A stretch of DNA of 56,681 bases from positions 1 through 56,681 of the forward strand of contig CAYGLI010000004.1 of the NCBI GenBank assembly GCA_964350795.1. Direction: 5' to 3'. The notes beneath the pieces were generated by a model that did not search any database, was not told the DNA's origin, and saw only the letters and a list, made by a program, of their open reading frames with translations. Below, piece after piece: positions 1 through 56,681 of the stretch (positions are counted from its first letter, which is position 1; the number at the start of each line of letters is the position of its first letter). The position numbers were made by a program, and so were the translations under genes. Source of the stretch: an uncultured Micavibrio sp. Lineage in GTDB: Bacteria > Pseudomonadota > Alphaproteobacteria > Micavibrionales > UBA1664.

Positions 1-139
1 TGTTTTAATAGGTGATTTCATCAGTGAAATTGCATTGATTACATTTCACAAATCCTACCAATCACGCGCACCACCTGTTTTTTCCTAAATCAAATTAAAA
101 ACACATAATTTAATTTCATTTCTTAAAAGGAAAAACAAA

Positions 140-1195
140 ATGAAAAAACTATCTATAGCTGCACTTGCGTGCGCGACACTTTTATCAACACAAACAATGG
201 CTCAGCACCTTAACGTCCCTGCATGCACCGACTGTCATGTCAATTTATCACCAAAGGGCATCATGAGCGACCACCTGCATAAACCAGGCGAATATATGCT
301 CTCTTACACATTCATGCGCATGGATATGGGTGGTAACCGTAATGGAACGGATAGCCTGTCCCCTGAAGAAGTTATCACATTCGCCAACCCCAATGCCGGC
401 CCCGCCAATTTGCGTGTTGTGCCAACCGACATGACAATGGATATGCATATGCTTGGCGGTATGGTCGGTATTACAGATTGGCTAACGGGTATGGTGATGG
501 TGAATTATTTGGATAATTCTATGGATCACATTACATTCAACATGGCGGGAACAGCACGCGTTGGTGAATTCACAACCGAGAGCTCAGGATTTGGTGATAC
601 CGAAGTTGGCGGTATATTCTCACTCTATAAAAACGGTGCCCATGGATTAAACGGTCAATTATCCCTTTCATTACCAACAGGTTCAATTAATGAAACCGAT
701 GATGTTTTAACACCGATGGGCACACGCCCAACATTACGTTTGCCATATATGATGCAATTGGGAACGGGAACATATGATGTGCGCCCTGCCCTGACATACA
801 CTTACCTGACCAATGATTGGACATTTGGCGGGTCATATAATGCGCGATTGCATATGGGGCGTAATAACGAAGGATACACGCGTGGTGATTGGCATGAGGT
901 CACCACATGGGCAGGATATCAATTTGATGACACTTTGGGCGTGTCATCATCATTGTCATTTCGAACCGAGGATAAAATTGATGGTGCAGACACGCAAATC
1001 ACAGCGCCCGTTCAAACCGCCGATCCCGATAATTATGGCGGTGAAACAATTCACCTTGGTTTGAATGCAGGATGGAAATTTTATGATCAACATACCGTTA
1101 AGGCGGGTGTATCCATTCCCCTCTACCAAGATTTGAATGGACCACAAATGGAAGATGATTACGCGTTCAGCCTAAGATGGCAGAATTCGTTCTAA
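140..1195 (+). CDS. Outer-membrane beta-barrel protein, COG4313/MetA-pathway-like transporter family (putative)
   Basis: 351-aa ORF with Sec signal peptide MKKLSIAALACATLLSTQTMA. LPTG and GTGTYD motifs and an amphipathic strand pattern are present. The C-terminus ...RWQNSF ends in Phe, as in OM barrels. An AAGGA run lies about 10 nt upstream of the ATG. Confidence 0.55.
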   Translation: MKKLSIAALACATLLSTQTMAQHLNVPACTDCHVNLSPKGIMSDHLHKPGEYMLSYTFMRMDMGGNRNGTDSLSPEEVITFANPNAGPANLRVVPTDMTMDMHMLGGMVGITDWLTGMVMVNYLDNSMDHITFNMAGTARVGEFTTESSGFGDTEVGGIFSLYKNGAHGLNGQLSLSLPTGSINETDDVLTPMGTRPTLRLPYMMQLGTGTYDVRPALTYTYLTNDWTFGGSYNARLHMGRNNEGYTRGDWHEVTTWAGYQFDDTLGVSSSLSFRTEDKIDGADTQITAPVQTADPDNYGGETIHLGLNAGWKFYDQHTVKAGVSIPLYQDLNGPQMEDDYAFSLRWQNSF

Positions 1196-1794
1196 TCTCC
1201 CAATTCACTATCCCAATATAGAAAATCCCCCCAGCTTTCGTGAAGGAAGTTCGGGGGGAATTTTTTACCATTGCGTTGTAATTCATAGATGGTGGGTTGT
1301 CTTGGCGATTTTTTTGGATGCATTCCGCAATCTTTTGGTAATTTGTTCCCCTTCACACTGTTGCAATGGCGACACGCCGTGACGATATTGTCCCAACTTG
1401 TTCCTCCACCTTTGGATCGGGGGATAACATGGTCGAATGTTAATTGATGGGTTTTATATTCATGGGTGCAATATTGGCATTCCCATTCGTCGCGTAAGAA
1501 AACATTAAACCTTGTGAAAGCAGGATGTTCAGATTGAGGAATAAATTCTTTTAATGCCAAGACTGATGGCAATTTAATATCAATCGAGGGTGAGCTGACA
1601 ATGCGTTCATATTCACTCACGACAACGGCGCTGTCGCGAAACACGGCCTTAATGGCGTCTTGCCATGACCAAATAGACAGCGGAAAATAGGATAGAGGCC
1701 GATAGTCGGCGTTGAGAATAAGCGCAGGATAGTTTTGCAGGGAGTCCGTATCATGATTAAGAAATCTGTCATATGATTCGGGCTCTATATACAT
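1192..1794 (-). CDS. HNH endonuclease family protein
   Basis: 200-aa ORF with the HNH/zinc-ribbon core CQYC...FDHVIPRSKGGGTSWDNIVTACRHCNSVKGNK. Its stop overlaps the convergent barrel gene by 4 nt. Confidence 0.8.
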   Translation of the reverse strand: MYIEPESYDRFLNHDTDSLQNYPALILNADYRPLSYFPLSIWSWQDAIKAVFRDSAVVVSEYERIVSSPSIDIKLPSVLALKEFIPQSEHPAFTRFNVFLRDEWECQYCTHEYKTHQLTFDHVIPRSKGGGTSWDNIVTACRHCNSVKGNKLPKDCGMHPKKSPRQPTIYELQRNGKKFPPNFLHESWGDFLYWDSELGD

Positions 1795-1940
1795 GATTTA
1801 CCGCCGCGCCCTGATGGGGATGAGCCTTGCCTGAACGGGCTTATACGGGGTTAACCACATGATGACACTATAAAAATATGGTTTATAATTCATAATATAT
1901 TATAGCATAATTGGATAAAAATAGCTAGTTACAGCATTCT

Positions 1941-2046
1941 TGTCATTCCCTGAATTTGCAAAGCAAATTATAAGGGAAACTGTGCCTCTGCCGTCCAACC
2001 AACAGAATGGATTACCCGAACAAGTCGGGTAATGACAAAATTCAGG
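1941..2046. repeat. Palindromic MITE-like element, long variant with TGTCATT/AATGACA termini
   Basis: Termini tgtcattccc...gggtaatgaca match the ends of the 74-bp family. Internal hairpins are ttccctgaatttgc/gcaaatt..agggaa and attacccga/tcgggtaat. The outer pair is cctgaattt (1949-1957) with aaattcagg (2038-2046). Confidence 0.5.
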
Positions 2047-2228
2047 TGAAATCCCTACCCAACAACGATAGTTAATACCGCGAAAATACAGCCGTAAAAT
2101 GTGAAAAACTCCACCGCTTCACGTGGTGTTTTTGTGTTTTTAAAATCAAATAAATGCTTAAACATGACTCAAACCCTCTCTCTGTAAGGGTTTGATAGCA
2201 GGTTAAGGACATATAATGCAAGTTTTAT

Positions 2229-2525
2229 TTATGCAATTTTCTGGATACGAGGTTGTTTACGTCTGACAACGTGCGTTTCTTGTGGAATAACTACCCCAGA
2301 AGGCACTGATGTCGGATCGCCGACCCCAACCTGAACGACCGCCAAATCATCTATTCCAGATTGCACCGCAAGACTCATTATTTTAGATAGCTTTTCATCA
2401 GTGGGATAGTTTGTTAGTACAGTATGTGGATGAATTTGATGCTCTGATGTTCCTTTTATATCGGATAATGCAGCCTCTTTCAAATCGCCTTTTGCATCAA
2501 TCTGTAATATTTTCAATTTTGTCAT
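2229..2525 (-). CDS. Hypothetical protein (98 aa)
   Basis: This is the only long ORF in the interval. I recognise no motif, and no clear signal peptide is present. Confidence 0.35.
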   Translation of the reverse strand: MTKLKILQIDAKGDLKEAALSDIKGTSEHQIHPHTVLTNYPTDEKLSKIMSLAVQSGIDDLAVVQVGVGDPTSVPSGVVIPQETHVVRRKQPRIQKIA

Positions 2526-2586
2526 TTTCTTTTCTTTCTTAATTTTAAAATTATCACCCTGTTTTTCGAAAATTCTGTTTTTAAAT

Positions 2587-2612
2587 AAACAAAAACCCCG
2601 AAAATCGGGGCT
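2587..2612 (-). terminator. Rho-independent terminator downstream of the LysE-family gene
   Basis: Hairpin ccccga-aaa-tcgggg (2596-2610). On the minus strand it is followed by TTTTTGTTTATTT. Confidence 0.6.
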
Positions 2613-2788
2613 TGTTATTGTTTCGTTATGGTTTTTCTAAATCACATATACTTAACAACAGCCCCTTGCGGTAAACTGCCAAAAATAGAAAAAGTTAAAA
2701 TATGTGTTTTGTTGAACCATGAGACAAGCATAACAATATCAGTTTATAAAAAGCAACATAAAAATTATGGGAATCGTAAGTTTTTTTT

Positions 2789-3415
2789 CTAATTCAACTT
2801 CTCGGACGCGATTTTTAAACCTAAACCGATAAACATTACACCCGTCACGCGGTCAATCCATATGGATATGGCGGATAATTTTGCGCGGATTTTGGCTTGG
2901 GTTAATGTGAGACTCACGATTGAAAACCATCCCATCACCATGATTGCGATGGATGTGCCATAGATTAATTGCCATGATAATGGGGTGTCTGGGCGAATAA
3001 CCTGTGTGAACAATGCCAAGAAAAACAATGTTGCCTTTGGGTTTAAAACATTCGTGATGAACCCTTCAACGAATGACTGAGTCAATGACTTGGTTTTATT
3101 TTTCGCCTTTTCAACGTTCATTTCCCATCCTTTGGATCGCAAGGCCATAACGCCCATATAAATTAAATAGGCCGCGCCGATATATTTTATGATGTTAAAA
3201 ATAATGATGGATTGAGAGATAATCAACGCAATCCCCAAAACGGAATAGGCCACATGCACAAATATCGCGCACCCAATCCCAATTGCCGTGGCAATCCCCG
3301 ATGCGCGCCCTACCCCCAACGCATTACGCATCGTCACCAAAAAATCCGGCCCCGGCGACGCCATGGCGATAAAGGTAACGGAGACGATGATGATGTATGT
3401 TGAGATGAAGTCCAT
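2789..3415 (-). CDS. LysE/RhtB family amino-acid efflux translocator
   Basis: 208 aa, about 6 TM segments, and an N-terminal ASPGPDFLVT motif typical of LysE/RhtB. Confidence 0.85.
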   Translation of the reverse strand: MDFISTYIIIVSVTFIAMASPGPDFLVTMRNALGVGRASGIATAIGIGCAIFVHVAYSVLGIALIISQSIIIFNIIKYIGAAYLIYMGVMALRSKGWEMNVEKAKNKTKSLTQSFVEGFITNVLNPKATLFFLALFTQVIRPDTPLSWQLIYGTSIAIMVMGWFSIVSLTLTQAKIRAKLSAISIWIDRVTGVMFIGLGLKIASEKLN

Positions 3416-3500
3416 GGGTTAACTTTCAGATTTTACAATTAAATATTGACGTATTTAAATTAATTGTTTAACTAATTAAAAAACAATAAAAAACTATCAC

Positions 3501-4856
3501 ATGTATAAGAAAATAAAAAAACAAAACGGTGAACGCTTTGCTCAGGCCGTACGAAATCACCACAATGGAATTTTTGAAATTCCAGATATTGATGTGATAT
3601 TAAAGTACGCTGGCCGAGAAACCACACCATTATTGCTCAACTATTTGGTGAGTAAAATGCCCATTAATGAACAAAAAACACTACCGAAAAAACGACAAAA
3701 TCCTTTTAAGTTATTAAAAAAAGCTGGTTATAAAGCCTTTTTGGCAGATACATTAGAAAAACAAAATAGCATAAAATCATATTTTAGGCGGGACGAGTTA
3801 TTATGCACGTTTAACAACAAAGCTCGGTTTCAACGTAATTACGTCATACATGCCATAAGACATGATGCAAGCGATCTTGTCCGTAGGGATTTTAATGGTG
3901 TTGAAAGCCGTCAGGACGCCTATGGCACATCAGTTATATCAATTCAAATGTTTAAAGACGGTGGATTCATTAGTATAAAAAATCGCTATAATCATACTGT
4001 TCCAGGATGCGATCATACATTTGATAGCAATCCAGATAATATTATTGACGGCCTATCCGATGCTCTTAAAACATATTTTAATGTTGATTTTCATGCGACA
4101 GCTTCGCCGCTTGGTTATGGCTTTGTATTAATGGGGGACAATATTTTTAAATATAATTTTGAAATAAATAATATTTATTATGGCGATCAGGCATGGGCCG
4201 AAAATGGCCAGGTGCATGCCGTCAATAAGAGTGCAGGCGATGCATTATTTGAAGGATTTTTATTTTCTAATAAAACAAAAAAATTAATCAAAATTGATAC
4301 ACAATCAAAAGATAGTTTTGCGGATGATTTTAACGCGTGCTATGGCGGAAACTCTTTATTAAATGTACGTAAAGGTAGCCTTTTTTTAGGTGATCACTGT
4401 TTAATTAATGCAGAATGCTCAGAAATTAAAGAACTTGATTTACCCGATTTGGAAATAATGGGTAACAACAGTCTTTATCGTGTCCCTGCCCTTGTCACCT
4501 TTAATGCGCCTAATCTTAAATCAATGGGCAAACAATGCTTGCAAAACACACCTTCTCTGAAATATTTTAGGTGTGAATCTCTCGAAAAAATGAAGAATAA
4601 ATGCCTTCAAAACACACGTATTCTTGATATTTTCTGTACGCCAAATTTAAAATACATGAGTTTTGGCTGCCTTGAAAACACATCCTCCATCTCTCAATTT
4701 TATGCCCCAACGCTTGTTAAAATGGGTGGAAAATGTCTCTTGAAAGTAAAAGAAATCAAACAATTAAACACATCATCATTGGCAACATACCCCCGATATC
4801 TAGAAAAAATAATTCCTAGAAATTCAAGAAAAACATCAATCCTTAGGCCACAGTAG
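3501..4856 (+). CDS. Hypothetical protein with C-terminal BspA-type leucine-rich repeats
   Basis: 451-aa ORF. Residues ~296-428 (nt ~4386-4784) form 5-6 repeats of ~23 aa (L..L..MG..CLQNT..L..F..P.). I do not recognise the N-terminal ~290 aa. The gene is visibly more A+T-rich than its neighbours and has no clear SD. Confidence 0.6.
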   Translation: MYKKIKKQNGERFAQAVRNHHNGIFEIPDIDVILKYAGRETTPLLLNYLVSKMPINEQKTLPKKRQNPFKLLKKAGYKAFLADTLEKQNSIKSYFRRDELLCTFNNKARFQRNYVIHAIRHDASDLVRRDFNGVESRQDAYGTSVISIQMFKDGGFISIKNRYNHTVPGCDHTFDSNPDNIIDGLSDALKTYFNVDFHATASPLGYGFVLMGDNIFKYNFEINNIYYGDQAWAENGQVHAVNKSAGDALFEGFLFSNKTKKLIKIDTQSKDSFADDFNACYGGNSLLNVRKGSLFLGDHCLINAECSEIKELDLPDLEIMGNNSLYRVPALVTFNAPNLKSMGKQCLQNTPSLKYFRCESLEKMKNKCLQNTRILDIFCTPNLKYMSFGCLENTSSISQFYAPTLVKMGGKCLLKVKEIKQLNTSSLATYPRYLEKIIPRNSRKTSILRPQ

Positions 4857-4859
4857 TTT

Positions 4860-7466
4860 CTAATCTTCTATTGGCGTTTGTTCACCATCAACCGCTTCCA
4901 AAACTTCCTCTTCTTCATCATGATCCTCAATCAACCATGCGACTGACACAACCTTTTCACCTTTACCAACTGTGAATAATTTCACACCTTGGGTTGAACG
5001 GCCGATGATGCGGACGTCCTTGATTGGGGTACGGATTGTTGTTCCGCCATCGGTGACCAACATCACCTGATGATCGTCCGTGACGGGGAATGATGCAACG
5101 ACGGCGCCCGTTTTATCGGTGACATCCATGTTTTTGACACCCGATCCACCACGACCCGTGGTGCGATAATCGTTGGAGGATGTCCGTTTCCCGTATCCGT
5201 TTTCGGCGACACTAAGGATGAATTCTTCTTCCTCGCGTTTCAACACGGACATGGTCATGATTTCATCACCCTTGGTTAGTTTCATACCGCGAACACCCGT
5301 TGAATTACGCCCCGCGAACACGCGGATATCTTCGACATTAAAGCGCATGGCCTTGCCCATTTTCGATGCCAAGAAGATGTCTTCGCCTTCCTTACAGATT
5401 TTGACGGACACAAGCTGTTCGCCCTCGCCCAATTTCATCGCGATTAACCCGTTGGAACGAATATTGGCGAAATCAGACATTTTGTTTCGGCGAACCGACC
5501 CATGAGAGGTACAGAACATCAAGTCTAGATTTTCCCAAATATCCTCGTCTTCAGGTGTGCGCAGATAAACTTTCACCGTTTCACCCTGTTCAATCGGTAA
5601 TAAATTCACCATGGCCTTCCCTTTGGATGTTGGTGACCCCAACGGCAATTGCCATACCTTCATCTTGTGAACAATTCCACGCGATGTGAAAAACAAAATT
5701 GGCGTGTGGGTTGACGCGACAAACAAATCAGATACGAAATCTTCATCCTTTGTCGTCATAGCATTACGCCCCTTACCACCACGGCGTTGGGCACGATATG
5801 TATCCAATGGAACACGTTTAACGTACCCTTGGCTTGTGATTGTCACCACCATATCTTCGCGTTGAATGAGGGATTCAATATCGCTTTCAAATTCAGCTTC
5901 GATAATTTCAGTGCGGCGTTCAAAACCAAATTTTTCTTTAACCTCTTCCAATTCCCGAACCAGAACCTCGAGCATCAATTCGCGATTAGCCAAAATTGAT
6001 AGGTAATACGCAATTGCATCAGTGATTTCCTTTAATTCATCACCAATTTTATCACGTTCCAACCCAGTTAATTTATGCAGGCGTAAATCCAAGATTGCGC
6101 GTGCCTGAATTTCGGATAATTGATACGTACCATCTTCTTCAACATAATATTCAGGGTCATCGATTAACTCGATCATCGGCGCAATCCCATGTGCCGCCCA
6201 TCGTTTCGCCATTAATTGTTCGCGTGCATCCGTTGGTGAGGGTGCATTTCGAATAAGGGCAATCACCTCGTCAATATTGGCAACCGCAACACCAAGACCG
6301 GCCAATACATGCGCCTTATCACGCGCCTTACCTAATTCAAAAATTGTACGGCGTGTAATCACAACCTCTCGGAATTCAACAAATGCCTTCACAAAATCAC
6401 GCAATGTAAATGTACGCGGGCGACCATGGTCAAGCGCCAGCATATTGCAACCAAATGACGTTTGGAGCGGTGTAAATTTAAATAGCTGGTTTAAGACAAC
6501 CTCGTTATGCGCATCTTTTTTAAGCTCGATAACCATCCGCACACCATCACGGTCGGATTCATCACGCAAGTCGGCAATGCCTTCGACTTGTTTGTCACGC
6601 ACCAATTCGGCAATCCGTTCCATCAGGCGTGATTTATTCACCTGATAGGGAATTTCATGCACGATGATGGCTTGTCGGCCTGACTTTACCTCTTCAAACG
6701 TTGTTTTGGCACGCATTTTAACGGAACCATTCCCCGTCGTATACGCGGACTTAATGCCAATACGACCAAGGATATATCCACCCGTTGGAAAATCTGGCCC
6801 TTTAATAATTTCGTTTAATTCCTCAATTGAAATTTCAGGGTTCGCGACATAGGCAATACATCCGTCCACAACCTCGGTTAAATTATGTGGTGGGATGTTC
6901 GTCGCCATACCAACGGCAATACCACCAGCACCATTGACCAACAAATTTGGCACACGTGAGGGCACAACAGACGGTTCCATGATTGATTCGTCATAGTTAG
7001 GGACGAAATCAACGGTATCTTTATCGATATCCTCTAATAACGCCTCACCCGCCTTATCCAAACGCGCCTCAGTATAACGCATCGCGGCTGGCGGATCACC
7101 GTCCATTGACCCAAAGTTTCCTTGTCCATCAACCAACGGTAATGACATCGAGAAATCCTGTGCCATACGCACCATCGAATCGTAAATCGCGCTATCACCA
7201 TGGGGGTGATATTTACCCATCACATCCCCAACCACACGCGCGGATTTTTTATAAGGTTTGGTGGAATCGTATCCACCTTCCTTCATCGCAAACATAATAC
7301 GGCGGTGAACGGGTTTTAAACCATCACGCGCATCAGGCAACGCACGCGACACAATCACGCTCATGGCGTAATCGAGGTAAGATTTTTTCATCTCATCCTC
7401 TAGGTAAACTGTTGGAAATTGCTCGCCCGTTGGTGGGGTTGTGTTATCATTGATATCGTCGGTCAT
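4860..7466 (-). CDS. gyrA: DNA gyrase subunit A
   Basis: 868 aa. N-terminus ...[27 protein letters not shown], GyrA-box QRRGGKG, and an acidic C-terminal tail. Confidence 0.97.
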
Positions 7467-7564
7467 AATATGATTTGCCTTGCTGTATTTTTAACACCTT
7501 AATATAGCGGTTTACACCAACAAACACAAAGGGTTTAAGGGTTTTTATGCACAGACGGATTGAT

Positions 7565-7593
7565 ATAAAAAAACCGCCATAAAGGCGGTTTTT
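7565..7593 (-). terminator. Rho-independent terminator (bidirectional shape) after the 131-aa ORF
   Basis: Hairpin aaaccgcc-ataaa-ggcggttt (7571-7591), flanked by an A-run on one side and a T-run on the other. Confidence 0.6.
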
Positions 7594-7613
7594 AGAATTT
7601 TATATATTAAAAT

Positions 7614-8009
7614 TTAGTTTTGAATGTCTGCTTCAACTTCAGCTTCGATTTCATCAACTGTGTTTTGCATTGTGTTGATTGTTTCGTCAGCTGTCGCCTC
7701 TACTTCACCTGCTGCTGGTTCAATCATTTCTTCAGCAACATCACCTGCTTCTAAAACTTCAGTCACGGCTGCTTCGTATGTCTCTTCAACTGTTTGTTGA
7801 GCGTCAGCAGCCAACTCCTGTGCGCCATCGATTGTTGTTTGTGTTGTCTCTTCAACAGTGTTTGCAACATCTGATACAAATGTTGATGTCGTCTCACCAA
7901 GATTAGCTAAAACATTTTCTGCTTTGTCACCTTGATCGCTTGTTAAAATACCGAAACCAACCAATGCGGCAATGGCAACAGCACCAATAGTTAAATAAGT
8001 TTTATTCAT
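7614..8009 (-). CDS. Membrane-anchored acidic hypothetical protein
   Basis: 131 aa. One N-terminal TM/signal anchor (LTIGAVAIAALVGFGIL) is followed by an E/T/A-rich low-complexity helix. AGGAGAA lies upstream of the ATG. Confidence 0.5.
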   Translation of the reverse strand: MNKTYLTIGAVAIAALVGFGILTSDQGDKAENVLANLGETTSTFVSDVANTVEETTQTTIDGAQELAADAQQTVEETYEAAVTEVLEAGDVAEEMIEPAAGEVEATADETINTMQNTVDEIEAEVEADIQN

Positions 8010-8074
8010 AAGTTTTCTCCTATTAAAAGTTATGCGCTGTTATCGCACAAATATTTCGTCAATGTCAATTTTTT

Positions 8075-9397
8075 TTATAATCGCCCTATTGAATAATATT
8101 CTATACCCGCTTCTTTCATTTCCGAAGGGTCGTATATATTACGACCATCAAAAATAATTGGTGGATTCATGCTTTTTTTAATAAGGTCGAAATTAACAGC
8201 GCGGAAATTTTTCCATTCGGTCACAATAACCAATGCATCCGCGCCTTTTAGGGCATCATCGCGGTGGTCCATTAAGATTAAATCAGGGCGATCACCATAA
8301 ATGCGTTGGCATTCCTTCATCGCCTCAGGGTCATAAGCCTGAACTGTCGCACCGCGGCTCCATAATTCCTCCATAATCACCCGTGCAGGTGCCTCACGCA
8401 TATCATCCGTATTGGGTTTAAACGCCAATCCCCAAAGTGCGAAGACCTTACCCGATAAATTTTCACCAAATCGTTTTACAATTTTATTCACTAAAACATG
8501 TTTTTGGTTTTCATTGACGGCCTCTACCGCCTCAATAATATGGGCAGGGAAATCATGTTTGCGCGCCGTTGTGGCCAATGCCTTAACATCCTTTGGGAAA
8601 CAAGACCCACCATACCCAACACCTGGGTAAATAAAATGATACCCAATGCGTGCATCAGATCCAACACCACGGCGAACATTTTCAATATCCGCACCAACAT
8701 GTTCGGCAATATTCGCCATTTCATTCATGAATGAAATTTTGGTTGCCAACATTGCGTTTGCGGCATATTTGGTTAATTCGGCTGACCTGATATCCATTTT
8801 TACCAATCGGTCATTACGACGGTTGAATGGCGCGTAGATGTCTTCTAATAATTCTTCTGCGCGTGGATGGTCAAACCCAATCACGATGCGGTCTGGTTTT
8901 TCAAAATCATTAATGGCCGCCCCCTCTTTTAGGAATTCAGGGTTAGACGCCACATAGAATTCAATGATTTCACTGCGTTTATCAAGTGCGTTTTGAATTG
9001 TCTCACGGACAATATCCGCACTCCCCACAGGAACAGTTGATTTTGTAATCACTAATTTGGATGACGTCATATTTTGACCAATGGTATTGGCAACGGCACG
9101 AACCGCCGATAAATCTGCCGACCCATCATCATCAGGCGGTGTTCCCACGGCGATGAAAATCACATCCGCATTATGAATGGCATCAACCGCGTTTGTTGTA
9201 AAATCAAGACGTCCTTCGGCAAAATTTAATTTTATCTTTGCCTCTAAACCAGGTTCATAGATGGGAATAATACCGTTTATTAAACCATCGATTTTGGGTT
9301 GATCCAAATCAACACATAACACATCATGCCCAACATCCGCCAAACACGCACCCGTGACCAACCCAACATACCCAGACCCAAAAATTGTTAATTTCAT
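8075..9397 (-). CDS. ugd: UDP-glucose 6-dehydrogenase
   Basis: 440 aa. Rossmann fold [14 protein letters not shown] and the catalytic GGSCFPKD motif. Confidence 0.93.
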
Positions 9398-9430
9398 GAT
9401 GTGGAATTTATCACGGTCTATTGACGAACA

Positions 9431-12289
9431 CTAGGCTACTTTTTTATTCTTTACCTGTGACTTTAACAACGGCGCCAAATACTCCGCCGTATAGCTTTCC
9501 CTTACCTTACAGATATTCTCTGGCGTTCCCACCGCCATAATCTGCCCGCCACCTGTTCCGCCTTCGGGGCCGACATCTATAATATGGTCAGCGGTTTTGA
9601 CGACTTCTAGGTTATGTTCGATGATGACAACGCTGTTGCCTTGATCGACCAGCGTGTGCAGAACCTCTAATAATTTTTTCACATCCTCGAAATGGAGACC
9701 TGTTGTGGGTTCATCCAAGATATAGAGCGTTTTACCCGTGGAGCGTTTTGCCAATTCCTTGGATAATTTAACGCGTTGCGCTTCGCCGCCACTCAATGTA
9801 TTCGCCTGTTGCCCGACCTTGATGTAGCCCAAACCAACCTGCATAAGCGTTTCCATTTTTGTGCGGATGGTCGGCACGGCCTTGAAAAAGTCACAAGCGT
9901 CTTCGATGGTCATATCCAGCACATCGGCAATCGATTTGCCCTTGAATTTCACCTCTAGTGTTTCGCGGTTATAACGTTTGCCTTTACAGGTTTCGCATTC
10001 GACAAAGACATCGGGCAGGAAGTGCATTTCGATTTTAATAACACCATCCCCTTGGCAAGCCTCGCATCGTCCGCCCTTCACATTGAATGAAAAACGTCCA
10101 GCGTTATATCCGCGCATTTTGGATTCGGGTAATCCCGCGTACCAATCACGAATATGCGTAAACGCGCCCGTATATGTGGCGGGGTTTGACCGCGGAGTGC
10201 GCCCGATGGGTGATTGGTCAATATCAATGACCTTATCAACATGTTCCAATCCACGGATATCTTTATACGGCATCGGTATATCCTTGGTACGCATAATCGC
10301 ACGCGCCGCGGCCTTATAAAACGTATCCAAAATTAATGTTGATTTCCCAGATCCAGAAACCCCAGTAACACAAGTCATCACACCAAGTGGAATATCCACG
10401 GATACATTTTGCAGGTTATTACCCGTCGCGCCCTTTAACGAGATAGATTGACCCTTTTTCGGTTTACGGCGAGTCGTGGGTAATGGTACTTCTCTACGCC
10501 CCGTCAGATAATCAGCGGTGAGTGAATTTTTAGACTTCATCACCTCGGCTGGTGTCCCCTCGGCGACAATCGTTCCACCATTCACCCCTGCACCAGGGCC
10601 CATATCAATCAGGTAATCCGCCAAACGGATGGCGTCTTCGTCATGTTCAACCACAATTACGGTATTTCCGATATCGCGCAATCGTTTAAGCGTTTCCAAT
10701 AAACGGTTGTTATCGCGTTGGTGTAACCCAATGGATGGTTCATCCAACACATATAAAACGCCTGTCAATCCAGACCCAATTTGCGAGGCAAGGCGAATAC
10801 GTTGCGATTCACCACCCGATAGCGTCCCTGCGCGTCTGTCCAAGGACAAATATCCCAACCCGACATTCATAAGGAACGTTAGACGTTCATTGATTTCTTT
10901 AAGTATCTTTTCCGCGATTTGTGATTGTTGTTTGGTCAATTTTTTATCGACATTGGCAAACCATTCACACGCCTTTTCGATAGAAAATTGTGTTGTTTGT
11001 CCAATGTGTAATTTATCAATCTTCACCGCCATGGCCTCGGCCTTTAGGCGATATCCATCACATGTATTGCAAGGTGTTGATTGTTGATATTCGGATAATT
11101 CCTCGCGTACGCGGTTGGATTCCGTTTCAACCATGCGACGTTTTAGATTGCCGATGACGCCTTCGAACGGTTTGTTATTTGTCCATGTGTTGCGTTCGGA
11201 TTCATATGTTGTTTGAATTTTGTCTTTGCCTGATCCATGTAAAATAATATCACGATATTTTTGATCTAATTTATTCCATGGCGTGGTCATTTTGAACCCG
11301 TAATGGTCGGCAACACCTTGCAAAGCCTGTTGGTAATATCCGCCAAATGTCCCCTTTGACCATGGCGCGATTGCCCCCGCCTTTAGTGTCAACATTGGGT
11401 TTGGTACAACCAAGTTTTCATCAAAATCATGCTTTTCACCCAATCCATCACATGCGGGACATGCCCCATGCGGATTGTTAAACGAAAATAATCGCGGTTC
11501 AATTTCGGCAATGGTAAAACCAGACACAGGGCAGGCGAATTTTTCGGAAAAAATTGTTTCGTCGCCCGTGGTTGCGTCCTCAACGATACATAACCCATCG
11601 GCGGTACGAAGTGCCGTTTCGATTGAATCCGCCAAACGATTGCCGATATCGGATTTTAATACCAAACGGTCAATCACAACGGAAATATCATGCTTTAATT
11701 TTTTATTGAGTTCGGGAACTTCGTCGATCTCATAAAATGTGCCGTCAACCTTAACGCGTTGAAAACCCTTTGCCTGAAATTCTTTGAATTCCTTACGGTA
11801 TTCGCCTTTGCGACCGCGGACGATGGGGGCGATGATGTAAAGCTTCGTCCCCTCCTCCATCGTCATCACACGGTCCACCATTTGCGATACGGTTTGCGAT
11901 TCAATGGGTAAACCTGTTGCTGGAGAATAAGGGACACCCACTCTCGCCCAAAGAAGGCGCATATAATCATAAATTTCGGTCACTGTCCCGACAATTGAGC
12001 GTGGGTTTTTTGATGTTGTTTTTTGTTCAATCGAAATGGCGGGTGACAACCCCTCTATCGAATCCACATCGGGTTTTTGCATCATTTCCAAAAATTGACG
12101 GGCATAGGCGGACAGCGATTCAACATACCGACGTTGCCCCTCGGCATAAATCGTATCAAACGCCAAGGATGATTTCCCCGACCCCGACAAACCCGTAATC
12201 ACAACAAGTTTGTCACGCGGAATGTCAACATTCACGTTTTTTAAATTATGCTCCCGCGCCCCGCGGATTGATATTTCGGTTAGTGCCAT
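9431..12289 (-). CDS. uvrA: Excinuclease ABC subunit A
   Basis: Two ABC ATPase modules ([18 protein letters not shown]) and zinc-finger Cys clusters. I prefer the start at Met16 of the track ORF ([18 protein letters not shown]) because GGAGA lies 5 nt upstream. The track ORF extends to 12334. Confidence 0.96.
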
Positions 12290-12350
12290 TCTATCTCCAT
12301 CATTTCGAGGACCGTGAGTAACGTGGCGATCCATATAATTTAGGATTGAA

Positions 12351-12380
12351 ACGCAAAGTCACGCGAAGTCTCGCAAAGTT
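12351..12380. repeat. Three tandem 10-bp CGCAAAG-type units
   Basis: acgcaaagtc / acgcgaagtc / tcgcaaagtt with exact 10-bp phasing. The unit is the same as in the arms of the 40511-40601 palindrome. Confidence 0.6.
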
Positions 12381-12394
12381 TTTTATTGCTCTAT

Positions 12395-12464
12395 TGTCAT
12401 CCTGAGTGAAACGAAGGATCTCTGCTTAACCGCGAGCGGATTCTTCTCTACGTTCAGAATGACA
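12395..12464. repeat. Palindromic MITE-like element (GTCATYCTGAG...CTCAGAATGAC family), copy 1
   Basis: tgtcatcctgagtgaaacgaaggatc...gattcttctctacgttcagaatgaca. It is self-complementary and lies in the uvrA/acyltransferase divergent intergenic region. Confidence 0.8.
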
Positions 12465-12554
12465 GTGTTTTATGAAAGGTAATATGGCGTTTTATAACGG
12501 AAAAGCAAATTAAATTTCCTTTTATTCGCAACCGAATCTCTTTAATGTCAAATT

Positions 12555-13436
12555 ATGTTACGAACAGATATGTTTTCATACGCGTCGGAAAATTATCATT
12601 TCCTTAAACGCAGCTTCATTCGCTCGATCGAGTTGTTGACGGGTCAGCGCAGGATTTATGATTTGTACAAACAATATCATTCTGAAATGGCGGAAACCGA
12701 GCATTTCTTTTTTGATCAGGCCGTTAATCGTTTAGACCTGAATATTAATTACAACACCGATGCATTGAATAATATTCCAAAAACAGGGTCATTGGTGATT
12801 GTCGCCAATCACCCTTATGGTGTTTTGGACGGCATTGTGATGAACCATTTGGTTCATAAAATCCGCAAGGACTTCAAGGTGTTGACGAATACCGCGCTTT
12901 TTAAAATGAAGGAAGCCAACCCCACCCTTCTCCCCATTGATTTTGATATGACCGAAGAGGCGATGCGTACAAATATTGAAACGCGTAAAACCGCGCGTGG
13001 CATTTTAAAAAATGGTGGTTGCATTGCGGTGTTTGCCGCCGGTGGTGTGTCATCCATTCCAACATGGAAGGATAAAGTCGCACAGGACACCGAATGGCAA
13101 CCATTTATCGGGTCATTAATTCAAGGTTCCAACGCGACCGTTGTCCCGTTTTTTTTTGAAGGACAGAACAGCCGCCTGTTTCAATTGGCGTCCCTCGTAT
13201 CACCAACGGCACGCCTATCATTATTTATCAAGGAATTAGCAGACCGTATTGGGTCTCGCGTTGGCGTGCAAATTGGTAAGCCCATCCCCAATAGTGAATT
13301 AGCGCATTTAAATGATAAGGTTGAATTGGTTCACCACCTGCGCACGGAAACATATAAATTAGGAGGTATGGACACCCTGCCCCCGCCCGTCCCCGCCTAT
13401 CGTATAGACCCAAAATCCCTTAAAAAAAAGAAATAA
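12555..13436 (+). CDS. Lysophospholipid acyltransferase (LPLAT) superfamily protein
   Basis: 293 aa. The acyltransferase-like block is VANHPYGVLDG followed by FAAGGVS. Subfamily and substrate cannot be determined from sequence alone. Confidence 0.6.
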   Translation: MLRTDMFSYASENYHFLKRSFIRSIELLTGQRRIYDLYKQYHSEMAETEHFFFDQAVNRLDLNINYNTDALNNIPKTGSLVIVANHPYGVLDGIVMNHLVHKIRKDFKVLTNTALFKMKEANPTLLPIDFDMTEEAMRTNIETRKTARGILKNGGCIAVFAAGGVSSIPTWKDKVAQDTEWQPFIGSLIQGSNATVVPFFFEGQNSRLFQLASLVSPTARLSLFIKELADRIGSRVGVQIGKPIPNSELAHLNDKVELVHHLRTETYKLGGMDTLPPPVPAYRIDPKSLKKKK

Positions 13437-13476
13437 TTCACTTGACTTATTTTTATAATTACCATAAAAAATAGTC

Positions 13477-13995
13477 ATGTTGAAAATAAATCAGTCACAG
13501 ACCTTAATATTGAAAGCGTTTTTCAATCAATCCGCCGTTATTATTCCCAAAGGTGAAATATGCCTAACGCACCCCTCATCAGCTAATGCACATAAGGTTA
13601 GAGAAAGAACATCGAATGAAAACAACATCAAAGGGTTACTTATAAAATTAACACCAGCGAATCAGTATTATGTTGGAACTCCAGACGGTCGATATAATAT
13701 CTCTGCACATAGAAATCTTGGAATTATCATTTCTGGTGCAAAAGATTTACGAATTTTATCATCAAAATTTATGCTTAGAGAGGAATCAGAGTCATTAAAT
13801 CAAAATCTTTTTTACCAATTCAACGCGCTCTGCCTTGCATATCTCTCTGGTGAGACAACACAAACCATGAGGCAACGTCCTGACGCGATTCTTCCAAACG
13901 CAAATCCAAAACAACGCACTCAAGCTTTTGCATTAATTGAACATGTTGGTTTTTACGAAGGTTTAAAGGCTGTAAGAAAAATTGTACTGTCATAA
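13477..13995 (+). CDS. Hypothetical protein (172 aa)
   Basis: Long ORF in an A+T-rich stretch, with no recognisable motif and no SD. It abuts the following RHH gene. Confidence 0.35.
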   Translation: MLKINQSQTLILKAFFNQSAVIIPKGEICLTHPSSANAHKVRERTSNENNIKGLLIKLTPANQYYVGTPDGRYNISAHRNLGIIISGAKDLRILSSKFMLREESESLNQNLFYQFNALCLAYLSGETTQTMRQRPDAILPNANPKQRTQAFALIEHVGFYEGLKAVRKIVLS

Positions 13996-13996
13996 A

Positions 13997-14227
13997 ATGA
14001 AAAAACATTCTGTGACCCTGCGTGGTCATGCGACATCGATTACGTTAGAAGACGAATTTTGGGTGATATTCAAACAGATCGCCAAAGATAAAGACCAATC
14101 AATTGCATCCCTCATTGATGAAATTGATGATAAACGCCTTGAAACAACCACAGGCGGATTATCGTCCGCCATACGGGTTTATGTTTTGAATCATGTTATT
14201 TCGCTAGCTGGTCAAACAACCCTTTAA
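13997..14227 (+). CDS. Ribbon-helix-helix domain protein (RHH_4-like)
   Basis: MKKHSVTLRGHATSITLEDEFW...SLIDEIDD...LSSAIRVYVL matches the small alphaproteobacterial RHH family pattern. I prefer the start at the second in-frame Met; the track ORF starts at 13982. Confidence 0.6.
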   Translation: MKKHSVTLRGHATSITLEDEFWVIFKQIAKDKDQSIASLIDEIDDKRLETTTGGLSSAIRVYVLNHVISLAGQTTL

Positions 14228-16877
14228 TTAATTGTTCTTCCAATTTTGGTTGCGTTTGAGGTTCACTTGGCGCAACGGCCTGTGGTTCTGCCTCGATATT
14301 ATCATTTGCCGCGGGTGCTGGTGTTGGTTGAACCTGTTTCTGAGGTTGTTGCGGTAAGCCTAATAAATTATTGATTATTCCTGCGGCAGGGCTATCCGTG
14401 CCCAACTTATCGCCAATCAATTCATTCACTTTATTTTGGATTTTCGCGCCATATTTATTTTTAATAAAACTGACCAAAATATCATTAGCAACACTTTGTT
14501 GTGGTGCGTTTAGTGGCCCTTTAAGTGTCATTTCAACAGACGGCAAATCATCAGGGTTCGTAAAATCAACCGTGTTTTTAACATTCATGGTCCATGAGGC
14601 GAAATTCACCGTTCCATCGGAAATAATATTTGCCGTTGGTGATACAAGCGTTAATGCATTTAATGGCATTGCACCTTCACGAATAACAATTGGATGATCC
14701 AACGCTACGAACGGTGTTTGGCCTGTTTTAAAGGCGCCCTGAACAACCGCAGCCAAATCAGTTAAACTTTCATCCGAAATCGCCTCGGTCACCTTACCCA
14801 AATCGATACCTTTGATAATCATATCGCTTGTCGTGATTTTACCATCACCGTTTAATGCATAGATTAATGCCGATGATGAAAGACCCGTTGTCGAGAGGTC
14901 GATATTAAAACTAGCCGTTCCAACAACGCGTTCTTTATTTTGAGATAACGCGGCCTTCACCAATTTTGATAAATCAATATTGGATGTCGCAATTTTGGAT
15001 GTGATTGATAATGGTTGCCCTTCGGCCTTTGCGCTCAAGCGTCCGGATAAATCAACTGAACCGTCAAATAATCCACCCTTGATGGTATTGATATCCAAAA
15101 CACCATTATTCAAATCAATATCAATTGTTGGGTTTGATATCAACCATGTGCCATGCACCAATTGATCGGCCTTGGCGGTTAAATCAATATTCATTGCGCG
15201 CAGAGCCGATGTGTCAATTGCATCACGTGTCCATGGTGCCGATGTGGATTTTGATGAAGACGCAGACGCACCACCCGATGATTTATTCGCCGTTGATGTT
15301 TTACCCGTCATTAATTCACGCGTATCCAAATTCCCAAATTGCAAATCGGCCTTAATGGATGGAATTGCGCCACCATTATTCATGGATAATGATCCCTTGG
15401 CATCAATTGTGCCTATTTTTGCGGTCATGTTTGACACGTCAATCATATCACCCTGTGTTTTGACCAAACCCGCAAGCGCGAATGGTTTGGATAAATTATC
15501 ACTGGATTGGAAATCCTTTTGAAACACCTTTATAAATTGTGCGGCGTTTGGATGGGACACAGATACATTCACGCCCTGCGCCATATTCAATGTTCCATTG
15601 GCCTTGATATTCGCGCCTTCAAAATTTTGAATCGCCAAATTTATTTTTGCTGGTTCACCTGTTTGATATTGAATATTCGTTCCTGCCAATTTATACGTTC
15701 CCACCATCAATGATTGTGATGTTAATGCCATGACATCACCTAATGATGCCTTGATATCACCCGTAATTTTGTTCGGCACTTGTGGGTTATTGAATGTTTT
15801 TGCCTCGACCACCCCCAATGTATCAACCGCAATCATCTTGATGTTTTGAATATCAATTTGTCCGCTTAATGTTGTTGCATCACCCATGGCAATGTCCAAA
15901 TCAACCATTCCACCACCAGGAAGTCCCTGAATTTTAACAGAGCCTTTCTTGGCATCAGTCATAAAATTAAATTTGACGGGCATGGCCTTTGCTCCACCCA
16001 ATTTCAATTGACCATTATCCAAACGAATGGCCTTTGGCGACCCCGCAATCAGACCAGTCAACGCCATCGATTGATCCTTGATTTTAATATCCTTTGCACC
16101 AAATTGCGCCGCAAGCGATTGAATGGAATTGGCGTTTACGGATAATTCACCCTGAACCTCTGGCTCATCCTTAGTCAAATCAACAAGCCCACTGTAAGAT
16201 AATGCATATGCACCACCATTGATATTAAGTGATGTTGTTAATGGTTTTGTTTTATCAAATTCACCAATTTTACCATCCAATTCCAAATCAAATGTTTGGT
16301 ATAAAATGCGTCCATCAAATGCAAATGGCCCAGTCAAACTATCGGCATTTAATGTCATTTTTGGTAACTCAACGCTCATCACCTCGCCTGAGAGTGGCTT
16401 GTAAGATAATTTTGCATTTTCTAAATACACGTTATCCAATTGAACATTCGGCGATGCTTTTGGTTCAGTCGCGCTATCCGATGTTAATTGTTCCAATTGT
16501 TTTTGTGCCTCGGTTGCAACCTGTTGTTCACGCGCATCGACAACTGGATTAATCAATGTCACGTCACTAACGGCTATATTCCTCGACAAAAGCGGCATAA
16601 AGGCCAATGATACCGATGCCTTTTCAACCTGTGCCTTAAATGCGACAGGGCCTTTGGCGCCTGCACTATCGATTGCAACCTTATTAATAACCACATGGGG
16701 TGTGGGCAGGAAGGCAGCGCGTAATTCACCATTAATCTCTAATTGATATCCTGTTGCCTTTTCAACCTGCGTTTTGATTTGACCTTTATATTGTGACCAA
16801 TCAATAAATGAAGGGACAATAAACGCCCCCGCAATCAAAATTAAAAATACAAATAGGATGGATAAGAGTGCTTTCAT
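14196..16877 (-). CDS. AsmA family outer-membrane biogenesis protein
   Basis: 893 aa. An N-terminal anchor (LLSILFVFLILIAGAFIV) is followed by a long beta-rich repetitive body, as is typical of AsmA-like proteins. Confidence 0.8.
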   Translation of the reverse strand: MKALLSILFVFLILIAGAFIVPSFIDWSQYKGQIKTQVEKATGYQLEINGELRAAFLPTPHVVINKVAIDSAGAKGPVAFKAQVEKASVSLAFMPLLSRNIAVSDVTLINPVVDAREQQVATEAQKQLEQLTSDSATEPKASPNVQLDNVYLENAKLSYKPLSGEVMSVELPKMTLNADSLTGPFAFDGRILYQTFDLELDGKIGEFDKTKPLTTSLNINGGAYALSYSGLVDLTKDEPEVQGELSVNANSIQSLAAQFGAKDIKIKDQSMALTGLIAGSPKAIRLDNGQLKLGGAKAMPVKFNFMTDAKKGSVKIQGLPGGGMVDLDIAMGDATTLSGQIDIQNIKMIAVDTLGVVEAKTFNNPQVPNKITGDIKASLGDVMALTSQSLMVGTYKLAGTNIQYQTGEPAKINLAIQNFEGANIKANGTLNMAQGVNVSVSHPNAAQFIKVFQKDFQSSDNLSKPFALAGLVKTQGDMIDVSNMTAKIGTIDAKGSLSMNNGGAIPSIKADLQFGNLDTRELMTGKTSTANKSSGGASASSSKSTSAPWTRDAIDTSALRAMNIDLTAKADQLVHGTWLISNPTIDIDLNNGVLDINTIKGGLFDGSVDLSGRLSAKAEGQPLSITSKIATSNIDLSKLVKAALSQNKERVVGTASFNIDLSTTGLSSSALIYALNGDGKITTSDMIIKGIDLGKVTEAISDESLTDLAAVVQGAFKTGQTPFVALDHPIVIREGAMPLNALTLVSPTANIISDGTVNFASWTMNVKNTVDFTNPDDLPSVEMTLKGPLNAPQQSVANDILVSFIKNKYGAKIQNKVNELIGDKLGTDSPAAGIINNLLGLPQQPQKQVQPTPAPAANDNIEAEPQAVAPSEPQTQPKLEEQLIKGLFDQLAK

Positions 16878-16952
16878 AATACGCCTTACGATTAAATGAA
16901 ATTTCAGTTCATTTATTATCTATTCCTATGGCGGAAAAATGGCAAGGCGCGA

Positions 16953-17483
16953 TTATAATTTATCGCGATATTTCTCAATAACGGTGATTAAATCGTTCAA
17001 AACAGGAAATGCATCTGATTTAAAATTATCTTTATCCTCAACAGGCATCGCCTCTAGCAGATCACGAAATATTTGATTAAGCAGTGCAATAAAATTATCA
17101 ATATTCACGCCCTTTGATTTTATAATCTCAGCATTCGAATGCAAAATGCGTTGTGACAACATATTCACAACCGCCTGAATGGCCTTATCTGATTTTTTTA
17201 AACGCGCCTTAAAATCATCACGGCGAAGAATCACAAGCGTGCAATCCTCCATCGCCTCAACAGAGGCCGTGCGGACACCATTCATCACCAAGGCCGTTTC
17301 GCCAAAAATATCACCTGGATTAAGAATTGAAAATTCAACTTTTTTACCTGTTTTATCAGAATACACACGCGCACGCCCTGATTGAAGGATATAAGCGCAA
17401 TATGCCTCCTCCCCCTCTTTGACAATGATCGAGCCCTTGGCAAAGCCCTCACGTTCAATAATATTATGCGTCTTATTATTCAT
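16953..17483 (-). CDS. Cyclic-nucleotide-binding domain protein without an HTH
   Basis: 176 aa. The cNMP-binding core is GDIFGETALV...RTASVEA, and no C-terminal DNA-binding helix-turn-helix is evident. Confidence 0.8.
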   Translation of the reverse strand: MNNKTHNIIEREGFAKGSIIVKEGEEAYCAYILQSGRARVYSDKTGKKVEFSILNPGDIFGETALVMNGVRTASVEAMEDCTLVILRRDDFKARLKKSDKAIQAVVNMLSQRILHSNAEIIKSKGVNIDNFIALLNQIFRDLLEAMPVEDKDNFKSDAFPVLNDLITVIEKYRDKL

Positions 17484-17491
17484 ATGGGTAA

Positions 17492-18205
17492 TTATGCCAT
17501 ATATTGCCCACCATTGGCAGTGATAGTTGAACCGTTAATAAATGCGGCTTTTTCCGATGCCAAAAATGATACAATGGCGGCAATTTCACTGGCCTTACCC
17601 ATGCGTCCTTTTGGAATTTGTTTTACAATATTTTCAAGCACGCCCGCATCCATAGCTTCTGTCATTTCCGTTTCGATATAGCCAGGGCAAATAGCGTTCA
17701 CCGTGATTTTTTTAATTGCGTTTTCCAATGCAAGTGATTTGGTAAATCCAATCATCCCTGCCTTTGCCGCAGAATAATTAGTTTGCCCCATCTGTCCCTT
17801 TTGACCATTAATCGATGAAATATTAATCACGCGTCCCCATGATTTTGTCCGCATATTAGGCACAATGGCACGGCACATATTAAAACAGCTGTCTAAATTA
17901 ACCGACATGACGGATTGCCAATCCTCCAATTCCATTTTATGCAACATACGATCACGCGTGATACCCGCATTATTGACCAAAATATCAACATCCAAATCCT
18001 TACATGCCTTTTGAACAGCGTTAAAATCAGAGACATCAAATTTCAATGTCTCAATGCCTGTTTCGGCCTCAAATTCTTTGGCGGCGTTTTTATTACCTGC
18101 ATAATTTGCAATCACACGATAACCATCGGCCTTTAATGCCTTTGATATTTCCGCACCAATGCCACGCGTTCCACCTGTTACTAACGCTGTTTTTTTATTT
18201 GTCAT
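17492..18205 (-). CDS. phaB: Acetoacetyl-CoA reductase
   Basis: SDR with TGGTRGIG and NAGITRD motifs, length and sequence typical of PhaB. The start is taken at MTNKKTALVTGG; the track ORF starts at 18217. Confidence 0.9.
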   Translation of the reverse strand: MTNKKTALVTGGTRGIGAEISKALKADGYRVIANYAGNKNAAKEFEAETGIETLKFDVSDFNAVQKACKDLDVDILVNNAGITRDRMLHKMELEDWQSVMSVNLDSCFNMCRAIVPNMRTKSWGRVINISSINGQKGQMGQTNYSAAKAGMIGFTKSLALENAIKKITVNAICPGYIETEMTEAMDAGVLENIVKQIPKGRMGKASEIAAIVSFLASEKAAFINGSTITANGGQYMA

Positions 18206-18257
18206 TTTAATTCCCACTAAAATATATTTTTGAAATCCCGCCTAATTTGCGGACCAT

Positions 18258-19439
18258 TTATCGAACTTCGATACACATTGCGATGCCCATACCACCACCA
18301 ATGCATAATGTTGCCAAGCCCTTTGATACATTGCGGCGCGTCATTTCATGAATAAGGGTAACAAGAACACGCGTTCCGCTTGCGCCAATTGGGTGTCCAA
18401 TTGCAATTGCGCCACCATTTACATTCACCTTGTCCGTCGGAAATTTCATTGCCTGCATAACACTGCATGCCTGTGCGGCAAATGCCTCGTTTGATTCAAT
18501 CAAATCCAAATCATCAACACTCCAACCTGCTTTCTCCAACGCTTTTTGTGACGCAGGGATTGGCCCTGTGCCCATCACCGATGGATCGACCCCTGCGGTG
18601 GCCCATGATTTGATAACCACCAATGGTTTCAATCCACGTTTTTTGGCCTCACTTTCGCTCATTACCATCACCGCCGCCGCACCATCATTTAACCCCGATG
18701 CATTACCGGCCGTGACCGTGCCACCATCGCGCTTAAATGCAGGGCGCAATTTTGATAACATTTCAACCGTGACACCATCGCGGATGAATTCATCTGTTTC
18801 AAAAATAATATCATCCTTACGGGTTTTGATTATCACAGGAACAATCTCACTTTTAAACTTGCCCTCTTTTTGCGCCGCCTCGGCCTTGTTTTGAGAGTTG
18901 GACGCGAATTCATCTTGCGCCTCGCGCGTAATCTTAAATTGATCCGCGATATTTTCGGCGGTGATACCCATGTGGTAATCGTTAAACGCATCCCATAACC
19001 CATCGGTTATCATGGTGTCTGTCAAGGACGCATTTCCCATTTTTGTGCCGTCACGCATATGCATACAATGCGGTGATAAAGACATGTTTTCTTGTCCGCC
19101 CGCAATAATAATTTTGGCATCACCCGATTGGATTGATTGCATCGCCATGGCAACGGACCGCAAGCCAGATCCACAGACCTGATTAATTGTCATCGCCGTA
19201 TTCGCATTTGAAATCCCTGCATGAATTGCGGCCTGGCGCGCGGGATTTTGCCCTGCGCCTGTGGTTAAAATCTGTCCCATAATCACGTCATCAATATCCG
19301 CGCCATCAACGCCCGTTTCATCCAACAGATTTTTAATAACGGTTGCGCCCAATTCATGCGCGGGCACGTTTGATATCGTTCCGCCAAATGATCCAACCGC
19401 GGTACGTTTTGCCGCAACAATAACTATATTTTCACTCAT
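18258..19439 (-). CDS. phaA: Acetyl-CoA C-acetyltransferase (beta-ketothiolase)
   Basis: 393 aa. Thiolase motifs are present ([10 protein letters not shown] active-site Cys, C-terminal [12 protein letters not shown]). Confidence 0.93.
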
Positions 19440-20566
19440 GATTTTTTCCTTTTTGATATCTTATCGCTTTTTATAAAATCGACAATCGGTTTCCACGCAC
19501 CCTCCATCGATTTATCACTAGCCATTAATCCAATATGACCTGTGTTAACTTTTATAACCTGTCGGTCAGCCATTAACGGTTTTGAGGATTCCAAGGGAAC
19601 CAAATTATCATTATTTGCCACGACGACAAAAGTTTCCCGAGGCAAGTTTTTATCAGTAACAATCTTATCGTTGATCGACCATTGTCCATTCATTACCTTA
19701 TTATCACGATACCAATCAAACAGGCATGTTTGAATAACCGATTTTGAAACTGCCCTGCCCCCATTCAACCAATCTTCGACACGCACAAATCGATCTGGGT
19801 TTTGAACATCAGGGAATTTACGAAATTTCTTTAAAACCTGTAATGGATCAACCGCCCAAAATAAGGATTGGACAAAATCATTTGGTGCAATGTTATCCAT
19901 CGCATATGTCTGCACAGCCAAAGATTGAATTCGCACCATTTGGTCAACAGATTGATAGGAAAAATCCCATGGTGGGGCGATTAAAACAACCTTATTAATT
20001 TGTGTCATTAATTTTTGAAATGCCGAATACAGCGCGGCAATCATTGTACCACCCATGCAATATCCAATGATGCCTTTTATGGTATAGCCATCATTAAGCA
20101 ATTTCTGAATAAGGGGAGCGCAGTGATGTGTAATATAATCATCCAAGGATATATTTTCATCTTTTGGTTCAGCCCAATTTAAAATAACAGGAGTCAAACC
20201 CTGCCCCTTTAAAAACGCAATAAAGCTATGATCTTTTTCAATGTCCAAAATACCCCAACCATTAATCAATGATGGAACAATAAGAACAATATTTTTATCA
20301 TTCCATTTTGTACCTGTGATGAATTGCGACCCGTTTACGTCCGCAATAATTTTTATGTCTCTTATGAATGGCTGGATATCACTATCATGATAGGCCTTAA
20401 CACCGTCCATAGCCTTGACCAAAATTTCTTGTGATGCAGCAAACATATTTTCACCATCCGATGCCACGGCCATCATCGCCGCACCACCATTCAAATGCAA
20501 CCAAAGTGGGCTTGGCCCTGTGCGTATTTTCTTATGCTGCATAAAATCCTTTTGCTCCCCATCCAT
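19436..20566 (-). CDS. phaC: Short alpha/beta-hydrolase PHA synthase-like protein (class III/IV-size PhaC)
   Basis: 376 aa. Lipase-box with Cys (GYCMGG) and a C-terminal GHIG motif. There is a 4-nt ATGA overlap with phaA. An alternative start is Met9 (20542). Confidence 0.65.
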
Positions 20567-20585
20567 TTTTGTGCATTAATGATAG

Positions 20586-20597
20586 GTGTAATTACAC
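20586..20597. promoter_or_regulatory. Perfect 12-bp palindrome in the phaC/phaR divergent region (candidate PhaR operator)
   Basis: gtgtaattacac lies immediately upstream of the phaR AGGAG RBS, inside a 46-70 bp intergenic region. Confidence 0.3.
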
Positions 20598-20612
20598 AGT
20601 AGGAGAAGAACA

Positions 20613-21152
20613 ATGGCCCGTCCACGCAAAAGATCAGATGACGTTATAATCGTCAAAAAATATGCCAATCGTCGTTTATATGACACAGGCAAGAGCAGCT
20701 ATGTCACACTTGAGGACTTGGCTGAAATGGTACGTGAAGGATTGGATTTCAAAGTCATTGATGCAAAAACAGAAAAGGATTTGACCCAATCTGTATTAAC
20801 ACAAATCATTGTTGAACAAGAAGGAAAAGAAGGCGGTGCAAATTTGTTGCCTCAAAATTTCCTTAAAGAAATTATCAAGTTTTATGGTGGAAATATGGAG
20901 GCATTTGTACCAACCTATTTAGAACAAGCCATGCAAAATTTTGTTCAATCTCAAGAACAAATGCAGGAACAAATGAAACAATCATTCGGTTCCATGATGC
21001 CCACAGGCGCAATGAACACCATGTCATCACCAGAACAAATTCAAGAAATGGCGCAAAAAAATATGGAGATCATGCAAAAAACAATGGATTTGTTCACGGC
21101 TTTTGGAAGTGGCTTTTATTCGGATATATATGATTATATTTTTAACTTCTAA
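20613..21152 (+). CDS. phaR: Polyhydroxyalkanoate synthesis repressor PhaR
   Basis: The N-terminus IIVKKYANRRLYDTGKSSYVTLEDLAEMVREG is the PhaR signature. AGGAGAA RBS. Confidence 0.9.
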   Translation: MARPRKRSDDVIIVKKYANRRLYDTGKSSYVTLEDLAEMVREGLDFKVIDAKTEKDLTQSVLTQIIVEQEGKEGGANLLPQNFLKEIIKFYGGNMEAFVPTYLEQAMQNFVQSQEQMQEQMKQSFGSMMPTGAMNTMSSPEQIQEMAQKNMEIMQKTMDLFTAFGSGFYSDIYDYIFNF

Positions 21153-23797
21153 AATTTTTGTTCGATTGAGCCTATCAACCGATCGCGCATATCGATGGCT
21201 AACTTGAAAGTATCCATGTCCGCCTCGTGTGCGAGGGCATAAAACATTCCGTCTTCGGCAAAGAATAAAATTGACGCCGCGCTTCCGTTGGCATTCTCAT
21301 CAACACAGGCAATATCGGCGGATTTTACAACCAATCCATTTATCGTATCAACGGTGTTTAAATTTTGGTCAAAACTTCCCTGACAACGGCTAGCCGTTTT
21401 TTGGATATAGTTTTGAACAGAGTTGTTAAAGGCGGAAACATCACTCAATCGGCTTTGCTCTCCACTTCCATACACCATACCCGTATCCCATTTAAATGCT
21501 GCGAAATCTGGGCCTGAAACACTATCGACACGGTCAATTGACGCCATTAATGGAATTTTTGATTTCATCACCAATTGCCTAATTTCATCGCCCGATAAGG
21601 CCATCATTCTTGAGGCAGGCATGGAATTAACTTGTTCTGGTATAATCGGCATAGATTTTGTCGCCATAAGATTGATTGCGCTCGTATCATCCTGATTATT
21701 TGTTCCACCAATTTTATTGCGTAATTGTGATGTTTGAACAGTTCGATCAAGTGGCTTTGAGATCCGCCCTGCTTGGTCAACATCACTCACAATAATTTTG
21801 TTTTCTGGCATGGCATCGGCCTCAGCGATTGGCTCTTGCGACCTTTCTTGCTGGCGTTTCGCCATCATATCTGATCGTAATAAATTATTTTGCGCTTCTA
21901 ATGCGGCCAATTCAGACCTTAGCGTTTTAGCCTCCAACTCTTCTTGAATAGCCTCAGGCGTATCATTGGCCAATTTCGCGATTTTGGCCTCTGCCAATTG
22001 GCGTTGCACAAGCATCGTTTCGGCATCAATCACCGCCATGCGTTTTTGTAGTTTTTGTTTTTCAGCTTGTGTTTCCTGAAGCTTTTTCTGTGTTTCCGAA
22101 AGTTGCAAAGACAATCGATTAAGACCGTCTGAACCTGCATCTATATTTGCAACATCAATATCACCCGAGGTTTTAGCGAATTCCAATTGACGCATTAGCT
22201 CTGCTTTTTCTTTTTCCAAACGGCGGACATCTGCAACTAAATTTCCTTCGTTGCTCGAAACACTTTGAATTTCATCGGTCACATTACCCATTTCACGAAT
22301 ACGACGACGCTCCGTTTGCAATAAGCGACGATATTCATCGCGCTCCGCCTTATATGATTGACCCTCGGCTTCCACTTCCGCCAATTGCATTGCCATTTCC
22401 GAATCCGCCATTGTGGTGTTACCTGTCATAACAGGCACCTCCTTGATGACCTCCTTAATGACGGGAACTTCAACTTCTCTGACAACCTCTTTAATAATAA
22501 CTTCTGGCTCTGCCTTGTTTGACGCCATGGATTGAATACGGTTATTTTCAGATTTCAAACCACTGATTTCTTGCTCTAATGTTGAAATCATGGATTGCAT
22601 TTTTTGATTTTGCGCCAATATTTCAGGTGAATTAACCGGCACTTCCTTAACAATCTCAACTTCCCTGATGATTGTTTCAGGTGTCGTCTTTTGACCGACC
22701 TCGATTTGCAAGCTGTCACGTTGCGCCATTAAGGTTGTTAATTCTGCCTGCAAATTAGACAATGATCGTTTTAATTCTGCATTTTCACGCGCGATCTCTG
22801 GTGAAAACACTGGCACCTCAACCTCTTTAATAACTTCCACTTCTTTTATAACCTCAACAGGAACGCTTGGCACCTCAACGGTTCTAACAACCTCGATCTC
22901 TCTTGTAATAACTTGTGGTTCTTGGTTTTGTGCGATTAATAAATTTTGTTTTAAATCATTATTTTGCGCTATCAATTCCGCAATCTGTGCGTTTTTCTCA
23001 CGAATTGCGGCATCCATATTGGGGTTAATGGATTGCTTGCTTTGTTCAACAGATTTTTCCAGTTCCGCAATACGCAACTGAGCCGAAGATAATTTTGCCT
23101 GTAACTCTAAATTCTTATTATCAATAATGGTCGAGACAGGCTGGCGAACCTGTTTATTTCGTTCGGTTAACAATTGTGTTAAACGTCTGTTTTCCGATAG
23201 CAATTCATCGATTTGATTATTTTGTTCCGCCATCACCTTCGGCTGTTGGGGTGGGATGATCGTTTTTGTTGGCACGGCAACTGTTTGTGACTGCACTGGA
23301 ACGCTCTTTGGTTGAGCCATAACTGTTGGCGTCACACCCAAACATTCGCGAACGCTTGCAAAACCACCTTGTGTTCCACTTAAATCAACATCAAACATTT
23401 CATTATCAATTTTAACACTCATAATCGACGCCGAGGCCAACGCATCAAATAATAATTTATCTTGTCCAACCCGCATGATGACAATATTGTTGGCCGCGGG
23501 CTTGACCGAATATTCACGAATAACGCCACTCACGTTGATTTGAATTGGATATCCGCGTGTTATATCAAAGCTGTTTCTTGAAAAATCAAGCGCAAGCGTT
23601 CCCTCATCGTTTGCATTTTTCGCAATGGTTAGGGAGATATTATTTTCGTATTGGCGTTTAAGCGTACAATATGGGTTGTCACCCCCAACCTTATTCGTTG
23701 CCCAACCGCTGACACCCACTAACGTTCGCGCATCAACAATTGATGACGACACCATCAACACCGCAAAAGAAGATAAACCAAGAATATTTAATTTCAT
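21149..23797 (-). CDS. Secreted 882-aa coiled-coil protein with E/V-rich repeat modules (function unknown)
   Basis: Signal peptide MKLNILGLSSFAVLMVSSSIVDA. The N-domain (W32...C44...EC152LG) is paralogous to that of the upstream 499-aa protein. It has ~550 aa of heptad-like coiled coil, three EV.V.KEVPV modules, and a Cys-containing C-terminal globular domain. Confidence 0.6.
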   Translation of the reverse strand: MKLNILGLSSFAVLMVSSSIVDARTLVGVSGWATNKVGGDNPYCTLKRQYENNISLTIAKNANDEGTLALDFSRNSFDITRGYPIQINVSGVIREYSVKPAANNIVIMRVGQDKLLFDALASASIMSVKIDNEMFDVDLSGTQGGFASVRECLGVTPTVMAQPKSVPVQSQTVAVPTKTIIPPQQPKVMAEQNNQIDELLSENRRLTQLLTERNKQVRQPVSTIIDNKNLELQAKLSSAQLRIAELEKSVEQSKQSINPNMDAAIREKNAQIAELIAQNNDLKQNLLIAQNQEPQVITREIEVVRTVEVPSVPVEVIKEVEVIKEVEVPVFSPEIARENAELKRSLSNLQAELTTLMAQRDSLQIEVGQKTTPETIIREVEIVKEVPVNSPEILAQNQKMQSMISTLEQEISGLKSENNRIQSMASNKAEPEVIIKEVVREVEVPVIKEVIKEVPVMTGNTTMADSEMAMQLAEVEAEGQSYKAERDEYRRLLQTERRRIREMGNVTDEIQSVSSNEGNLVADVRRLEKEKAELMRQLEFAKTSGDIDVANIDAGSDGLNRLSLQLSETQKKLQETQAEKQKLQKRMAVIDAETMLVQRQLAEAKIAKLANDTPEAIQEELEAKTLRSELAALEAQNNLLRSDMMAKRQQERSQEPIAEADAMPENKIIVSDVDQAGRISKPLDRTVQTSQLRNKIGGTNNQDDTSAINLMATKSMPIIPEQVNSMPASRMMALSGDEIRQLVMKSKIPLMASIDRVDSVSGPDFAAFKWDTGMVYGSGEQSRLSDVSAFNNSVQNYIQKTASRCQGSFDQNLNTVDTINGLVVKSADIACVDENANGSAASILFFAEDGMFYALAHEADMDTFKLAIDMRDRLIGSIEQKF

Positions 23798-23888
23798 TAT
23801 ATAGACTGCCTTTTGAACATAAGAATCATATTGTCATGTTAAAGGTCTTTTGCGCTTGGGGCAAAACTTTTTTTCTTGAGGTCGCGCT

Positions 23889-25388
23889 CTATGATTGCCC
23901 CATCGTGACAATCAATGTTTTCTTACCTGTGTCGGGGTCAACATTCAATGTTGCGACGGGTCTAATATCTTGGCCTTTGAATTGCTCAATTAATGCGGCA
24001 ACTGCTCCATTATAATCTGTCATTGTTTTGATCGATTGTTTAATCAAAAATTGTTGGTCTGCATTCCATACGAAATCAATATTTTCTTTCGCACTCCATC
24101 TTTGTAAAACCTTACGCAAATTTGTTCCCTGCAATGCGCGCCACTTAATTTCATTGACTGGCTCTTTTGGCATGGCTGCCGTTTTATTATCCTCATTCGT
24201 GACCAAGGTCGAAGCCTCAGCAATTTTCACAACATCTCCGTCTTCGGTCGAAATCATGGCGGATGGCATATTTTGGGGAATCGTTTCTTTTAACAAACGA
24301 TTGACCGCAATATCCAATGGCCCATATATGGTGAAATTTTTAGTAATTTGAGGGTCATTCACCAACTCAATATTTGGTTTAACCCCTGCTTGTCTTGCCC
24401 ATGTGGAAAGAACAGATGATAATTTGTCACCTTTTTGCGCGACCCATGTTGTCATTTGCAATTGGATATTATCTTTTTTCTCTGTCTCAGTGATTGTTTT
24501 GGTTTCATCGCTCAATGAAATACGGATATTATTTTCTGCAATTAAAAGCTCATAACCAATCGGGTCTAGGGCATCCTGCAATGTTTCAAACCAAACGGCA
24601 TTCGATTCCCATGAAATTGGTTTCATCGCGTCAATTTGCCTATCTAATTTAAAGGTATAATCCGATGGCACAATCATCGGCAACGCCATGACTAGCGGAA
24701 TATTTTCACCTGATTCACGTGTGTTTGATAAATCAATATCACCCTCATAATCGTTCAAATCTTGTGCCATGACCAAATCAACTGGCTCGGCGGGCATCTC
24801 TGGTGTGTCTGCATCCTTTGATTTCAGGATGTGATCTTCAACATTGGCGGTAAGCATAACAAATGGTTCATTCACAACCTTGAGCGTTTGCAAACCATCC
24901 GCGCCCTGACATTCCAATAATTTTGCGTATGCATCCACAAAAACACTCGATGAAAAATAATAATCCTCGGTGCCAATGCGTAATCGATATATCCCCAAAT
25001 CAATAATTTTTTGTGCTACAGCAGGAACAGTGAGCAAACTGGCGTCAATTTGCCCATCAACAGAGCGTGATTGTAAGCCATAGGAATTTTGATCCAGCCC
25101 CAAACCTAAAAACCCTTTCACACGTCCACCCTGAAGATCGCGAACGCGTAAGGCCGATAATTTACCTTGTTTTCCCTTAAATGTAATTTCAAGGCCATTG
25201 GTATAATTGGCGCGCATGATGCATTCACCTGTTGGTGTGCCGTTATCCCGAGTAAATTCTTCAATCACCCATGGTGATTGGATTTGCGCAACGGATGTTT
25301 GCGGCTGAACAACATCAACCGCCATGGCGGTTTGGCCATAAATGACCAAAACAATATAGGCACTGACAACACCAAGTAAAATTCGCAT
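23889..25388 (-). CDS. Secreted 499-aa protein with duplicated TcpQ/STN-like C-terminal modules (function unknown)
   Basis: Signal peptide ...VIYGQTAMA and N-domain W40...C56...EC160QG. Two ~55-aa modules, W.A..G..L..VL..W[AS]....[VI]...AV..L, fall at residues ~314-368 and ~415-470 (nt 24285-24449 and 23979-24146). Confidence 0.6.
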   Translation of the reverse strand: MRILLGVVSAYIVLVIYGQTAMAVDVVQPQTSVAQIQSPWVIEEFTRDNGTPTGECIMRANYTNGLEITFKGKQGKLSALRVRDLQGGRVKGFLGLGLDQNSYGLQSRSVDGQIDASLLTVPAVAQKIIDLGIYRLRIGTEDYYFSSSVFVDAYAKLLECQGADGLQTLKVVNEPFVMLTANVEDHILKSKDADTPEMPAEPVDLVMAQDLNDYEGDIDLSNTRESGENIPLVMALPMIVPSDYTFKLDRQIDAMKPISWESNAVWFETLQDALDPIGYELLIAENNIRISLSDETKTITETEKKDNIQLQMTTWVAQKGDKLSSVLSTWARQAGVKPNIELVNDPQITKNFTIYGPLDIAVNRLLKETIPQNMPSAMISTEDGDVVKIAEASTLVTNEDNKTAAMPKEPVNEIKWRALQGTNLRKVLQRWSAKENIDFVWNADQQFLIKQSIKTMTDYNGAVAALIEQFKGQDIRPVATLNVDPDTGKKTLIVTMGQS

Positions 25389-25424
25389 GATTTCTTTATA
25401 GAACGTCCATAATAATTCGCAACA

Positions 25425-26538
25425 TTATTCTTCTGTTTCTCCACCTAGTCTGTGGGCAAGTGCACCCTCTAAAAACATATCAATGTCTCCATTTAAAACC
25501 TTATCCGATTGATTGGTTTCAATATTTGTCCGTAAATCCTTGATCATCTGATAGGGCGCAAGCACGTATGACCGAATTTGATGCCCCCACCCGATATCGG
25601 TTTTTTCACCATGCGCCTCGGACTTTGCGTCTTCGCGTTTTTGAATTTCCAACTCGTATAATTTTGCCTTGAGCATCCCCATCGCAAAATCTTTGTTTTG
25701 ATGCTGTGATCGTTGGTTTTGACACGCAACAACAACGCCCGTTGGAATGTGTGTAATACGCACCGCGGAATCCGTTGTGTTCACATGCTGTCCCCCTGCT
25801 CCGCTAGATCGATAAGTATCAATTTTCAGGTCTTTTTCTTCGATCAAAATATCAATTGTATCGTCAATCACAGGCGACACACCCACGGAAGCAAACGACG
25901 TATGACGACGTCCCGCCGAATCAAATGGCGATATCCGCACAAGGCGATGCACACCGTTCTCACCCTTGAGCCAGCCATAGGCATTATGCCCTTTTATTTG
26001 AATGGTCGCTGATTTAATACCGGCCTCTTCGCCATCACTTTGATCCAACAATTCAATTTTGTATCCTTTTGAATCCGCCCACCGCGTATACATGCGTAGC
26101 AACATATTTGCCCAATCACACGCCTCTGTTCCTCCTGCCCCTGAATTCACCTCTAGAAACGCATCGTTTCTGTCCGCCTCACCCGACAGCAAACTCTCAA
26201 GTTCCATCCGTGCGGATTTTTCTTTTAATTGGGATAATTCAGATTCGGCATCCGCGACGATAGACTCATCACCCTCTTCCTCGCCCATTTCAATCAGGCC
26301 GACATTGTCATTGAGGGTATTTTCAATCTCAAGCACGCTATCGATATTATTTTGTAATGTCGTGCGTTCCTGCATTAATTTTTGCGCCTTGGCGGCATCA
26401 TTCCACAAATCAGGATCTTCGGTCAGCGCGTTCAGCTCGCTCAATCGTTCAACGGCGTTAGGCCAGTCAAAGATGCCTCCTTAGCAATTTCAAAGATTGC
26501 TGAATTGATTGAACAACTGATTCCGTTTCTGCTTTCAT
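25425..26538 (-). CDS. prfB: Peptide chain release factor 2, requiring a programmed +1 frameshift
   Basis: Frame 0 reads MKAETESVVQSIQQSLKLLRRHL then TGA (26538-26467). A +1 shift at CTT TGA C continues as DWPNAVERLSELNALTEDPDLW... into the 25425-26444 track ORF, which carries the GGQ motif (SGAGGQHVN) and SPF. The total is ~370 aa. Confidence 0.93.
26466..26481 (-). promoter_or_regulatory. RF2 autoregulatory frameshift site
   Basis: The minus strand reads AGG AGG CAT CTT TGA C. An internal SD-like AGGAGG lies 3 nt before the slippery CTT, followed by an in-frame UGA and then C, the same layout as the E. coli prfB site. Confidence 0.9.
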
Positions 26539-26668
26539 GATTAAAATTCATATGATTTTCATGGTGCACAAGTCAAGGATAATTCACTCAACCCTTTACA
26601 AAATGCAGAATCGGACGTAAAAACAATATGTACGAAATTTATGCATGAATTTAAGGAGATAAAATATC

Positions 26669-27583
26669 ATGACTTTTATAAAATCATTATGTGTAGCAAC
26701 CGCGGTTATTGGATTATCCGCTTGTTCATCATTTAGTAGCAATCAAGAAGTTGAAAAATTAGGGATGGTCACGGCCGTTGGCTCACCATTCACATTACAA
26801 TTAACAAGCGAATATCGTGCCTTTTCCGATTTTGAATTGGATAATGAAAAAGATTATGCGGATGCTCTGCATTTCTCTCGCAAGGGTTTGGAAGCCGCCA
26901 AGGGTGTGAATGTCATGCCAGAGCCAGTCCATGATTGGGATATTACAGAGGCGGATGTGATTGAATTATCCGAGGCATACGCCCGCTTGGTTTCTGCATT
27001 TGATCGCGGAGCCCGTGAAGTGTTACCTGGAAAATCAGCCATCGCACAGGCGCGTTACGATTGCTGGATTGAAGAGCAAGAAGAAGTTGCAAATGGTATG
27101 CCATCAACGGTTTCATGTAAAAATGATTTTATGACCGCAATAGCCGAGGTTGAAGCCGCATTACCAGCCGAAATTATGCCAGCACCAATGGCCGCAGAGG
27201 AATTCCCTGCACCAGTGACAATGTTAGGCAATAACGAGCCATTAAATATTGCCGAGGCGATGTACCTTGTGTTCTTTGACTTTGACTCATCTGTTTTAAA
27301 CCCAGAGGGTGTCAGCGTTGTTGAATCCGTTGCAAATGAATTTAAAAATGGTCAAATCAGCGGTATTAATATTATTGGACACACTGATACATCTGGATCT
27401 GCGGCCTATAACGAAAAACTGGCCAGTCGTCGCGCCATGTCCATCAAGGGTGAATTGGTTTCACGTGGTATAGCGGCCGATGTTATTACAACGGGTGGTG
27501 CCGGTGAAAATGACCTTCTTGTTGATACACAAGACGGTATTCGCGAGCCAGCCAACCGTCGTGGTGTGATTACATTTAACTAA
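26669..27583 (+). CDS. OmpA-family lipoprotein
   Basis: Lipobox VIGLSAC. The C-terminal OmpA domain reads FFDFDSS...IIGHTDTSGSAAYNEKLASRRA...NRRGVITF. AAGGAG RBS. Confidence 0.85.
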   Translation: MTFIKSLCVATAVIGLSACSSFSSNQEVEKLGMVTAVGSPFTLQLTSEYRAFSDFELDNEKDYADALHFSRKGLEAAKGVNVMPEPVHDWDITEADVIELSEAYARLVSAFDRGAREVLPGKSAIAQARYDCWIEEQEEVANGMPSTVSCKNDFMTAIAEVEAALPAEIMPAPMAAEEFPAPVTMLGNNEPLNIAEAMYLVFFDFDSSVLNPEGVSVVESVANEFKNGQISGINIIGHTDTSGSAAYNEKLASRRAMSIKGELVSRGIAADVITTGGAGENDLLVDTQDGIREPANRRGVITFN

Positions 27584-27611
27584 TCATACATCGATCCTAT
27601 AAATTTGAACT

Positions 27612-27642
27612 GGGGACATATTGTGATGATATGTCCCTTTTT
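27612..27642 (+). terminator. Rho-independent terminator after the OmpA-family gene
   Basis: gggacata (27613-27620) pairs with tatgtccc (27630-27637), followed by TTTTT. Confidence 0.65.
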
Positions 27643-27668
27643 CTATGGCATTGGTGTAGTGTGAATAA

Positions 27669-29111
27669 ATGGATTTGAGACCTGTTCTATATATTATTGG
27701 TATCTTCTTGTGCATGCTCACGGGGTTCATGACAATTCCATTATTTCTCGATCTTTATTTCCTAAACCCCGAATGGCGTGGATTTGCCCTCTCAATTGGG
27801 TTAAGTGGTTTTTGTGGAGTATTACTTATCCTTGGAAATAAACAAAAAAAAATTGAAATATCAGGTCAACAAGCCTTCTTGCTTACGGGTCTGTCATGGA
27901 TATCGTTATGCCTGTTTTCTGCCTTTCCATTTATTTTTATATTCCCTGAAATGGGGTTCACAAATGCGATGTTTGAGGCTGTATCTGGATTAACTACAAC
28001 CGGCGCAACTGTTTTGACGGGTTTGGATGATATGCCACACGGTATTTTAATATGGCGTTCCCTGTTGCAATGGTTAGGCGGTGTTGGAATTATCGTGATG
28101 GCCATATCCGTTCTACCATTCCTAAAAGTCGGTGGAATGCAATTATTCCGTTTGGAATCATCGGAAAAGGAAAAAACATTACCTCGTGCCACGCAATTGG
28201 CTGCCTATATCATTTATATCTATCTGGGGTTAAGTGTTGCCTGTGCCTTGGCCTATAACGCCGTTGGAATGGATGCGTTTGATTCCATCGCCCACGCGAT
28301 GACAACCATTGCCACGGGTGGATATTCAACCAAGGATGCATCTTTTTCAAATTACGCAACAATTGGGCCTGAGCTAATCGCGATTATTTTCATGATTTTG
28401 GGATGTTTGCCATTTGTGCTTTATATTAAAATGATTGGTGGCGATTGGAAGGCGGTTCCCCGTGATGAACAGGCCATGGGATTTCTAAAAACCGCTCTCC
28501 TCCTCTGTCTTATTATGGTTGGATATCTGACTTACACATTAGACAGCATTTCCGTTAACATTGTTATCGAGGCCGTGTTCACAACAACATCACTTTTGAC
28601 TGGCACAGGATATACCGACACAAATTACATGACATGGGGTGCGTTTGCCGTTGGTTTTTTAATGTTTATCAGCTGTATTGGTGGATGTGCCGGATCCACA
28701 ACATGTGGCATAAAAATATTCCGCTTTCAAATCATGTATGCGGTTGCGCGTAATCAACTTTATCAATTAATCCATCCCAATGGTGTTTTTACGATTGATT
28801 ATAATCGGCAACCATTATCCGTTCAGGTTGCCGCGTCCGTCATGGCCTATTTCTTTATCTTTTGCGTTAGCTTTGTTGTGGTGAGCGTTGCCCTTATGGC
28901 ATGTGGGCTTGACGTTATAACATCCCTATCTGGGGCGGTTGCATCGCTTGCCAATGTTGGCCCTGGGTTGGGTAATATCATTGGACCAACGGGAACATAT
29001 CAAACCTTACCAAACAACGCCAAATGGATTTTGATATCATCCATGATGTTGGGACGTTTAGAGTTTTTTACATTGCTGGTCTTTTTTGTTCCACGATTTT
29101 GGCGACGTTAA
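27669..29111 (+). CDS. trkH: Trk-type potassium uptake protein TrkH
   Basis: 480 aa, polytopic, with repeated selectivity-filter-like motifs (TTTGAT, ATGGYST, LTGTGYT, NVGPGLG). Confidence 0.9.
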   Translation: MDLRPVLYIIGIFLCMLTGFMTIPLFLDLYFLNPEWRGFALSIGLSGFCGVLLILGNKQKKIEISGQQAFLLTGLSWISLCLFSAFPFIFIFPEMGFTNAMFEAVSGLTTTGATVLTGLDDMPHGILIWRSLLQWLGGVGIIVMAISVLPFLKVGGMQLFRLESSEKEKTLPRATQLAAYIIYIYLGLSVACALAYNAVGMDAFDSIAHAMTTIATGGYSTKDASFSNYATIGPELIAIIFMILGCLPFVLYIKMIGGDWKAVPRDEQAMGFLKTALLLCLIMVGYLTYTLDSISVNIVIEAVFTTTSLLTGTGYTDTNYMTWGAFAVGFLMFISCIGGCAGSTTCGIKIFRFQIMYAVARNQLYQLIHPNGVFTIDYNRQPLSVQVAASVMAYFFIFCVSFVVVSVALMACGLDVITSLSGAVASLANVGPGLGNIIGPTGTYQTLPNNAKWILISSMMLGRLEFFTLLVFFVPRFWRR

Positions 29112-29917
29112 TTTTTTAATGGCGTAATTTGAACCGGTTGAACTGATTTTGCTTTTTCGGTTGGCTCTGCTTGATAAGGCTCATTGGTATCTATATTTTC
29201 AAATGTTTCCTGAACTGATGTTCTCATCTCACGAACACCATCACCAACACCCTCGGCAAAATCACCCATTTTTGTTTGCGTTTTAGGAACAAAAGTTTTG
29301 ACGTCGATTGTATGAACAGGAATATTTCGTTTTGAAATTAAATTCATTTGATCTGAAAGCGTTAATATCATTGATTCATCAATATCACGCACCATTTCCT
29401 CTAATGTTCTTTGCAATCTTGCTTCGCGATAGGCCATTGTAACATTTAATGGCATCCGTATTTTACGCACAAATCTTGTTGTTGTTTGGCGATCTGGCAT
29501 ACCCGATAGATAGAGACTTTCAATATCAACGATTATTTCAATCGTATAATCCTCGTTATTCGCCAATGGAATATATGACAGCAATTTATTTTCATTTGGT
29601 GCGTCGGCCTTGGTAATTTGAGCCTTAGTCAACACCACATCTAATAAGCCGTCTGCCGCGGCTGGTTTAAAACGTTGCTCCAAATAACGACGCATGGCAA
29701 CGTCAGGTGGTGTTGGAAGCGTGCTTGCAATATCCCACGCCTGTGCTCCGCGTTGTGTTTTTGATGAAAACTCAATTCTTTTAACGTTAACTGGAATCTT
29801 TGTCAGATGTTCATAGGTTAATTGAGGCAATGGCGTTGCCTGTTGCACAGGTGATGCTGTACAGGCAGATAGAGTTAAAAGTGAAAGAGATGTTAGAGTG
29901 AGATATTTAAATTTCAT
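29108..29917 (-). CDS. Hypothetical lipoprotein
   Basis: 269 aa with lipobox LLTLSAC. It overlaps hslO by 4 nt (same operon) and overlaps the trkH stop convergently. Confidence 0.5.
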   Translation of the reverse strand: MKFKYLTLTSLSLLTLSACTASPVQQATPLPQLTYEHLTKIPVNVKRIEFSSKTQRGAQAWDIASTLPTPPDVAMRRYLEQRFKPAAADGLLDVVLTKAQITKADAPNENKLLSYIPLANNEDYTIEIIVDIESLYLSGMPDRQTTTRFVRKIRMPLNVTMAYREARLQRTLEEMVRDIDESMILTLSDQMNLISKRNIPVHTIDVKTFVPKTQTKMGDFAEGVGDGVREMRTSVQETFENIDTNEPYQAEPTEKAKSVQPVQITPLKN

Positions 29918-30861
29918 ACATCAATTGTATATGTTTTGGAGCAAAATTCACAAGTCATTTCAATCACACCATCTTTTGCCGCATGATTTTTATCATCATC
30001 GCTCAAATTATTAATAACATTTTTAACTTTATCCAACGAACAACGACATTCATGACGAATTGATTTGGCGTCATATACAATCACACCCTCTTCGTGAAAT
30101 AACCGGCGAAGCAATTCATTGATATGCATATCAGCATCAAGAATTTCCGCGTCAGTACATGTTTGTAATAACGTTCGTGACCTGTGCCAATCTTCCTTGC
30201 GTTCCTTATCTGATTTATCGCCAAATTTAACAACATCACTATTTGCCGCATGATCATCTGGTAAGAATTGCAACATTAATGCGCCAGATCGCCAATCATC
30301 ACCTTGTTTTGCCGATGCAACATAGAGAGATGTGCGTAATTGTTCTGATTGTTCAAAATAATGCGCGATAGATTCTTGTAATTTATCACCCTCTAGCGCA
30401 ACAATCCCTTGGTAGCGTTCGGTATTTGCGCCTTGATCTACGGTAAAGGCGATATGCCCACCACCCGTTAAATCCATCAATGAGTATCCATCATAAATAC
30501 CATCTGATTTTTTTAGCGCATTCAGGGCATCCATATCATATGTTGCACACCCACGCACCGCGCCATCATTTTGGATATCGGCCACCAATGTTTTTACCGC
30601 GCCCTTGCCCGATGCCTGTAGCGTGAATATTCCATCATATTTCAGCATTGATGATAATGCGCATGCCAATGTCACCGTGTCCGCCACCAAGTGCGCCACG
30701 GCGGGCGGATAATCATGTGCGGATAATATATCGTTTAATGTCGAACCAAGGCGAACCGCGCGACCACGCAATCCCGATTCCTGCAATTGAAATGGAAGGA
30801 TGATGTTATCAACCACATCACCATCTTCCTCAACAGGGTTATCATTTGCAATTTTGACCAT
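29914..30861 (-). CDS. hslO: Hsp33 redox-regulated chaperone
   Basis: 315 aa with the C-terminal zinc centre CRCS...CEFCSKTY. Confidence 0.9.
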   Translation of the reverse strand: MVKIANDNPVEEDGDVVDNIILPFQLQESGLRGRAVRLGSTLNDILSAHDYPPAVAHLVADTVTLACALSSMLKYDGIFTLQASGKGAVKTLVADIQNDGAVRGCATYDMDALNALKKSDGIYDGYSLMDLTGGGHIAFTVDQGANTERYQGIVALEGDKLQESIAHYFEQSEQLRTSLYVASAKQGDDWRSGALMLQFLPDDHAANSDVVKFGDKSDKERKEDWHRSRTLLQTCTDAEILDADMHINELLRRLFHEEGVIVYDAKSIRHECRCSLDKVKNVINNLSDDDKNHAAKDGVIEMTCEFCSKTYTIDV

Positions 30862-30916
30862 TGGATAAGGATTTACACGGATTAGATTGATTTTTCAATG
30901 GGTATTTTCGCTATAA

Positions 30917-31021
30917 TCCCTTCTCCCTGAGAAGAGGGTTGGGGTGGAGAGGATTGCGATTTGTGACGCCCCTCATCCGTCGAAGCTATCGCTTCGCCAC
31001 CTTCTCCCAAGGGAGAAGGGT
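30917..31021. repeat. Composite hairpin element of the 'PLP.GEG' G/C-tract family
   Basis: Three hairpins are present: cccttctc-cctga-gaagaggg, cgaagc-tatc-gcttcg and ccttctccc-aa-gggagaagg. The element fills the hslO/pdhB intergenic region. The spurious track ORF 30944-31135 runs through it. Confidence 0.6.
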
Positions 31022-31025
31022 TTTA

Positions 31026-32474
31026 TCAAGCCTTATAACAAGCGCGTTTGGCCGCGGCGACGATGTCCGCGACCTGTGGCAAGGCCAATTGTTCCAAATT
31101 CGCGGCGTATGGTAACGGCACATCCTTTGCCGTGACACGCTCTAACGGTGCATCCAAATAATCAAACGCATGCTCACCAACAAGGGCGGCAATTTCCGCG
31201 CCAACACCATGTTGCGGGAAACCTTCTTCGCATGTCACGATACGGTTTGTTTTTTTCACGCTCTCAATGATTGTATAACGATCCATCGGACGGATTGTTC
31301 GCAGGTTTACCACCTCGGCATTAATCCCCTCTTCAGCCAATATTTTTGCGGCCTCCATGGCCTTTCCGACCATGATGGATGCACCAACCAATGTGACATC
31401 CGTTCCCTCGCGTTCAATTTTTGCGCGACCAATTGGAACGACATATTCGGGGTCAGTAGGGCATTCAAATTCCTTACCGTACATGATTTCATTTTCCAAA
31501 ACCAAAACGGGGTTCGGGTCACGTATCGCGGCCTTCATCAAACCATAAGCATCGGCCGCAGACCAAGGCGAAACAACCTTTAACCCAGGGATATGCCCGT
31601 ACCACGCGGCGTAACATTGCGAGTGTTGTGCCCCAACACGTGCCGCTGCACCATTTGGCCCACGAAACACAATTTGACAACCCAATTGACCGCCCGCCAT
31701 ATAAAGGGTTTTGGCGGCAGAATTTATTAAATGGTCAATCGCCTGCATGGCGAAATTCATGGTCATAAATTCAACAATTGGTTTACACCCCTTAAACGCC
31801 GACCCAACAGCCAAACCAGCAAAACCATGTTCTGTAATGGGCGTATCAATCACGCGATCCGCGCCAAATTCATCTAACATGCCCTGCGTGATTTTATAGG
31901 CACCGTTATATTCCGCAACTTCCTCGCCCATCACATAGATGGCGGCGTCATTACGCATTTCTTCGCTCATAGCTTGGCGGAGTGCTTCACGAACGGTTTT
32001 TGTTTCTGTTTTTTTCCAAAAGGACGCCTCATCAAATTTTGGTGGCGCAATGACCTTTCCCTGCGCGTATAAAATATCGCGGTTATCGATGTCTTCGCCT
32101 TGTGGTTGAGACACTGTTTTGTCATTCTGAGGAGCTTGCGACGAAGAATCTCCCTTTGGCGAACTGGATTCTTCGCTATCGCTCAGAATGACAGGCTTAC
32201 TTGAAACCTTACCAATATCATCAACACTCTCACCCTCTTCCAATAACACCGCAATCGGCGTATTCACGGCAACATTATCAGTCCCCGCAGACACCAAAAT
32301 CTTGCCAATCGTGCCTTCTTCAACGGCTTCGACTTCCATTGTGGCCTTGTCGGTTTCGATTTCTGCAATCACGTCTCCTGCCTCAACTGTATCCCCCTCG
32401 GATTTCGTCCATTTAGCAAGTTTGCCCTCTGTCATAGTTGGCGATAACGCCGGCATTAAAATTTCTATTGGCAT
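31026..32474 (-). CDS. pdhB: Pyruvate dehydrogenase E1 beta subunit with N-terminal lipoyl domain
   Basis: 482 aa. The lipoyl domain reads [22 protein letters not shown]...ETDKATME and is followed by a linker and the transketolase-like E1-beta core. The linker contains an in-frame palindromic repeat copy. Confidence 0.93.
32120..32193. repeat. Palindromic MITE-like element, copy 2, inside the pdhB reading frame
   Basis: tgtcattctgaggagcttgcgacgaagaatc...gattcttcgctatcgctcagaatgaca. On the coding strand it translates as ...[25 protein letters not shown]... with no stop codon. Confidence 0.8.
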
Positions 32475-32488
32475 TTATTTTTCCTTAG

Positions 32489-32815
32489 TTAACCCAGAGT
32501 TTCAGAAAGAGTATGGCTGAGATCAAACTCAAACAACTCCATTTTACCTTCATATTTATATGATGCATTCGGTTCAATTATTATAAAATCTTTTTCACTC
32601 ACTTTATTTTGATTACCATTTATTGTGAATAAACCTTCACCATTAAGAACCAAGTAAAATCTGTATAATTGCCCTAAGTCACTAACCTCAGGATGATTTC
32701 CATCAACATTAACGATAGATGCATCCTGAAGATTTGAGATAGTTATAGGATTATACGACTGTCCTAATATATCGCTAAATTTAAAAGATTTTGTGTCTTT
32801 AAATTTAATAACCAT
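32489..32815 (-). CDS. Small cupin-like hypothetical protein between pdhA and pdhB
   Basis: About 108 aa from MVIKFKD. The sequence is beta-rich with a ...LNGEGLFTING...DFIIIEPNASYKYEG pattern suggestive of a cupin fold. It lies 8 nt after the pdhA stop and 14 nt before the pdhB start. It is A+T-rich. The track ORF (to 32851) overlaps pdhA. Confidence 0.45.
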   Translation of the reverse strand: MVIKFKDTKSFKFSDILGQSYNPITISNLQDASIVNVDGNHPEVSDLGQLYRFYLVLNGEGLFTINGNQNKVSEKDFIIIEPNASYKYEGKMELFEFDLSHTLSETLG

Positions 32816-32823
32816 AAGACTAA

Positions 32824-33822
32824 CTAAACCTCCACCAAAACATCCGTCCACAACTCTTCCGCGGCTGGTTCTGGTGATGTTTTTGCGAATTCTTCTGTTT
32901 CTTTGATGATGGCTTTAATCTCTTTATCAATCACTTTCAAATCATCCTCGGAGACACCCTCGTCGAATAAACGCGCCTTTAACCTGTTAATCGGGTCTTT
33001 GGATGTTTTGTAATCTTCGACTTCTTCTTTATTACGGTAATTACCAGGGTCAGACATTGAATGTCCGCGGTAACGATATGTCATGACCTCTAAAATATAA
33101 GGGCCATTGCCTGAACGCACATAATCCAATGCCTTGGCCGCGGCATCACGGACGGCGAAAATATCTTGTCCATCGACCTGTTCACCCGGAATGTCAAACC
33201 CTTCACCACGGCGGTATAATTCACCCGCCGCGTGACGCGCGGTGGATGTTCCCATACCATATTTATTGTTTTCAATCACGTATAACACGGGCAAGTTCCA
33301 GAGTTTCGCCATGTTGAAACATTCATAAACCTGCCCTTGGTTCGCCGCGCCGTCGCCTGAATAGGCAACGCAAACGCCATTATCCTTGTTATACTTATGC
33401 GCAAACGCCAACCCCGTACCCAGTGATGTTGACGCACCAACGATACCATGCCCGCCAAAGAAATTTTTCTCCTGAGAGAACATGTGCATCGAACCGCCCT
33501 TACCACGAGAAAAACCACCCTCACGACCCGTTAGTTCCGCCATAATCCCCTTGGGGTCCATATCACATGCCAACATGTGTGCATGATCGCGATAGGTTGT
33601 GATAACCGTATCTTGTGGTTCTTGCATGGATTGAATGCCTGTTACCACGGCCTCTTGACCAATATAAAGGTGACAAAACCCACCGATGAGACCCATACCA
33701 TAAAGTTGCCCCGCCTTTTCCTCAAACCGACGAATAAGCACCATGTCATGGTACATTTTCTTCATCTCATCGATGGTTGGGTTATCGGCTGAATTCTTCT
33801 TTGATTTCTTTTTGGTCGCCAT
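32824..33822 (-). CDS. pdhA: Pyruvate dehydrogenase E1 alpha subunit
   Basis: 332 aa. The TPP-binding region is GDGAANQG...NNKYGMGTS and the phosphorylation-loop-like motif is YRYRGHSMSDP. Confidence 0.95.
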   Translation of the reverse strand: MATKKKSKKNSADNPTIDEMKKMYHDMVLIRRFEEKAGQLYGMGLIGGFCHLYIGQEAVVTGIQSMQEPQDTVITTYRDHAHMLACDMDPKGIMAELTGREGGFSRGKGGSMHMFSQEKNFFGGHGIVGASTSLGTGLAFAHKYNKDNGVCVAYSGDGAANQGQVYECFNMAKLWNLPVLYVIENNKYGMGTSTARHAAGELYRRGEGFDIPGEQVDGQDIFAVRDAAAKALDYVRSGNGPYILEVMTYRYRGHSMSDPGNYRNKEEVEDYKTSKDPINRLKARLFDEGVSEDDLKVIDKEIKAIIKETEEFAKTSPEPAAEELWTDVLVEV

Positions 33823-33913
33823 AGAGCGTTCCTTTAATTGTTTAAATCTGTCGAATTTTTAGATGATTTTTGTTGAAAGATAAAGGGTGTTGTCGTGGTG
33901 CAGTGCGAAAAAT

Positions 33914-34234
33914 CTATCCTCGCGCATCATCCATTAAAATAATCGCATCGCCGCCACCATGCCCAAGCATTTGAATAGAATAATCCTCTATCAAATCAGG
34001 ATCCAAGGTTTCAGGGCGTAATCTTACCACGCGGTCTTTTAAATAATCTCGCTCTGTTTTTAAATCGACCAGTTTGATTTCCAATTCCGCCTGTTGTTTT
34101 GACAGGCTCAATAATGACGGCAAAGACCGCTCGCTCACAAACAAATGGAACAATAAATACACCAACATCAAACCTAAAAAAGCCTTGGCAAGTCGTTGAT
34201 ATTTTTGTGTTTGATGATGATTATATGCGTTCAT
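33914..34234 (-). CDS. ftsB: Septum formation initiator (FtsB/DivIC-like)
   Basis: 106 aa with one TM segment plus a short coiled coil. It sits immediately upstream of pdhA, as is usual in alphaproteobacteria. Confidence 0.65.
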   Translation of the reverse strand: MNAYNHHQTQKYQRLAKAFLGLMLVYLLFHLFVSERSLPSLLSLSKQQAELEIKLVDLKTERDYLKDRVVRLRPETLDPDLIEDYSIQMLGHGGGDAIILMDDARG

Positions 34235-34431
34235 TATCTCTCTAATGAATCACATACGAATCGGTTTGCAAAATGAAAAAGTGAAACCAGCCACACCCCA
34301 CCACCCTAACCGATTCAATTGATTCATTTTTTTGAATCTATTGCGATAACTTTTCAATAAGCCCTGTTCTTGTTTTGGACTCATTCATAATTTCAGGTGA
34401 CAAAAAATATATTCACACTATGTTGAAATTC

Positions 34432-35694
34432 ATGAAAATTGCAATTATCGGATCAGGAATTACGGGTTTAGGCGCGGCGTGGTTGTTAAACCAAAATAAT
34501 ATTGATTTTACGCTATTCGAGGCTGATGAAAGATTGGGTGGACATGCCAACACCGTATCTGGCGACAATCACGCCGATGTGGATACGGGTTTTATTGTGT
34601 TCAATGAATGGACATACCCAAATTTATTGGCGTTATTTGCACATGAAAAAATTCCTTATATCAAATCAAATATGGGGTTCGCCATTTCCACGAATAATGG
34701 CGATTTAGAATATTCCAGCGATAGTATTTTCGCCCAAAAACGGAACTTTATCCGCCCGTCATTTTATCAATTATTACTAGATTTGATATGGTTTTATCGT
34801 TCTGTGCCAAAGGATTTACCGAATATGAGCCATGGCTTAACCCTTGGCGATTACCTCACGCAAAACCGATATAGCGATAATTTTATTAACAATCACCTTA
34901 TTCCAATGGGTGCCGCAATTTGGTCGATGGGCGCGGATGATATGATGAAATTTCCAATGCAATCATTTGCCAATTTTTGTATTAATCATGGCCTATTGAA
35001 TATTATCAAACGTCCTCAATGGTTTACGGTGAATGGCGGAAGCAAAACATATGTTGAAACACTATCCAACCAATTTAAAGATAAAATTCGATTAAACACG
35101 CCCGTCACATCCATCAAACGGATTGAGAATCAAGTAATGGTGAACGGTGAACAATTCGATAAAATTTTAATCTGCACTCATTCTGATCAGGCGTTAAAAA
35201 TGTTGGATGATGCAACAGGTGAAGAAAAAGAGATTCTGGGCGATATCAAATATTCAACCAATACGGCGATTTTACACCGTGATACGCAACAAATGCCAAA
35301 GACAAAAAAGGCATGGGCGGCGTGGAATTATTTGGCGAGTGAAAATAATCAAGTCACATTGACCTATTGGATGAATAAATTACAAGATTTCCTGTCCAAG
35401 GATGATGATTTGTTTGTAACGCTTAATCCCGTTACACCAATAAATCCTGATAAAATTATCAAAACTCAAACCTATCATCACCCTATCTATTCACTTGATA
35501 CCGTGGATGCCCAATCGCGGATTAGTGATATTCAAGGGGTTAAGAATACTTATTTTGCAGGCGCGTGGTGCGGATATGGATTTCACGAAGATGGCTTAAG
35601 CGCAGGTCTTGCCATTGCCGAAATGGCCTGTGATATCAAACGCCCATGGGATATTATTGAAAAATCAAGCTCGCATGCCAATATTCGAAAATAA
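34432..35694 (+). CDS. FAD-dependent amine-oxidase-like oxidoreductase (COG2907; UfaD-like fatty-acid desaturase candidate)
   Basis: Start taken at MKIAIIGSGITGLGAAW (dinucleotide-binding fold); the track ORF starts at 34375. It is followed directly by DUF1365-like and CFA-synthase-like genes. Confidence 0.75.
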   Translation: MKIAIIGSGITGLGAAWLLNQNNIDFTLFEADERLGGHANTVSGDNHADVDTGFIVFNEWTYPNLLALFAHEKIPYIKSNMGFAISTNNGDLEYSSDSIFAQKRNFIRPSFYQLLLDLIWFYRSVPKDLPNMSHGLTLGDYLTQNRYSDNFINNHLIPMGAAIWSMGADDMMKFPMQSFANFCINHGLLNIIKRPQWFTVNGGSKTYVETLSNQFKDKIRLNTPVTSIKRIENQVMVNGEQFDKILICTHSDQALKMLDDATGEEKEILGDIKYSTNTAILHRDTQQMPKTKKAWAAWNYLASENNQVTLTYWMNKLQDFLSKDDDLFVTLNPVTPINPDKIIKTQTYHHPIYSLDTVDAQSRISDIQGVKNTYFAGAWCGYGFHEDGLSAGLAIAEMACDIKRPWDIIEKSSSHANIRK

Positions 35695-36442
35695 AATATT
35701 CATTGGTGATGTGTATCACAAACGCCATACGCCGTTTATTCACGATTTCAAATATCGCGTTTACACATTATGGGTGGACGTTGATGAATTGGATAATTCC
35801 GCACCCACGCCAAAATATTTTTCTTATAACAAATGGAATTTATTGGGTTTGAGCCTCAAAGACCACGGCCCACGCGATGGAACAAAAATTCGACCCTGGA
35901 TAGAGGCCGCCGCAATAAAAAAAAATATCAATATCGAGGGTGGAAAGATTTATATGCTGTGTTTTCCGCGTGTTCTTGGATATGTGTTTAACCCCCTCAC
36001 CGTTTATTTTTGTTACAATAAGGATGGTGAATTAACCGCCCTCCTCCATCAGGTTAAAAATACATTTGGCGAGCAGCATGGATATTTGTTACCTGTCACC
36101 CCTGAGAAAACTATCAAACAAGACACTGCCAAAATTTTCCATGTCTCCCCCTTTATTCAAATGGATAGTCATTATAATTTTAGGGTGAAAGAACCATCCA
36201 CAGATGGATTTCATGTCGCAATTCACCAAACCATTCCCGAAAATCAAAAAATGCTGACCGCAACATGGACGGGGGAAACGGCGATGGAGTTTAAGTCATC
36301 GAATTTATTGCGCGTTTTTTGGGCGATTCCATTGATGACATTCAAAATAATCATTGCCATTCACTGGCAAGCCCTTAAATTATGGATAAAGGGCGCGAAA
36401 TTTAGAAAAAGCCCACCATTACCCGAACAGGATATCACATGA
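35675..36442 (+). CDS. DUF1365 family protein (UfaO-like candidate)
   Basis: Start taken at MPIFENKIFIGDVYHKRHTP, overlapping the upstream stop by 20 nt. The Y/HKR...F.Y N-terminus is typical of DUF1365. The track ORF starts at 35609. Confidence 0.7.
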   Translation: MPIFENKIFIGDVYHKRHTPFIHDFKYRVYTLWVDVDELDNSAPTPKYFSYNKWNLLGLSLKDHGPRDGTKIRPWIEAAAIKKNINIEGGKIYMLCFPRVLGYVFNPLTVYFCYNKDGELTALLHQVKNTFGEQHGYLLPVTPEKTIKQDTAKIFHVSPFIQMDSHYNFRVKEPSTDGFHVAIHQTIPENQKMLTATWTGETAMEFKSSNLLRVFWAIPLMTFKIIIAIHWQALKLWIKGAKFRKSPPLPEQDIT

Positions 36443-36495
36443 ACCAAATTGAAATTTGTGTCGTATCAAAAGGATAACAAAGGATTTAAAAACCC

Positions 36496-37779
36496 ATGAT
36501 GACAATTACCGAAGCCACATCCAGACCCGTTGATTTTTTCATTCAGACTGAGGCTCAATTACGCTATTTCTTGCTTAAGATTAAGCGAGATAAAACATCT
36601 TATAAACCATCACGCGCCTTAAAATTATGTATTCGATTTGCGCGTCAAATTCAAATTGGGTCATTAGATATGGTTTTACCCGATGGCCATAAATTACGAT
36701 TTGTGGGGAAAACAGACGGCCCACACGGAACGGTTATCATTCATAATGACCGTGTTGCCAAACGATTATTAATTGGTGGTAAACTTGGTTTTTGCGAGGC
36801 TTACTTAGACGGTGATTGGAATTCCCCTGACATTTCCGCATTTTATGAAATGATTCTTCGCAATGAACATGTCTTGCTCTCGGTCTTGAATGGAAAAAGT
36901 TGGTTTCGAGGGGTTTCGAAATTTATTCACTCGCTCAATGCCAATTCAAAATCAGGGTCAAAGAAAAATATCTATCGCCATTATGATATCGGTAATGATT
37001 TTTACCAATTATGGCTCGACCCCACCATGACATATTCATCCGCCTTATTTAAGGATGGAAACGACGATTTAAAAATCGCACAAGATGCCAAATATCAGGA
37101 AATGACTGACCGTTTAGGTATCAAGCGAGACCACCATGTTTTGGAAATCGGGTGCGGTTGGGGGGGATTTGCCGAATATGCCGCCAAAACAACAGGGTGC
37201 AAAATGACCTGTGTGACAATATCACAAGCACAATATGATTACGCCGTTGATCGCATAAAAAATGCTGGGTTGTCCGATCGCGTGACAATTTTGATGAAAG
37301 ATTACCGTGATTTAGACGGCATGTATGACCGCATCGCATCCATTGAAATGTTTGAGGCAGTGGGTGAGCAATATTGGCCAACCTATTTCAAAACATTGAA
37401 AAATCGCCTTACACAGGGTGGCAAGGCATGCCTGCAAATTATCACCATTAATGAGGATGATTTTGATAGCTATCGCAACAACGCTGATTACATCCAACGA
37501 TATATCTTCCCGGGTGGTATGTTGCCATCCATGTCCGCTTTAAAAAGTCAAATCACACAAGCCAAATTACGCACAACTGGGCATATATCATTTGGGTTAG
37601 ATTACGCCAAAACGCTTAATATTTGGAATGACAAATTTCAACAATCATGGCCAAAACTAACCAAGCAAGGGTTTGATGAAAAATTCAAACGGACGTGGGA
37701 GCAGTATTTATGCTATTGCGAGGCAGGGTTCCGCGCGAAAACCATTGACGTTATCCAAATTGACATTGATCATGGATAG
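36496..37779 (+). CDS. Cyclopropane-fatty-acyl-phospholipid synthase family SAM methyltransferase
   Basis: 427 aa. SAM motif VLEIGCGWGGFA, SIEMFEAVG, and a C-terminal YLCYCEAGF characteristic of CFA/mycolic-acid methyltransferases. Confidence 0.88.
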   Translation: MMTITEATSRPVDFFIQTEAQLRYFLLKIKRDKTSYKPSRALKLCIRFARQIQIGSLDMVLPDGHKLRFVGKTDGPHGTVIIHNDRVAKRLLIGGKLGFCEAYLDGDWNSPDISAFYEMILRNEHVLLSVLNGKSWFRGVSKFIHSLNANSKSGSKKNIYRHYDIGNDFYQLWLDPTMTYSSALFKDGNDDLKIAQDAKYQEMTDRLGIKRDHHVLEIGCGWGGFAEYAAKTTGCKMTCVTISQAQYDYAVDRIKNAGLSDRVTILMKDYRDLDGMYDRIASIEMFEAVGEQYWPTYFKTLKNRLTQGGKACLQIITINEDDFDSYRNNADYIQRYIFPGGMLPSMSALKSQITQAKLRTTGHISFGLDYAKTLNIWNDKFQQSWPKLTKQGFDEKFKRTWEQYLCYCEAGFRAKTIDVIQIDIDHG

Positions 37780-38628
37780 ATGAAATCAATTATCCCCGCA
37801 CCCTTGAAAATTGGCGATACAATCGGCGTGATGTCGCCGTCATCCTATATCGAAGAAGCCGATTTAAACACCGCGGTTAAAATTATTGAGGCGCGCGGGT
37901 ATAAAATTAATATCCATCCGCAAACATTGGCACACCACAACCAATCCGCAGGAAACAACGCGGAAAAATTAGCGGCCTTTCACGACCTTGTGAAAAATCC
38001 CGATATTGACGCCATCATATTTGCAATGGGTGGCAACCGTGCCCTGCACTGGGTTGATCAAATCGATTTTGATTTGGTGCGTGATAACCCAAAAATTATG
38101 ATGGGGTTTAGCGACATTACGGTTTTATTAAATATCATCCATGCAAAAACAGGGTTAGTAACCTATCACGGCCCTAACCTTCGATGGTTTAAGGTTCACG
38201 CGGATAATGTTAAAGACACCGAAAAATGTTTTGAAATGTTGTCTTCTTTGTCTTCACCATTAAACGGACATGATGAAGTTTTTTATAAACACCCAATAAT
38301 TGGTGGCAACGCCTCCATTATTCAATGTCTCATCAATGATATCAATTTCCAAGACAAAATCCTTATTTTGGAGGATGCTAATATTGAAACCAGTCACCTG
38401 GATAGATTATTTTGCAATTTAAAACGTCAGGGAATTTTTGAACAAATTAATGGCCTTATTCTTGGGCATTTCATAAATTTACTTGATACTGGCCGCCCCT
38501 ACGGGTTCACATTGGATGATATTATTGCTGAACATGTTCCATCCGATTTACCCATTATTCGCGACGCACCCATCGGGCATGGGGATCGTTTAATCACATT
38601 GCCCATTGGGTTAAATTTATCTCAATGA
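37780..38628 (+). CDS. LD-carboxypeptidase (peptidase S66, LdcA/MccF-like)
   Basis: 282 aa. Nucleophile motif GFSDITVLL, with downstream E and H residues (ILEDAN...SH, PIGHG). The ATG directly follows the stop of the methyltransferase gene. Confidence 0.8.
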   Translation: MKSIIPAPLKIGDTIGVMSPSSYIEEADLNTAVKIIEARGYKINIHPQTLAHHNQSAGNNAEKLAAFHDLVKNPDIDAIIFAMGGNRALHWVDQIDFDLVRDNPKIMMGFSDITVLLNIIHAKTGLVTYHGPNLRWFKVHADNVKDTEKCFEMLSSLSSPLNGHDEVFYKHPIIGGNASIIQCLINDINFQDKILILEDANIETSHLDRLFCNLKRQGIFEQINGLILGHFINLLDTGRPYGFTLDDIIAEHVPSDLPIIRDAPIGHGDRLITLPIGLNLSQ

Positions 38629-39911
38629 CATTATTCCAAAAAATAATTTATGCCCTGCCGGCCATACCATTGGCGGCATTGACTTTGCCTGTCATGATCT
38701 ACCTACCAACATTTTATGCCCGTGATATGGGTTTGGGTTTAGGGTTAGTGGGTGTTTGCCTTTTAATCGCACGGTTCATTGATGTCATTAGTGATCCCGT
38801 GATTGGCGTGTTAAGCGATAAATCGCAATCATGTCATGGGCGACGAAAAATATGGATTTTGTTGGGACTTATCCCAACATTAATTGGAACATATTTCTTG
38901 CTTGCACCACCATTCGAAACTGTTAATGCCACCTATTTTATTATTTTTTCAATTTTTCTATATGTGGGTTGGACATGCATGCTATTGCCCCTCAATGCCC
39001 TTGGGGCGGAGATGTCGAATGATTATCACGAACGTTCATCCATCACGGGATGGCGCGAAGGGTTCACCGTTTTGGGATTGCTTATCCCCCTATCCATTGT
39101 ATCGGCCATGGGATATGCGGGCGAAGACAGCGCAAGTGAGGCACTCAGCATCATCGCCATTTTGGTTTGCGCCCTCCTGCCCCTCACCATGCTCATTTTT
39201 TGGTTTGGGATATCGGAAAGACAAGAAAAACAAATCAATAAAATCGATTTTAAAAAAGGGTTAGCCTTATTAAAATCAAACAAACCTTTCCTTGTTTTGA
39301 TTACCGCGTTTTTAATCAATTCAATGGCAAACGCCCTGCCCGCAACATTGTTTTTATTCTTCGTTGATGATTATATTGGTACGCCTGACATGGCAGGGCC
39401 ATTGCTGTTTATCTATTTCCTCAGCGGTATTATCGGGATTCCATTTTGGTTATGGATTTCACGCAAAACATCCAAACATCACGCATGGTGTTATGCCATG
39501 ACCTTTGCCTGTGCCATTTTTATCACTGTTCCCTTTATTATCGGTGAAGGTGGCGTGACATTATTTTTCATTATTTGTGTTTTAACGGGCGCAACATTGG
39601 GTGCGGATTTATCCCTGCCCGCATCCATGCAGGCCGACGTCGTTGACATTGACCGCGCGGAAACAGGCGAGCGCCGAACAGGGTTGTTTTTTGCATTATG
39701 GAGCATGACAACCAAACTGTCCTTGGCCCTCTCCGCAGGGATATTCCTGCCCCTTTTGGCCATGACGGGATTTAACGAACAAACAGGCGAGAATAACTGG
39801 GCTCTCCCCTATTTCTATGCGCTTATTCCCGTTGTGTTAAAAATTCCTGCCATCATTTTAATGACACGTTTTGATTTGAACAAAGAAAAATTGAACTCTA
39901 TTCAATCATAG
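38625..39911 (+). CDS. MFS transporter, GPH (glycoside-pentoside-hexuronide)-like
   Basis: 428 aa, ~12 TM segments, with a D..SD....G.....GRRK motif after TM2. It overlaps the upstream gene by 4 nt. Confidence 0.8.
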   Translation: MTLFQKIIYALPAIPLAALTLPVMIYLPTFYARDMGLGLGLVGVCLLIARFIDVISDPVIGVLSDKSQSCHGRRKIWILLGLIPTLIGTYFLLAPPFETVNATYFIIFSIFLYVGWTCMLLPLNALGAEMSNDYHERSSITGWREGFTVLGLLIPLSIVSAMGYAGEDSASEALSIIAILVCALLPLTMLIFWFGISERQEKQINKIDFKKGLALLKSNKPFLVLITAFLINSMANALPATLFLFFVDDYIGTPDMAGPLLFIYFLSGIIGIPFWLWISRKTSKHHAWCYAMTFACAIFITVPFIIGEGGVTLFFIICVLTGATLGADLSLPASMQADVVDIDRAETGERRTGLFFALWSMTTKLSLALSAGIFLPLLAMTGFNEQTGENNWALPYFYALIPVVLKIPAIILMTRFDLNKEKLNSIQS

Positions 39912-39926
39912 AACGTAATTATACCT

Positions 39927-40457
39927 ATGAAGATAATTTTAATGATTTTAGCCGGCCTTGCGCTGTGGGGATGTTCAACAATGGATGTGAGCGATTATAA
40001 AAACACGACACCTGAATTGGTTTTAGAGGATTATTTCAACGGAAAAACCGTTGCAACAGGTGTGTTTATGGACAGGTTCGGCACGGTTCGTCGTCGATTC
40101 ACCGTTGATTTAGAGGGCACATGGGACGCCGAGGCACAAACATTAAAATTGGTTGAGGATTTTATCTATGATGATGGTGAAACCGAACAACGCATATGGA
40201 ACCTCACAAAAATAGGCGACAAAACATTCGAAGGGTTCGCCGATGGTGTTGTAGGCATCGCCAACGGTGAATTATCAGGCAATGCCTTTAATTGGCATTA
40301 CACATTTGATTTACCCGTGGGTGACAAAACATGGCGCGTCAAATTCGATGATTGGATGTATTTAATGCCAAACGGAACATCCCTATTCAACAAGGCCAGC
40401 ATTTACAAATACGGAATCCGATTGGGTGATGTGTATTTGTTTTTTGAGAAGGGTTAG
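39927..40457 (+). CDS. DUF3833 family lipoprotein
   Basis: 176 aa. Lipobox LALWGCS, and DYFNGKTVATGVFMDRFGTVRRRFTVDLEGTWD matches my recollection of the DUF3833 pattern. Confidence 0.7.
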   Translation: MKIILMILAGLALWGCSTMDVSDYKNTTPELVLEDYFNGKTVATGVFMDRFGTVRRRFTVDLEGTWDAEAQTLKLVEDFIYDDGETEQRIWNLTKIGDKTFEGFADGVVGIANGELSGNAFNWHYTFDLPVGDKTWRVKFDDWMYLMPNGTSLFNKASIYKYGIRLGDVYLFFEKG

Positions 40458-40459
40458 GT

Positions 40460-40668
40460 TTATAGTGATTTCAAATAAGAATAATTTTATTTGAAACAAC
40501 TATCTCTGGGTTCACGCAAAGAGCGCAAAGGACACGCAAGGGTCGCAAAGAGCTCCGATTCCCTTGCGCCCTTTGCGACTTCTTAGCGACCTTCGCGTGA
40601 ACGATTACAATGCCTACGGCGTTACAGTTTTATCAGGTAAGACAGTATTCTATATAGAAATCACTATA
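40460..40668. repeat. Composite palindromic element: 12-bp terminal inverted repeats enclosing a 91-bp CGCAAAG-unit palindrome
   Basis: tatagtgatttc (40460-40471) and gaaatcactata (40657-40668) are perfect reverse complements. Inside, 40511-40601 has four 10-bp units (cacgcaaaga gcgcaaagga cacgcaaggg tcgcaaagag), a 9-nt spacer, and the inverted copy. Confidence 0.65.
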
Positions 40669-40690
40669 TTTAAAAATCTCAACAGGATAT

Positions 40691-41440
40691 TTACATTTTT
40701 CCCTTTGTTCCTTTTTGGATGAGTGGAATCGAGAGTGAATAAGGCAATGCGCCAATTCGTCGAAGGAGGCGCGAGAACAACCAAGGGAATGTAATTTCAA
40801 ACGACCCACGTTTCATACCCTTAATAATATGATCCGCGGCCTTTTCGGGCGTGATAATCATCGGCATATCAAAATCATTTTGTGCGGTCAGGGGTGTTTC
40901 AACAAATCCAGGGTTAATCACCTGAACCGTAATATCGGTTTCATACAACTCTATCGCCAAGGCCTCGCACAAATTAATCAATGCGGCCTTTGTCGGGCCA
41001 TACGATAGTGACCGTGGTAAACCGTGATACCCGGCAACAGACGCCGTAATGGCAATATGCCCTTTGCCTTTTTGGCGAAGATATTTCAAAACAGGCTCTA
41101 AAATATTTCCCGTTCCCTCGACATTAATTTTGAAATGTTTGTTAAATCGCTCGGCGGTGAATTCTTCGACTGTGTCTGGTTCATATGTTCCCGCGCATTG
41201 AATGACGGAATCAAAATCACCAATTTTTTCCATCGCGCCCGCAATTGACCGTGGGTCTGTGACATCGACAGGTACAGCCGTTATTTTATTAGAATATGAC
41301 GCAACATCTTTTAATTTATCTTCTGACCTTGCCGACACAACAACATCTTTGCCCTCATCAGCCAATTTTTTCGCCAAGGACGCGCCAATTCCCGTTGATG
41401 CACCAATAATCCATATTTTTTTAATATCGCTGTAATCCAT
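40691..41440 (-). CDS. Short-chain dehydrogenase/reductase
   Basis: Start taken at MDYSDIKKIWIIGASTGIG, with AAGAGG 8 nt upstream. The SDR catalytic pattern S...YGPTK is present. The track ORF extends to 41509. Confidence 0.85.
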   Translation of the reverse strand: MDYSDIKKIWIIGASTGIGASLAKKLADEGKDVVVSARSEDKLKDVASYSNKITAVPVDVTDPRSIAGAMEKIGDFDSVIQCAGTYEPDTVEEFTAERFNKHFKINVEGTGNILEPVLKYLRQKGKGHIAITASVAGYHGLPRSLSYGPTKAALINLCEALAIELYETDITVQVINPGFVETPLTAQNDFDMPMIITPEKAADHIIKGMKRGSFEITFPWLFSRLLRRIGALPYSLSIPLIQKGTKGKM

Positions 41441-41497
41441 GTCTGTTACCTCTTTCATCTTTATGTTACATATAGTTATACGCTTAGTTATCGAGAA

Positions 41498-42442
41498 TTG
41501 TTCATGCAAATTTATCTGCCAATCGCCGAAATGGCCGTACAGGCCGAAACAATTGCCTTTTTAGGGGCGGTTGTTGGCATTATATCAGGCATATTTGGCA
41601 TTGGTGGTGGTTTTTTAACAACACCATTTTTGATCTTTATGGGCATCCCCCCTGCCGTTGCGGTTGGAACACAGGCAAGCCAACTTGTCGCCTCATCATC
41701 CACCGCCGTTATTGGCCATTGGAAAAAACGTAATATTGATATGAAGATGGCGAGCGTTTTATTGGCCGGCGGTTTTATTGGAACGATATCAGGAACATTT
41801 ATTTTTAAATTATTACAGGCACTGGGACAGGTTGATTTGGCCATTTCCGTTCTTTACGTCTTATTCCTCTGTTCGATTGGCGGCATGATGTTGAGTGAGA
41901 GCCTGACCACACTCATCAAAAGCCGAAAAAAGAATTTATCTGAGGACGAGGCCACCTCATCCGCCCCTGAAAAAATCAGCCGATATCAAAAATTAAAAGA
42001 TAACCTGCCCTATAAAATGGGATTCCCTGAATCCCGATTATATATCAGTGCCATTATACCCCTCACCATTGGTTTGGTTGGTGGGTTGATGGTGTCGATT
42101 ATGGGGATTGGCGCGGGGTTCTTGCTTGTCCCTGCCATGATTTATATGTTGCGTATGCCACCTTTGTTGGTTGCGGGCACATCCCTTATTCAAATTTTGG
42201 TAACGTCCGCCATGGCCTGTGTCCTTCATGCCGTTACCAACCAAACCGTTGATTTGATATTGGCGATTATCCTGATTGGCGGCAGCGTCGTTGGCGCGCA
42301 AATTGGTGTTCGCCTATCCCGATTTGTCCGTGGTGCAATGGCGCGTTTTATATTGGCGTCTATCATTATGATTGTGGGCTTGAAATTAGGCAGTGAGCTG
42401 CTCATCGCCCCTGCCAACCTCTATTCGATTGTGGTGCAGTGA
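41498..42442 (+). CDS. TSUP (TauE/SafE, DUF81) family membrane transporter
   Basis: 314 aa. Two homologous 4-TM halves each carry a GIGGGFL/GIGAGFLLVP motif. Confidence 0.85.
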   Translation: MFMQIYLPIAEMAVQAETIAFLGAVVGIISGIFGIGGGFLTTPFLIFMGIPPAVAVGTQASQLVASSSTAVIGHWKKRNIDMKMASVLLAGGFIGTISGTFIFKLLQALGQVDLAISVLYVLFLCSIGGMMLSESLTTLIKSRKKNLSEDEATSSAPEKISRYQKLKDNLPYKMGFPESRLYISAIIPLTIGLVGGLMVSIMGIGAGFLLVPAMIYMLRMPPLLVAGTSLIQILVTSAMACVLHAVTNQTVDLILAIILIGGSVVGAQIGVRLSRFVRGAMARFILASIIMIVGLKLGSELLIAPANLYSIVVQ

Positions 42443-43170
42443 TGATAAGAATTTTATTTATACTGATATTATTTTTATCAATACCAGCCAATGCCGAATT
42501 AACGATTGATATTTCCGAACCCACGTTAGAGGTCTCGACAGGGTTCACAGGTGACACATTAACATTATTTGGAACGTCAAAGCCCAAGGGCGATATTGTT
42601 ATCCTGATTAAGGGGCCAAAACGCGACACAATTATTCGCCGTAAAAAGGATATATTAGGTTTATGGATTCACGCTCAATCCGTCAAATTTAATGATGTCT
42701 ATGGTTATTACAATGTTGCATCATCGCGCCCTATGGCTGACATTGCCTCGCCAGAAATTCGTGCGCAATATAGTATGGGGATTAACAGCCTGCGCCTCAC
42801 CCCAACCGATAGTGATATTTCAAACGCCAAGAAAAACAGATTTCAAGAAGCTCTTATCCAAAACAAGCAATTAAGCGGCCTCTACGCCCTTACCCCCAAT
42901 GCGGTTGATTATATCAATGATACATTATTCAAAACGCGTATCACCATGCCCGCCAATGTGCCATTGGGTAATTACGAAATTGAAGCGTTTTTATTTAACA
43001 ATGGCAAATTAATCGACCGCGCCACCCACCCGTTTTATATTGAACAGGTTGGCATGGCCGCGAATGTCCATGATTTTTCACAAGACAGCCCATTTTGGTA
43101 TGGTATCACCGTTATCTTAATTGCCCTGCTATCCAGCTTTCTTGCCATTTTATTATTAAGGAGAGAATAA
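42439..43170 (+). CDS. TIGR02186/Alph_Pro_TM-like membrane protein
   Basis: 243 aa with a signal peptide and a single C-terminal TM. It overlaps the TSUP gene by 4 nt, a pairing I recall as typical of this alphaproteobacterial family. Confidence 0.6.
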   Translation: MMIRILFILILFLSIPANAELTIDISEPTLEVSTGFTGDTLTLFGTSKPKGDIVILIKGPKRDTIIRRKKDILGLWIHAQSVKFNDVYGYYNVASSRPMADIASPEIRAQYSMGINSLRLTPTDSDISNAKKNRFQEALIQNKQLSGLYALTPNAVDYINDTLFKTRITMPANVPLGNYEIEAFLFNNGKLIDRATHPFYIEQVGMAANVHDFSQDSPFWYGITVILIALLSSFLAILLLRRE

Positions 43171-43171
43171 A

Positions 43172-43684
43172 ATGACCACCGATGAAGACCAACAAACACC
43201 ATTTACAGGAACCCGCCGCGGCGATGGTGGCACCTATCTCATTATTGCCGATGGCACAGATGAATTTTCCGTTGCGTCCTATTACGCGTCGCGCATTGCC
43301 TTGGCACGTCGCGCCGCATTAGCGGTTGCCCATATCACTGATTTAGAAGATTTCGTCCATTGGGGAAAGGTTGAGGCCATCATGCGCCACGATTTACGCG
43401 TACAGGCAGAAAAGGATATTTGGCAAATCGCCAAGGATATTAACCAAGACCACGATTTTTACCCCAGCCTGTATATCAAGGAAGGCGCCGTCGTTGATAA
43501 AATTATCGAAATCATAGAAGAAGACAAAACCATTCGCGGGCTTGTGTTAGCCGGATCATCCAATTCAAATAACCAAGGGCCATTGGTCACTTATTTCTCT
43601 GGCAAAGGGATGGGGAAATTAAGAATTCCTGTCATCATCGTGCCTGGGCATTTGGATAAAGAAGCGATTAACGCGATAACGTAG
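43172..43684 (+). CDS. Universal-stress-protein-like (USP/adenine-nucleotide alpha-hydrolase fold) protein
   Basis: 170 aa. The pattern YLIIADGTDE...LVLAGSS...PVIIVPG is USP-like. It starts 1 nt after the upstream stop. Confidence 0.55.
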   Translation: MTTDEDQQTPFTGTRRGDGGTYLIIADGTDEFSVASYYASRIALARRAALAVAHITDLEDFVHWGKVEAIMRHDLRVQAEKDIWQIAKDINQDHDFYPSLYIKEGAVVDKIIEIIEEDKTIRGLVLAGSSNSNNQGPLVTYFSGKGMGKLRIPVIIVPGHLDKEAINAIT

Positions 43685-43710
43685 GGATAATAAGAGAGAA
43701 GGATATCCTA

Positions 43711-44046
43711 TCAATCACCCTCACCCTCATTTGGTGAGAAAAACTCCATTTTATCCTTTTTATCTTTGAATTCTTCGGCCTCGGGCAATGGATCTTTCTT
43801 ACGGGTGATAACAGGCCATAATTCGGAATAATCACGATTTAATTCCAAGAATTTTTCTGCCTCTGGCTCACTATCTGGGATAATGGCATCAATCGGGCAT
43901 TCGGGTTCGCACACGCCGCAATCAATGCATTCATCGGGGTGAATAACCAACATGTTTTCACCCTCGTAAAAACAATCCACGGGGCATACCTCGACACAAT
44001 CAGTATATTTACATTTGATACAAACATCGGTGACAACGAAAGTCAT
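43711..44046 (-). CDS. fdxA: 7Fe ferredoxin (3Fe-4S/4Fe-4S) FdxA
   Basis: [18 protein letters not shown]...[12 protein letters not shown] cluster motifs, 111 aa. Confidence 0.93.
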
Positions 44047-44075
44047 GGTGAAACTATCCTTTTATTATTTTTATT

Positions 44076-44630
44076 TTATAGAATTTGACGGACTTCTTGA
44101 ACCTCTGGCACGAAATGTTTCATCATGTTTTCGATACCGTCTTTTAAGGTCATTGTCGCGGATGGACACCCCGCGCAGGCACCGCGCATGTGAAGATACA
44201 AAACACCATCTTCGAATTTATCAAACACAACATCACCACCGTCATTGGCAACCGCAGGGCGAACGCGGTCGTCCAAAATTTCAATGATTTGCGCGACAAT
44301 AGGGTCGTCGGCTTGTGCATTGGCACGTTTTTGAACTTCTTCTAAATTTACAGTCGGCATACCGCTTAAGGAATGATCCATAATCGCCGCCAATACGCGT
44401 GGTTTGACCATGGCCCAATCGGATGTTTCATCCTTGGTCACGCTTACGAAATTTGACCCCAAATAAACGCCCGTCACGTCACCAATTTCGAATATCATTT
44501 TGGCCAAAGGTGAGACCGCCATCGCCTCTTCTGGTGTTCTGAAATCAAATGTTCCGTTTTCGGACACTGGCGTTCCGGGAATAAATTTAACCGCATTCGG
44601 GTTTGGTGTGGATTCGGTTTGTATAAACAT
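44076..44630 (-). CDS. NifU/Nfu-type Fe-S cluster scaffold protein
   Basis: The Nfu_N domain reads MFIQTESTPNPNAVKF, and the C-terminal NifU motif is GACAGCPSATMTLK. Confidence 0.88.
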   Translation of the reverse strand: MFIQTESTPNPNAVKFIPGTPVSENGTFDFRTPEEAMAVSPLAKMIFEIGDVTGVYLGSNFVSVTKDETSDWAMVKPRVLAAIMDHSLSGMPTVNLEEVQKRANAQADDPIVAQIIEILDDRVRPAVANDGGDVVFDKFEDGVLYLHMRGACAGCPSATMTLKDGIENMMKHFVPEVQEVRQIL

Positions 44631-44652
44631 TAAAAAATTACTTTCCTATTTT

Positions 44653-44726
44653 TGTCATCCTGAGGAGTTTACGACGAATGATCTCTTTCTCCGTGCCAGA
44701 GATTCTTCGCTATGCTCAGAATGACA
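44653..44726. repeat. Palindromic MITE-like element, copy 3
   Basis: tgtcatcctgaggagtttacgacgaatgatc...gattcttcgctatgctcagaatgaca, located between the pgk stop and the nfu start. The track ORF 44500-44724 runs through it. Confidence 0.8.
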
Positions 44727-44731
44727 ATAAG

Positions 44732-45910
44732 CTAGCCCTCTTCGTCTTCAAAATCAAGTGCGGCGATGGCGGGCAGCTCTTTCCCCTCTAACCATTCCAA
44801 AAATGCGCCACCCGCGGTGGAAACGTATGTCATGTCGTTCACAACACCTGCATGCGCCAGCGCGGCAACCGTGTCGCCACCACCCGCGATGACCTTTAGA
44901 TCACCTGATTGTACCTTTGCCGCAACATATTGAGCAACCTTGACTGTGCCCTGATCAAATGGTGCAATTTCAAACGCACCCAACGGGCCGTTCCAAACAA
45001 CCGTTTTGCATTGTTCCAAAAGAGATTTTAGCGATTCAACCGTATCATCACCAATATCCAACACCATGCGGTCATTTGGTACCGCCGTCATCGATACGAC
45101 ATCAAACGGGGCATCGGCCTTAAATTCCGTCGCGGCCTTACCGTCTTGGGGTAAGAATACCGAACATCCTGCCTCTTCCGCCTTATCCAAAATATCAAAT
45201 ACTTGGTCTTTCATATCTTTTTCGCACAGGCTGTTACCCATATCCATTCCAGCGGCATAAAGGAATGTGTTTGCCATACCTCCGCCCAAAATAAGGATAT
45301 CGACCTTGGAAACCAAATTATTCAACACATCCAATTTCGTGGAAATTTTTGCTCCACCAACGATTGCCGCTACAGGCCGATCAGGCTCACCCAGCGCGGA
45401 TTCCAATGCCTCTAATTCTTTCTGTAACGCTCGCCCTGCATATACGGGTAAGGCGTGTGCCAAGCCAACAATGGAACAATGATTACGGTGCGCAACGGAA
45501 AACGCGTCATTAACAAATATATCACCCAAACCGCCCGCCAATTTGGCCGTGTGTTCGGGGGTGCAATCTTGTTCTTCAGGATAAAAACGGACATTTTCCA
45601 TCAGGGTAATATCGCCCTCTGGCTCTTTCAAACAATCATCCGTGAAGGATACATCAATCCCCCATCGGTCTTTTAATACAGGGGGAAGAATGGATAGTGA
45701 ATATTTTTCATCATATCCCTTTGGGCGACCAAGATAAGAAAAAATCGCAATGCGCGCACCTTTGTTTTTGAGTTCCAAAACGGTGTCCTTCACGCGGTCA
45801 ATTCGCGTTGTGTCGGTCACATTGCCTTGGTCGTCAACCGGCACATTGAGATCAAGACGCAGGAGAACGAGTTTGTTATTTACATCAGGGAGTCTATCGA
45901 GTGTTTTCAT
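44732..45910 (-). CDS. pgk: Phosphoglycerate kinase
   Basis: 392 aa. LLRLDLNVP near the N-terminus, STKLDVL, and the C-terminal STAGGAFLEWLEGK. Confidence 0.96.
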   Translation of the reverse strand: MKTLDRLPDVNNKLVLLRLDLNVPVDDQGNVTDTTRIDRVKDTVLELKNKGARIAIFSYLGRPKGYDEKYSLSILPPVLKDRWGIDVSFTDDCLKEPEGDITLMENVRFYPEEQDCTPEHTAKLAGGLGDIFVNDAFSVAHRNHCSIVGLAHALPVYAGRALQKELEALESALGEPDRPVAAIVGGAKISTKLDVLNNLVSKVDILILGGGMANTFLYAAGMDMGNSLCEKDMKDQVFDILDKAEEAGCSVFLPQDGKAATEFKADAPFDVVSMTAVPNDRMVLDIGDDTVESLKSLLEQCKTVVWNGPLGAFEIAPFDQGTVKVAQYVAAKVQSGDLKVIAGGGDTVAALAHAGVVNDMTYVSTAGGAFLEWLEGKELPAIAALDFEDEEG

Positions 45911-46287
45911 TTGACTTCATCTTTCCCCTCGCCATAAGGGGGAGGGCTAGGGAGGGGGTTTACGGTGTTTATTATTTCTTCCAACACGCCCTCAATATTA
46001 TTCATTACATCATTATTCCAAAATCTTAGAACAATGAAACCTTTTTCATTTAAATCTTTTGTACGTTGTGCATCATATTCAATATTATCTGCATGTTGTC
46101 CGCCATCAATTTCAATAATCAACCGTTTTTCGAAACATAAAAAATCGACTATATATTTATCAATGGGGACTTGCCTTCTAAATTTCAAATTATTCAATTG
46201 TTTCCGTCGAACATGATACCAGAACTTTAATTCTGGCTCTGTTTGATTTTTCCTCAGGTTTTGAGATAGAGTTTTTAAATCTGGCAC
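45907..46287 (-). CDS. DUF559 (Vsr-like) endonuclease domain protein
   Basis: 126 aa. LRKNQTEPELKFW...FRRQ.PI..YIVDF.C....L.IE.DG..H......D..R...L...G..VLRF.N is the DUF559 pattern. The last ~13 codons (NPLPSPPPYGEGKDEVK) come from a repeat element. There is an ATGA overlap with pgk. Confidence 0.85.
   Translation of the reverse strand: MPDLKTLSQNLRKNQTEPELKFWYHVRRKQLNNLKFRRQVPIDKYIVDFLCFEKRLIIEIDGGQHADNIEYDAQRTKDLNEKGFIVLRFWNNDVMNNIEGVLEEIINTVNPLPSPPPYGEGKDEVK
45921..45960. repeat. G/C-tract hairpin element ('PLP.GEG' family), right-hand copy
   Basis: ctttcccctcgccataagggggagggctagggagggggtt. Its reverse complement aligns with 46291-46329. Confidence 0.65.
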
Positions 46288-46290
46288 CGT

Positions 46291-46329
46291 AAACCCTCCC
46301 CTTAATCCCCTCCCTCAGGTAGGGGAAAT
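46291..46329. repeat. G/C-tract hairpin element, inverted copy
   Basis: aaaccctccccttaatcccctccctcaggtaggggaaat. It lies 4 nt upstream of the DUF559 start and contains the stop and last ~9 codons (FPLPEGGD) of the SNase-like ORF. Confidence 0.65.
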
Positions 46330-47120
46330 ATAACCTCAACCTGACTAGGATGAAACACCTCTAAATACGCCCCATTATACTCCCTCACCCAACCACGGGC
46401 GCGGATTTTTTGGCTGGCTAGTTGCATGACGTTAATCCCAGCCTTAGAAAAATCACGACGAATTTGGCTTGAGGCCGCGACGGTAAAATCGTCACGCCAA
46501 TCATCACCGAAATTGAGATAGATGACATTATTTCGCGATGCGACCTTTTTTACGGTTCCCTCGACAATGACAAATCGATTTTCGACTTCCGCAACGGTGT
46601 CGGGTGTTTTGATGGCCCATGTCTCATCCGCCCAAAAACCGACTTTGGAGTCTCTGGCTTTAACTTCAGCCCCATAAATCATATCAGCCAAATCATTATG
46701 GCTTTGCGATGGATAGGCAAAGGCCAAACCCGCCTCAACCATCATCAATTGAACGAATTGACCCTCAACGGTCACATAACCCTCGTTATGCCCCAGCGCG
46801 TTAAATAATCCCCTCTCGTTATTGCGCACCTGATAGATACGCACGAACTTTTCTAGGATTACATCCTCTAGGAACTTTTTCGCGCGGGCGCCGTATTCGC
46901 CTTGTGATTGCGGATTTTCCCATGGGATATAAATTGCGGGCAGGTGAATTGTTTTGGTATTATTCACCACAAATGTTTGCCCATCGATCACTTGTGTGAC
47001 GCGTGCCTTTGGCATTGTTAATTGCAATTTTTGACGCAATTCATCATCCACGGATTGGGCGTGCCCTATTTGTGCCATGGACATGACGCAGATTAATGAT
47101 AGAAATAGATAACGAAACAT
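46302..47120 (-). CDS. Thermonuclease (SNase-like) family secreted protein
   Basis: Start taken at MFRYLFLSLICVMSMAQIGHA (signal peptide); the track ORF extends to 47204. VIDGQTF...LPAIY and later ...GFWADE resemble staphylococcal-nuclease-fold proteins. Confidence 0.6.
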   Translation of the reverse strand: MFRYLFLSLICVMSMAQIGHAQSVDDELRQKLQLTMPKARVTQVIDGQTFVVNNTKTIHLPAIYIPWENPQSQGEYGARAKKFLEDVILEKFVRIYQVRNNERGLFNALGHNEGYVTVEGQFVQLMMVEAGLAFAYPSQSHNDLADMIYGAEVKARDSKVGFWADETWAIKTPDTVAEVENRFVIVEGTVKKVASRNNVIYLNFGDDWRDDFTVAASSQIRRDFSKAGINVMQLASQKIRARGWVREYNGAYLEVFHPSQVEVIFPLPEGGD

Positions 47121-47139
47121 AACCACAGTGATGACAAAT

Positions 47140-48606
47140 ATGCAGACATACTTCAAGCTGATTCTTTTATTTCCTCTTTTGACATTGGCGGCCTGCTCCA
47201 CCAATCAGGCCACAGGGCGTAATCAATTCACGGGGTTGATGCCCGCGTCTCAAGAGGCCCAGATTGGCGCGCAAGAACATGAAAAAATATTGGCGCAATA
47301 TGGTGGCGTTGTAAAAGACAAAGCCTTACGTGATTACGTAACACGTGTTGGGCAAAAACTTGTCCCTTTCACGGAACGCCAAGACGTCAAATACACATTT
47401 ACATTACTGGATAGCCCCGTTGTTAACGCATTCGCCTTGCCAGGCGGATATGTTTATATCACACGTGGTATTTTAACATTGGCCAATAATGAATCCGAAT
47501 TGGCGGGTGTTATCGGCCACGAAATTGGCCATGTCACAGCACGGCACAGCGCCGAGCGTTATTCAACATCTGTTGTCACAAGCATTGGCGCAAGCATCCT
47601 ATCCGCGGCAATCAAGGTTGATGGCGCGTCCCAAGCCCTCGGGTTAGGAGCGAATTTATATTTAAGCAGTTATTCAAGATCCCAAGAACATGAATCCGAT
47701 GATTTGGGTATTCGTTACCTATCCCGCGCGGGATATGACCCGATGGGTATGGCGAATTTCCTCAAGGCACTTGATGCCTCTGCCGCGCTTGAGGCGAAAG
47801 AAGCAGGGCAAAAAACAAATAGTGCCCCTAATTATTTCTCTACGCACCCTGTCACCGCCGAACGTGTTTCACGATCCATCGCCGAGGCTCAAAAATATCC
47901 TAATGGCCCAAACGCAACAAACCGTATAGATTACATGAAGGCGATTAGTGGAATGACAGTTGGCGACAGCGCTGAACAAGGTTTTGTTGATAGTGGAAAA
48001 TTTGTACATCCAGAATTAGGATTTATCTTTGATATTCCCAACAATTACAAAACTGAAAATTCCGCAGCATCCTTTGTGGCACAATCAAAATCCAATAATG
48101 GCGGAACCCTTATTTTTACTGGTGGTACAAAAAAACAAGGGCAATCCATCGAGGATTATTTGCGTCAAGTCGTCTTAAAGGGCGACATGTCCAATGCGCG
48201 TGATTTCGGCACAAATACGATTAACGGTTTCAAAACCGCATCGGTTGAGCGCACAGGGTCAATCAATGGCGTCAAATCAAATATCCGTATTATTGTCATT
48301 GAATGGGATGCCGATACGATTTACCAAATGGTTTTGGCCATGCCTATTGGATTGTCTGCAACAGAAGTGAGTGCATTACAATCCGCTGCTTTTAGCTTTA
48401 AGCGTCTATCGCCATCTGATAAAAACAAATATAGACCCAAAACATTATCAATGCGCGTTGCAAAATCCGGTCATACCGTCGCCGCAATGTCTGCGCGATT
48501 CCCCTATAATGACGGATTAAACGAAGAACGCTTCCGCGTCATTAATGGAATGGGTGCAGGCGAACAACCCCGCGCCAACCAGGCCTATAAGGTTATTGTG
48601 CAGTAG
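47140..48606 (+). CDS. M48 family zinc metalloprotease lipoprotein
   Basis: Start taken at MQTYFKLILLFPLLTLAACS (lipobox). HEIGHVTARH zinc motif plus a downstream E. The track ORF starts at 47128. Confidence 0.85.
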   Translation: MQTYFKLILLFPLLTLAACSTNQATGRNQFTGLMPASQEAQIGAQEHEKILAQYGGVVKDKALRDYVTRVGQKLVPFTERQDVKYTFTLLDSPVVNAFALPGGYVYITRGILTLANNESELAGVIGHEIGHVTARHSAERYSTSVVTSIGASILSAAIKVDGASQALGLGANLYLSSYSRSQEHESDDLGIRYLSRAGYDPMGMANFLKALDASAALEAKEAGQKTNSAPNYFSTHPVTAERVSRSIAEAQKYPNGPNATNRIDYMKAISGMTVGDSAEQGFVDSGKFVHPELGFIFDIPNNYKTENSAASFVAQSKSNNGGTLIFTGGTKKQGQSIEDYLRQVVLKGDMSNARDFGTNTINGFKTASVERTGSINGVKSNIRIIVIEWDADTIYQMVLAMPIGLSATEVSALQSAAFSFKRLSPSDKNKYRPKTLSMRVAKSGHTVAAMSARFPYNDGLNEERFRVINGMGAGEQPRANQAYKVIVQ

Positions 48607-49594
48607 GTTTATCCTTTTTATCATCCGATGGGGGTGGCGTAACAACGCCCTCGTCTAAATCCGCCTGTGTTGGGCGAATGGGTGTTAGGCCATACATGCT
48701 TAATCTTGCTTGCTTGCCCTTATGAACAACCTCACGGTATAAAATCACCAAACCAGAGGCCATAATAATCGCGCTTCCCGTCCATACATTCCATGTAGGG
48801 ATATGCATCCAAAAGATAATATCAAACCCAATTGAAAACACGATTGCGGCATAGGAAAAAACGCTTACATACGCCGCAGGTGCCTGCGCATAAGCTCTTG
48901 TTAGAAAATACTGAGCAATCCCTCCCAATATTCCAACCATCAGTAAGGCATAAAACACCCAAACACTGGTGATTGGTTGCCAGAAAAAGGGACATAGTAT
49001 AAGTGAAACAATAATCCCCGACATCGTGAAATAAAAAACAATCGTCAATGAATGTTCTGTCTCCCCCATTTTACGCACCATAATGGCCGCAATCGCCGCC
49101 AATAATGCCGCCAACAAGGCAATCGATGACCCTAAAATTTCTGTATTCCCCGATGGGTTGGCAATAATGATGACACCGATTAATCCAACAGCAACCGCAC
49201 CCCAACGCCACTTTCCAACCTTTTCACCCAAAAATGGAACAGACAATGCGGTTAAAATAATCGGCGAGGCAAAATGCAATGCCGTTGCATCACCCAATGG
49301 CAGCATCTTGAAAGATAAAAAGAAACAAGCCATGGCCGATATACCGACAAGCCCGCGAAACATATGAGAGAAAGGACGCGCTGTTTTTAATAACTTTTTA
49401 CTGTCAATGCATCGGCTAACCAACAACAAAACCACGGGCAGGGCCAATAAATTACGAAATAATATAATTTGTGTAATATGCACACCACTTTCGGCCACAT
49501 ATTTTACCGCCAAATTCATAAATGAAAACAAGATGGTAGAGGTAATTGCAAGCATGAATACATGCATCGGGTCTTTGACTTGGGATTCTGACAT
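48593..49594 (-). CDS. DMT superfamily (EamA) transporter
   Basis: 333 aa, 10 TM segments in two EamA-like halves. Its stop region overlaps the M48 gene convergently by 14 nt. Confidence 0.85.
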   Translation of the reverse strand: MSESQVKDPMHVFMLAITSTILFSFMNLAVKYVAESGVHITQIILFRNLLALPVVLLLVSRCIDSKKLLKTARPFSHMFRGLVGISAMACFFLSFKMLPLGDATALHFASPIILTALSVPFLGEKVGKWRWGAVAVGLIGVIIIANPSGNTEILGSSIALLAALLAAIAAIMVRKMGETEHSLTIVFYFTMSGIIVSLILCPFFWQPITSVWVFYALLMVGILGGIAQYFLTRAYAQAPAAYVSVFSYAAIVFSIGFDIIFWMHIPTWNVWTGSAIIMASGLVILYREVVHKGKQARLSMYGLTPIRPTQADLDEGVVTPPPSDDKKDKPTAQ

Positions 49595-49668
49595 TAAATG
49601 AAACCAATATTAAAATTGAAACGTAAACATGCTTATATATCACAACCAAAATGGAAACCATGGCTCAG

Positions 49669-50319
49669 ATGAAATTATTTTTACTTTTTATTTTAATGTT
49701 ATTCCCCTTCACGGCAATCGCCGCAATACCAGACAACAAAGAATTGCGGTTTCAGGTTTTAAGGAATGGCAATCCGTTTGGCGTGCATACGGTTAAATTT
49801 TCAACAACAGCTGATGATAAAACAAAGGTCGATATTCATATCAAAATGAGTGTAAGCGCAGGGCCAATCACGTTTTTTGAATATGAACATTTTAACACTG
49901 AAATCTGGGATAATAATAAACTACTCTCACTCTCATCCGAAACCAACGATAATGGTGACGAATATTTTGTAAACGGGAAATGGGACGGAGCGGTTTTTGA
50001 TATTCAAAGCAGTTCAAAAAACCAACAATTAAACAAACCGCCTTTTTCATCCAGCTATTGGCATCCATCATTTGTGAAACAACCAACATTGTTAAACACC
50101 CAAAAAGGAATGTTGGATAGTATCCAGATTACTGAAACAAAGTCAGAAATCTTTTCAATTGAAAAAAAAGATTTTAATGCAAAAAAATATATTTTGCGCG
50201 TTAATGACGAGCGCACCATCACAATATGGTATGACAAAACCTCAGAAGAATGGCTGGGACTGGATTTCAGCATCAGAGGTCAGAACATAACCTACAAAAG
50301 AATCTTTGATTATCAATAG
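49669..50319 (+). CDS. Secreted hypothetical protein (beta-rich)
   Basis: Start taken at MKLFLLFILMLFPFTAIA (signal peptide); the track ORF starts at 49651. I cannot name the family with any confidence. Confidence 0.5.
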   Translation: MKLFLLFILMLFPFTAIAAIPDNKELRFQVLRNGNPFGVHTVKFSTTADDKTKVDIHIKMSVSAGPITFFEYEHFNTEIWDNNKLLSLSSETNDNGDEYFVNGKWDGAVFDIQSSSKNQQLNKPPFSSSYWHPSFVKQPTLLNTQKGMLDSIQITETKSEIFSIEKKDFNAKKYILRVNDERTITIWYDKTSEEWLGLDFSIRGQNITYKRIFDYQ

Positions 50320-50538
50320 TTTAATGACATAATAAACACTTGATTTTTTGTTAATTTTCTGTTAAGGTCTTATTCAACAATGAAATTTAAATAATAAAAA
50401 TTATTAAAAGGCAGGATGCCATTAAATTTCATAAGGACACGATAAAAACCATATAAATCGATTTGGTATGGGTCATGCATAAAATGCTGGCCTTTTTATC
50501 GTGAGGTAAGAAACAAATATTGAGAGGAAGAAAAGAAT

Positions 50539-51054
50539 ATGAGTAAGAAACCAGCAAACGACGTTAAAAATTTCAAACAAGGCGATGCCGTTGTATACCC
50601 CGCGCATGGTGTGGGTCACATCGAAGGTGTCGAATCCTTTAATGTTGGTGGTGTTGATGTGTCATTATATTCCATTTCTTTTGAAAAAGACCGCATGCGT
50701 TTAAAAATCCCTGTGCAAAAGGCTGAGGAGTCTGGCCTACGTGCATTATGCTCATCATCACGTTTGGATGATGCCCTTGTGACATTACAAGGTAAGGCAA
50801 AGGCAAAACGCGCCATGTGGTCACGTCGTGCACAAGAATATGAAACAAAAATTAATTCTGGCGACCCTGTTATGATTGCCGAGGTTCTTCGCGACCTTCG
50901 CCGACCAAAGGATGATAGCGAGCAATCATATTCAGAACGTCAAATTTATCAATCCGCCCTAGAACGTCTTGCGCGTGAAGTTGCCGCGATTGAAAAAACA
51001 ACGGAACTAGATGCCGCCGATAAACTGGAAACTGTTTTATCCCAGGCCGCATAA
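50539..51054 (+). CDS. carD: CarD family transcriptional regulator
   Basis: 171 aa. FKQGDAVVYPAHGVGHIEGVE is the CarD/TRCF RNAP-interacting domain. GAGAGGAAG RBS. Confidence 0.93.
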   Translation: MSKKPANDVKNFKQGDAVVYPAHGVGHIEGVESFNVGGVDVSLYSISFEKDRMRLKIPVQKAEESGLRALCSSSRLDDALVTLQGKAKAKRAMWSRRAQEYETKINSGDPVMIAEVLRDLRRPKDDSEQSYSERQIYQSALERLAREVAAIEKTTELDAADKLETVLSQAA

Positions 51055-51078
51055 TTCTGCACCGTAAATAAGATTATA

Positions 51079-51109
51079 AATCCCCGTCATTTGTACGGGG
51101 ATTTTTTTT
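51079..51109 (+). terminator. Rho-independent terminator shared by convergent carD and ruvA
   Basis: aatccccgt-catttgt-acggggatt followed by TTTTTT. The T-run overlaps the ruvA stop codon. Confidence 0.7.
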
Positions 51110-51725
51110 ATGCGGACAGCTCTTTTAGCCCCTGTTTAATAAGTGCGCCCAAATCAGCGTCATCACCCATGTTCGCCTTGGCACGCGAGATTGCAATCAT
51201 CGCCTCTGATCGGCCATAACCTAAATTCACCAATGCCGACAATGCCTCGTGCGTATTATCATTATCACCAACGGTAATATTTGCACCCGTGCGTGATGGT
51301 TGTGATATTGGTGATAAATCGATACTACCAACCTTATCCTTTAATTCCGTTACGATACGTGTACCCAATTTAGGGCCGACACCATCGGCCTGTGTAAACA
51401 CGGCCTTGTCCTGCGCAGCGATCGCAAGTGATAAATCATTGGGGGATGCGACCGATAATATCGCCAAACCAACCTTTGCGCCCACGCCCTGAACCTTGGT
51501 CAAAATCATGAACCATTCTTGTTCAATCGCATCGGCAAATCCGTAGAGGTGAATATGGTCTTCACGGACATTTGTTTCGATTAATACCGAACAAGTATCG
51601 CCCTTTGTACCAATTTTGGATAATGTTCGACCCGATGCAAACACAATGTACCCAACGCCATTCACATCCAACAGCAATTGGTTGCCCTTAATATTATCAA
51701 TTATACCCGTTAATTTTCCGATCAT
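51108..51725 (-). CDS. ruvA: Holliday junction branch migration complex subunit RuvA
   Basis: 205 aa. MIGKLTGIID...GVGY.V N-terminus and HhH motifs (VQGVGAKVGLAIL, DGVGPKLGTRI). Confidence 0.93.
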   Translation of the reverse strand: MIGKLTGIIDNIKGNQLLLDVNGVGYIVFASGRTLSKIGTKGDTCSVLIETNVREDHIHLYGFADAIEQEWFMILTKVQGVGAKVGLAILSVASPNDLSLAIAAQDKAVFTQADGVGPKLGTRIVTELKDKVGSIDLSPISQPSRTGANITVGDNDNTHEALSALVNLGYGRSEAMIAISRAKANMGDDADLGALIKQGLKELSA

Positions 51726-52219
51726 GACACCATCCTTTTATTCGCATGATAATGATGTGCGTGACAAATCGCAATGGCAAGGGCATCCGCCGCGTCTTCG
51801 GATTGAAAATCGGCCTTGGGCAGTAAAATTTTAACCATCATTTTGATTTGGTCTTTGTTGGCGTGCCCCGCCCCCACGACCGATTTTTTAACCTTATTCG
51901 CACCATATTCGGCAATGGACAGTCCCGCCCGCGCAGGCGCAATAAACGCCACACCACGCGCCATCCCTAATTTTAACGACGAAGACCCCGATTTATTGAT
52001 AAATGTTTCCTCTATCGCTGCGGTGTCGGGTTTATAAAGTGATATGATTTTATCCAATTCCGCGTCGATCATGTACAAACGATCCCCCGTATCCGCTTTG
52101 GCATTGGGTTGGATAACCCCACTAGCGACATATCTCAGCGCATTTTGGTTCTGTTCAATAATGCCCCACCCCGTATTATTTAACCCAGGGTCAATACCAA
52201 GTATTCTCATAGAATTCAT
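51722..52219 (-). CDS. ruvC: Crossover junction endodeoxyribonuclease RuvC
   Basis: RILGIDPGLNNTGWGII...DAADALAIAICH catalytic acidic residues. It overlaps ruvA by 4 nt. Confidence 0.93.
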   Translation of the reverse strand: MNSMRILGIDPGLNNTGWGIIEQNQNALRYVASGVIQPNAKADTGDRLYMIDAELDKIISLYKPDTAAIEETFINKSGSSSLKLGMARGVAFIAPARAGLSIAEYGANKVKKSVVGAGHANKDQIKMMVKILLPKADFQSEDAADALAIAICHAHHYHANKRMVS

Positions 52220-52315
52220 AATGGCATGTTCTTTATTTGTTCGCTATCGTTTTATTTATATAAAATTCAATCTATTCTTTACATGTTCATAATATTTTTC
52301 GTATAAAATAAGCGT

Positions 52316-53701
52316 ATGAAGTCGTTACAAGAACGCATCGCATGGTACGAAACCAACTTCCCCGACATGGCGGAACAGGGTGTAATTCGTTTTCATGATT
52401 CAAACGTTCCTGAAGATGATGAGGTTGCACGCCAGAATTTTCAGAGTGATCTTAAGAATATCAATCGTAACTTTGTTGATATGAACCCTCAATCACAAGA
52501 AAACAGAAAAAGATTAGAAAATGGCGAGCTTTATATCTCGGATATTTATCTATCAAGCAAAAGTGTTTTTCAGGCTGGGTTAACATCTAAATTTAATTTC
52601 ACTGCCTCTCCAAATTATGACGAAAACATTGAAAGCGATTTTGTTTTTTTTCATGAGCTAGCCCATAAAATACATGAAACTCAAGATAGCATTTTAGAAA
52701 ATGATAATTGGTATTTAGGAATTCATGACCCTGATATTCTTTCTGATACAATAACTAATAAAAACGATAAACCTTTTGAAAAAGCAACTAAACTCTATTT
52801 ATATGGAGAATGTTTAGCCGATGCCTTCGCAACCCTAATGACTATTCGTGACCATGGAATAAATAATAGTATCGGATTTGTAAATCTAGTTTCTGACTAT
52901 CGCATACTAAAGACAGCAGATGATATGCACCATATGACCTCCTTAACAATTGATGACTGTATACAAGAAGTATTAGGAAATAGCCAACTTAGTTTTAGCT
53001 TTGATCTATCTGTAGACAATTTAAGAGGCTTTCCTCCAAAAGATATTTTTAAATTGGCACAGTTAATTGCCAATAAAAATCCTATGCTTGCTGAACTAAA
53101 ACAATCAGGGCAATCGCTAAAAGAAAAATCGAATGAGGTTAATTCCGAACTTCTTTTTGAACAAAAGCCTTTGAAAGAAATTCAATCACTGTCAACGCGC
53201 TTAAAAGGTCGTTTTCATCAGGCCGTCCATCGTCGGATTTCTATGCGCAAATCATTGGGTGATAACGCTACTCATAAAGAAAAAATATATGATGGTCCAT
53301 GGGCGGATGCGAATGCGAAATATTTGTACTCAAAAGAAATCAGAGCAACAGAACAAGATTTAGATCAAGATGAGTTTAATAAATATGCTCAATCAATTAG
53401 AATGATAGGAATTTATTTATTCCGATTAGAAGCGAAGAATGAAGTAAAAGATAAAACAAATGAAAATATTCTGAAAAAATTAAGACAAAAACTAGGACGT
53501 GATGATTATGAAACAATTACAGCTTCGATAGATCACTTTATGGAGACGAAGCATAATGATAATCGAAGAAATACCGCTATTGATCTCATGAAAAATGCAA
53601 CACAACACACAAAAGAACTTTTGGGCAGCTATATTAAAACAAACAATAACCGCCTCGCCCGCATGAACGGTCGAAGAAAGCCCAAAGAGAAAAAGCTCTA
53701 A
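52316..53701 (+). CDS. Hypothetical protein with an HExxH zinc-metalloprotease motif
   Basis: 461-aa ORF. FFHELAHKIHE falls at nt 52652-52666. No signal peptide is evident, the C-terminus is K/R-rich, and the gene is visibly A+T-rich. It interrupts the usual yebC-ruvC adjacency. Confidence 0.5.
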   Translation: MKSLQERIAWYETNFPDMAEQGVIRFHDSNVPEDDEVARQNFQSDLKNINRNFVDMNPQSQENRKRLENGELYISDIYLSSKSVFQAGLTSKFNFTASPNYDENIESDFVFFHELAHKIHETQDSILENDNWYLGIHDPDILSDTITNKNDKPFEKATKLYLYGECLADAFATLMTIRDHGINNSIGFVNLVSDYRILKTADDMHHMTSLTIDDCIQEVLGNSQLSFSFDLSVDNLRGFPPKDIFKLAQLIANKNPMLAELKQSGQSLKEKSNEVNSELLFEQKPLKEIQSLSTRLKGRFHQAVHRRISMRKSLGDNATHKEKIYDGPWADANAKYLYSKEIRATEQDLDQDEFNKYAQSIRMIGIYLFRLEAKNEVKDKTNENILKKLRQKLGRDDYETITASIDHFMETKHNDNRRNTAIDLMKNATQHTKELLGSYIKTNNNRLARMNGRRKPKEKKL

Positions 53702-54462
53702 TCATCCATCCCTTCTGCCAACTTCTCCGCGACTTCATCGCTCATATCCATATTCGTAAACACGGCTTGAACATCTTCGTTGTCTTCTAGGACGTCGATG
53801 AGGCGCATATTTTTCTCGGCGGTGGATAGGTCATTATCAATCATTGTTTTTGGTTTCCAAATTAATCCTGAACGCTCGATTGTTTTATATTTATCTTCCA
53901 ACGCCTTTTGGACGTCACCAAAATCATCCATCGCCGTATAGATGTTGTAATAGTCGTCGTTGTCCTCGATGTCTTCGGCACCTGTCTCCAACGCGAATTC
54001 GAACACAGAATCAAAACTCCCCACAGAACTAGGCAAAATAATCTCACCCATACGGGCGAATCCAAACAAAACACTATTCGCCTCACCCAAATTCGCACCT
54101 GCCTTAGAAAAGATTGTTCGCATCTCGGCGATTGTCCTGTTGCGATTATCGGTCATTGTTTCCAAAATGATTGCTACACCGCCATGACCGTACCCTTCAT
54201 AGCGGATTTCCTCGTAATCTTTGGCATCAGCCGAATTAGGATCACCAACCGAAATTGCCTTTTCAATACGATCTTTTGGCATATTTGCCGCCCGCGCACC
54301 AGAAATGGCGAGACGCAACCGTGGGTTCATATCGGCATCAGGGCCACCCAATTTGGTTGCAACCGTGATTTCCTTACCTAAACGGTTAAAAATTTTGGCG
54401 CGTTTTTTATCCTGTGCGCCCTTACGGTGTTTGATATTTGCAAATTTTGAATGGCCTGCCAT
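53698..54462 (-). CDS. YebC/PmpR family DNA-binding transcriptional regulator
   Basis: MAGHSKFANIKHRKGAQDKKRAKIF is the family signature. 254 aa. Confidence 0.93.
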   Translation of the reverse strand: MAGHSKFANIKHRKGAQDKKRAKIFNRLGKEITVATKLGGPDADMNPRLRLAISGARAANMPKDRIEKAISVGDPNSADAKDYEEIRYEGYGHGGVAIILETMTDNRNRTIAEMRTIFSKAGANLGEANSVLFGFARMGEIILPSSVGSFDSVFEFALETGAEDIEDNDDYYNIYTAMDDFGDVQKALEDKYKTIERSGLIWKPKTMIDNDLSTAEKNMRLIDVLEDNEDVQAVFTNMDMSDEVAEKLAEGMDD

Positions 54463-54545
54463 AATTTTAAACCCTTGATTAGTCGTGAATTATTAAATAC
54501 CCTTATCTTATATTAATATTAAATAACGAAAACAAGTCTTGAAAC

Positions 54546-55046
54546 ATGGCCTATGATTTTTCCAACGTAAAAGTTCTCATTGTTGAGGACTCCCAACCCA
54601 TGACACAGATAACCTGTGCGCTTCTAAAGGGTTTGGGGATTAATCTCATCACTGTGGCGACGAATACCGATATTGGATATGCGCGTTTTTGTGAAATCAA
54701 ACATGACCTTATCCTTGTTGATTGGTTAATAAAACCAATCAACGGCATTGAATTCACAAAAAAAATAAGAACAGATAATTTCAGCCCTAACCCCTACGTC
54801 CCTATTCTTTTGATGACAGGATTTAGTGAGAAAAAACGTGTTTTAAAGGCACGGGACACGGGCGTAACTGAATTTTTGGTAAAACCATTTACTGCAAATG
54901 ATCTTTATAAGCGCATAGATCACATCATCACAAAACCAAGGCAATTTGTGAAGGCACCTGATTTTTTTGGCCCTGATAGACGCCGCAAGTTTTTGGACGA
55001 GGACACAACGCCAAAAAGGCGATTGGATGACAAAGACGCTAATTAG
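54546..55046 (+). CDS. Single-domain response regulator (CheY-like receiver with a short basic tail)
   Basis: VLIVEDS...ILVDW...P.NG...LMTG...K receiver motifs. The ~35-aa C-terminal extension is FFGPDRRRKF... Confidence 0.85.
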   Translation: MAYDFSNVKVLIVEDSQPMTQITCALLKGLGINLITVATNTDIGYARFCEIKHDLILVDWLIKPINGIEFTKKIRTDNFSPNPYVPILLMTGFSEKKRVLKARDTGVTEFLVKPFTANDLYKRIDHIITKPRQFVKAPDFFGPDRRRKFLDEDTTPKRRLDDKDAN

Positions 55047-55859
55047 TTAAACCGATTGAGTTAATTCATTTCCACCCGTACGAATGGGCGTTATTTTTTC
55101 GGCTAACCCTGTTTCATCATTCACCTCAATCAACGCCCCACAAACCGTTGCTTCACCAACTGCCGCCTGCATTTTGTCAATCATACGCCCTTGTAAAAAA
55201 CCCTGCATTGGAACCTCAAAATCAACACCGATTGACCCGCCGTAACATCCCGTCATTCCAACATCACTTTGATAAGCTGTGCCCTTTGGTAATATTTGAT
55301 GATCGGCGGTTGGGATATGTGTGTGCGTTCCCAAAACCGCGCTCACGCGTCCATCCGCATAATGGCCAAAACAATATTTTTCCGATGTTGCCTCGGCATG
55401 GAAATCAACAATAATGGCCGCGCTGTTTGTTTTTAACTTTATATTCTCAAGAATTTTATCAAGCGTTTTAAACGGGCAATCGACCAGCGCGCCTGTAAAC
55501 ACACGCCCAATCATATTGATGACGGTCACATAACGCCCCTTATGATCCTTAAAACTATAAACACCATTTCCTGCCATGCCGTTATAATTTGCAGGACGAA
55601 TCAATTTCGGTTGCGTAGGCATATAGGGAATGATTTCGCGCTTGTCGAATGAATGATCACCACCCGTGATGCAATCAATGTTCAAATCATTCAACATCCA
55701 ATCGGCAATTTTAGGTGTAATACCAACACCATGCGCGGAATTTTCACCATTCACAATCACGGCATCAGGGTTATGTTTTTTTCGCAATTCAGGCAGATAT
55801 CTTGACAACGCATCACGCCCATTATCCCATGCCACATCACCAATAAATAATATTTTCAT
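55047..55859 (-). CDS. YmdB-like metallophosphoesterase (TIGR00282 family)
   Basis: MKILFIGDV...NGEN...GGDH...DFHAE...GTHTH metallophosphatase motifs. 270 aa. Confidence 0.85.
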   Translation of the reverse strand: MKILFIGDVAWDNGRDALSRYLPELRKKHNPDAVIVNGENSAHGVGITPKIADWMLNDLNIDCITGGDHSFDKREIIPYMPTQPKLIRPANYNGMAGNGVYSFKDHKGRYVTVINMIGRVFTGALVDCPFKTLDKILENIKLKTNSAAIIVDFHAEATSEKYCFGHYADGRVSAVLGTHTHIPTADHQILPKGTAYQSDVGMTGCYGGSIGVDFEVPMQGFLQGRMIDKMQAAVGEATVCGALIEVNDETGLAEKITPIRTGGNELTQSV

Positions 55860-56413
55860 GATATTTCTATAACGCGTTTCGGGGTGACAATCAAATCCAA
55901 AGGAATATCGTGAGGTTCGGCAAGAATGTCACCATCATAAACTTGCTCATCGAAACAGATACCGATTAATAACGCTTTGGTATCGCATGACGCAATATAG
56001 CGATCATAATGCCCTGCTCCGTACCCAATGCGATTACCATTTTTATCGCATAATAATAAAGGTAATAGAATAATATCAGGTACCACAGACGATAAATTCC
56101 GCGTATCAGGAATCGGAATATCAAAATCACATTTAACCAATGGGTCACCAACAGACCACTTATAAAATTCCAACGTGGTTTTATTGCGGATGACGGGCAA
56201 GGCCATTTGTGCATTTGGCAAATCATGCGGTGGAATAATTTCTGTGCCTATTGGGTAATACGTTCCAACCACGAACGTCCCGTTTTTCTGGATTACACGG
56301 TCAAGGCGGGTCATGACGTTCTTTTGTAGCTGTAAAGCATCACCCTCACGTTGGTCATCAGGTATATTGCCCCTAACCTCTTTCGCCCACACGCGTAATT
56401 GTGATTTATCCAT
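55856..56413 (-). CDS. 5-formyltetrahydrofolate cyclo-ligase
   Basis: 185 aa with the GYGAGHYDRY motif. It overlaps the ymdB-like gene by 4 nt. Confidence 0.85.
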   Translation of the reverse strand: MDKSQLRVWAKEVRGNIPDDQREGDALQLQKNVMTRLDRVIQKNGTFVVGTYYPIGTEIIPPHDLPNAQMALPVIRNKTTLEFYKWSVGDPLVKCDFDIPIPDTRNLSSVVPDIILLPLLLCDKNGNRIGYGAGHYDRYIASCDTKALLIGICFDEQVYDGDILAEPHDIPLDLIVTPKRVIEIS

Positions 56414-56424
56414 GAATTGTTTTT

Positions 56425-56448
56425 ACCACAGAGGCACAGAGACACAGA
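56425..56448. repeat. Three tandem 8-bp CACAGAG units
   Basis: ccacagag gcacagag acacagag, 12 nt upstream of the 5-FCL start codon. Confidence 0.55.
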
Positions 56449-56487
56449 GTATTTTATTTATGTGGAATTTTTTAAGTAGTTCCGTTA

Positions 56488-56660
56488 TATGTAGCACAAG
56501 AAAAGCGAAGAGATTTTGATTTAGATTATGAACGAAGAGCGACGCGTATAAAAATACGCTAGTGATGAGTGAAGCAGGTTAAAATAAAATATCTTCGTCA
56601 AATTGGCTGCGGCGTGCGTGTGTGACTTTAATCTCTCGGGCCGATAAGCACATCTCGGGA
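56488..56660 (-). ncRNA. ssrS: Candidate 6S RNA (ssrS)
   Basis: It lies directly upstream of, and co-oriented with, the 5-FCL (ygfA-type) gene, the classical ssrS-ygfA linkage. There is no ORF over ~170 nt. The minus-strand RNA can form a closing stem (GAGAGAUU 56629-56636 with AAUCUCUU 56507-56514; GAUGUGC with GCuACAU further out), an asymmetric internal bubble, and an apical stem (GACGAAGA/UCUUCGUU) containing the hairpin GCGUAU-UUUU-AUACGC. The 5' part CUCCCGAGAUGUGCU resembles my recollection of the E. coli 6S 5' end CUCUGAGAUGUUCGC. It is close to the window edge and not verified by a covariance model. Confidence 0.35.
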
Positions 56661-56681
56661 GCTGTCCCTGTTGGAAGTACG

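Follow-up and report, generated by a model that had tools for sequence, protein, structure and literature searches.

In the window (the whole 56.7-kb stretch of DNA analysed), prfB is followed by two consecutive genes for exported proteins, P499 and P882, whose N-terminal domains are homologous as judged by profile comparison. This pair is previously unstudied and is conserved in uncultured Alphaproteobacteria. We infer that it is a constitutive periplasmic module that serves the cell envelope as a structural scaffold or as an adaptor, a reading to which we assign a probability of about 45 %. The features of the locus are the following.

26669..27583 (+): OmpA-family lipoprotein (lipobox LSAC), divergent from prfB; Pfam OmpA
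25425..26537 (-): prfB (release factor 2), directly upstream of P499 on the same strand; open reading frame with its ATG at 26537
23889..25388 (-): P499, exported protein of 499 aa; open reading frame
25320..25388 (-): Sec-type signal peptide of P499, spanning aa 1-23 and cleaved after AMA; read from the sequence and kept in the family alignment
24894..25283 (-): P499 N-terminal domain, predicted IalB-like, aa ~36-165, with W40, C56 and C160; hhalign to the P882 N-domain and cross-family HMM matches
24507..24713 (-): P499 middle module, "PLVMALPMIVPSDYTF...", aa ~226-294; family alignment
24261..24467 (-): P499 TcpQ/N0-like module 1, aa ~308-376; second stretch of Pfam PF10671
23904..24155 (-): P499 TcpQ/N0-like module 2, aa ~412-495; best PF10671 stretch, residues 416-478
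23798..23888 (-): P499-P882 spacer of 91 nt, free of any terminator-like hairpin
21149..23797 (-): P882, exported protein of 882 aa; open reading frame
23324..23728 (-): P882 N-terminal domain, predicted IalB-like beta-sandwich, aa 24-158, with W32, C44 and C152; AF2 and Foldseek
21848..23230 (-): P882 segmented coiled coil, aa ~190-650; heptad periodicity and coiled-coil family matches
21152..21595 (-): P882 C-terminal domain, aa ~735-882, with C805 and C831; AF2 and Foldseek, conserved in distant members

P499 and P882 probably share a transcript with the housekeeping gene prfB or are transcribed directly after it. Only 36 nt separate the end of prfB (25425) from the ATG of P499, and no intrinsic-terminator-like site was found in this gap or in the P499-P882 spacer. 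These coordinates and the spacer scan agree with the initial annotation, which had placed the pair on the minus strand, 36 nt past prfB and with no terminator in between. The prfB gene contains a canonical +1 programmed frameshift site, AGGAGG-CAT-CTT-TGA-C (AGGAGGCATCTTTGAC), at 26466-26481(-), and its identity is backed by Pfam PCRF and RF-1 on the syntenic genes of related loci. At the other end of the pair, the P882 stop overlaps the 3' end of the convergent phaR by 4 nt. Both proteins had been described as carrying a signal peptide; it is of the Sec type in each, and the homologues are alike. Read off the sequence, the cleavage regions fall after MRILLGVVSAYIVLVIYGQTAMA and before VD in P499, and after MKLNILGLSSFAVLMVSSSIVDA and before RT in P882, and both are conserved in all homologues. 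A lipobox is absent from both proteins.

The kinship of P499 and P882 lies in their N-terminal heads. Pairwise BLASTP between the two proteins gave no significant similarity (E = 6), as would be expected if the likeness of the N-domains were due to chance and the genes were unrelated neighbours. However, alignment of the two N-domain profiles by hhalign was significant at P ~1e-6 (P = 8e-7, 92 %, and 7e-6, 85 %) over ~105 columns, that is, across the full domain. Moreover, single-family HMMs find each other's families: the HMM of the P499 N-domain matches coiled-coil proteins of distant loci (7e-7 and 3e-8), and that of the P882 N-domain matches TcpQ-type proteins of distant loci (7e-6 and 1e-10). 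In 29 diverse members, the only invariant columns of the head are W, C and C, and 8 of 10 distinct loci have the two genes side by side. The chance explanation is thus already refuted, and the shared N-domain claimed in the initial annotation stands, as do its motifs and residue numbers (W40/C56/C160 and W32/C44/C152), which proved correct when re-read on the sequence. P499 has exactly two cysteines, both conserved. P882 has exactly four (44, 152, 805 and 831), all conserved and paired per domain. A disulfide within the head, C56-C160 in P499 and C44-C152 in P882, is plausible.

The fold of this head is IalB-like according to structural modelling, and the resemblance to IalB is at the fold level only. 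The AF2 model of the P882 head has a pLDDT of 94.8, and its best six Foldseek matches are all chains of 3DTD (E = 3e-4 to 1e-3, probability 1.0, TM 0.60-0.65). The P499 head is assigned the same fold because the homologous P882 head was modelled so. Like members of the IalB family (PF06776/COG5342; 3DTD; RgsG), the head is an alphaproteobacterial, Sec-exported predicted beta-sandwich of ~130 aa; 3DTD is its top structural match, and RgsG provides a precedent in periplasmic envelope growth. Unlike that family, it has no sequence match to PF06776 or 3DTD. The IalB Pfam model PF06776 finds neither P499 nor P882 at E <= 1 and none of 50 distant members, and neither the N-domain profiles nor a broad N-domain profile link the head to 3DTD at E <= 10. 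Searches of PDB sequences with the N-domain profiles and the broad N-domain set returned noise only. A further difference is that IalB and RgsG are small and consist of this domain alone, whereas here it heads multidomain proteins.

Next after IalB among the Foldseek matches of the head come the N-domain of MotY (2ZF8, E = 0.02, TM 0.50) and one chain of 8Z5N, the Vibrio LPHT ring (TM 0.64 on the query). These similarities would fit a periplasmic flagellar-motor scaffold, like the MotY/MotX T ring, the FlgT H ring or the PflA/PflB disks, as would the ring-building habit of N0-like modules and the OmpA-type lipoprotein conserved next to the locus. We nevertheless consider a role in the flagellar motor very unlikely. 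The likeness is weak and confined to the fold, and a coiled coil of highly variable length would be unusual in a fixed motor component. In addition, no flagellar genes are present in the window or in the related loci and, in contrast to MotY, P499 and P882 both lack an OmpA domain.

The IalB-like fold, through the name of IalB, could also point to host interaction or invasion, with P499 and P882 as surface-exposed or secreted factors, and the presence of a BspA-type LRR gene in the same window would favour this idea. Against it, the only export signal in either protein is Sec, and signatures of autotransporters, T1SS or other routes across the outer membrane are absent. The pair also keeps a core housekeeping gene order in lineages of diverse GC that come from environmental metagenomes. 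Furthermore, IalB-domain proteins such as RgsG take part in envelope growth of free-living bacteria (PMC7327166). We regard this explanation as highly improbable, and the "host-interface" reading of the initial annotation finds no support in genes that keep a conserved housekeeping synteny in lineages of 38-60 % GC. A linkage between IalB and TAA, which we considered as a lead, is incidental in the judgement of its own authors.

In P499, the signal peptide and the predicted IalB-like head are followed by a middle module and two TcpQ/N0-like modules. The tandem repeats had been likened to TcpQ/N0-type modules, and this comparison is upheld by both Pfam and profile searches. The Pfam TcpQ model PF10671 scores 67.4 bits on P499 over two stretches (1e-18; cut-off 27 bits), and distant P499 orthologues score 56-85 bits. 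Alignment by hhalign shows modules 1 and 2 to be homologous (5e-11). In addition, the P499 family profile matches the BfpG chain of PDB 9U5S (114 aa, 17 copies) with E = 3.7e-5; a module-only phmmer search of the PDB gave no match. The 9U5S entry is the BfpB-BfpG secretin complex, and BfpG and TcpQ both adopt an N0-like fold and assemble with the secretin into 17:17 ring complexes (PMC12531336). An N0-like fold is therefore expected for the P499 modules, because they are homologous to BfpG/TcpQ. The layout of two tandem modules described in the initial annotation is correct, although it lacked the additional module at aa ~226-294. This middle module is present in only 7 of 18 close homologues but is found in distant ones too; it has no Pfam match, and its similarity to the TcpQ modules is not significant.

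The TcpQ-type modules raise the question of whether P499 works as a TcpQ/BfpG-type accessory to a type IVb, Tad or type II secretin whose gene lies elsewhere in the genome, with P882 as a periplasmic alignment or anchoring factor for the same machine. The two modules that score 67 bits with PF10671, the profile match to BfpG of 9U5S and the nature of TcpQ/BfpG as N0-like secretin partners all speak for this possibility. On the other hand, no pilus, secretin, pilin, ATPase or platform gene is encoded in the 56.7-kb window, and none within ±7-10 kb of ten related loci, which confirms and extends the earlier remark that pilus, secretin and ATPase genes are missing nearby. Besides, P882-type proteins persist at loci without a TcpQ-type gene. 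P499 resembles TcpQ and BfpG in its modules, which match PF10671 above the gathering score and the BfpG of 9U5S by profile, and in being exported to the periplasm. However, the proteins known so far are small, consist of one such domain and have their genes next to that of their own secretin in type IVb pilus operons, whereas P499 is a 499-aa multidomain protein with tandem modules, an IalB-like head and a middle module, encoded after prfB without pilus genes nearby. A secretin-accessory role thus seems unlikely to us. CpaM of Caulobacter was also taken up as a lead and discarded, as it is an unrelated polysaccharide deacetylase.

P882 is organized as a signal peptide, the IalB-like head, a segmented coiled coil, a linker and a tail predicted to be PsbP/DcrB-like. 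The coiled coil shows a hydrophobic periodicity of 3.5 residues (z up to 6.5) and is segmented by V/E/P-rich "EVIKEVEVPV" spacers at ~295-332, 372-390 and 430-458. P882 also gave weak matches to SMC and TIGR04211, and coiled-coil family matches were also seen in distant P882-type members. The initial description of P882 as a coiled coil plus a separate Cys-containing C-domain holds, but the coiled coil spans ~460 aa instead of ~550 aa. The AF2 model of the tail (pLDDT 93.5) suggests a PsbP/Mog1/DcrB-like alpha-beta fold, with resemblance at the fold level only: Foldseek retrieved PsbP, DcrB, LpqN, Mtc28 and EagT6 with E = 2e-4 to 1e-3, TM 0.5-0.56 and probability 1.0 at 9-14 % identity. Several proteins of the PsbP/Mog1/DcrB/LpqN group are periplasmic or envelope protein-binding modules. 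In contrast to PsbP and DcrB, the P882 tail has no sequence-family match, is joined to a long coiled coil and has its own invariant Cys pair, which would form a C805-C831 disulfide. The C-domain profile found only noise among PDB sequences, a distant C-domain had no match in plasmids by tblastn, and a word-indexed homology search with a broad C-domain alignment recovered only 7 fragments. Altogether, the earlier failure to assign either protein to a characterised family holds at full length, for which no such match exists, but not for the single domains, since the head is modelled as IalB-like and the tail as PsbP/DcrB-like.

The P882 architecture (IalB-like head, variable coiled coil and PsbP-like tail) defines a family of ~420 clusters at 50 % identity that has no model in Pfam or NCBIfam. 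Searching 50 distant members against Pfam and NCBIfam gave coiled-coil noise only, and the names on 30 cluster representatives are either "hypothetical protein" or evident mis-annotations ("chromosome segregation ATPase", "LysM repeat protein", "Zn-ribbon protein"). One fragment, P0029, carries a precomputed PF27954 annotation. P882-type genes almost always adjoin prfB, and the conserved core consists of the P882-type gene and prfB. Across loci of 38-60 % GC, the order OmpA(-)/prfB/[TcpQ-type]/P882-type/phaR is kept. The OmpA-family lipoprotein gene is found next to prfB in every related locus, which we take as context only. Co-conservation of the pair is supported by the adjacent P499-type partner in 8 of the 10 distinct loci where this could be judged, but co-occurrence is not strict: the TcpQ-type gene is missing from two distant loci, and in one of them a second P882-type paralogue takes its place. 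The gene order kept in this housekeeping region may be due to inheritance rather than to a functional link. Positions 3501-4856 of the window encode the BspA-type LRR protein mentioned above. In P882 relatives, head and tail are 260 to 1275 aa apart, a five-fold variation in coiled-coil length that speaks against a ruler of fixed length across the periplasm.

Based on these observations, the proposed scaffold or adaptor module could work as follows. P499 and P882 would both remain in the periplasm, where their cysteine pairs would become disulfides. The common head might dock the two proteins to one envelope partner, or to each other. P882 would dimerise or oligomerise through its coiled coil and produce a long strut or filament parallel to the membranes, and the N0-like modules of P499 may bind or ring an outer-membrane or peptidoglycan-associated complex. 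In this manner, the module would keep the envelope organised or stable, for instance at poles, septa or the sidewall, and would not build a pilus. A precedent for such an activity is RgsG of Sinorhizobium meliloti, an essential periplasmic IalB-domain protein of the growth pole and septum (PMC7327166).

A system with a similar gene arrangement is formed by CrvA and CrvB of Vibrio cholerae, adjacent, partly paralogous and Sec-exported proteins that make up a periplasmic coiled-coil polymer. The likeness consists in neighbouring, partly paralogous genes for Sec-exported proteins that would act in the periplasm and, in P882, a Sec signal with a long coiled coil. Unlike CrvA/CrvB, P499 lacks a coiled coil, and no sequence relationship between the two systems was detected. 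A bolder version of our proposal is that P882-type proteins constitute an unrecognised periplasmic filament, or "periskeleton", widespread in Alphaproteobacteria, anchored or nucleated via the IalB-like head, with P499 as an N0-ring adaptor, and controlling cell shape, polarity or envelope mechanics. We deem this version distinctly unlikely.

Alphaproteobacterial envelopes are unlike the E. coli model, and several of their essential periplasmic factors, including RgsG, are without a known mechanism. In this context, a new family with a fixed architecture and a fixed address beside prfB represents a testable candidate for a periplasmic scaffold. Apart from this case, we know TcpQ-type domains only as partners of secretins, and here TcpQ/N0 modules occur outside any pilus locus. 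Likewise, we know of no biochemical function for IalB; its orphan fold gains a new context, which may help to explain what the fold binds. If the periskeleton were real, docking in the alphaproteobacterial envelope would be a general function of the IalB-like fold.

The genes encoding the exported proteins P499 and P882 follow prfB on the minus strand, at the positions where they were originally placed. The upstream gene was identified as prfB by the PCRF and RF-1 domains of syntenic copies and also by the classic RF2 frameshift site. Because of this +1 frameshift, only the downstream frame appeared in the ORF list, with an artificial TTG start.

21149-23797, minus strand: P882 ORF
23889-25388, minus strand: P499 ORF
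25425-26537, minus strand: prfB, upstream of P499, with its ATG at 26537
26466-26481, minus strand: prfB +1 frameshift site AGGAGG-CAT-CTT-TGA-C, the canonical RF2 programmed site

The initial annotation described two minus-strand genes separated from prfB by a terminator-free gap, and both the ORFs and a terminator scan confirm it: the P499 ATG lies 36 nt beyond the end of prfB (25425), the P499-P882 spacer measures 91 nt, and neither spacer contains a hairpin followed by a T-run. The P882 stop overlaps the 3' end of the convergent plus-strand gene phaR by 4 nt (21149-21152), so a terminator has no space between these two genes. The signal peptides noted earlier were likewise borne out. Typical Sec signal peptides without a lipobox open both proteins, and they are kept in every homologue.

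Direct BLASTP of P499 against P882 gave no significant match. The proposal of a common N-terminal domain, hereafter the head, was substantiated by profile-profile comparison of the two families, in which the alignment spans the whole domain (about 105 columns) with P values of 8e-7 (probability 92 %) and 7e-6 (85 %) in two independent builds. Stronger evidence of homology comes from cross-family HMM matches, since distant relatives bridge both families. An HMM built from P499-type heads alone matches the heads of coiled-coil proteins at two related loci (L010, 7e-7; L013, 3e-8), and one built from P882-type heads alone matches TcpQ-type proteins at two others (L008, 7e-6; L014, 1e-10). Altogether, these sequence comparisons indicate that the N-domains of P499 and P882 are homologous. 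In 29 diverse heads, no column is invariant other than those of a Trp and two Cys. P499 has exactly two cysteines (56 and 160) and P882 exactly four (44 and 152; 805 and 831), all conserved, and this domain-wise pairing is compatible with putative periplasmic disulfides.

Beyond the head, P499 carries two mutually homologous (5e-11) TcpQ modules (Pfam PF10671, 1.2e-18, 67 bits) and a further module at aa 226-294 that neither Pfam nor comparison with the TcpQ modules could place. The P499 family profile also matches one chain of PDB 9U5S (3.7e-5), which is 114 aa long and occurs 17 times in that entry, the BfpB-BfpG secretin complex of EPEC (PMC12531336). In this complex BfpG, the TcpQ homologue, adopts an N0-like fold and assembles with the secretin into a ring at 17:17 stoichiometry (PMC12531336). 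The PF10671 and BfpG matches show that the first impression of TcpQ or secretin-N0 modules was correct. The alternative of most weight is that the pair may assist a secretin whose gene lies elsewhere. This reading finds no contextual support; no pilin, secretin, secretion ATPase or flagellar gene lies in the window.

The window is housekeeping throughout, with gyrA, uvrA, AsmA, PHB genes, an OmpA lipoprotein, TrkH, Hsp33, pyruvate dehydrogenase E1, CFA synthase, PGK, RuvABC, YebC, CarD and others, and an Alph_Pro_TM protein confirms its alphaproteobacterial origin. Four genes deserve separate mention, among them those of two lipoproteins that flank the region:

1192-1794, minus strand: HNH endonuclease
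3501-4856, plus strand: BspA-type leucine-rich-repeat protein
26669-27583, plus strand: OmpA-family lipoprotein, lipobox LSAC, divergent from prfB
29108-29917, minus strand: 269-aa lipoprotein, lipobox LSAC, adjoining Hsp33, no Pfam match

The first two fall within a stretch of reduced GC (37 % at 2001-4000) that may be a small acquired island. The OmpA lipoprotein gene has a counterpart at the same position in all related loci, and an unannotated gene of similar size to that of the 269-aa lipoprotein sits beside Hsp33 in L001, L008 and L013.

A model of the P882 head built on a 25-sequence alignment shows, with high confidence (pLDDT 94.8, pTM 0.87), a beta-sandwich that includes two helices. 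Foldseek ranked six chains of 3DTD as its closest matches in the PDB (E = 3e-4, probability 1.0, TM 0.60-0.65); 3DTD is invasion-associated protein B (IalB) from Bartonella henselae. No sequence-level link to IalB was found: PF06776 matches neither P499, P882 nor 50 distant members, and the head profiles do not match the 3DTD sequence. We therefore call the modelled head IalB-like in fold only, and do not file it under the IalB family. Much weaker matches followed, to the MotY N-domain and a Vibrio LPHT flagellar ring chain. A flagellar periplasmic scaffold, a possible reading and the second alternative by weight, is again without contextual support. Some distant P882-type proteins carry two IalB-like heads per chain (P0057, aa 29-170 and 612-751; P0085, aa 26-165 and 443-584).

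Within residues 190-650 of P882, several segments have a strong hydrophobic repeat of 3.5 residues (z up to 6.5), and this coiled coil matches generic coiled-coil families only. The segments are separated by V/E/P-rich repeats of the EVIKEVEVPV type, which may act as extended or hinge spacers; several homologues (P0024, P0026) have repeats like these.

22840-22910, 22630-22680 and 22420-22510, minus strand: V/E/P-rich EV(I/V)KEVEVPV repeats interrupting the coiled coil, at aa about 295-332, 372-390 and 430-458

The C-terminal domain, or tail (aa 735-882), was also modelled confidently (pLDDT 93.5). It resembles the alpha-beta sandwich of PsbP, Mog1, DcrB, LpqN and EagT6 (TM 0.5-0.56, E = 2e-4 to 1e-3, 9-14 % identity). 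The likeness of the tail to these envelope protein-binding modules is one of fold.

Word-indexed searches returned only 18 P499-type and 11 P882-type relatives, all metagenomic. Among GTDB species genomes only three matched, all 'Alphaproteobacteria bacterium' MAGs. Searching exhaustively with an HMM of the head gave 420 clusters (50 % identity, E <= 1e-3). Among the matches listed, most proteins are 700-1700 aa long. The head and tail architecture of P882 recurs in 37 of 50 sampled, the other 13 being short and apparently truncated. No family member bears a meaningful name in the sources looked up, and Pfam and NCBIfam hold no model for head or tail. P0029, a 497-aa fragment, has a precomputed match to Pfam PF27954.1.

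Ten distinct loci were judged (the window, L001, L002, L005, L006, L008, L010, L012, L013 and L014; GC 38 to 60 %). The P882-type gene lies in a shared OmpA(-)/prfB/.../phaR-phaCAB/cNMP/AsmA housekeeping block, just downstream of prfB in all eight loci with the upstream gene shown, by annotation or sequence. A P499-type gene sits between the two in 8/10. Hence, prfB and the P882-type gene make up the conserved core, which the TcpQ-type partner often but not always joins at the locus. The notion of an always co-conserved pair fails at L012, where the P499-type gene is missing, and at L013, from a distant lineage, where two tandem P882-type paralogues follow prfB and the TcpQ-type gene is missing.

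L013, 7001-10912: P882-type paralogue, 1303 aa, head, coiled coil and tail
L013, 10928-12358: P882-type paralogue, 476 aa, head, coiled coil and tail

Four distant loci, unlike the window, carry a GGDEF-EAL gene past the P882-type gene:

L008, 11966-13684, and L012, 11383-12765: directly after it
L010, 14076-15863, and L013, 12582-14291: one gene further

The Rgs system of S. meliloti includes a GGDEF-EAL protein, RgsP. The GGDEF-EAL genes at these loci recall RgsP, but this may be coincidence.

The best-supported reading of the pair is a periplasmic scaffold or adaptor module, in which two exported proteins would share one docking head. P499 would contribute ring-type N0/TcpQ modules, and P882 would join a long coiled coil of variable length to a globular tail that binds protein. 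In P882-type relatives the head-tail spacer ranges from 260 to 1275 aa. This five-fold length variation argues against a fixed periplasm-spanning ruler and favours, by inference, a strut or filament that runs along the envelope. A host-interaction factor, a possible reading and third by weight, lacks contextual support; of the envelope or host-interface module first envisaged, the envelope part is supported, whereas the host-interface part has no evidence behind it. RgsG, which is essential in S. meliloti and located in the periplasm at its growth pole and septum (PMC7327166), is a precedent for a role of IalB-domain proteins in building the envelope. The pair is an undescribed architecture assembled from known folds.

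Follow-up and report, generated by a model that had tools for sequence, protein, structure and literature searches.

We analysed 56,681 nt from a contig of an uncultured Micavibrio sp. (GCA_964350795.1, CAYGLI010000004.1, positions 1 to 56,681; hereafter the window). A 74-bp palindromic element within pdhB (32120..32193, minus strand) has the build of a head-to-head dimer of short tagged hairpins, and is read in frame in the PdhB linker that joins the lipoyl domain to the E1β core. The best explanation, which we hold to be highly probable, is that a dimer of CGTC/TGTC-tagged REPs became fixed in the pdhB linker and would have been spread by a putative trans-acting factor together with recombination. 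The first-pass annotation of this DNA had described a palindromic repeat with dispersed copies, one of them translated in frame within the lipoyl-E1β linker, in the manner of the Rickettsia palindromic elements (RPEs), and this description is supported by the evidence given below.

The dimer in pdhB and the other copies in the window

The pdhB gene (31026..32474, minus strand) is intact and encodes 482 aa, in which the ORF and an alignment of homologues delimit a lipoyl domain, a linker and the E1β core. The dimer lies in the hypervariable lipoyl-E1β linker, placed by the alignment at residues 83-130 (32085..32228, minus strand), and its coding share comprises the third base of P94, codons V95-D118 and the first base of K119. 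A length of 74 is not divisible by 3, so the inserted unit must differ slightly from the 74 bp attributed to the element, and the boundaries of the insertion in pdhB are uncertain by 1-2 nt. In each arm one reading phase is closed by TGA, so that the open combinations read VI(L/P)S or CH(S/P)E in the left arm and LRMT or Q(N/D)D in the right arm. The pdhB copy reads V-I-L-S on the left and Q-N-D on the right, for which a length of 2 mod 3 is needed. Being in a stop-free phase combination, it would be translated as a hydrophilic stretch of 24 residues rich in Ser, Glu, Asp and Gln, and the intact frame suggests that this peptide is expressed. A search of the translated element against Pfam and NCBIfam gave no match.

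The linker had been put forward as a site where such an insertion would be tolerated, and this claim holds. Indeed, it is the only hypervariable part of PdhB in the homologue alignment, and the window protein is no longer than its homologues, which measure 460-493 aa among the best 120 of 8000 with E ≤ 1e-30. The insertion is tolerated because the sequence and length of the linker are barely constrained. An AlphaFold model of PdhB, of low quality overall (pLDDT 58), gives its lowest values to the linker (25-30), which it draws without secondary structure, hinting at disorder in this region. The objection that pdhB might be a pseudogene is countered by the intact ORF, which keeps every invariant residue of 30 homologues. 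Furthermore, an assembly artefact is made unlikely by the independent assemblies L122 and L124, in which the same dimer is found at the same linker site.

Directly 3′ of the pdhB stop codon lies another nested palindrome (30915-31023; AATCCCTTCTCCCTGAGAAGAGGGT ... ACCTTCTCCCAAGGGAGAAGGGTTT), each arm of which is itself a local palindrome. Peptides of the form SPSPRGEG...QGEG resemble a translated copy of this flavour and are present in the PdhB linker of homologue P0006 and in the E2 linker of L122. The gene after pdhB is that of Hsp33 (29914-31026) and not pdhC, which relatives have in this place, so the pdh operon is split in the window genome.

Three self-complementary copies of 70-74 bp had been reported, two of them intergenic and one in frame in pdhB, and all three were found where they had been located. 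Intergenic copy 1 (12395..12464, no strand assigned) is 70 bp long, ends on the right in TTCAGAATGACA and separates the divergent uvrA and acyltransferase genes, whose starts are 60 nt and 90 nt away, respectively. Intergenic copy 3 (44653..44726, no strand assigned), of 74 bp and of the same subtype as the pdhB copy, begins 5 nt after the pgk stop codon and ends 22 nt before the nfu start. The pattern TGTCATYCTGAG-N40-60-CTCAGAATGACA fits both 74-bp copies, and copy 1 departs from it by one base at its right end; the full pattern had no match in 100 dinucleotide-preserving shuffles. The terminal inverted repeats of the element are a perfect 12 bp, and each of the three copies folds into a hairpin, with energies from -23 to -30 kcal/mol (z -2.7 to -4.7). 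A terminator role for copies 2 and 3 was considered and rejected, as they are not terminator-like.

The unit scan identified a further dimer of the same superfamily, of another flavour (1940..2038, no strand assigned), which contains a textbook unit near 2036: TGTC ATTACCCGA CTTGT TCGGGTAAT CCA. This CGTC-type dimer adjoins an HNH endonuclease gene (1192-1794). The window also contains a palindrome made of CGCAAAG-like heptamers (40510-40602), and similar heptamers lie beside copy 1 (12350-12380). At locus L130, a GIY-YIG gene is placed between inverted arrays of GGTTTCAAG-like heptamers.

Anatomy and covariation of the hairpin unit

On the coding strand, the 5′ unit of the pdhB copy (32165..32193, minus strand) is composed of a TGTC tag, a 9-nt stem with two G·A mismatches (ATTCTGAGC and GCGAAGAAT), a 4-nt loop (GATA) and a CCA tail. 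The second unit (32120..32152, plus strand), translated antisense in pdhB, is a 'long-arm' variant, TGTCATTCTGAG-GAGCTTGCGA-CGAAGAATCTC, with an interior of 10 nt; the same variant is present in L009, L021 and L094. Units are ~25-30 nt in size and, in all three window copies, are paired head-to-head with their tags outward and a short spacer of ~10-20 nt between them. The tag is TGTC at all six element ends in the window, and CGTC in the related PdhB linker copies of L123, L125 and L127. The stems (ATTCTGAGC/GCGAAGAAT and their equivalents) are 8-9 nt long and AT-initiated, with at most two mismatches; the two internal mismatches are G·A. The tail is CCA in the pdhB unit and in the unit near 2036, and CTC in the other units. 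Window units score best with loops of 4-5 nt (GATA and the like), and the canonical unit can be drawn with a GAA triloop too. In the latter form each arm is a small hairpin that reads ATYCT, tandem G·A, GC, GAA loop, GC, tandem G·A, AGRAT. The consensus among the loci listed is TGTCATYCTGAG-CGNAG-CGAAGRATCTC, a variable spacer and the reverse complement, for a total of 64-86 bp.

Covariation was strong inside the unit and absent between arms. The Y/R positions pair within the unit in 102/104 and 103/104 elements (Fisher 4e-26 and 7e-29), but across the two arms in only 58/104 and 59/104 (p 0.4 and 0.3). Likewise, covariation at the variable third position of the stem holds in 205 of the 208 unit cases. 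Almost half of the dimers (46/104) are heterodimeric at the Y/R position, with arms that vary independently. This demonstrates that the conserved structure is the unit hairpin and not the long 74-bp hairpin: with covariation confined to the unit, what had been taken for a 74-bp element is a head-to-head pair of independently varying units.

Spread across bacteria and exchange of pdhB linker alleles

A genome scan with the element ends, taking one genome per species, yielded at least 120 loci. Among the loci listed, the unit sequence is almost unchanged in what are roughly at least 17 bacterial phyla, CPR lineages included. Its hosts there comprise Acidobacteriota, Chloroflexota, Bacillota, Bacteroidota (with isolate genomes of Mucilaginibacter, Flavobacterium, Spirosoma and Hymenobacter), Nitrospirota, Planctomycetota, Verrucomicrobiota, Omnitrophota, Gemmatimonadota, Armatimonadota, Synergistota, Bdellovibrionota, Desulfobacterota and Patescibacteria, as well as alpha-, beta- and gamma-proteobacteria, including a Micavibrio MAG. 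With the unit so little changed in most bacterial phyla, the question of which factor recognises these hairpins and spreads them becomes more pressing.

Four of the 126 elements at the 120 loci listed are in-frame copies in real genes: in UvrA of a gammaproteobacterial MAG (L095, aa 180-207), in MurB of a Micavibrio MAG, between the two domains of the protein (L021), in PurL of an Omnitrophota genome (L057) and in LepA of a CPR Magasanikbacteria MAG (L077). For annotation, the translated units explain the recurrent peptides VILSEAKDL, CHPERSEGS, ...LRMT and ...AQ(N/D)D in both spurious and real proteins. Around the 126 elements, target-site duplications of 2-4 bp were at or below chance, those of 5 and 8 bp amounted to single isolated matches, and no flanking target motif was found. 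Clustering of the ORFs within 2.5 kb of the 120 loci listed gave no recurrent neighbour gene other than generic ABC ATPases, including uvrA. Rfam, searched in gathering and E-value modes, returned only generic miRNA-hairpin matches below threshold, and an exact-sequence literature search for the element retrieved nothing relevant. Half-elements occur alone, in tandem (L002) and in dense clusters (L035).

In the Nitrospirales locus L002 (4114-4238) the terminal arm alone forms a 7-fold tandem array with a period of ~21 nt, and in an Aminivibrio MAG (L035, 3237-4806) whole and half elements crowd around a HicB-like gene. Four of approximately 129 elements (loci listed plus window) lie in or just upstream of uvrA, a share far above chance for one gene: the window copy at 12395-12464, 60 nt before the ATG; one at the 5′ end of the gene in L015 (4392-4475); one 111 nt upstream in L041 (6891-6971); and the in-frame copy of L095 (5992-6073).

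We then consider the PdhB linkers of relatives, drawn from the best 120 of 8000 homologues mentioned above. The first-pass annotation had asked whether the block of about 25 residues is lineage-specific, and the answer is mixed. The block is absent from P0002, which at 91% identity is the closest among the matches listed; yet it recurs polyphyletically, being present in P0007 (87%) and in P0089 (73%, named a Rhodospirillales MAG), and it moves as a recombining cassette. Other linkers contain blocks that resemble translated palindromes, namely VIPTEGKAV...STSLGMT, PVIEAEAA...SGLRQND, VIPSEAEGSS...SAQDD and SLRAEGEAIS...APRND. At the DNA level, a GTCAT...ATGAC nested palindrome is present in the linkers of 6/7 relatives, or 7/8 linkers counting the window, in at least the flavours CTGAG, CCGAG, CTGGC and GCGAG. 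The sole examined linker without a palindrome is that of L121 (P0002), in which a search for a decayed element found no residual similarity or palindromy; a relative free of the repeat thus does not share the linker sequence. A peptide signature of the dimer was detected in 20 of the 103 linkers scored, compared with 0.035 in shuffled linkers, and matched once in 44,532 aa beyond the linker. No GTCAT-type element was found in the E2 linkers of six relatives, a small sample. About ten more distant PdhB linkers carry the motif (N/D/K)IPC(A/I/V)P(Q/N)S (P0035, P0037, P0057, P0063, P0078, P0081, P0084, P0102, P0117 and P0119), which may either come from yet another translated repeat or be a genuine motif of the linker.

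Comparison of filled linkers at different distances shows that the arms do not follow the rest of the gene. The pdhB cores of the window and L122 are 77.8% identical, and only 49.6% at third codon positions; their linker dimers have 63/64 identical arm positions and unrelated spacers. At 70% core identity, L124 still retains the unit, with a compensatory change from T-A to C-G inside the left unit. With third positions so divergent, the identity of the arms is not what an old insertion decaying neutrally would leave: either the arms are under constraint, or they have been converted or re-inserted repeatedly.

The linker types are distributed polyphyletically over a neighbour-joining tree built from the PdhB core, and P0001, P0004 and P0008, which bear different flavours, are each sister to an element-free protein (P0002, P0003 and P0011, respectively). 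The last of these pairs is the most informative. The contigs of L125 (P0008, filled) and L131 (P0011, empty) are 100% identical over >3 kb and their pdhB genes are ~97% identical outside the linker, whereas the whole linker core is a different, sharply bounded block that runs from just after GATATTGGT to just before CAACCAG and measures 108 nt versus 84 nt. The block swap shows an exchange of linker cassettes between related strains, and not a clean insertion at an empty site. The pattern of presence and absence therefore results, at least in part, from homologous recombination of linker cassettes. The residues that precede the dimer, xVSSxP, are shared by the filled alleles and indicate that the filled cassettes have a common origin. 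These filled and empty pdhB alleles constitute a natural experiment on gain, homogenisation and loss of transposase-less CGTC-type repeats.

A small ORF lies between pdhA and pdhB, with 62-120 aa in four measured relatives (L121 1906-2094, L123 9558-9839, L125 4172-4393 and L131 914-1174), whose products seem unrelated by eye; it is absent in L122. The one of the window (32489-32851) has a weak cupin match. This ORF is also swapped as a block in the L125/L131 pair.

Known repeat families, rival explanations and nuclease leads

The CGTC-tagged REP superfamily was defined by Di Nocera, De Gregorio and Rocco (2013, BMC Genomics 14:522, PMC3733652). Its members have an unpaired CGTC tag (TGTC or CCTC allowed), a stem of 8-9 bp with an A-T start, a loop of 4-5 nt and an unpaired 3-nt tail, mostly CCA; they are mainly head-to-head dimers, homo- or heterodimeric, with a variable spacer, and can fold as larger hairpins (PMC3733652). 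The repeats are reported there from 5 phyla and from Micavibrio aeruginosavorus (CGTC-1), with no associated transposase found. In-frame copies are described in dozens of housekeeping genes (uvrA/B/C, murB, polA, dnaE2), among them those of pyruvate dehydrogenase E1 (466 aa; residues 86-93) and E2 of Sphingopyxis alaskensis, and such insertions are said to be possibly neutral, in flexible linkers or loops (PMC3733652).

The window element shares with these repeats the (C/T)GTC tag, the AT-initiated stem of 8-9 nt, the short loop, the CCA-type tail, head-to-head dimers, the lack of a linked transposase, in-frame copies in housekeeping genes and the presence in Micavibrio. Moreover, the Sphingopyxis E1 copy corresponds in its position along the protein to the linker studied here, and the supplement translations of CGTC dimers (VIPAKAGI...SRLRGND and ...AGMT) obey the same logic (VIP...GND or ...GMT) as the pdhB copy (PMC3733652). 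The association with uvrA echoes the repair-gene enrichment given there for CGTC-tagged REPs. What differs is the flavour, ATYCT-GA-GC-GAA-GC-GA-AGRAT with tandem G·A mismatches in the stem, and the host range, roughly at least 17 phyla here against the 5 reported in PMC3733652. The VILS and QND peptides of our flavour were not found on searching its intragenic supplement table (file 4). The fit, good although not perfect, is to the described architecture at the level of the superfamily, above the assignment to CGTC-1 to -4; judged from sequence, the element is a member of the CGTC/TGTC-tagged REP superfamily and not a new lineage-specific MITE. Taken alone, the pdhB copy adds one example of a protein linker that accommodates a tagged REP dimer, a phenomenon that had been catalogued in 2013 (PMC3733652). 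New here are the pan-phylum conservation of the unit, the covariation at unit level, the recurrent presence of several flavours in one and the same linker, and the polymorphism within populations.

RPEs reportedly lie in frame within Rickettsia genes, according to work by Ogata and colleagues from 2000 and 2002. RPE-1, of ~100-150 bp, is longer than our element and is not a REP dimer. As with the RPEs, the pdhB palindrome is read through in frame in an essential gene that stays intact, and it differs from them in host clade and unit sequence; the likeness rests on the equation of RPE-6 and RPE-4 of R. conorii with CGTC-1 and CGTC-4 in PMC3733652. The first-pass annotation had presented the window element as a new extension of the RPE phenomenon. 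The analogy is correct, but because the CGTC class already includes RPE-4 and RPE-6 as well as copies in pyruvate dehydrogenase genes, the extension beyond Rickettsia had already been made.

Two further groups of repeats were compared with the element. Small non-autonomous repeats such as the cyanobacterial in-frame MITEs (Nezha etc.) and Correia/ERIC have IS-related terminal inverted repeats and target duplications. They resemble the element in being occasionally translated within genes, whereas the element has neither IS-related ends nor target duplications. GTAG REPs and REPINs are inverted pairs of short tagged hairpins that leave no target duplication and persist in genomes, and work on them and on RAYT is said to go back to Nunvar in 2010, Bertels and Rainey in 2011 and Ton-Hoang in 2012. 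To our knowledge, a trans-acting enzyme (RAYT) has been demonstrated for no other REP class, and for this reason we use them as a mechanistic model. The inverted pairing of short tagged hairpins without target duplication is common to both; in contrast, the tag here is (C/T)GTC and not GTAG, and no RAYT is flanked by units among the loci listed or in PMC3733652.

Our proposal is that a non-autonomous head-to-head REP pair would have become fixed in the coding sequence of the unstructured PdhB linker, its stop-free phase combination allowing it to be translated. By analogy with GTAG REPs and RAYT, the unit hairpin would most likely be recognised on single-stranded DNA by a trans-acting enzyme, and this putative enzyme may copy or maintain units without target duplications. 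The REP-bearing allele would have been spread or lost among related strains by homologous recombination via the conserved sequences of the flanking domains; the cassette recombination itself was observed for a sister flavour (L125/L131) and not for the window dimer. Speaking against this explanation, the two tandem G·A mismatches and the GAA triloop that canonical copies show when their GC pairs are counted make the fit to a stem of 8-9 bp and a loop of 4-5 nt inexact, the second pdhB unit is a long-arm variant, no mobilising enzyme was found here or in PMC3733652, and the arms of the window and L122 copies are more alike than neutral decay would leave them. A bolder version, which we regard as rather doubtful, supposes that a factor shared by bacteria propagates or maintains the ~25-nt unit (TGTC-ATYCT-GA-GC-GAA-GC-GA-AGRAT-C), and that intragenic copies are in exchange with the genomic pool. 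If true, it would explain the 98% identity of the arms despite saturated synonymous divergence, the switching of flavours at one site and the enrichment at uvrA.

The element had also been called MITE-like, that is, a single long hairpin whose arms would be the terminal inverted repeats of a DDE-type IS and which would have entered pdhB by cut-and-paste. The perfect 12-bp terminal repeats, the size of 70-86 bp and the dispersed copies are what such an element would show, but the 126 elements lack target-site duplications of 2-9 bp, the arms vary independently while units covary internally, no transposase recurs near the 120 loci listed, and half-elements stand alone and in tandem arrays; a classical MITE is therefore very improbable. 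Even harder to sustain is the idea of an ancestral linker sequence or convergence, an assembly artefact or a pseudogene copy, which we consider scarcely credible. The linker is of low complexity and the window is a single contig, yet shuffling never produced the pattern, the palindromic DNA is present in independent assemblies, the ORF is intact with its invariant residues, and the L121 linker has no residual similarity.

A host function that retains the palindrome is unlikely as well, though less so than the two previous explanations. The mRNA hairpin might slow ribosomes between domains or stabilise the transcript, or the acidic Ser-rich peptide might tune the linker. This would agree with the near-identity of the arms in the window and L122 despite near-saturated synonymous sites and an unrelated loop, with the folding of the coding-strand RNA of the pdhB copy (-29.5 kcal/mol, z -4.7) and with the frequency of the dimer among the 103 linkers. 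Nevertheless, the nearest relatives among the matches listed (P0002, P0003 and P0011) have no dimer, REP-bearing and REP-free alleles coexist in near-identical strains, the same units are found at unrelated intergenic sites and in unrelated proteins, and the conservation of the arms is family-wide across phyla and not specific to this site.

Cargo-bearing versions of the dimer were searched for. A strict search retrieved chance pairs only, and a lenient one retrieved a single case, in L122 (6512-6913), in which a GIY-YIG-like ORF of 96 aa is nested between the two CGTC-tagged units of a GCGAG-flavour dimer. This ORF has 877 homologues, named GIY-YIG nuclease family protein, with 64-78% identity among the best 120, from alpha-, beta- and gammaproteobacteria, a spread that suggests that this small nuclease gene is mobile. 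As a partner nuclease of the units it was rejected, since three other genomic contexts of the gene are not flanked by them. In the window, a DUF559 gene (Vsr-like endonuclease, Pfam E 3e-43; 45907-46315, 126 aa) has pgk on one side and an SNase-like gene on the other. With the inverted repeats of 31 nt that enclose it (AGGGGGAGGGCTAGGGAGGGGG...), which are of another kind than the REP units, it looks like a small selfish gene cassette.
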